Shown: one piece after another, positions 1 to 33,000 of the stretch
How the letters are laid out: each line of letters begins with the position of its first letter
Numbering within the stretch: the stretch's first letter is position 1
Source of the DNA: Octopus bimaculoides
Lineage: Eukaryota
Length of the DNA stretch: 33,000 bases
Assembly: GCF_001194135.2 (NCBI RefSeq)
Contig: NC_068995.1
Coordinates: forward strand, 55,079,782 to 55,112,781
Direction of reading: 5' to 3'
Notes under the pieces: generated by a model
What the model was told of the DNA's origin: nothing
The model's database searches: none
Seen by the model: only the letters and a program-made list of their open reading frames with translations
Position numbers and translations under genes: made by a program

Positions 1-2092
1 ATAGCCAAAATGTCGGACAGACTAAAATATAGCAAAATATTGGTTGGAAATGTTGTTAAAGTTAACTGTCCATGCAAGTAATACGATAATTTCTGCAGAC
101 CACAATATTTAGAATGGCATATTGATTTATTTTTCACATACTTGATTTGAGTTATATTTCTGTTGTCCATGTGACAAATAACATCGTCTAGATTTGGAAT
201 TACTTTCAAGTCAGTAGGAAATTTATCCTCCCGCGGGACACCTTTAGCATTTTTATAAAGAAATTATAGTCTTTCCATATTTGTAGTGAGCTGCATTTAA
301 ATGAGAGAGACCATATCTCGTAAATACCTTCATTGTATTAAGTCAACGATATATAACATGTTTGAACAGCCGTATAATCATCCTTGAGAGGTAAAGCGTA
401 GTAAAATTTATTGTACATAAGGTTAGAGAATATAACAGAGTTATCATTGCAAATTCTTTCTCATTAATAAATCTTACAGAATTGTTTATCCTATCCAATC
501 ATAAATCGTTATAAAAATTAAGGTGTATGGATTGAATACATCGCTCCACTGTAAACTTGCAGATATAGAATAACGTTCTGCGTATTCGAGATACCATGAA
601 CCAATGATAGCATACATTCAAATAAAAATAATAATAATAATGTATAATTAATGTAACAAATACACGCAATACGCCACCTTCAAATGTCGAATAATGCGCA
701 ATATACTTTATATACCTACATACATGAATATATGTGTGTGTGTCGATAGCCACCTGGAAAAGATGTTTTCCTAGGGCTACAAGAATGGTAACATCGTCTT
801 TTATAGGACGTAAACGCATGGAAATTATTATTGTCAAGATGAGCTGCGCAGCTTTCGACATATATAATTTAGTAAGAAGCTTTCGAAACACCTCGAAACC
901 TAACTATTCCAACAGCTCGTTTGTTTCACATATGTTTAAATAATATCACTTTCTATAATCTATAGAGATGCAACGTACTAAACAATATCCAAGCATTATA
1001 AGATTTGTCAAAGAAATCTTTGGTGATAGTAAGTTATTGCCAGGTGTATCATCATAATTTCTTTTTGCAGAATCTTTTTTAAATGGTCAGTTATGAATTT
1101 CTCACACGACCTGGTATGAAAAAGACCTTGCCAAGTACATGTGGCATACGCAGTGAGGAGACTCTTTCTGAATAATCATGCCTAACTTCATTTCATTTAA
1201 ATGATGTAACAAAAACTATGGTATTTCGCACTGTGCTGCTCATCACTCACTGAATACGTATATTTGATTCTGGTTAGTCATGTACGAGCATCTATTCAGA
1301 GTAGGGGAATAGCTGATATTCACAGTATGTCTAATAAGTTATCTTTGTGATAACAGTGTAACGAGAACAGGGAAAATCACACGGAGATGATAATTTTCTC
1401 CAAATGAAAATATCGACCCAAACAAATACAGTATTTCAAAACGAATAGAATTGTCAATATATTGGTAACATGACTTAATCGACTTAATCAATAGGATATT
1501 CTTAATGAAATAACACTTAGCGGAGGTGATTGTGAAATGTCAAGGTTGCTAGCTTTATATAAATTTAAACTTGTGTCAGAATGCACTGAATGCGATCATA
1601 AAGGTTGGTATTTAACAGAATAAGAAACAGAAGTTTTAAAGAAATATCCTAAAAATAATGATAAAGTCTGTATAACATTTTAAGGACGCAGAGTCTAACC
1701 TGTGGGGTTAGTCAAATGAGACATAGGAACAATAGGAAAACAGTGAAACTCAATTAAATGCTCAATTATGATTTTATCATATTTTATGTTTGATTCTCTT
1801 ATTATAAAAAGAGATGTTGCTGCAAAATGTATCGATGCCACAGCAAAAGTTATGGTTATGTCATGAACTTTATCAGCTTACTACTGTTTCTGGGGTTGAG
1901 GTACTCAACTGTGATTTCACTGCATTTTACAACAGAAACAATTGTAAGGTAATGAAATTTATAAGATATCCATCGTTTTTCTTGTGTCAGCTCTTTTTCA
2001 TATTACCCCTCTACACTCGTTTAACACTTTGTTCTGAAACGTATATTGTGTTCTACACCAGTTTATTAGTATCACAATGCGTAAGTGAAATC

Positions 2093-2094
<2 letters not shown>

Positions 2095-2149
<55 letters not shown>
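2095..2149. repeat. (CA)n microsatellite
   Basis: Direct reading. Confidence 0.99.
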
Positions 2150-2151
<2 letters not shown>

Positions 2152-4194
2152 CATGTATGTCTTGTTGAGAATATACTTGTGTATTATGGCAACAGTATAC
2201 AGCATTTCACAAGTAAATTTTCAGAGATATTCACTTATAATGAAAAAAATATGCATGTAATCTGTTTCACACCGTATAGAAAAAGTAAATATATCGAAAG
2301 GTAACTCAATATGAAAGCAATGAATTTTACATAAACGTAATATAGAAATCTAAAATTCAAGTGAAATTTAATTTCTACTTTTATATTGAACAAAAAGAGA
2401 AACACATACAAACATTCACACAAAACAACTTTCCAATTTGTAATTTGTTTTTATCCTAAAATATATTTTAGCAACGTAATATATTTAATATTTTTCTAGC
2501 AACAATTGTATAAAGCCTATTTTTGCATGTATCTCCTGTATGTAACACGTTCTTATATTAACATAGAAAAATATTTCTTCCCTGATCGAAAGATATCTTC
2601 AGACTTTATTTCTATAAAGCCTCACATGAATTATATTATCGCGTACACGTTGAAATATAAATTGTAATGAAAACATAGAAATGAGTATATTGAAAAAGCA
2701 TTATCTCATAAGAAATTGAAAAGGGCTAAATGTAGGATCAATAAAGGATATTATGATTCGAGCAAACACCGATAATAGCGTTCTTTAATTCGTCAAGCGT
2801 CCTCAATACATGCCTTTTTATGTTTATGTTATATGAAGAGTGGAATATCTAACGATTCAGAGAGGGTATTTCTTCGGAATAATGTTGAAAGGAAAAAAAA
2901 ACATAAGAGTTTTATATCCCTTACAACTGCAAAGCTGTCTAATGAGAAACTCAGACTAAATCAGCTGAAGACGTAGTCAGGCAGGAGTTGCGGAGCGAAA
3001 CATGGTAATAAATATAACTATAACTTCAAGGGTAGAAATATTGACTGAAAATTGTGCAGGTTATTCCTAAACTGGTTTATATAAGCGAATCTGCCTAAAC
3101 TGTAAAAAGGTGCAGCAAAACGTTAAGCTACTGAAAGTACTTCATGAGCAACAGAAATGTTGATATTTTCGTCCATTCAGCAATTACATTTATAATCCTT
3201 TCGATGATATTACGAATAAAGAATTCTGTACGTGACTAAGTATTATTAGATATATAACCAATACTTTAACTGTTATGGAGAAACTATTATAGACTAACTC
3301 TTTCTTGATTTGTAATTATTTAATTGAGTCCGTGAAGTTGTAAAAGAAAAAGAAAATTGCTGAATAGAAATTGAAATTTGAAGAAAAAAAATGCATGTGA
3401 AGAGAGATAAATAAATGTACTACAAATACTGGAAGGAAACAGCTTCTTCCACAGTTAATCTAATAAACAACATAACATGATTTGTTCATGTAATTTTACA
3501 CGTAGTGTTCAAACAAAAACCATTAGATATATTTTGAATATATTCGGTAATATTGACTCTACATAGCGTTTAAATGTATCTGTTGCAGTTACAGAGGAAT
3601 AGCTTTAAGCAAATATTTCAGTATATTCGTGATAAAGATATTGAATTATGTACAAACAGCAGATACATATTAACTTGTTTAATTGCTGATCATTCACAAT
3701 GATATACATAAACTTGGTATGTTTCCAAGCAATTGTAGTATAACATATATAAATATATATGATGTAATAGGGAATATAGTATTTATTTGGTAGCGTTCCC
3801 ATTTTACGATTGAAATATGGAATCTTTGGGATTAAACATGACAGGTGCATTGTCGCATGATAACAGTTCAAACAAGTGTAATTAATTAATTTTCATAATT
3901 ATTCAAGCCATATCATTACCCATGGGAGATACGAGGCAGCATATGTAATTATTATTTTCAAGTACATATACAAAGCGTAGATAACGCACACGCCCCAATA
4001 CAAATGCAACAATGTCATAAACACTTATGTCTGCGTATATTTGCATTTATTCCTCCACAAATATTGAAACATTTTGACTCACAAAAAATTATGGAAAAAG
4101 TGTTTTGTTTGGAGTTACTTATGATGAAGATGAACGTGATAACCACGTGGGTGTTACGATGATGATGATATGTTTGCTTCGATGAGGATATGTA

Positions 4195-4830
4195 TTAGGT
4201 TGTCAAGAAAGTTCTCGCACATATCTCGGCTCAAACAAAACTTTATTAATCGAAATAAACACCATCAGAATCAACACACTTTTGCTAACGCGAAACAAGT
4301 TTATTTATGCCACTAGCGTAAAAATCCTACGTTTGGTGGCGATGAAATCGTTAAAGGCGTGTTTAGCATCGTCTTAGTTTTTGAAGCATTTCTAACGCAA
4401 AATGTTGTCGAGATGCTTCAAAAAGTGGTAGTCGGTAGGCGAGAGGTCTGGTGAGTATGGCAAATGAGGTAGAATTTCGTAGCCCAATTTGTTCAACTTC
4501 TGCAGTCTCAATTGTGCAACGTGCGGCCGAGCGTTGCCGTGGAGAAGAATTAGTCCTTTTCAATTGACGAATGCTGGCTTTTGTTGTCGGAGTTTCTTAT
4601 GCATTTCATCCATTTGCTAACAGTACTTCTCCGCTGTAATGGTTTCACCTCGATCCAAAAAGCTGTGATGGATGAGACCGGCCACAGACCACCAAACAGT
4701 CACCATGACCTTTTGGTGCAACTTTGGTTTCGGGAAGTGCCGTGGAGCTTCGTCGGCCTCCAACCACTGAGCTGAGTGTGGCCTGTTATCGTAAAGAATC
4801 CATTTTTCATCGCAAGTCACAGAGCTAAAA
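4195..4830 (-). mobile_element. Dead mariner (DD34D) transposon, 3' half with terminal inverted repeat
   Basis: Decayed transposase motifs TCDEKW (4800-4817), LHGNARPH (second catalytic D changed to G), YSPDLSPTDYHF and DFYASGINKLVSR*QKCVDSDGVYFD* (stop 4246-4248). TA followed by TTAGGTTG-type TIR at 4193-4220. Confidence 0.93.
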
Positions 4831-4979
4831 AATCTGTTTTATGGATTTTCGATCCGGCTTTCGCTGCCTTGCTGCGTTTGCCTACAATGAGGAGTTTTTG
4901 ATGCAACACCGATACTGATGAAATTCCTTCACTCGATATAACTTTTTATGGCACCTAGTATATCTATTGATTCATTTGG

Positions 4980-5700
4980 TTCATGGTCCTGAATGAGCTG
5001 GGACTCTGTTGTGCCTTTTTAAGTCGTGGAAATGCAGGGCTGCTTCGTCTTGAGGTCGTATCTGTAGACACGACTCTCGTCACCGTTGATCATCCTCGAC
5101 TTAAAGAAGAGATCATCAGCTGCAGGCTGACGGAAATCTAGACAGGCTTCGACTGGATATTTATTCTGTCTAGTTGCCAAAAATGGAGGACGATCTTTTC
5201 AGAGAGACGCCACATAATCAATTCAAATTATCTATACGAACTTATACGACAGACCAACGACATCAGAAATGTCCATTGATGTCCACCAACGATCATCATG
5301 CACACGCTGATGAATTTTCTCCACATTTCCAAGCATGATGTTCGTGGTAGGTTTTCCAGATCGCTCATTGTCATCTAGGGGAGTTCTTCCACATTTCAAG
5401 GGACTGTGCTGCTCGAAACATTGCGTACGAGCCATTGCCGCATTGTTGTAAGCTTACCGAAACACGCTAAATGTATGTGTAGACTTCCCAAGTGTAAAGC
5501 AAAAGTTCACGTAAGATCTTTGGTCCACCTTCTTGTCGGTGACCATATCGCAAACTACAAAATATGTGCGATCACAATATACACAAATTTCACAACTTGC
5601 TAATTAAACACAGCAATGCCACTTGGTACATTGCTGCATAAATGTCACCGCTAGGTCTCACTGTGCATGCAACTGTGTGCTGCCATCTGTTGGCGCACTA
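4980..5700 (-). mobile_element. Dead mariner transposon of a second lineage, 5' half
   Basis: ATG at 5546: MVTDKKVDQRSYVNFCFTLGKS...AMARTQCFE...DDNERSGKP...; frameshifted INGDESRVYRYD (5073-5084) and PRLKKAQQS. Left end not resolved. Confidence 0.85.
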
Positions 5701-5980
5701 CAGAACAACTCCGGAAAACTTCCGGAAATAAAAGAAAACTGCAAACTCCTAACACGAAATGAATTGTGCAATACATTTACATTTTGTCTGCTTAATCTTG
5801 AATCTTGTGGTGTGGAAAAGACAACGGAAAGCTTTAAATGTTCATTGCAGCACTACAAACGTTTTCTTTTTTATTTAAGATAAAAGGAGTGAATTAAATT
5901 TGGAGATTGGACCACTGAATTACAGGAAATGATATCTCTCTACGTTCTTAAATTATTTTGTCTACCTCTGCAATATTTTA

Positions 5981-6223
5981 TTGCGTTGGTACGTAATTAT
6001 TGCGGCTTTTTTTTAACAAATTTTATGCAACAAAAACATGTAACAAAAACATCTTTAAATGATTATTACATAGCATATTCACCATCTACTTCCATTACTA
6101 CTTCCCTGTTGCTTGGTAGACGGTCAGACCGTAATTTACGGAAGTTTTTGTTAAATAATGTTATTGTCTTTGTTGAATAAAATTTGTTGAACGAAAAGCC
6201 GCAATAATTATGCACCAACCCAA
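5981..6223. mobile_element. Mariner-derived MITE, 243 bp
   Basis: About 55-bp imperfect TIRs (TTGGGTTGGTGCATAATTATTGCGGCTTTT type) flanked by TA at 5979-5980 and 6224-6225. No coding capacity. Confidence 0.85.
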
Positions 6224-6496
6224 TACTATTGATGTTCATAAGGAAATGTGATTCAATAAACAGAGACATAATCAATTGAATCATCTTTATTTAGACATTT
6301 GTTTCATTTGTGATAGAGAGGACGTTTCAGGCAACATTATCAGAGGGCGTAAAGTAATATTGTTAGCATCAAATGGGTCCTATTGAGTATGTAACGTGAT
6401 AAGATTAATTATTGTGCTATTAATTTAGAGAAATATATTAAATATTAAAACAATGAAGAACAGAAAGAAAAAGAAGCATTAGTTATAGAACAAACA

Positions 6497-6574
6497 TTAA
6501 ATTTGGGTCAACGACTTTACACACAACACCACTGAGGGGTGGTGCTGTGCGTAAAGTCGTTGACCCAAATTTAA
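6497..6574. repeat. 36-bp inverted repeat with a 6-nt loop (near-perfect hairpin)
   Basis: 6497-6532 matches the reverse complement of 6539-6574 at 34 of 36 positions. TTAA at both outer ends. Confidence 0.9.
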
Positions 6575-7911
6575 ATATAGATATATCTGTGTGCAATTGT
6601 GTGTATGTGTGTGCGTCCATGTGTGTGTGTGCGTCTTTCAACGTCTTGCTAGCCTGGACGAGGCTCACGTTGTTACGAAATACAATAATATGTATTTTAG
6701 TACACGATTTCAAATCAGGAATGTGGTAAGCAAATGCATAAAAGGAAATATGTATTTTTGAATTACATTCAGTGTGTTTTCTGAGAAAACACACTGGGAA
6801 AACACACTGGGTAAACACACTGGGAAATCACGTTTGTTTTTGAGAAACTTTATCACTTTTAAATCGAAAAGAAAACCTGAAGCGTTTTGCTAAATGTTTT
6901 TGATCAGGAAGAAGCAACATACGCTGTTGTCAGATATTTGTCAGATATTTGTGAGATATACGCGATCATTATTTACTTTTAGAGCTTCATTTATATTTGT
7001 CTTATAGACATTAGCTTTTAAACATGTTATCCATCTACAAATACACAGNNNNNNNNNNNNNNNNNNNNNNNNNNNNNNNNNNNNNNNNNNNNNNNNNNNN
7101 NNNNNNNNNNNNNNNNNNNNNNNNNNNNNNNNNNNNNNNNNNNNNNNNNNNNNNNNNNNNNNNNNNNNNNNNNNNNNNNNNNNNNNNNNNNNNNNNNNNN
7201 NNNNNNNNNNNNNNNNNNNNNNNNNNNNNNNNNNNNNNNNNNNNNNNNNNNNNNNNNNNNNATTTATTGTTTTTAAATTACACTTCCTTTTCCTTTCTTT
7301 TTTAATAAACTAGAGGTTGTAATGATGTTCTCCAATTTCCATTTTTCTTTTAATCTTGTGGGCTTCTTTCTTTGTTTAGTTTGATATGTTGACGAAATGC
7401 AAGGCCTATTTAATTTTCGCACTTAGCCTTCCTTCGAAAGATGACTTTCTTAGAAATCACTTTATATTTTTCATTACAATGAGAAACACTTGTGAATTCT
7501 CAAATATTCTTATTGAGCAAAGAGAAATCTGTGAAGTTTCTAATTCAATATGCAATGATTTTCAATATTTCTCTCTTTCTATAATTCTTCTGGATGGTGT
7601 GCATGTTCTTTAATTTCAGAATATCAAACATCAAATTTACGTGATAATTCCAAGTTTTTTTGTTTTTTTTTTCGGAAACAAAAACAGAGAGGGAATAGAA
7701 AAAGAGAAAAGTATAAAGTATTACAAAAAGTGCTGTATCTCAACGATTTTAATGTAACTTTCTGACTGAACTGTGTAGTCAAACTCTTCAATAATAGAAG
7801 GAAATTTTAAATCACATTGAGATCGGAAACATGTATTCAACCTGGATATTCTAAGACTTTGTTTCATATTTTAGACATTCATAATTGTATTATTTTAATA
7901 AAATATACGTA

Positions 7912-7982
7912 CTAGTTAAGTAACAGAGTGCAGATGGCAATTGCCATGAATGCCAGCATCGGAGACTTTTTTGGTATCGCAC
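7912..7982 (-). CDS. Terminal coding exon of uncharacterised spliced gene; encodes GPI-signal-like tail (G)AIPKKSPMLAFMAIAICTLLLN*
   Basis: Acceptor gtattttcag at 7983-7992 (minus). Phase-1 entry matches the phase-1 end of exon 8933-8994. TAG stop at 7912-7914. Hydrophobic C-terminus. Confidence 0.75.
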
Positions 7983-8932
7983 CTGAAAATACAGCGGAAC
8001 AGTAACATTTTAAGTAAATAATTATAGAAATGCATTATATTTCAAACTGAAAATGAGTATTGTTTACTTATCTATAACATAATATTTCATATAAAATTGT
8101 TGAAGGGTAAGTAATTGAAAATGGAATTATCTTCATTGAAATAATAATATTTATACAATTCAATGACAACTCCTGCGTTTAATGCTGTGACCAAGCACAA
8201 TGGTTGGATTTGTGTTTATATCCTGTGTAATACAACGTATAGTAACGAGGCATTTAACAATGTGTATTTCAATTTATTGTACGTATATTATGAAGAAAGA
8301 TTTCATTTCATAACTCTCTATGTCGATAATATTGGATAACACAATGTACACATATTATAACATAATTTATTTGAACAAATTTATTGATTGTTACATTTAT
8401 CATTGTTTGCACAGGTCGAGGAATTTGTTAAACAAGTTCGTATTTAAAGTGTTAACAAAATGTCAAGAGGTATTTTGTGAGAGTTCCAGCCAAAATTTAA
8501 AATCACGAAAACCTTGCACTTTTGGAATATGACATAGAGCCATATGACAGAATAGATAAGTAAATAAGAATGTATATTCTGTCGCCTTTTACAAGTTTAA
8601 TATATAAAGATTTTAATTTAGGAATCAAAAATATGTTTCCGTTGTGCCTGCAGTCGAAGTAATTACGAATTTGCTTAGCAAAAACATGATTTTACCGGGG
8701 TACCAAATAACAATTAAATGTACGCTTATAAAATAAAATTGAACAACATAATATAGTTCGCCTCCATTTTATGAATTGGGTTATTTTCTATCCACATGAA
8801 AAAAAATGCAAAAATGAAAATGTAATCAAAATTGCCGTGCCTCACAAATACATGATTTTTTGCGATATCACTTATAAAAATTACCAACTTATATACGCTC
8901 GGAAAAAATGGTTTCACACAAATGCAACTAAC

Positions 8933-8994
8933 CATCATTGGGTTTTTTTTCAAGATCATCCTCGTCGAAACTCTGAGATTTTATGTTACAGAAC
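8933..8994 (-). CDS. Internal exon, 62 nt, phase 2 to 1: (K)FCNIKSQSFDEDDLEKKPND
   Basis: Strong acceptor tttttctttttcag and donor GATG|gttagt. Open frame joins both neighbouring exons in phase. Confidence 0.8.
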
Positions 8995-9171
8995 CTGAAA
9001 AAGAAAAATCATGAACATATATATATATATGTGTGTCTGTGTGTGTGTGTGTCTGTCTCTGGTTATTCCAAATAAAAACACAGAGATTTAAACTGTTCTT
9101 TCATAATTGTTTACGTTTGTTTCTTTACCAACACCAGTTCACGCAAAAGTTCTACGTGGGAATGTATATAA

Positions 9172-9411
9172 TATTTGAACAAGACATTTTATTTCACGTT
9201 GTTCCATTTCATTCAGCTGTAGAAATGAGTTGCGGCGTCACTGGGGCCAAGCTTCATCGGCCTTTGTGTTTCCCTTGGATCTCATCGGTGGCGTGGAGAG
9301 GGGGTGCTGATACGTATGGGCGACTGCTGGTCTTCCATAAACAACCTTGCCCGGACTTGTGCCTCGGAGGGTAACTTTCTATGAGCAATACCATGGTCAT
9401 TCGTGGTCTCC

Positions 9412-9412
<1 letters not shown>
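9172..9412 (+). mobile_element. 5'-truncated cephalopod SINE-like interspersed repeat
   Basis: GC-rich block in AT-rich intron (caagacattttatttcacgttg...ctgctggtcttccataaacaaccttgcccggacttgtgcctcggagggtaactttcta) ending at a (TA)n tract. Matches a high-copy octopus repeat from memory, not searched. Confidence 0.6.

Positions 9413-9420
<8 letters not shown>

Positions 9421-9471
<51 letters not shown>
9421..9471. repeat. (TA)n microsatellite
   Basis: Direct reading. Confidence 0.99.
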
Positions 9472-9474
<3 letters not shown>

Positions 9475-9774
9475 TGAGGGTACAGGACATCACCAACATT
9501 AAGTATACAGTAGGTAATACGAAAACCAATGTACAAAATACGCAAATAACGAGACAGAAAAAGGGACATCGATATGTGTGTGTGTTTGTGTGCGTGTGCG
9601 TGTGTGCACATACATCAGTTCCTCCATAGAATTTGATGAACATGGAAGCATCTCTTTAGCAAATACTATAAATATGTAAATCCATTTACATATTAGTGTA
9701 TTAATGTTACACTAATAAGGAACAATTATTTTGCATTTTGATAATTCAAATATGAAATAAATAGTTAAACTCAC

Positions 9775-9867
9775 TTGTGCTCGTCAGCGGTCATTTTCTT
9801 ATCTTTGTCCAAACATTTCAGCACATGTTGCTGGAAATCTTCAATCACAATCTTGAAAGATCTCAAA
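9775..9867 (-). CDS. Internal exon, 93 nt, phase 2-2: LRSFKIVIEDFQQHVLKCLDKDKKMTADEH
   Basis: Long pyrimidine tract ttcttgtttcttatgcaag and donor CAA|gtgagt. Open, helical-looking frame. Confidence 0.8.
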
Positions 9868-10140
9868 CTTGCATAAGAAACAAGAACCGAAGGAAACAAT
9901 ATTTCATATAATCACGAGAGAAAAAATGTTAGGATTTATGTTTCAAAACTTTAGATAAACATTTTATAAGCACAAAAATAAGGCACAGATGGGGCAACAA
10001 CATTTATTGTAATGTAACGTTTTAAAAATATTTAATGCGGTTTCATTCTTTTCGATATATTCTATGTTTTATTTCATTTTTCTTTTCGCACAGATTTTAA
10101 AGTATAATTTCTGTGTCTATTGAACATAATATAACCTTAC

Positions 10141-10185
10141 TTCTGAATTTGAAGATTACTTTTCACTTCTGCTCTCTGGAAGGTT
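10141..10185 (-). CDS. Internal exon with a firm donor and uncertain acceptor: ...TFQRAEVKSNLQIQ(N)
   Basis: Donor GAA|gtaagg at 10140. The frame set by the next exon is open back to 10203. Candidate acceptors give 5' ends at 10168, 10175, 10185 or 10212 (see findings). Confidence 0.55.
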
Positions 10186-10228
10186 CTGCCGAGCCGCTCA
10201 ACGTTTTATAATCTGCATGCTAATGTAA

Positions 10229-10338
10229 GGCTGTGATCTTGCAGAAATGTAACCATGTCGGGCGAAATGCTTAGCAGTATTTCGTCTGTCTTTACGTTCT
10301 GAGTTCAAATTCCTCCGAGGTCGAACTTACCTTTTATA
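10229..10338 (+). mobile_element. tRNA-derived SINE, 5' fragment
   Basis: Aligns by eye to the in-window copy at 29589. B-box GAGTTCAAATTCC. Confidence 0.8.
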
Positions 10339-10410
10339 ATTTGCAGTGTCCAATGTGAATTTGCGTGTTCACAGAAATGCAATTATTATATAATCACTTT
10401 ATTTACATAC

Positions 10411-10422
10411 GATAGATCAAAT
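10411..10422 (-). CDS. Candidate 12-nt micro-exon, phase 2-2 (FDL)
   Basis: Acceptor gaatttcaacag and donor ATC|gtatgt. Symmetric phase like the other exons, but this short it may be chance. Confidence 0.3.
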
Positions 10423-11466
10423 CTGTTGAAATTCACACATGAGTACAGAATATTAAATGATATAGAAGTGTTTAGCGAAAATACTTTGTCAACAAGGAAG
10501 CGACACGTTATGAGAGTGTCAGTTACGTAACGACAGCTCTGTTTTTGAAGCATCAAAATTTAGTAGACACTGGGAAGTCGTTATACGGAAATACATAGTT
10601 ATGAATACTGGCAATCTATATATGGAGGGAACGAGAATGTAGGCAAAGGTACTACATGTTAAAATACCGGATAAGCAAAGTTCAATGTGATAGTTGACAT
10701 GGTTTGAATTTGGAGAGCAATCTGTTCCTTGATTGTCATGCTCAGTTTATGGATTTGATTAATTCGAAGAAACATTTGCATCAGTAGAATTCATTAGATG
10801 TAATGTTTATAGACATATGGTTTAAGAGTAAATTTGATTATCAAAAGACAAGACAAATTTGAACGTGTTTTGTTTTTCTGTATATAGCAAGAAGAGGAAA
10901 TGAGGAACACTTTAAAGTATAAAGATTCCAAACGCTGAATTATCGTTACTATTTGTAGCTTATTTAGTATTGTTCAACTGTAATAGATACTACGGGATGT
11001 GACGGATATTTATTAGTTATATTAAGATATAGATGTATACTTACAAACGCTGGTCTCTTACGAGTACAACAGTAACCTTATCGTTTGTGATCTTCATACT
11101 AAAATGGAAAGTTTGGAAATAATACTGCTATTCATTTTTATAGGTACAAAATACAATTAACATCATTATATAATTTTTATTTACTGCGCCTTAGAAGGCA
11201 GTGTATACGTGATCTCTTATTAAAGTTAAAATTATAATAGTAGATTTAATTGAAAATTTCTATATATAATAGCATATGTGAGTGTGTATGTGTATGAGAA
11301 GGAGACAGCGGAAAGACACACAGATAGGTATACAGACGCCCGCACACACAGTCAATTTTGCTGCATCTGTATAATAATCATATGGAACAGAAAATGTGTA
11401 GTACAGAAAAGTTTCGCTAAAAACAGCTCTCCCAAAATAAACAAGAATGTTTGCTTTTTATCTTAC

Positions 11467-11482
11467 CGCGTTTAAATATAAA
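11467..11482 (-). CDS. Candidate 16-nt micro-exon, phase 2 to 0 (LYLNA)
   Basis: Acceptor atttccccattag and donor GCG|gtaaga. Gives ...NKWKDLYLNA after exon 13847-13873 but needs a phase-0 acceptor downstream. Confidence 0.4.
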
Positions 11483-12167
11483 CTAATGGGGAAATGACAC
11501 AAGCAACACATGATTATGTAAATGACATGATATTATGCGATGTGATACGATATATGTATTTATGTATTTATATATAAATATATATATACAGTTACACAAA
11601 GCAGACATACATAATTGCATATATACATATATACACATATATATATATATAGTTATATATATACACACACACTTCTCACCAACACTACACACTCACACAG
11701 ACACGCATACAATCATACACACATGGGCATAAACAACACACGCATATACAATAGCAAACGCACGCACACACACGTACACAGCAACGCACATACACACAAC
11801 ATACACATACACACAAACACACACGCACGCACAGAAGACATACACACACACACACGCGCACATACAAAATACACACACACACGTACACGTACCTAACACC
11901 GACAACCCCACACAAACACGAACACACACACANNNNNNNNNNNNNNNNNNNNNNNNNNNNNNNNNNNNNNNNNNNNNNNNNNNNNNNNNNNNNNNNNNNN
12001 NNNNNNNNNNNNNNNNNNNNNNNNNNNNNNNNNNNNNNNNNNNNNNNNNNNNNNNNNNNNNNNNNNNNNNNNNNNNNNNNNNNNNNNNNNNNNNNNNNNN
12101 NNNNNNNNNNNNNNNNNNNNNNNNNNNNNNNNNNNNNNNNNNNNNNNNNNNNNNNNNNNNNNNNNNN

Positions 12168-12400
12168 ATCTCCCATTTTCACTCTCCTATCTTAGAAAGA
12201 ACTTTTCCCCCACCACCTCCTCTTCCGGTCTTTTCATCATGTAACCTCGTGGGCATCGGTACCATTTTCCTCTTTCTCTGTTCTTCCATTCTCCGAACAT
12301 TCCATCTTTCCGACGAAGGGCTACGCCCGAAACGTCATACACTCTCTCTTTCCTTTCCTGAGCGTCCAATAATACTATCCATATCACGTCCTCACTTTGT
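12168..12400 (+). mobile_element. Probable Penelope-like element pseudo-LTR with a hammerhead-like core
   Basis: CCGACGA-A-GGGC/TAC/GCCC-GAAA-CGTC at 12310-12336 in pyrimidine-rich context. Confidence 0.5.
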
Positions 12401-12648
12401 TGTTTTTTTGTTTTTTTGTTATTGTTTTTTTTAACTATATATATATATACATATACATTTGTACAAATGTTTGTTTCTTGCCAGTTTCGCCTTCAATTTA
12501 GCATTGAACTAAATGATACATTCTGTTGTGTCTGGGAAAAGTCATTCTCTTTTATTGCTTTTGCACTCATTTATCTATTTTTATAAAACTTTTGTTGTGC
12601 CTTGCAAACTTTTCAATAGTTGTTGATTCTGTCCGTCATTCAAGTTTT

Positions 12649-12674
12649 CATACATACATACATACATACATACA

Positions 12675-12708
<34 letters not shown>

Positions 12709-12720
12709 CATACGTACATA
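12649..12720. repeat. (CATA)n microsatellite
   Basis: Direct reading. Confidence 0.98.
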
Positions 12721-13060
12721 CATGTGTATGCTCACACTCACTGACCCACTCACATGCGCGCTCAAAGAAACAAAAAGAACGCAGCTTGAAAAACGGCCGT
12801 CGCACTTCATTTTCTTTGTTTAATCCCTCATCCGACCAGAAACGGTTACGCTTAGAGCCCGTCGTGTTTTATGCTTTGGTCCTATTCCAAGTAAGTTTCT
12901 TGCCGGTGTCACCAGAATGGAATCAAACATATCGATAATCGCTGAAATTGCGCCAACTGGTGAAGAGTTGGTGACCTTGTGTGTCCTCTGCCGCCGCTGT
13001 ATGTAGTATATGTTTGTTTATTTTTTTTCTCAACGTTTTTTAATTATATATATATATATA

Positions 13061-13109
<49 letters not shown>

Positions 13110-13480
13110 NNNNNNNNNNNNNNNNNNNNNNNNNNNNNNNNNNNNNNNNNNNNNNNNNNNNNNNNNNNNNNNNNNNNNNNNNNNNNNNNNNNNNNNNNNN
13201 NNNNNNNNNNNNNNNNNNNNNNNNNNNNNNNNNNNNNNNNNNNNNNNNNNNNNNNNNNNNNNNNNNNNNNNNNNNNNNNNNNNNNNNNNNNNNNNNNNNN
13301 NNNNNNNNNNNNNNNNNNNNNNNNNGGTGAAGAGTTGGTGACCTTGTGTGTCCTCTGCCGCCGCTGTATGTAGTATATGTTTGTTTATTTTTTTTCTCAA
13401 CGTTTTTTAATTATATATATATATATATTTATGTATAAATATATATGTTTATGTATAAATTTAAGCGTGTGTGACATTTT

Positions 13481-13704
13481 GTCTGTGTTTATCCACCATT
13501 ACGACAACCGCCATCGCTTGACAACCGATGTTGGTGTGATTGCATCACCGTAACCTAGCGGTTCGGCATAAGTGATCGATCAAATAAGTACTAGGGTCTT
13601 GAAGAGTAAATCCTAGGTTCGATTTATTCGACTATAAATCCTTGAAGTTGGTGTTCCAGTATGACCGCAGGCGAATGACCAACAAATCAAAGAATAAAAG
13701 AATA
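13481..13704 (+). mobile_element. Cephalopod SINE, 3' portion
   Basis: catcgcttgacaaccgatgttggtg...cctagcggttcggc...aataagtactagg...aaagaataaaagaata tail. Shares the aataagtac...tcgat segment with the 29589 family. Recalled as a common octopus SINE. Confidence 0.65.
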
Positions 13705-13846
13705 TACGCGTGTGCTTGTGTTTTCGAACAAGGATAAATACATGTGTCTGCGGACTAGTAATTGTGATCTGCTAGCCACAAGATAAAACGTGATGCATGG
13801 AGTTAGCAAATGAATTAATAAGAATTATCAAAAGAAAAAAACTTAC

Positions 13847-13873
13847 TCTTTCCATTTATTGATATCTTGCACT
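13847..13873 (-). CDS. 27-nt micro-exon, phase 2-2: VQDINKWK
   Basis: Very strong acceptor atttcttttcatttctag and donor AGA|gtaagt. Open frame. Confidence 0.75.
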
Positions 13874-14469
13874 CTAGAAATGAAAAGAAATACCCATGTT
13901 ATTTTCTCTGATACAAACTTTGCAAATATTCTAAATGTTATAAACATTTCTTAGGGGGAAAACTGTTTGGATTATGCGGAATATAAATAACTACCAATAA
14001 AATCAGATATTTGTGGCATGAGACATACATATTAATTACGACCATACATGATAACAGTTTTAAAGAACAGAAAAAGGTATTTGTTGAGTATTCAGGCATT
14101 ATGCATAATGCAGATACATCGACAGGAGAATAAAAACATGTATGTTAAAATAAGGAGAACAGTCAAAAGGAATAGGTGAGGAAAGAAGAAATAAAGAAAG
14201 GGGAAGAGAAAATGAAAAGGTGTGTTAGATGGTAGTCAAAATACCATGAGAGGGATGGGAGAGGAGTAGCTGAGGGATAGGAAGAGATAAGAATGTAAGG
14301 AATGTATGAGGAGTGGAAGGTGGCGTAATACGTTTGAAAGGCACTAAGGGGGAGGGTTGAATATTTTTATTTTAGTCTTCTTTTCTCTCTTTCATCCTTT
14401 CATTTTCTCTTCCTGTCTTCATTTTGACACATCTCATCATTCTGATCATACACATCTACCCACCCGTCT

Positions 14470-15490
14470 ATCCACAAATACTACTAATACATTCTCAAAT
14501 GTTCATATACATCAAAAAATTCCTTCGAATGAGCAACACAGAATCCAAGGCTCCATACGTTGAAATTACTAAACATGAACTACTATTGGAACTTACTATG
14601 TACAGGAAACTTTTTACCACTTCTTTACAACACTTTACTCGGATAATAGAACTACAATTACAATATTTTATACTTTATTTCTTATCACATTCTCTTATGT
14701 CCCTCTATATTCCCTATCTCCTCACTTTTCCATAATAATTTCTATATCGAAAACAGATATTTACCTCTAGTTAACCATCTCACATCATGGCTGATGAAGG
14801 GATATCCATAATATCCCAGAAACAGCTGTAAGACTCTCGCTATATCTCTTTCTTTATATATGTCCTGAACACCCCTCACAAAATTGGCTTGTCTAATATA
14901 TATATATATATATTATGTAAGGTATGTTAGACGTATTGAAACCATCTAAGGGATAGAGGCATTCCTGGTAATTAGCTCAGTATGTATGGTCCTCGTTATA
15001 AGGTATACAGCAGTAGGCAATTCAAAAGGTAAACCATAGTTTAATGTATATATAGACGATAAGAAAATGGAGAAATAAATAACAATTAGAAGTGGATCTT
15101 TGCCGCTATAAAGCGATTATTAAATTAGTGAAGAAAGAACTCATTAAATAATGACTTTATAGGACCAACGATTCACTTCACATTGTTATGTAGAACAACT
15201 TTACCAAGAAGGAGACGAAAGCTGTAGCACTAAATTTTAAAATTATATTGAAAAGACATGGAAGTGATATCTTGACGACTGCTTCGTAATCTGGACAGAA
15301 TCTCTAAATACTCTGGAAGAGTTCAATATCCTTCTGAACAACCTACTCTCATCTCTCCAATTTAGAAAGGAGATGAGCTGTACCAAATTACCATTCATAG
15401 ATATAATGGTAATTAAAAAGGATCATCCATTACCACAGATATATAACGGACACACATCAATATCTGAATTTTCAAGTCATACCATCCACC
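14470..15490 (+). mobile_element. Penelope-like retroelement relic: endonuclease C-terminus and pseudo-LTR, then an internally deleted RT fragment
   Basis: RT block WK*YLDDCFVIWTESLNTLEEFNILLNNLLSSLQF...LPFIDIMVIKK.../TDTHQYLNF/KSYHP (YLDD at 15268-15279). Upstream EITKHE...LPLLYNTLL resembles the ORF end. Hammerhead core at 14791-14830. Confidence 0.85.
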
Positions 15491-15538
15491 ATATACAAAA
15501 CTTTGTTGGAATTCCTTTGATAAATATCTATATTTATT

Positions 15539-15631
<93 letters not shown>

Positions 15632-15648
15632 GTGTGTGTGTGTGTGTG
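15539..15648. repeat. Compound (TA)n(TG)n microsatellite
   Basis: Direct reading. Confidence 0.98.
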
Positions 15649-16580
15649 TTAATCAAAGGAATTCTAAATTTGACTGATTTTTCACGTTATATTTAAAATC
15701 GTATAATTATATAATATATTCAAATGATAGAATAGTAACTGTTCGTTCTGATTGAACTAGTACTTTCATGCATACATACATGCACGCATACATACATGCA
15801 TACATACATACATACATACATACATACATACATACGTATAAATCGAATAAACTGCAAATTTGGTCTTAAAATTACATTAAGTAAACAATCGTTACGCGTA
15901 TTTCACTGGCGAATTTTGATGCACTCGTTACCTAATCGGAAGCAGAATGGTCATTTAATATCGCACCATCGAAATAAAACCGTAATATACATCATTGTTA
16001 TTCACTAGCGTTAGTTGATAGGCAGAGAAAAACTGTTAACTGTGAGTAATATACTTTAGAATGTTCTTTCTATAGCGGAAAAGAAAAGTTCTATTTCCAA
16101 GTTAAAACAATTAATATTAGAGCTAAAATTTATTAATTTGCATATTTTGCTATGTCAGAATCTGTAGCAGGATACGTCTTAGTATACGTCAATCATACAT
16201 TTCGTTTGCTACTAGTTCTCTATTGTAGGAAAGATTAGTAATATTATGAATTTGGAGAAGCATACAATTTTCCAAATATAAATACTAGCTTCCAGGTACA
16301 AAAGCGTATTGTCGTTCGTGTTTGATTCTTCTACTCATGGTAGTTTTTACCCGAACAATTACGCCCTACTTTGATATAACTTAGTGTTATTCTAAAACAA
16401 GCTAACATAATAACTATTTCAAATTAATAATATATTTTTTATAAGAGAAACAATTTTTATCATTGACATTAAATGTTACTAGAAATATCAATGTTCACCA
16501 GATTAACCTTGGTATTAAACGTCCTCTTAGTGCAGAGGTAGGGCACATACACTTAAAAGAGATTGATATTGTATACTTAC

Positions 16581-16607
16581 TGAGATGCGCTGCTATCTGT
16601 ATCACTG
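16581..16607 (-). CDS. 27-nt micro-exon, phase 2-2: SDTDSSAS (CAGCAG tandem acceptor allows a 24-nt form)
   Basis: Acceptor ttccttacattcag and donor TCA|gtaagt. Open frame. Confidence 0.75.
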
Positions 16608-18250
16608 CTGAATGTAAAGGAAAATGAGACGGTAAATTTATTAACAAAAATGGTACATTGTCATGATATTCATGAAGTAAGATGTCATTTTAATGTTAAG
16701 GGTGACTCTAGGGAAACGAAACTTCTGTCTATAATTAAGGAAATAACAGGTGTTTCTGTTATGCATATTTTTCCCTGGGTGACCAAAAGTCTCGTCAGCG
16801 GATTATAATATTACAGTGATTAATGTGTATGTTTATGAAAATGTGTGTTTGTGTGTACGTGTGTGTATGTAGAAACCTGCTTGATTAGCGTAAGCTAATA
16901 TGCCATGCATCATAACACGATTTATTTCATTTTTATTGATGTTTAGTTCATTTTTATTTATGTCCGTGTGTGTATATTGAAACCAGTTTGATTAACGTAA
17001 ACTAGTGTGCCGTGCATCATAATACTATACGCCACATCATCATCGGATTTAGTTCCTTTTTACTGATGTTAGTTGAGAGGCACAGACAAACGATGAACCA
17101 CAAGCATATTCATCAGAATGCTGTGTATATAGGTGCAACAGAAATGTATTTGGCTTCTTTTTATTTATAAAATGTAAACATAATTCATATAGGAAGTAAA
17201 CATACATGAATTACATAATTTGCAACGTTCAAAACTGTTGCAGGATACTTTTCTGTTTACACAAATTATAAATCTTAACTGCGAGTATGAAGACTCTCTA
17301 AAACAGAACTCTTGTTGTTAATTCATAGAATAATCCATGTTTCAAAAGCCCTTATCTTCGATATCTTAATAGAAGCTTTCTCACACAATTCTTTGCTTCT
17401 TCGACTTAGGGTTATTTCTTCAATAACATTTGGAACTTAATATTATATACACCCGTTATGCAGATATATAAAACCGAACTTATATAGTATGTTGATATTT
17501 TATGTAATGCATATATTTCCTAAGGGAAGCTCATCAAATTAAAGTTGATTAGACACTATTCGAAATATTGTGAACTCTACCGGCTAAAGTTATAATCCAT
17601 ATACACATGGAGCCGGTCCATTGACGTGACAGTCATAAATTGGATATGGTTTGTTTCATTTTAAAACCTGTGCAACTGTGATATTAAGGAGGTTGATGAT
17701 TATCATGTATACTTTTAAAGGGATGCTGTTGTTAAAACATGGATCGTTTGGACATTTTGCATGTTGAATTTCTATTACCCATGTCCTGCAGGGCAGAGCG
17801 TAGTTGAGGTTATTTCGTTACGCTAGCAGTTGACGAGGGATATGCACGAAAGTTCACTAGGATATAATATCATTCATTATAAATATAGATTCTGTAGAAT
17901 ATCTGAGGTTTAAATTGTGAGTTAGATATGTATATAGCATATTACGTACAAGATTATTTAAGTAGTATATGCTTTGCTTGTGTATGTAATTTCTGCATTC
18001 GATATCTCGGTACTAAGGAGGGGTTCGGAATCTGGTGTATAAGATGAATAAGGATGAATCCCACAAAGACGTTTAATGAAAGGCTGCATTTTCTCATAGG
18101 AGATTTAACTGGATTTAACTCCGTGCCTAATAATATAGAGTTCCCTAAATTTCTATCTCGCTGGAACACAAATCTTGATAAACTGTTTGCCTAAGTGATA
18201 GAATATTACATCAATCGAGTATTTAGGACAATTTGTGTTTCAATACTTAC

Positions 18251-18286
18251 TCTCCGATTCCCAGGAAGCTTGAGAGAGCGTCAGTT
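18251..18286 (-). CDS. 36-nt micro-exon, phase 2-2: TDALSSFLGIG
   Basis: Acceptor atatttttttcag and donor AGA|gtaagt. Open frame. Confidence 0.8.
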
Positions 18287-18413
18287 CTGAAAAAAATATT
18301 GACATATAAACAATTATATATATATATATATGTATATAGCCAACAGGTGAGAACAAGAAATCTTCAGTTTAGTAATGCTCGAATGATTCAAACTAAGACT
18401 TTCATGTTCTTAC

Positions 18414-18443
18414 ATGTAGCCAATTCCGCTGGGTAACAAATGA
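18414..18443 (-). CDS. Candidate 30-nt micro-exon, phase 2-2: HLLPSGIGY
   Basis: Acceptor gattcctcttatag and donor CAT|gtaaga. Open, symmetric, and its GIG echoes the neighbouring exon. Leaves a 127-nt intron. Confidence 0.45.
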
Positions 18444-19171
18444 CTATAAGAGGAATCATTACATATAACACCTTGCTGTTGATATACAAAATATGTATAT
18501 ATGTATGCGTGCAAAACAAGAGAAATCAAAGGCGGAAAACCTTCTATATTTAAGTATAAATATTTATATTAATGCATCAAACTTAGAATACAAGCAACAA
18601 AGAGAATTGAAAAAGAGGAAGTAAAGCGTTATATAACCCCAGAGTCGAAGCTTAACCTTTGTCCTAACAAGGAATAGAATTCCATCAATAATACTTTATT
18701 TGCAAGGAACAGTCTGCAAGGGAAATCTCCACACCTGTACCAGAGGTCACGAGAAAAGACGTTCTAAGCTATACTCTTCAAATATATTGTTTAATTTATC
18801 ATAAGCGTTGTATACGACGTCCATATGCATAGGTATTCAAGACAAACTATCATTGAAAAGTGCTTATTATTGCAAATATGCATCTCCCTCATTTTGGGCT
18901 ATTATCACATTAAAGTTTGCAAGTATTTCGTGTGCTTTTCGTTTCCGATGTTCAACTATGCGCTGTTCAGAACGTTGTAGACTCACAAACAAAACCCAAT
19001 TTATATATGTATGTGTGTAAATGTATGGATAAATATATGTTTCAATGCAATTACCAATTCATCAAAAATGAGAAACGTTCAAATACATCGTAAAATTAAC
19101 ATTCGATTTATATATGCTGGATTGTATAAGACTTGTTTAATCTGGATATTCAGTTTTATTCACGGTATATG

Positions 19172-19378
19172 AAAGCAGCGTGATGTAGTAGCAAAACAAG
19201 TGTCTTGTTCTGAGATCACGTGCTAAAACAAAAACTATTGCAGCGTGGAAGATGTCTGTAAGCCATTTAAGAACACACAAAAACCGTTAATTTGACTTGT
19301 ATATTCAAATTTAATTTCTATCAAAATATTTTCATCGCATTGAAACCTCGACCTGTTCACTGACAAAATTTCGTGAGT
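19172..19378 (+). mobile_element. Probable cephalopod interspersed repeat (SINE-like)
   Basis: gcagcgtggaag...aagccatttaagaacacacaaaaaccgtta...gacctgttcactgacaaaa, recalled from octopus repeats. Not verified. Confidence 0.4.
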
Positions 19379-19412
19379 GAAATTATATGAAATTGTTTTT
19401 AAATATACTTAC

Positions 19413-19451
19413 GCAATATCTCCTAAAAATTCAGAAAATAGGCGGCTTACA
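19413..19451 (-). CDS. 39-nt micro-exon, phase 2-2: VSRLFSEFLGDI
   Basis: Acceptor ttattctttcatttcag and donor TGC|gtaagt. Open frame. Confidence 0.8.
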
Positions 19452-19724
19452 CTGAAATGAAAGAATAAATTTACTATAAGAGATATATGATATAAATGAG
19501 AAAAAATTAATTAATAACTTCTTAGGGTATGATAAGAATTTTTTTTAATCCCTCTTGCTTAACTTTAAATGTAACTTTAAGTAACATTTGAATATATATT
19601 TTTGAAAGAATGCGCACTTTATCCAATTCGCCATTCGTGAAATAGCGACCAAATAATTCCTCTTATGACTTTTGAATGAATGTTATATACATATATACAC
19701 ACACACACGCACACACACACACAC

Positions 19725-19781
<57 letters not shown>

Positions 19782-21303
19782 AAAATATATATACATACAC
19801 NNNNNNNNNNNNNNNNNNNNNNNNNNNNNNNNNNNNNNNNNNNNNNNNNNNNNNNNNNNNNNNNNNNNNNNNNNNNNNNNNNNNNNNNNNNNNNNNNNNN
19901 NNNNNNNNNNNNNNNNNNNNNNNNNNNNNNNNNNNNNNNNNNNNNNNNNNNNNNNNNNNNNNNNNNNNNNNNNNNNNNNNNNNNNNNNNNNNNNNNNNNN
20001 NNNNNNNNNNNNNNNNNNNNNNNNNNNNNNNNNNNNNNNNNNNNNNNNNNNNNNNNNNNNNNNNNNNNNNNNNNNNNNNNNNNNNNNNNNNNNNATATAT
20101 ATATATATATATCTTGTTCGGACCCTGTGATGTGTACGCAAGATCGCAAGGATACAATGTTATTAATTATAAATATAGATTCTGTAGAATATTTGAGGTT
20201 TAAATCGTGAGTTGAATATTTATGTAGCGTACAAGAGTTAAACTACTATATGCTTTAATAGTTTTGTTACAGTGAGTAATCTAAAATATAAGAGGTTTCC
20301 ATGTGTCCATCTTATCAAATATCTAAAATTAGTTTATTGGAAGTCAAAGAGAAATAAATTGCAGGTTAATAGTTTGTAACCATGTTTTAGTGCATAGTGA
20401 AATTTGACCGCAGCGTAACTCCTAGTATATGTTTTGTCTATACAGGTTTGAGGTTGTGTTCAAGTGTTCAAGTTTTAGGAATTCTATTAAAAAGAAGTCT
20501 TTCGAATTGAATAGGTGAGTTCTGTCATAATATGGCGAGTGGGCGGGGGTGTTTGTGCTTGGGTACGTGGTTTGGGAATATACTGTAAAAAGAATTATCT
20601 ATGCTTCTTTCTTTGCCTTTTTTCCGTTGAGAGAATATGGAGAGTGTTTATGGATGGCATTTCGAAGGATTTAGAAGGAATTATTTTACATTTGCTCTGT
20701 GTGATTGTGTTGTTTTGTCTTTGTAATTGTGTGAGTATGTGTGAAAGTGTGTGTGTTTCTGTGTGCGTATGTGTGCTTGTCTGTGTCTATGTATGCGTGT
20801 TGGATTTGTTCTTTGGAACTAGCTTTCTACATGTGTCTATTTTTTTGTAATTTGGAGGAATTTGTGCATGTGAGTTATTATGGTGCTCATGTGTGTAGTT
20901 GTCACATAAGGTGGGTCAGGGTGAATTGGTGTACATTTGACTGATTTGCAAGTGTCGATAATGTTGGTCCATATGCGTATTAGTAGCTCACCTATAGATT
21001 AATAAGGCAAGGCGTGTGGTGAGTATGTAGAATACGAAAAATAAATGTAAGTATAGATGAGATGGCCAGAATGGTCTTTGAATATATATATNNNNNNNNN
21101 NNNNNNNNNNNNNNNNNNNNNNNNNNNNNNNNNNNNNNNNNNNNNNNNNNNNNNNNNNNNNNNNNNNNNNNNNNNNNNNNNNNNNNNNNNNNNNNNNNNN
21201 NNNNNNNNNNNNNNNNNNNNNNNNNNNNNNNNNNNNNNNNNNNNNNNNNNNNNNNNNNNNNNNNNNNNNNNNNNNNNNNNNNNNNNNNNNNNNNNNNNNN
21301 NNN

Positions 21304-21617
21304 GCATCTGCATGCATCCCCTCAATTAAAGCCATGATTTTGAGGAACCAATTGAGATGGTGTGGCCATATTGTTCGAATGGCAGATGAACGCATGCCGA
21401 AACAGCTGTTTTATGGTGAGCTTGCAGAGGGGAAACGTTATCGGCATAAACCTAAAAAAAGGTTTAAGGATGGCATAAGGACTGCTATGAAGTCAATTGG
21501 AATGGCTCCAAAAGATATAGAAGTCCTCGCTTCAGATCGAGTTGGATGGCGAACAAGGGTGTGGAATGGAGTGAAAGCATTTGAAGAGGCCAGGATGATG
21601 CAAGCAGGGCTCAAGAG
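21304..21617 (+). mobile_element. RTE-clade LINE, 3' end of ORF
   Basis: IPSIKAMILRNQLRWCGHIVRMADERMPKQLFYGELAEGKRYRHKPKKRFKD, the typical RTE C-terminal QLRWxGH...R.PK..LYGEL motif. Confidence 0.9.
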
Positions 21618-21945
21618 ACATTTAATAAGAGGAATGACCACTAAAGTGGATTCATAATATGCTAAAGATAGAACGTCAAATCGCCTTAACACGAAAAATC
21701 TCAGCCAACGCCAGAATGTAAAAATAAACAAATAGGAGTTACAGATATTTGCATTTTGCATTACGCAAGTGTCAATAACGAACTCGTGATATGAAGGTAA
21801 TCGTTTTAGTTTGCATATTTTCATCTGTCTTGTTTATTTTTACATTCTGGCGTTTGTTGAGATTTTCCTTCGTAGTAAGGCGATTTGATGTCTATATTTA
21901 GCATACTAGGAACCCACTTTAGTGGTCATTCCTCTTATTAATTGT
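21618..21945. mobile_element. Foldback/MITE-like element with about 115-bp imperfect inverted arms
   Basis: 21618-21731 versus reverse complement of 21830-21945 (taataagaggaatgaccactaaagtgg...aaatcgcctta...aacgccagaatgtaaaaataaacaa). About 98-bp spacer. Confidence 0.8.
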
Positions 21946-21988
21946 AATATAATTGATTAAAATCAATTTATACCCTAATTATCATATG

Positions 21989-21991
<3 letters not shown>

Positions 21992-22048
<57 letters not shown>
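21992..22048. repeat. (TA)n microsatellite
   Basis: Direct reading. Confidence 0.99.
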
Positions 22049-22051
<3 letters not shown>

Positions 22052-22084
22052 ACTCAGAGACCTACTCAAAGTGGCAGAACCGCT

Positions 22085-22532
22085 CACAAATGTACGAATG
22101 TTTCAGACGTTCCCAAAATTGCCAAAAAGATTTCGGTATGAGACTCGTGTATGTCACGTTTGTGCCAAAACTGCTTTCAGATGTCGAAGGAGACACTCCA
22201 GTTTCAGTTGCGCAAGATTTCCTTCATTGTGTAAATAAATATGAAACTCTTTTGAAATATTTGCCTATGCCTCTGAGTAGGTATCACCAAGCTTTTGGTA
22301 AAATTTGATACATATTCTCTGCTCTACTTTTTCAATGATCAATGCGACTATCACACGCTACGCACCTTCATTTCAGGCACTGCTGTAAACGGTGGAAGGG
22401 AGCTAGAACATTATAACTTAGTATACACGCACACCAGAGTTGCATGTCAGTCTGCGCCAAGCGGCTTTACTCAGATTGTTTTAGGTTCGTTACTATAGGA
22501 ACACTTCGGAGACTTATTGATCAGACAACATA
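22085..22532 (+). mobile_element. Internally deleted mariner relic
   Basis: FGMRLVYVTFVPKLLSDVEGDTPVSVAQDFLHCV resembles the mariner linker (VPxxL motif). TIR-like end cggagacttattgatcagacaacaTA at about 22507-22532. Confidence 0.65.
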
Positions 22533-22792
22533 CATACATATGCCTACTATATGTAGGTGTATATATNNNNNNNNNNTATATAAGACATATGTATATATGT
22601 ATGTGTGTGTGTATGTATGTATATTTTTGTACGCATGTATGTATGTGGATGTTTAGGAAATGCTACTTTTTATAGTTTTCTCTACTTTCAGTTCCAAAGG
22701 TTAAAGAATAGGCATTTTGTATATACACCTATAAATGATATGTTATAGGAAACAACTTTCACATTAATATACTGCAAAATTCAATAACTTAC

Positions 22793-22822
22793 ACCTTTAG
22801 TGCTGCTTTGCCAAGAGCAGGT
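22793..22822 (-). CDS. 30-nt micro-exon, phase 2-2: PALGKAALK
   Basis: Acceptor ttttttttcctcaacag and donor GGT|gtaagt. Open frame. Confidence 0.8.
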
Positions 22823-23290
22823 CTGTTGAGGAAAAAAAATATATTATTAATAAAATATAGTGGAATTCATGTGTAGACACACACACAAATACATATACAT
22901 CGTTCTTAAAGATATATATTTTGATTCAATGAACCTTCAAATAGTACACTCTTTAGACTCTTTCTTTCACCGTTTCTCCTTAAATTATTAGGTTGGAAAG
23001 AAAACCTCGTATTTTGACAATAAATTTGAGATAATCAGTCTGAAGTAAATTATTATTTACCATCAGATAAGCAGTTATTCATTAATTATTTTTTTTACAT
23101 TCTAAATTTTTTACCTTCTTAACAGATTATATCAAAGAATAGTATTTTTAATATTCGTAAAGATTTTATTCCGTTAAAACGACTTTAGAACTGACTTATC
23201 TCATATGTGCGTGTGTGAGAGGATGTGTGCGCATGTGAGAGAATATGTATATGTGTAATTGTAAAGGTGTACAGTGCACTTTTAACATTA

Positions 23291-23506
23291 ATGTTCTTTT
23301 CTACTCTAGGCACAAGACTCGAAATTTCGCGGGAGGGGACAATCGATTAGACTGACCATAGTACGCAACTGGTAATTAATTTGTCGCCCCTGTAAGAATT
23401 AAAGACAAAGCCGATTTCAGTTGAATTTCAACTCAGAATGTAAAGACAGACGAAATACCGCTATGCATTTCACCCGGCGTACCAACGTTTCTGAAAGCTC
23501 CACGCC
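23291..23506 (-). mobile_element. tRNA-derived SINE, near full length
   Basis: Reverse complement aligns along its length with 29589-29810, including the ctagagtagaaaagaa tail. Confidence 0.85.
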
Positions 23507-23546
23507 TTCATTTAAGATTAATATTACTTAAGAAAGTATAACTCAC

Positions 23547-23579
23547 AGGGCACGTTTCCTCCTGAATAATTGTTCTGAT
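23547..23579 (-). CDS. 33-nt micro-exon, phase 2-2: SEQLFRRKRA (carries the furin motif)
   Basis: Acceptor tttcttttattacag and donor CCT|gtgagt. Open frame. Confidence 0.8.
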
Positions 23580-25075
23580 CTGTAATAAAAGAAACTTTTC
23601 TCATTAATACATCAAATATAATGGAAGTCGTGTGTGTGTGCGTGTGTGTGTGTGAGCGCGCGCGCGTGTAATAAGAGGAGGGTTATGATATCCAGGCTGA
23701 TACTGAATTTCTCGTTGTAAAATGTCAAGGCTGGTTTCTTCACATGGTGCGTTTTATGGTAAATTTCTTATTAACTTCCATCCAATGTAACAATTTTTCA
23801 CTGGCTACTTAGGGTGTAAAGTACAATACTTATAATAAGGAGAATGAAAAGTTTGAACATTCAGATTTTATGTTTATTTGCAATTGTTTTATTCATAATA
23901 ATTGTCCGAAACGTGTTTGGATCGTATTAATTGTATATGGCTGCATATTTAAATGTTGCGATTTATGCATTATTATTATTACGATCTCTTCAGGGTGTAT
24001 AACTATGACATTTTTCAAACAGATTTTCTTTCGTTATTAGTATGAAATCGGCTTGGTAGCAGTGGTAATAAACCATGACGCTTTTCGCTCTGCTGTTTTC
24101 CGCAACTGACTGTTTGGGTAAAATGCAGCAGTGTTTGTTGAAGCTGGCAAATTTTCTTCTTCCGTTTGGGAGTGTTTATCTATAGAATACTTTTCTTTTG
24201 AATGATTCTACATTCTTTATAGTCACATGGTTTTTTAATGGATTTCAGTGTTGGTTGTATTATTTGAATTTTTGTGAAGGTTGTTTATAGTAGTAGTTAC
24301 TACTATTTTTTTTTTATTCCCAAAGGAAACCCTCTCCAGTTGGTTAACGACGTAACCTGTGTCCAATATATTGCCAACAGGAGAGCGAACTCCTGCCAGC
24401 TAGCGAAATGACAGGACCAGAAGACTAGACTGGTAACCATAATATGTATTGTAACTGTTATATATTTATATATGTTGTCTTCGGAATGAGCCTGTATGTT
24501 ACTGAAGCATGTCAGCTGAAAGTATGGATGTATTTAGGCACATGTATACACACTAGTGGTATGCAGGCATATATGAGTGCGCGACTCTAAGTGTATTTAC
24601 AAATACTGTTGTACGGCTTTATATGTGTGTGTGTGTGTGTGTCCGCTAACATCCCTCGCCCAGTGAATGGTCATCCGTAAATGACTGCGGATCCTACCTC
24701 GCAGTGGGGTGTAAGAAAAAAGAGAAAAGTCTGTCACTCGTTCTACATCCAGATATCCAACAGATACCAATAATCGCATACCGGTGACACACACGTGTGT
24801 GTGGGTGGGTGTGTGTGTGCATATTTGTATCTATGCCCTTAACACATGTCTCTTAACCTTAATGTAATACTTTTTGACAGTGTTGCTCTCTTTCTTCTAT
24901 GATCTGCGGCTTTAATTTACGATGTGTGTGTGTGTATGTGTATGTGTGTGGGTGCGTGTCTGTCTGTATACCTGTGTGAGTGTGTGTTCATGAACGGGAT
25001 TGCACACCGCTCCCCGTTAACCTAATCTAAACGTGCTTTCCTCAATAACTGAATTGAAAAATAGCCGCTAGTCCC

Positions 25076-25115
<40 letters not shown>

Positions 25116-25387
25116 NNNNNNNNNNNNNNNNNNNNNNNNNNNNNNNNNNNNNNNNNNNNNNNNNNNNNNNNNNNNNNNNNNNNNNNNNNNNNNNNNNNNN
25201 NNNNNNNNNNNNNNNNNNNNNNNNNNNNNNNNNNNNNNNNNNNNNNNNNNNNNNNNNNNNNNNNNNNNNNNNNNNNNNNNNNNNNNNNNNNNNNNNNNNN
25301 NNNNNNNNNNNNNNNNNNNNNNNNNNNNNNNNNNNNNNNNNNNNNNNNNNNNNNNNNNNNNNNNNNNNNNNNNNNNNNNNNNNNNNN

Positions 25388-25439
<52 letters not shown>

Positions 25440-26037
25440 GTGTGTGCGAGTAATTGGAAAAACGAATGAAGAGCATTGAACCAATTTTGGGGGAGTTACA
25501 TGTAAGAATCAAAACAGTTTGTTTCAAAATCGTTAGTACACTTGAGTTTCAATCATGACGCTAGTCATCAGCCATTTTCCACTTACTCACATACAAACAC
25601 AGACACACACACACACACACACACACATGTGTATGTATATAATGCGCATACACATGTTTATCAATATAGGTTTGATTGTATGACAGACAAGTACGTTTTG
25701 TGTGTGGAAAATTTGTTGAGATTTGGGAAAACGGAAAACGACTACTACTTAACTTCTAAACTGTCTCTGAACTGAGGATGACACTAAGAGATATAATTTC
25801 AGAACAGAGATGGTTCGAAACACGTTGAAGACTCATGAGTAAACAATACATAACATTTTTCCGAATTAATATATAATCTGTAGCTTGATGCTTACAAAAG
25901 TGTGCAGATAACTCTTGGTCAGCTGGACAAAGATGTAGCAATCTAAAAACTGCAAAGCTTCGAAGTAAAATGGTAGATGTGAACTTCAATTAAATTTGTA
26001 AATCTAATTTGATCCCAAACAATATAACTAATTATAT

Positions 26038-26205
26038 ACAGGCGGAGGCTGAAAAGTCGGTGGTTTTAAGGAAATCGTGAAAGTTCTGGCTGCAATAATA
26101 AGTGTGTGAGTCCTGGAGGAGGGCTTTGTTGAATCCAATCATGAATATCTGATCCTTCTGCATTTTCTTTTCCGCAAAGCCAAGAAAATTTCAGTACACT
26201 CTTAT
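26038..26205 (+). mobile_element. Mariner-derived MITE
   Basis: Diverged TIRs (tacaggcggaggctgaaaagt / aatttcagtacactcttata). Retains a trace of the transposase C-terminal KCV motif (aataagtgtgtg). Confidence 0.55.
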
Positions 26206-26481
26206 ATTATGAACTCTACAAAAAGACAAGGTAATTCCACTGGTTGTGGAATTATACACCACTAAATAGTATTTGGTTGTAGTCAAATTTGTAGAAATTG
26301 ATTTATCCTAATAATATTTATGCGATCAATAGCATGTACTACGTAGAAAAAAAATTAGTGTAATAATTAGTGTAAAATAATATTTCCAAATAAATATAAT
26401 AAAATTGCAATTCAAAATAGATTTAACGATACTGCACAAGCATAATCAGATTATTTCACTGAGGAAATATTGATGACTTAC

Positions 26482-26619
26482 CGTTTAAATCCTTTGCCCT
26501 TGGGAATGGCAAAAGGATTGTCAAAAACCTTCAGAAAACAAGCTGTAGCTTTTCTGAATTTTTTTTTTTCAGACTGTTTGAAGTGGAAAATCGGAAACAG
26601 TAGTAGGCGATGTATATAT
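26482..26619 (-). CDS. 138-nt exon, phase 2-2: YIHRLLLFPIFHFKQSEKKKFRKATACFLKVFDNPFAIPKGKGFK
   Basis: Donor ACG|gtaagt and acceptor tgacttattcacag. 46 open codons. An internal phase-0 acceptor at 26574-26576 is an alternative. Confidence 0.7.
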
Positions 26620-26871
26620 CTGTGAATAAGTCATATATTTTCAATTAGAACAATACGATAAACAATACACAAAAACACTAAAGAACTGCCATACATGTAT
26701 AGAGTGTATATATATANNNNNNNNNNNNNNNNNNNNNNNNNNNNNNNNNNNNNNNNNNNNNNNNNNNNNNNNNNNNNNNNNNNNNNNNNNNNNNNNNNNN
26801 NNNNNNNNNNNNNNNNNNNNNNNNNNNNNNNNNNNNATATATATATATATAGATAGATAGATATGTATATA

Positions 26872-27433
26872 CAGGGGTTGGACAAAATCATGGAAACACC
26901 TTAAAATTTCAAACAAATCCGGTTTTATGCAGCTCCCTGCGTACAGTCTTTGTGGAAACTGGGTCCTCGAGGTGGTCATTAAAATCTGCTGTAATTTTGG
27001 GAGCAGTACTTCTGTGATCTTTTCTAACAATTCACGTAAGAGTCCGACAGTCCCTATATGAAAATTTTCGTTTTCTTCCGGAGATATGTTTCGCCGAGGA
27101 GGTTTTTCCGTCTTTCTCAAAGGCTGTCATTACTTTCGAGACACTACTTGATACACCAAACAATTCGGCCGTTTTCTTTACGCTAGAACCATGACACATG
27201 AACTCCAGCAGGTTGATTTCTTTCAAAGTCCGATATATGTGTCATTTTAATAAATTTTAAGTATCTTCATTTGATCCTATCTGAAAAGTAAGTCAAATTT
27301 AAGCAAAAAATACTAAGCAACACTAATAATGAATCAAGAGACATAAAAATAAAGAAGATTTTGGCGGTTTTATAGATACTTCAAAATTATGAGGCTATGA
27401 TGAAGGTGTTACCATTATTTTGTCCAACCCGTG
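26872..27433 (-). mobile_element. Non-autonomous Tc1-like transposon, 562 bp, both TIRs present
   Basis: TIRs CAGGGGTTGGACAAAATCATGGAAACACC and its near complement at 27405-27433, TA on the left. Paired-like HTH fragment GSSVKKTAELFGVS..VSKVMTAFEKDGKTSS..SGRKRK and PVSTKTVRREL. Catalytic domain deleted. Confidence 0.92.
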
Positions 27434-27975
27434 CATGAATAAATATCCATATATATATATGAATTCTGCTTCGATTTTATCCCTTTTCTACTTTATATAT
27501 ATGGCCACAGCTCATGAGCTGAAACTAGATAAAATGAAAATGAAAATGAAAATGAAATATATATATATATATTTATATATACTCAGAAATCTGGATGGTT
27601 GTACATTTTCAGATTTTCATTAATATGTCACATTTTTTTATAAATCATATATATTTGCGCTTTCATCTACTCTAATAGATGATTATTCAGATTTTAATTT
27701 TTTGAAGGGATTCCTCTCTTTTTATGGTATTATTGTGTGTGTAGGGGTGGAGGGCGCGTGGGGAAAAGTAATGTGTGGTGTATAGGATATTCAATGAGGG
27801 TAAGGAATGGGGAGAAAGGGAGAGAGAGAGAGTGTGTTTGTTTTTGTGTGTGTGTGTGTGTGTTTGGCTGTGTATCTGAAAGGAGTGTCGATGAGATGTT
27901 TAAGTATCTGTTGTCAAAAACGTAAACATTTTGATGCATACGTGTGAATATATAATAAGAGTTAAATCTACTTAC

Positions 27976-28071
27976 CCTTCATCCCAAACTTTATCCATAG
28001 CGTCCATCATTACCGAATGAGAATAGGCCAGTTTTTTCCCGAAGTCTCCATCGTCCGAGCATGCTCCTCCG
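27976..28071 (-). CDS. 96-nt exon, phase 2-2: GGACSDDGDFGKKLAYSHSVMMDAMDKVWDE
   Basis: Acceptor attcttatattttag and donor AGG|gtaagt. Only the phase-2 frame is open. Confidence 0.8.
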
Positions 28072-29588
28072 CTAAAATATAAGAATAATATAATGAATTG
28101 CTAGGTGTGACGCTTAATAATTTCTTATACGTTAATATTATAAGTATGTGTTTCAAAAGAGAAACTGGTAAGGAACCGTTATGCTCCGGTTCTTCAAACT
28201 TTATAAGGCACCAAAAAGCATAGTACAATTGTGTTCAGAGTAACACTGATTCATCTCTAGAAAATGTTGAATTTCCATAATTGAAGAGGAACAACTAATC
28301 TTTAACAATTGCACTAAAATGGGATGCCCCTAGTAAGGAGTTTTTCACATTACCGATGTACAATTAAGAATATTTAATGTAATTTAACGTCAAATATTTT
28401 GTCTGTGTTAATAATAATATAATTCTGTCTATTGGTTAATGAGAAACTTTCGGAAAAATTTGAAACAAATATCACATGTTTTCCATATCATTTATCATAA
28501 ACAATTTTTGCACAGATAATCGTAGAGTTAAATCATTCAACAGCATGGAAGTTGAGAAACATCTCCCATTCAAAAAATTTTTGATTGAGAAAATATTATT
28601 ATCATCAGTTATTATTATCATCATAAGTCCTGTGACATGCGGAGCTTCCTATAAAGTGTACTGTGGGGAACTTCGAATATTGTCTGCTAATCTGAAAAGG
28701 ACATTTTTAATAAGATGTCTGGATGGCAGAAAGTTTTCACTCTAAAAATCATTTCGCTTATTCTTCCGTCAAATTGAAGTTAGGTTCCATTTTGCAGTGA
28801 TAACCATTCCTGGTTTTGCATGTTATCACATGAAACTGGACCATTTATAAAAATGTCTCTGTCTTGTTATTTACTCTAATCTCGTACGTAAACCAATCTA
28901 CCAAAGGTTTATAGTATATTCTGAGATGCCTGAAGTGCTTCATGATGAAAATATACTGACCTTAAGAAAATATAGATTTTAATCTAAATGTTCGTAAGGA
29001 TCACGTATATCTGAAAAAACCATAAAACTACCAACCTCATGTCTGAAACACAGCACCATGTGATGCATTTCCCTGAACAAAACAGAATGTTTGGCACTGC
29101 TAGAGCTATATTTTTATACATGCAATGTGTCCACTAATGTTTGTTTCTTTTTGCTATTGAAAGTACAGTTACATATTATATAAAATGTCGTAATATATAG
29201 AAAAATAGAATTACCTATGATATTTTAAACTATCTTCTGTCATTTATGTTGAACAAATACCACTGTAAAGATCTCTCCGAAGTTTATAATTCAGTTTTAA
29301 ACATTATATGCAGTAGGATCAGAAATGTTTCTGAGCAAATCTAATCTACTGAAAATAAGAATAATTCTAATATTTTCAAACATTTTATTTCTAAATTTGC
29401 TCAAAGTTGCAGGGGAAGCATCATTATAATTTCTTTCAGTACTCAATTTCAGTCAGTAAACAATAAATTTAGCAATATAAATCAAGTCATCATAAGATAA
29501 TCGTATTAATCAAATATACGAATGTCTATTATTTTTATTTTCTACAATATCACTACATTAAATTTTCAATATGTTTTAACCCTGAAGG

Positions 29589-29810
29589 GGCGGTGAGCTG
29601 GCAGAAACGTTAGCACGTTGGGTGAACTTCTTAGCGGTATTTCGTCTGTCTTTATGTTCTGAGTTCAAATTCCGCCGAGGTCGACTTTGCCCTTCATCTT
29701 TTCGGGTTCGATAAATTAAGTACCAGTTGCGTACTGGGGTTGATCTAATCGACTGGCCTCACTTACCCAAGATTTCCGGCCCTGTGCCTAGAGAAGAAAA
29801 GAATATTATT
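29589..29810 (+). mobile_element. tRNA-derived SINE, full length
   Basis: A-box-like TGGCAGAAACGTTAG, B-box GAGTTCAAATTCC, A-rich tail. Three homologous copies in the window. Confidence 0.9.
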
Positions 29811-29819
29811 TCTACGGAA

Positions 29820-29957
29820 GGCGGTGAGCTGGCAGAGTCGTTAACACTCCAGGCCAAATACTTAGCGGCATTTCATCTGCCGTTACGTTCTGAGTTCAAG
29901 TTCCGCTGAGGTCGACTTTGCTTTTGTAGGCCTTGTGCCTAGAATAGAAAAGAATAT
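29820..29957 (+). mobile_element. Second tandem SINE copy with an internal deletion
   Basis: Same head and tail as 29589-29810 but about 80 bp of the middle is missing. Confidence 0.88.
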
Positions 29958-30149
29958 ATATTAACCGTCCAATAATAAGATTGTCAAATTCCATTGCACA
30001 GACAACCAATGAATGATTCATTTCTGAATATATTAGGTGTTTCCAAATATGATAAAACTTATCAAGACGGGTTTCATATACACATGTATGTGTAAGTGTG
30101 TTTGTTTGAAGGTGATATTTTCCTACTCCTTAAGTAAACAAAAACATAC

Positions 30150-30233
30150 CTCATAAAGAAGTTTTCCCACGCATGCGCTCTTGTCTTGTATTTCATGAGA
30201 AGTAATTCATTATCATTTTTCTTAGCAGAAGAC
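30150..30233 (-). CDS. 84-nt exon, phase 2-2: SSAKKNDNELLLMKYKTRAHAWENFFM
   Basis: Acceptor ctattttcattctag and donor GAG|gtatgt. Lies within track ORF 30074..30295. Confidence 0.8.
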
Positions 30234-30689
30234 CTAGAATGAAAATAGCGAGAATAGAAATTCAAATATTGTGGCAGAATGATTTGAGTGTCCAAAAGGT
30301 TACTTTAAGTTTAGATGAATTAAAATACTCTTAAGAAATGAATATATTCCATGGCAACGTCTGGTGGGGGGGGAAGCAATCTATTTGAGTAAGATTTAAG
30401 ATTTCTATATGAAGCTGAAGGTCAGAAATAGAAGGGGAGATAACCAGTCGATTGTATAAATGAAAGAATTTGACTGGGATTTTATTTTATTGATCTCCGA
30501 AAAATGCATAATGATCTTGTCTTCGGTAAGATTTCAAATCACAGTCTAACGAACCTAATATTTTCCAGGACTTTGTGTCCGACAGTCTAACAGCTCCGTT
30601 TTGAGGATGATTAGGGTGCAACATATTTAGCACAAATATCAATTTCAACTCCTTTTTTGAATTTTATTACCAATGTTTTTGTATTTTGA

Positions 30690-31205
30690 AATTTAAACAT
30701 GTTCTAGTATATTTTTTGTTTCTTTTTTGAATTTTTGCTGTTTGCTCAAATGTGTAGCGAGCTAGATTGTCTGTTGGGGGTTTACGTTTCAGTTCATCGT
30801 TATATTTGAGCCATGTTCGACCGACATTCCTGTCCCCAGTTTCAAGGTGGCAGTACATGAAGACTTTGGTTATTCTTTCATCACTCATGTCCACAGTATG
30901 ACAAACCCAGCGCAATTGCGACTGTATAAGATCTTCATTCTTCTTGTCTTACACTTGTTAAACATGTCGATATCAGGCACCCTGTCATTTAGTGAATAGA
31001 TCCAGACTGCCCTGATACATCCTCTGTGGAAGAAGTCTAGATGGGCCGATGTGCAACCTATAAGGTGTCCACGATTCTTTGCCATACAGGAGTGTAGAAA
31101 GATTGCAGCGATGGACACATCTACTTTGTTGTCGCGTTTAATGTCACTTTCATTCCACAGGTGAAGAAAAGTTTGGCAAATGTGTTGGCTGCTCTCGCAA
31201 GACGG
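30690..31205 (-). mobile_element. RTE-clade LINE fragment (post-RT region)
   Basis: Frameshifted RLARAANTFAKL...TLLYGKESWT...FHRGCIRAV...DRVPD...QLRWVCH...DERITKVFMYCHLETGDRNVGR. Confidence 0.85.
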
Positions 31206-31470
31206 TTCACACACGCACGTACATAAACACACTCACACATATATACGCACGTACGTACACGTTTTTGTATATGTGTGTGTGTATTTGTAACGTATGATAT
31301 GGGTGACACTATTAACAATTTAACAACCTAAAGGCAAATTAATAGAAGCCACTAACATGACAGAAGGTTCTAATTATTACATGTATTTCTGGAAATAAGA
31401 GCCAAAACAAATATCCACAAGGTACAGTTTTAATGACTGTCAAAGGGTCCCTAGTGGATAAAGCCAAATC

Positions 31471-31731
31471 GACGTTTCGGATGTTGACATAGAGCATTCT
31501 AATCCTCATCAGTGTCTCTTTCCACGCCTAGGATTAAACTCAACAATCTTTGAAACACATGCACTGATTTTAAAACAGTAAAATGAAAACAGCAAATAAT
31601 ATAGGTGGCTAATTGGAAATTTAAAGAACCTAAAGGCAAATTGATAGAAATCACTAAAGTTGAGTTTAGTCCTAGCTGCGGTAAGAGTCACTGATGATGA
31701 TAAAATGCTTTGCATCAAATTCCGAAATCGT
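31471..31731. repeat. About 74-bp inverted repeat carrying two hammerhead-like cores (probable inverted Penelope pseudo-LTRs)
   Basis: 31471-31544 (minus) versus 31659-31731 (plus): gttgagttta.tcctag...aagag.cactgatga...aatgct...tccgaaa. Confidence 0.7.
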
Positions 31732-31849
31732 TAGCAGCATACCTCCTCTTAACAGTCGTTGAGATAGTGCTTTGTGGCTATTTAAGTTGTTTTTACTTTT
31801 ATTACTAGCAATAGCTGTACTAATTAATACCCTCTACCACTTTAGTGAC

Positions 31850-31867
31850 CTCTCTCTCTCTCTCTTC

Positions 31868-31904
<37 letters not shown>

Positions 31905-31915
31905 TCCCTCTCTCC
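31850..31915. repeat. (CT)n microsatellite
   Basis: Direct reading. Confidence 0.97.
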
Positions 31916-32461
31916 CATTGGTAGCTAAATATTTTTCATTTTGCTTCAACAAGGGAACCAGCTGTGTTCATATGCAGTGCTCTCCAAGAATTCGTGAAGT
32001 AAACTACATGGGACTGTTGATGCTCGTCTTCATTCGGAATGAGAAATTCACAGGTTTATGCGAGGTAGTACGAGATTTCAAAATAGATACACATAAAGGA
32101 GAATGTATCTTATGAGGATGTCTTAATTCTTAACTCTCACAATAACAAATTTTGCAAAGTTCATGCACATAGTTATTATCTGCGAGAACGTTGAAGTAAC
32201 CATATTTTTAAACATATATCTGTGTGTGTATGTGTGTATATGTCTGTGCGTGCGCGGGATGCGTGTATGGGTGTGCGGGTTTGTGTACTTTCATTAATAT
32301 ACATCATGAGTTTTGTTGACCCTGTGTATATTAACAATTATGGCAGTTAAAAGAATTTCCACAACGAACATGGTCCAAGGATGTGCATGCTCAATTTCTA
32401 GAGAAAGAACTGGTGTATATATCCAGCTTCACGGATTACAAGGAGACAATAAAAAGCTTAC

Positions 32462-32500
32462 ATGTCAATAATGAGTAAAACGTTGAAAGCTAGGCATGCG
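32462..32500 (-). CDS. Candidate signal-peptide exon, 39 nt, phase 2-2: ACLAFNVLLIID
   Basis: Donor CAT|gtaagc with a weak acceptor (taagttcag). Hydrophobic, and joins exon 30233 as ...LLIIDMSSA/KKND. A possible ATG-AG|gt first exon lies at 32873-32877 (weak donor). Confidence 0.4.
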
Positions 32501-33000
32501 CTGAACTTAGACTTCGTTCAGAGTCAAGGACAATTTGGAGCATTATATCTAGGTCAGTAAATATTAGAGGGTGGCACGAAATTACACCAGCTTTCGGTAC
32601 TCTGCAATCACAGCGATCATTCCGTTCCGTTCTCGAATTATACCTACAGTTATCACATTCGGTAAAAATGTCTTACGGTTAAGTTGGTACCTATGAATTT
32701 CCCTGAGGGGAGATTACATATTTATCAACATCACCTATTCCTTTGGGAGGAATCATTTGTAATCTTCGAAACATATGTTGGAAATAAAAGAATTCATTTA
32801 ACTTATGCGTATTACTGCATTTATTAAATTTTTATATTTACTCAATTGACCAAAATAACAGAGAGTTTCTACCTCATAAACAGGAGTTACACCACAGTCA
32901 TTTTGTGATCGTTGCTATCCTGGTATCTATTAACCAATTTATTTTGTCGGAGTTAACTATTAACTCAAAGAAAATAAATACATATAATTAAATATATATA

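What the first reader, a model, noticed from the sequence alone, without database searches (positions are those of the whole stretch)
13847..23579. Micro-exon-gene architecture: six or seven consecutive symmetric 27-39 nt exons over about 10 kb
Seen: exons of 33, 30, 39, (30), 36, 27 and 27 nt, all multiples of 3 and all phase 2, so any subset can be skipped in frame. They encode exactly the cleavage site, amphipathic helix and linker. Established: schistosome micro-exon genes use this design to diversify secreted proteins by exon skipping. I know of no such description in cephalopods. Inference: a combinatorial system that tunes helix length and can remove the furin site by skipping one exon.
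Basis: partly seen in the sequence, partly recalled or inferred. Interest (0 to 1): 0.8.

Follow-up and report, generated by a model that had tools for sequence, protein, structure and literature searches.

The report
Octopus gene with six tiny exons
The six tiny in-frame exons are real and belong to an uncharacterised, fast-evolving Octopus protein gene already annotated in RefSeq; annotated isoforms drop only one of them, so the design resembles the schistosome micro-exon genes only in part.

Summary
The window is Octopus bimaculoides chromosome CM046615.1, read in reverse. The finding lies in gene LOC106881480 on the minus strand. RefSeq protein XP_052829315.1 (250 aa) maps exactly onto 13 coding exons. 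All six are symmetric and phase 2.

The bracketed seventh exon (30 nt, 18443-18414) is not real.

The three assembly gaps sit in one intron. That intron is collinear with the gap-free O. sinensis orthologue.

The same exon plan is kept in five relatives from O. bimaculoides, O. sinensis and O. vulgaris. The family has an invariant R-x-K-R site, four invariant cysteines and no detectable homologues elsewhere. dN/dS is about 1.

RefSeq isoforms X3 and X4 skip exactly the 30-nt exon. A paralogue isoform skips its 39-nt exon. A tandem acceptor adds or removes one serine.

No isoform lacks the furin-site exon. Micro-exons make up only 26% of the coding sequence. This is therefore a partial, convergent analogue of micro-exon genes, with modest documented splicing variety. 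Protein function is unknown.

The parts
30150..30233 (-). 84-nt symmetric phase-2 exon (SSAKKNDNELLLMKYKTRAHAWENFFM). The RefSeq start codon is the internal ATG at 30196. The frame is open from the acceptor at 30233.
   Evidence: same 81/84-nt exon in all relatives
27976..28071 (-). 96-nt symmetric phase-2 exon (GGACSDDGDFGKKLAYSHSVMMDAMDKVWDE). The homologous exon is skipped in isoform X3 of paralogue LOC106881475.
26482..26619 (-). 138-nt symmetric phase-2 exon (YIHRLLLFPIFHFKQSEKKKFRKATACFLKVFDNPFAIPKGKGFK). Contains an 11-A run at 26569-26559.
23547..23579 (-). Micro-exon 1, 33 nt: SEQLFRRKRA. Carries the whole invariant R-x-K-R site. Donor GTGAGT.
22793..22822 (-). Micro-exon 2, 30 nt: PALGKAALK(V). 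Cassette exon, absent from RefSeq isoforms X3 and X4. Absent altogether from the distant paralogue.
19413..19451 (-). Micro-exon 3, 39 nt: VSRLFSEFLGDI. The homologous exon is skipped in O. sinensis LOC115220522 isoform X2.
18251..18286 (-). Micro-exon 4, 36 nt: TDALSSFLGIG.
16581..16607 (-). Micro-exon 5, 27 nt (SDTDSSAS) or 24 nt through the tandem CAGCAG acceptor at 16604. Ser/Asp linker. Isoforms X2 and X4 use the 24-nt form.
13847..13873 (-). Micro-exon 6, 27 nt: VQDINKWK, with an invariant Trp.
11045..11098 (-).
9775..9867 (-). 93-nt symmetric phase-2 exon (LRSFKIVIEDFQQHVLKCLDKDKKMTADEH). The donor caa|GTGAGT is used. The overlapping TGA at 9776-9774 is not the stop codon.
8933..8994 (-). 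62-nt exon, phase 2 to phase 1 (FCNIKSQSFDEDDLEKKPND).
7912..7982 (-). Last coding exon (GAIPKKSPMLAFMAIAICTLLLN) plus TAG. Hydrophobic C-terminal tail.
18414..18443 (-). Rejected: not part of the gene.

Best explanation
The region is the middle of Octopus bimaculoides gene LOC106881480 on the minus strand. The gene belongs to a small, clustered protein family that I found only in the genus Octopus.

Shown:
- The gene has 13 coding exons in the window. The first 11 introns are all phase 2, so ten consecutive internal exons are symmetric.
- Six of these in a row are micro-exons of 27-39 nt, spread over about 10 kb. All have perfect GT[AG]AGT donors.
- This exon plan is conserved in four close relatives. 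It is present in reduced form (four micro-exons) in a distant paralogue.
- The six micro-exons encode, in order: an invariant R-x-K-R site; a roughly 35-residue Gly/Ala/Leu-rich segment with the conserved motifs LGK, FxGFLGNIA and GFLGIG; a Ser/Asp linker; and a conserved Trp-containing piece.
- Annotated transcripts remove the 30-nt exon in this gene and the 39-nt exon in a paralogue. A tandem acceptor toggles one serine.

Inferred:
- The protein enters the secretory pathway. Relatives have a signal-peptide exon; here it probably lies in an assembly gap.
- It is cut by a furin-like convertase at R-x-K-R.
- It is held at the membrane by its hydrophobic C-terminal tail, as a GPI signal or a tail anchor.
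- Cleavage then exposes the hydrophobic helix as a new N-terminus. Skipping the 30-nt exon shortens that helix by ten residues and removes two lysines.
- The micro-exon array therefore works as a modest splice-based length and charge tuner of a fast-evolving, probably membrane-interacting segment. It is not a large combinatorial generator.
For: - Exact spliced mapping of XP_052829315.1 to the window.
- The window is identical to CM046615.1.
- Splice-site and frame statistics: 6 observed against 0.67 expected.
- The same exon sizes (33/30/39/36/24-30/27) and phases occur in L001-L004, and 27/39/36/27 in L006.
- Isoform alignments show exact single-exon deletions.
- R-x-K-R and four cysteines are invariant in 7 proteins.
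- Relatives start with hydrophobic signal-like N-termini encoded by a 47-53-nt first exon that ends in phase 2.
- The expected position of that exon falls in the N run at L005 4127-5196.
- A helix is predicted over residues 106-135, although confidence is low.
- muH is 0.55, p = 0.004, for this gene.
- dN/dS is 1.19 in the micro-exon region and 0.91 elsewhere, against the O. sinensis orthologue.
- Micro-exons are 67-81% identical to the orthologue. Flanking introns are often more conserved, and the two alternatively spliced exons have the best-conserved flanks at 87-89%.
Against: - Isoform evidence is only RefSeq model annotation. I could not see reads. An exact look-up of the one skip isoform tried (P0020) found nothing on record, and the window gene's own X2 product was not on record either.
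- Only one micro-exon is skipped per gene in the annotation, and the furin-site exon is never skipped.
- Cleavage, secretion and anchoring are untested.
- This gene's signal exon was not found.
- The O. sinensis orthologue ends before the hydrophobic tail, so anchoring is not universal in the family.
- The structure model has mean pLDDT 41.
- dN/dS near 1 is also what relaxed constraint would give.
- Amphipathicity is not conserved across the family.
Confidence: 0.7

Rival explanations
1. The micro-exon array is essentially constitutive. It is a frozen by-product of how the gene was built (exon duplication or intron gain, all in phase 2). The few skip isoforms are low-level splicing noise with no function.
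For: Each gene has at most one annotated micro-exon skip. Exon sizes are rigidly conserved across paralogues. All micro-exons have perfect strong donors, as expected for efficient constitutive recognition.
Against: Two different micro-exons are skipped in two genes of two species. The exon skipped here is the one that the distant paralogue lacks altogether. The flanks of the alternatively spliced exons are the best conserved.
Confidence: 0.25
2. The gene is a precursor of a released, antimicrobial-type amphipathic peptide, and exon skipping tunes that peptide.
For: The R-x-K-R site is invariant and sits directly before the helix. The hydrophobic moment is significant in this gene. Evolution is fast, as in host-defence genes.
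Against: The segment has net charge about 0 (range -4 to +1 across the family). No second processing site follows it. Amphipathicity is not conserved. The segment is followed by about 110 further conserved residues with two invariant cysteines and a hydrophobic tail, so it looks like the N-terminus of a larger cleaved subunit.
Confidence: 0.08
3. The exons are chance open frames, or an artefact of the assembly gaps.
For: AT-rich sequence gives many short open frames, and three gaps lie in the span.
Against: Exact mapping of a RefSeq protein. Six sites observed against 0.67 expected. Identical architecture in five other loci, four of them gap-free. Flanks are collinear across all three gaps.
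Confidence: 0.01

Closest known systems
Schistosome micro-exon genes (MEGs)
   Same: Runs of very short symmetric exons separated by kilobase introns. In-frame exon skipping gives protein variants. Products are secreted or membrane-anchored with a signal peptide. Families are lineage-restricted and clustered. dN/dS is high. Some products form amphipathic, membrane-binding helices (PMC4350168, PMC10526429).
   Different: In MEGs most of the coding region lies in micro-exons, typically 10-20 exons that are often 15 nt long. Here six micro-exons make up 26% of the coding sequence. There is no sequence homology. Only single skips are annotated. MEGs are reported as restricted to platyhelminths.
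Vertebrate fast skeletal troponin T (TNNT3), exons 4-8
   Same: A block of consecutive small exons of the same phase class that are alternatively spliced. The block is thought to have arisen by exon shuffling or duplication (PMC2447309).
   Different: TNNT3 is an intracellular muscle protein. Its combinatorial use is extensively documented. There is no cleavage site or secretion, and no homology.
Furin-activated membrane proteins with a hydrophobic neo-N-terminus (e.g. class I viral fusion subunits) - resemblance recalled from general knowledge, not tested
   Same: An R-x-K/R-R site lies directly before a Gly/Ala/Leu/Phe-rich hydrophobic segment. This is followed by helical regions, a disulfide-capable Cys-x14-Cys loop and a C-terminal hydrophobic anchor.
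   Different: The protein is tiny (about 250 aa) and its gene has many introns. Sequence and profile searches found no homology. The structure model is too poor to compare.

Membership tests
Micro-exon gene (MEG) class, as defined for schistosomes | Most of the coding region is made of very small exons | tested here: not met
   192 of 750 coding nt (26%) lie in exons of 39 nt or less. 76% lies in symmetric internal exons of any size. Definition taken from PMC4350168 and PMC10526429.
Micro-exon gene (MEG) class, as defined for schistosomes | Micro-exons are symmetric (length a multiple of 3, same phase) | tested here: met
   All six are multiples of 3 and phase 2-2. All 64 combinations stay in frame.
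Micro-exon gene (MEG) class, as defined for schistosomes | Exon skipping generates protein variants | tested here: met
   RefSeq X3/X4 lack the 30-nt exon. A paralogue's X2 lacks its 39-nt exon. This rests on annotation only, and reads were not seen.
Micro-exon gene (MEG) class, as defined for schistosomes | Signal peptide; product secreted or membrane-anchored | tested here: inconclusive
   Relatives have signal-like N-termini on a separate first exon. This gene's first exon was not found and probably lies in an assembly gap.
Micro-exon gene (MEG) class, as defined for schistosomes | Sequence relationship to a platyhelminth MEG family | tested here: not met
   The only homologues found are Octopus proteins. 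There are no Pfam or PDB matches.
Proprotein-convertase (furin-type) substrate | Conserved R-x-K/R-R motif in a secretory-pathway protein | tested here: met
   R100, K102 and R103 are invariant in 7 family members. Actual cleavage cannot be tested here.
Cationic amphipathic antimicrobial peptide precursor | Net positive, amphipathic peptide bounded by processing sites | tested here: not met
   Net charge is 0 here and -4 to +1 across the family. muH is significant only in some members. There is no downstream processing site.
EndoU / XendoU (PF09412) | Significant match to the family profile, and a catalytic domain | tested here: not met
   A 27-residue similarity to 2c1w (E = 1.3) disappears when a family profile is used. 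There is no Pfam hit. No catalytic-domain match exists in the window or in the full-length relatives.
GPI-anchored or tail-anchored surface protein | C-terminal hydrophobic stretch after small residues | tested here: inconclusive
   Tails such as GAIPKKSPMLAFMAIAICTLLLN are present in 5 of 7 members. No predictor was available. The O. sinensis orthologue lacks the tail.

The most novel reading that the evidence does not exclude
Octopuses independently evolved a micro-exon cassette system in a lineage-specific, rapidly evolving secreted/surface protein family. Splicing, together with gain and loss of whole micro-exons among paralogues, would diversify the hydrophobic peptide that furin cleavage exposes. 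That peptide would act on membranes, in host defence, gamete interaction or another cell-surface interaction. This would be a convergent counterpart of the schistosome micro-exon genes.
Probability: 0.2. Interest if true: 0.7.

Novelty: new variant of a known kind. Interest (0 to 1): 0.5.

Why it matters
Arrays of symmetric micro-exons used to vary a secreted protein are textbook only for parasitic flatworms. A conserved, partly alternatively spliced array in an Octopus-only gene family would be a second, independent case of this design.

The family has all introns but the last in one phase, and its coding sequence evolves about as fast as its introns. That gives a tractable example of how orphan genes are built exon by exon.

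The result also carries a practical caution. Because every exon is symmetric, the reading frame cannot reveal missing or false exons.

Tried and rejected
1. EndoU homology. A phmmer hit to XendoU 2c1w (E = 1.3) and a tblastn hit from a remembered XendoU sequence (E = 0.004) covered 27 residues of the 138-nt exon. I rejected this because the family profile finds nothing in the PDB, there is no Pfam match, and the full-length relatives have no catalytic domain.

2. The first word-indexed protein search, using my spliced 121-aa model, returned nothing, although the exact RefSeq protein exists. The exhaustive search with the single 45-aa exon is what found the family.

3. My PWM splice-site scoring with human-like exonic positions was uninformative, because these exons have non-consensus exonic ends. 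I replaced it with a motif-count test.

4. A search for the signal-peptide exon in 30234-33000 and in the 8 kb upstream in L005 found only repeats.

5. Structure prediction gave mean pLDDT 41, so I made no fold search.

6. Exact look-ups of the X2 product of this gene (P0008) and of the skip isoform P0020 found nothing on record.

7. Tests for exon duplication. The 33-nt and 30-nt exon flanks resemble each other in 4 of 5 genes (z = 5-7). The flanks also contain interspersed repeats and microsatellites, so duplication is unproven.

8. Other ORFs inside the introns gave no significant Pfam hits.
Full report
**Identity of the locus**

The window is AT-rich, repeat-rich and has eight N runs. It is 100% identical, in reverse complement, to positions 5197-38196 of locus L005. 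L005 comes from Octopus bimaculoides chromosome CM046615.1 (GCA_001194135.2) and has the same gaps.

An exhaustive HMMER search with the 45-residue translation of one exon (window:26484-26618:-) found two real Octopus protein clusters. Follow-up searches named them. The window's gene is LOC106881480, 'uncharacterized protein'. It has four RefSeq isoforms: X1 (250 aa, XP_052829315.1), X2 (249 aa), X3 (240 aa) and X4 (239 aa).

**Checking the observation**

- 23579-23547 (33 nt)
- 22822-22793 (30 nt)
- 19451-19413 (39 nt)
- 18286-18251 (36 nt)
- 16607-16581 (27 nt)
- 13873-13847 (27 nt)

Each is 1 nt + whole codons + 2 nt, follows a pyrimidine tract and AG, and is followed by GTAAGT or GTGAGT.

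A motif-count test found 6 such sites on the minus strand and 1 on the plus strand. First-order Markov simulations gave 0.67 +/- 0.84, with a maximum of 4 in 500 runs.

Splicing these six exons with seven others reproduces XP_052829315.1 exactly.

The bracketed seventh exon (18443-18414) is absent from every isoform and paralogue. In the O. sinensis orthologue it has neither the AG nor the GT. I reject it.

**Assembly gaps**

All three gaps flagged by the scan's program lie in the single intron between the 30-nt and 39-nt exons. The pieces on either side align in the same order and orientation to the gap-free O. sinensis intron. One alignment block (window 22792-22126) spans the 10-N gap. The 294-N gap stands opposite about 3.6 kb of O. 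sinensis sequence.

A scan of that O. sinensis sequence found only one AT-rich, unconserved candidate exon. The reading frame is unaffected. A hidden unannotated exon cannot be formally excluded.

**Full gene model**

Coding exons on the minus strand:

| Exon (window coordinates) | Length | Note |
|---|---|---|
| 30233-30150 | 84 nt | annotated ATG at 30196 |
| 28071-27976 | 96 nt | |
| 26619-26482 | 138 nt | |
| six micro-exons (listed above) | 33, 30, 39, 36, 27, 27 nt | |
| 11098-11045 | 54 nt | |
| 9867-9775 | 93 nt | |
| 8994-8933 | 62 nt | |
| 7982-7915 | 68 nt | followed by TAG |

The first eleven introns are all phase 2, and the last is phase 1.

The TGA at 9776-9774 is overlapped by the donor GTGAGT that is actually used. 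Because all these exons are symmetric, frame continuity alone cannot detect a missing or a false exon.

**Conservation**

I fetched and re-spliced five related loci:
- L001: O. sinensis LOC115220523, the closest relative
- L002: O. bimaculoides LOC106876345
- L003: O. sinensis LOC115220522
- L004: O. sinensis LOC115220626
- L006: an O. vulgaris distant paralogue

The four close relatives share this plan: a signal exon of 47-53 nt ending in phase 2; then 81/84, 96 and 138/150 nt; then 33, 30, 39, 36, 24-30 and 27 nt; then 54 and 93 nt. The distant paralogue has micro-exons of 27, 39, 36 and 27 nt only. It lacks the 30-nt exon and the linker exon.

Every micro-exon in every locus has a GT[AG]AGT donor. 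The three O. sinensis genes lie within about 140 kb of one chromosome.

**Splicing variation**

- Isoforms X3 and X4 of this gene lack exactly PALGKAALKV, which is the 30-nt exon.
- X2 and X4 use the tandem acceptor (CAG|CAG) at 16604, which removes one serine.
- O. sinensis LOC115220522 isoform X2 lacks exactly the 13 residues of its 39-nt exon.
- O. bimaculoides LOC106881475 isoforms skip the 96-nt exon and show the same one-serine wobble.
- No isoform of any member lacks the 33-nt furin-site exon.

All 64 skip combinations would stay in frame and free of stop codons. From my own knowledge, NCBI's pipeline reports alternative variants only when transcript evidence supports them. I could not inspect that evidence. 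An exact look-up of the one skip isoform I tried (P0020) found nothing on record, and this gene's X2 product was not on record either.

**The protein**

There is no Pfam or PDB relative, by single sequence or by family profile. A 27-residue resemblance to XendoU does not survive the profile test, so I treat it as chance.

Seven family members share an invariant R-x-K-R, four invariant cysteines (two before and two after the site), and conserved motifs after the site: LGK, FxGFLGNIA and GFLG[IV]G. Relatives begin with hydrophobic, signal-like N-termini. Most end in a hydrophobic tail preceded by small residues.

This gene's signal exon is not in the window. Its expected position coincides with an N run upstream. 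That would explain why RefSeq starts the protein at an internal Met.

AlphaFold2 gives an all-helical but low-confidence model with pLDDT 41.

The post-cleavage segment has a significant hydrophobic moment in this gene (0.55, p = 0.004). This is not consistent across the family, and net charge is about 0.

**Evolutionary rate**

Against the O. sinensis orthologue, dN/dS is 1.19 in the micro-exon region and 0.91 elsewhere. Against the paralogues it is 0.5-1.0.

Micro-exons are 67-81% identical to the orthologue. The 100 nt of intron on each side are often more conserved. The highest flank values (87-89%) belong to the two exons with annotated alternative splicing. Exon length, phase and splice sites are strictly kept while the coding sequence drifts or diversifies.

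**Interpretation**

The structural claim is correct. The functional claim is only partly backed. The design allows combinatorial skipping, but what is documented is one cassette exon per gene plus a 3-nt wobble.

The most likely role is modest tuning of the length and charge of a hydrophobic helix. That helix becomes the N-terminus of the C-terminal subunit after convertase cleavage of a secreted or surface protein. Cleavage, secretion, anchoring and any membrane activity are all inferred.

Compared with schistosome micro-exon genes (PMC4350168, PMC10526429), this gene shares symmetry, skipping, lineage restriction, fast evolution and a secretory nature. It fails their defining feature, because only 26% of the coding sequence lies in micro-exons, and it is unrelated in sequence. 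Troponin T exons 4-8 (PMC2447309) are another analogue.

I found no paper on this family or on such architecture in cephalopods. The gene models themselves are already public.

Noticed in passing
window 16604-16609 (-): Tandem CAGCAG acceptor gives 27-nt or 24-nt versions of micro-exon 5 (plus or minus one Ser). The same one-serine wobble occurs in paralogue LOC106881475.
   Followed up: yes
window 9774-9780 (-): An in-frame TGA directly after ...ADEHK overlaps the donor GTGAGT that is actually used. Read naively, it looks like the stop codon, but the gene continues for two more exons.
   Followed up: yes
window 33000 and beyond; L005 378-3534 and 4127-5196: The signal-peptide exon present in all relatives is missing here. 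Its expected position (about 3.6 kb upstream of the 84-nt exon in O. sinensis) falls in an assembly gap, so the RefSeq models start at an internal Met.
   Followed up: partly
window 23600-23650 and 22840-22890 (-), upstream of the 33-nt and 30-nt exons: A shared motif of about 50 nt (..ACACA[CT]GA[CA]TTCCA[TC]TATATTT..TATTAAT..) and similar downstream flanks (z = 5-7 in 4 of 5 genes). This could reflect an old duplication of the exon or a shared repeat. It is unresolved, because the flanks also carry interspersed repeats.
   Followed up: partly
window micro-exons versus L001: Micro-exons are less conserved between species (67-81%) than much of their flanking intron sequence. The two alternatively spliced exons have the most conserved flanks (87-89%).
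   Followed up: partly
L001 38295-38317: The O. sinensis orthologue's last exon stops after 20 nt (…GATAKNL*), so it lacks the hydrophobic C-terminal tail. Some family members may therefore be soluble.
   Followed up: no
window 4620-4838 (-), with neighbouring ORFs at 4395-4559 and 5235-5453: Degenerate mariner-type transposase fragment (Pfam PF01359, E = 2.4e-20), downstream of the gene.
   Followed up: partly
window 26559-26569 (-): A run of 11 A inside the 138-nt coding exon (encodes KKK). It is prone to sequencing or slippage errors, and is in frame as assembled.
   Followed up: no
L003 4377-4403, L004 25270-25296, L006 16143-16169 and 31640-31666: An interspersed repeat (CAGTATCGCCCGGCGTTGCTC...) repeatedly mimics a phase-2 27-nt exon with AG/GTAAGG. 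It is a source of false micro-exon calls in these introns.
   Followed up: no
window 26517-26597 (-): A 27-residue similarity (48% identity) to the N-terminal region of XendoU (PDB 2c1w). It was not confirmed by profile searches and is probably chance.
   Followed up: yes
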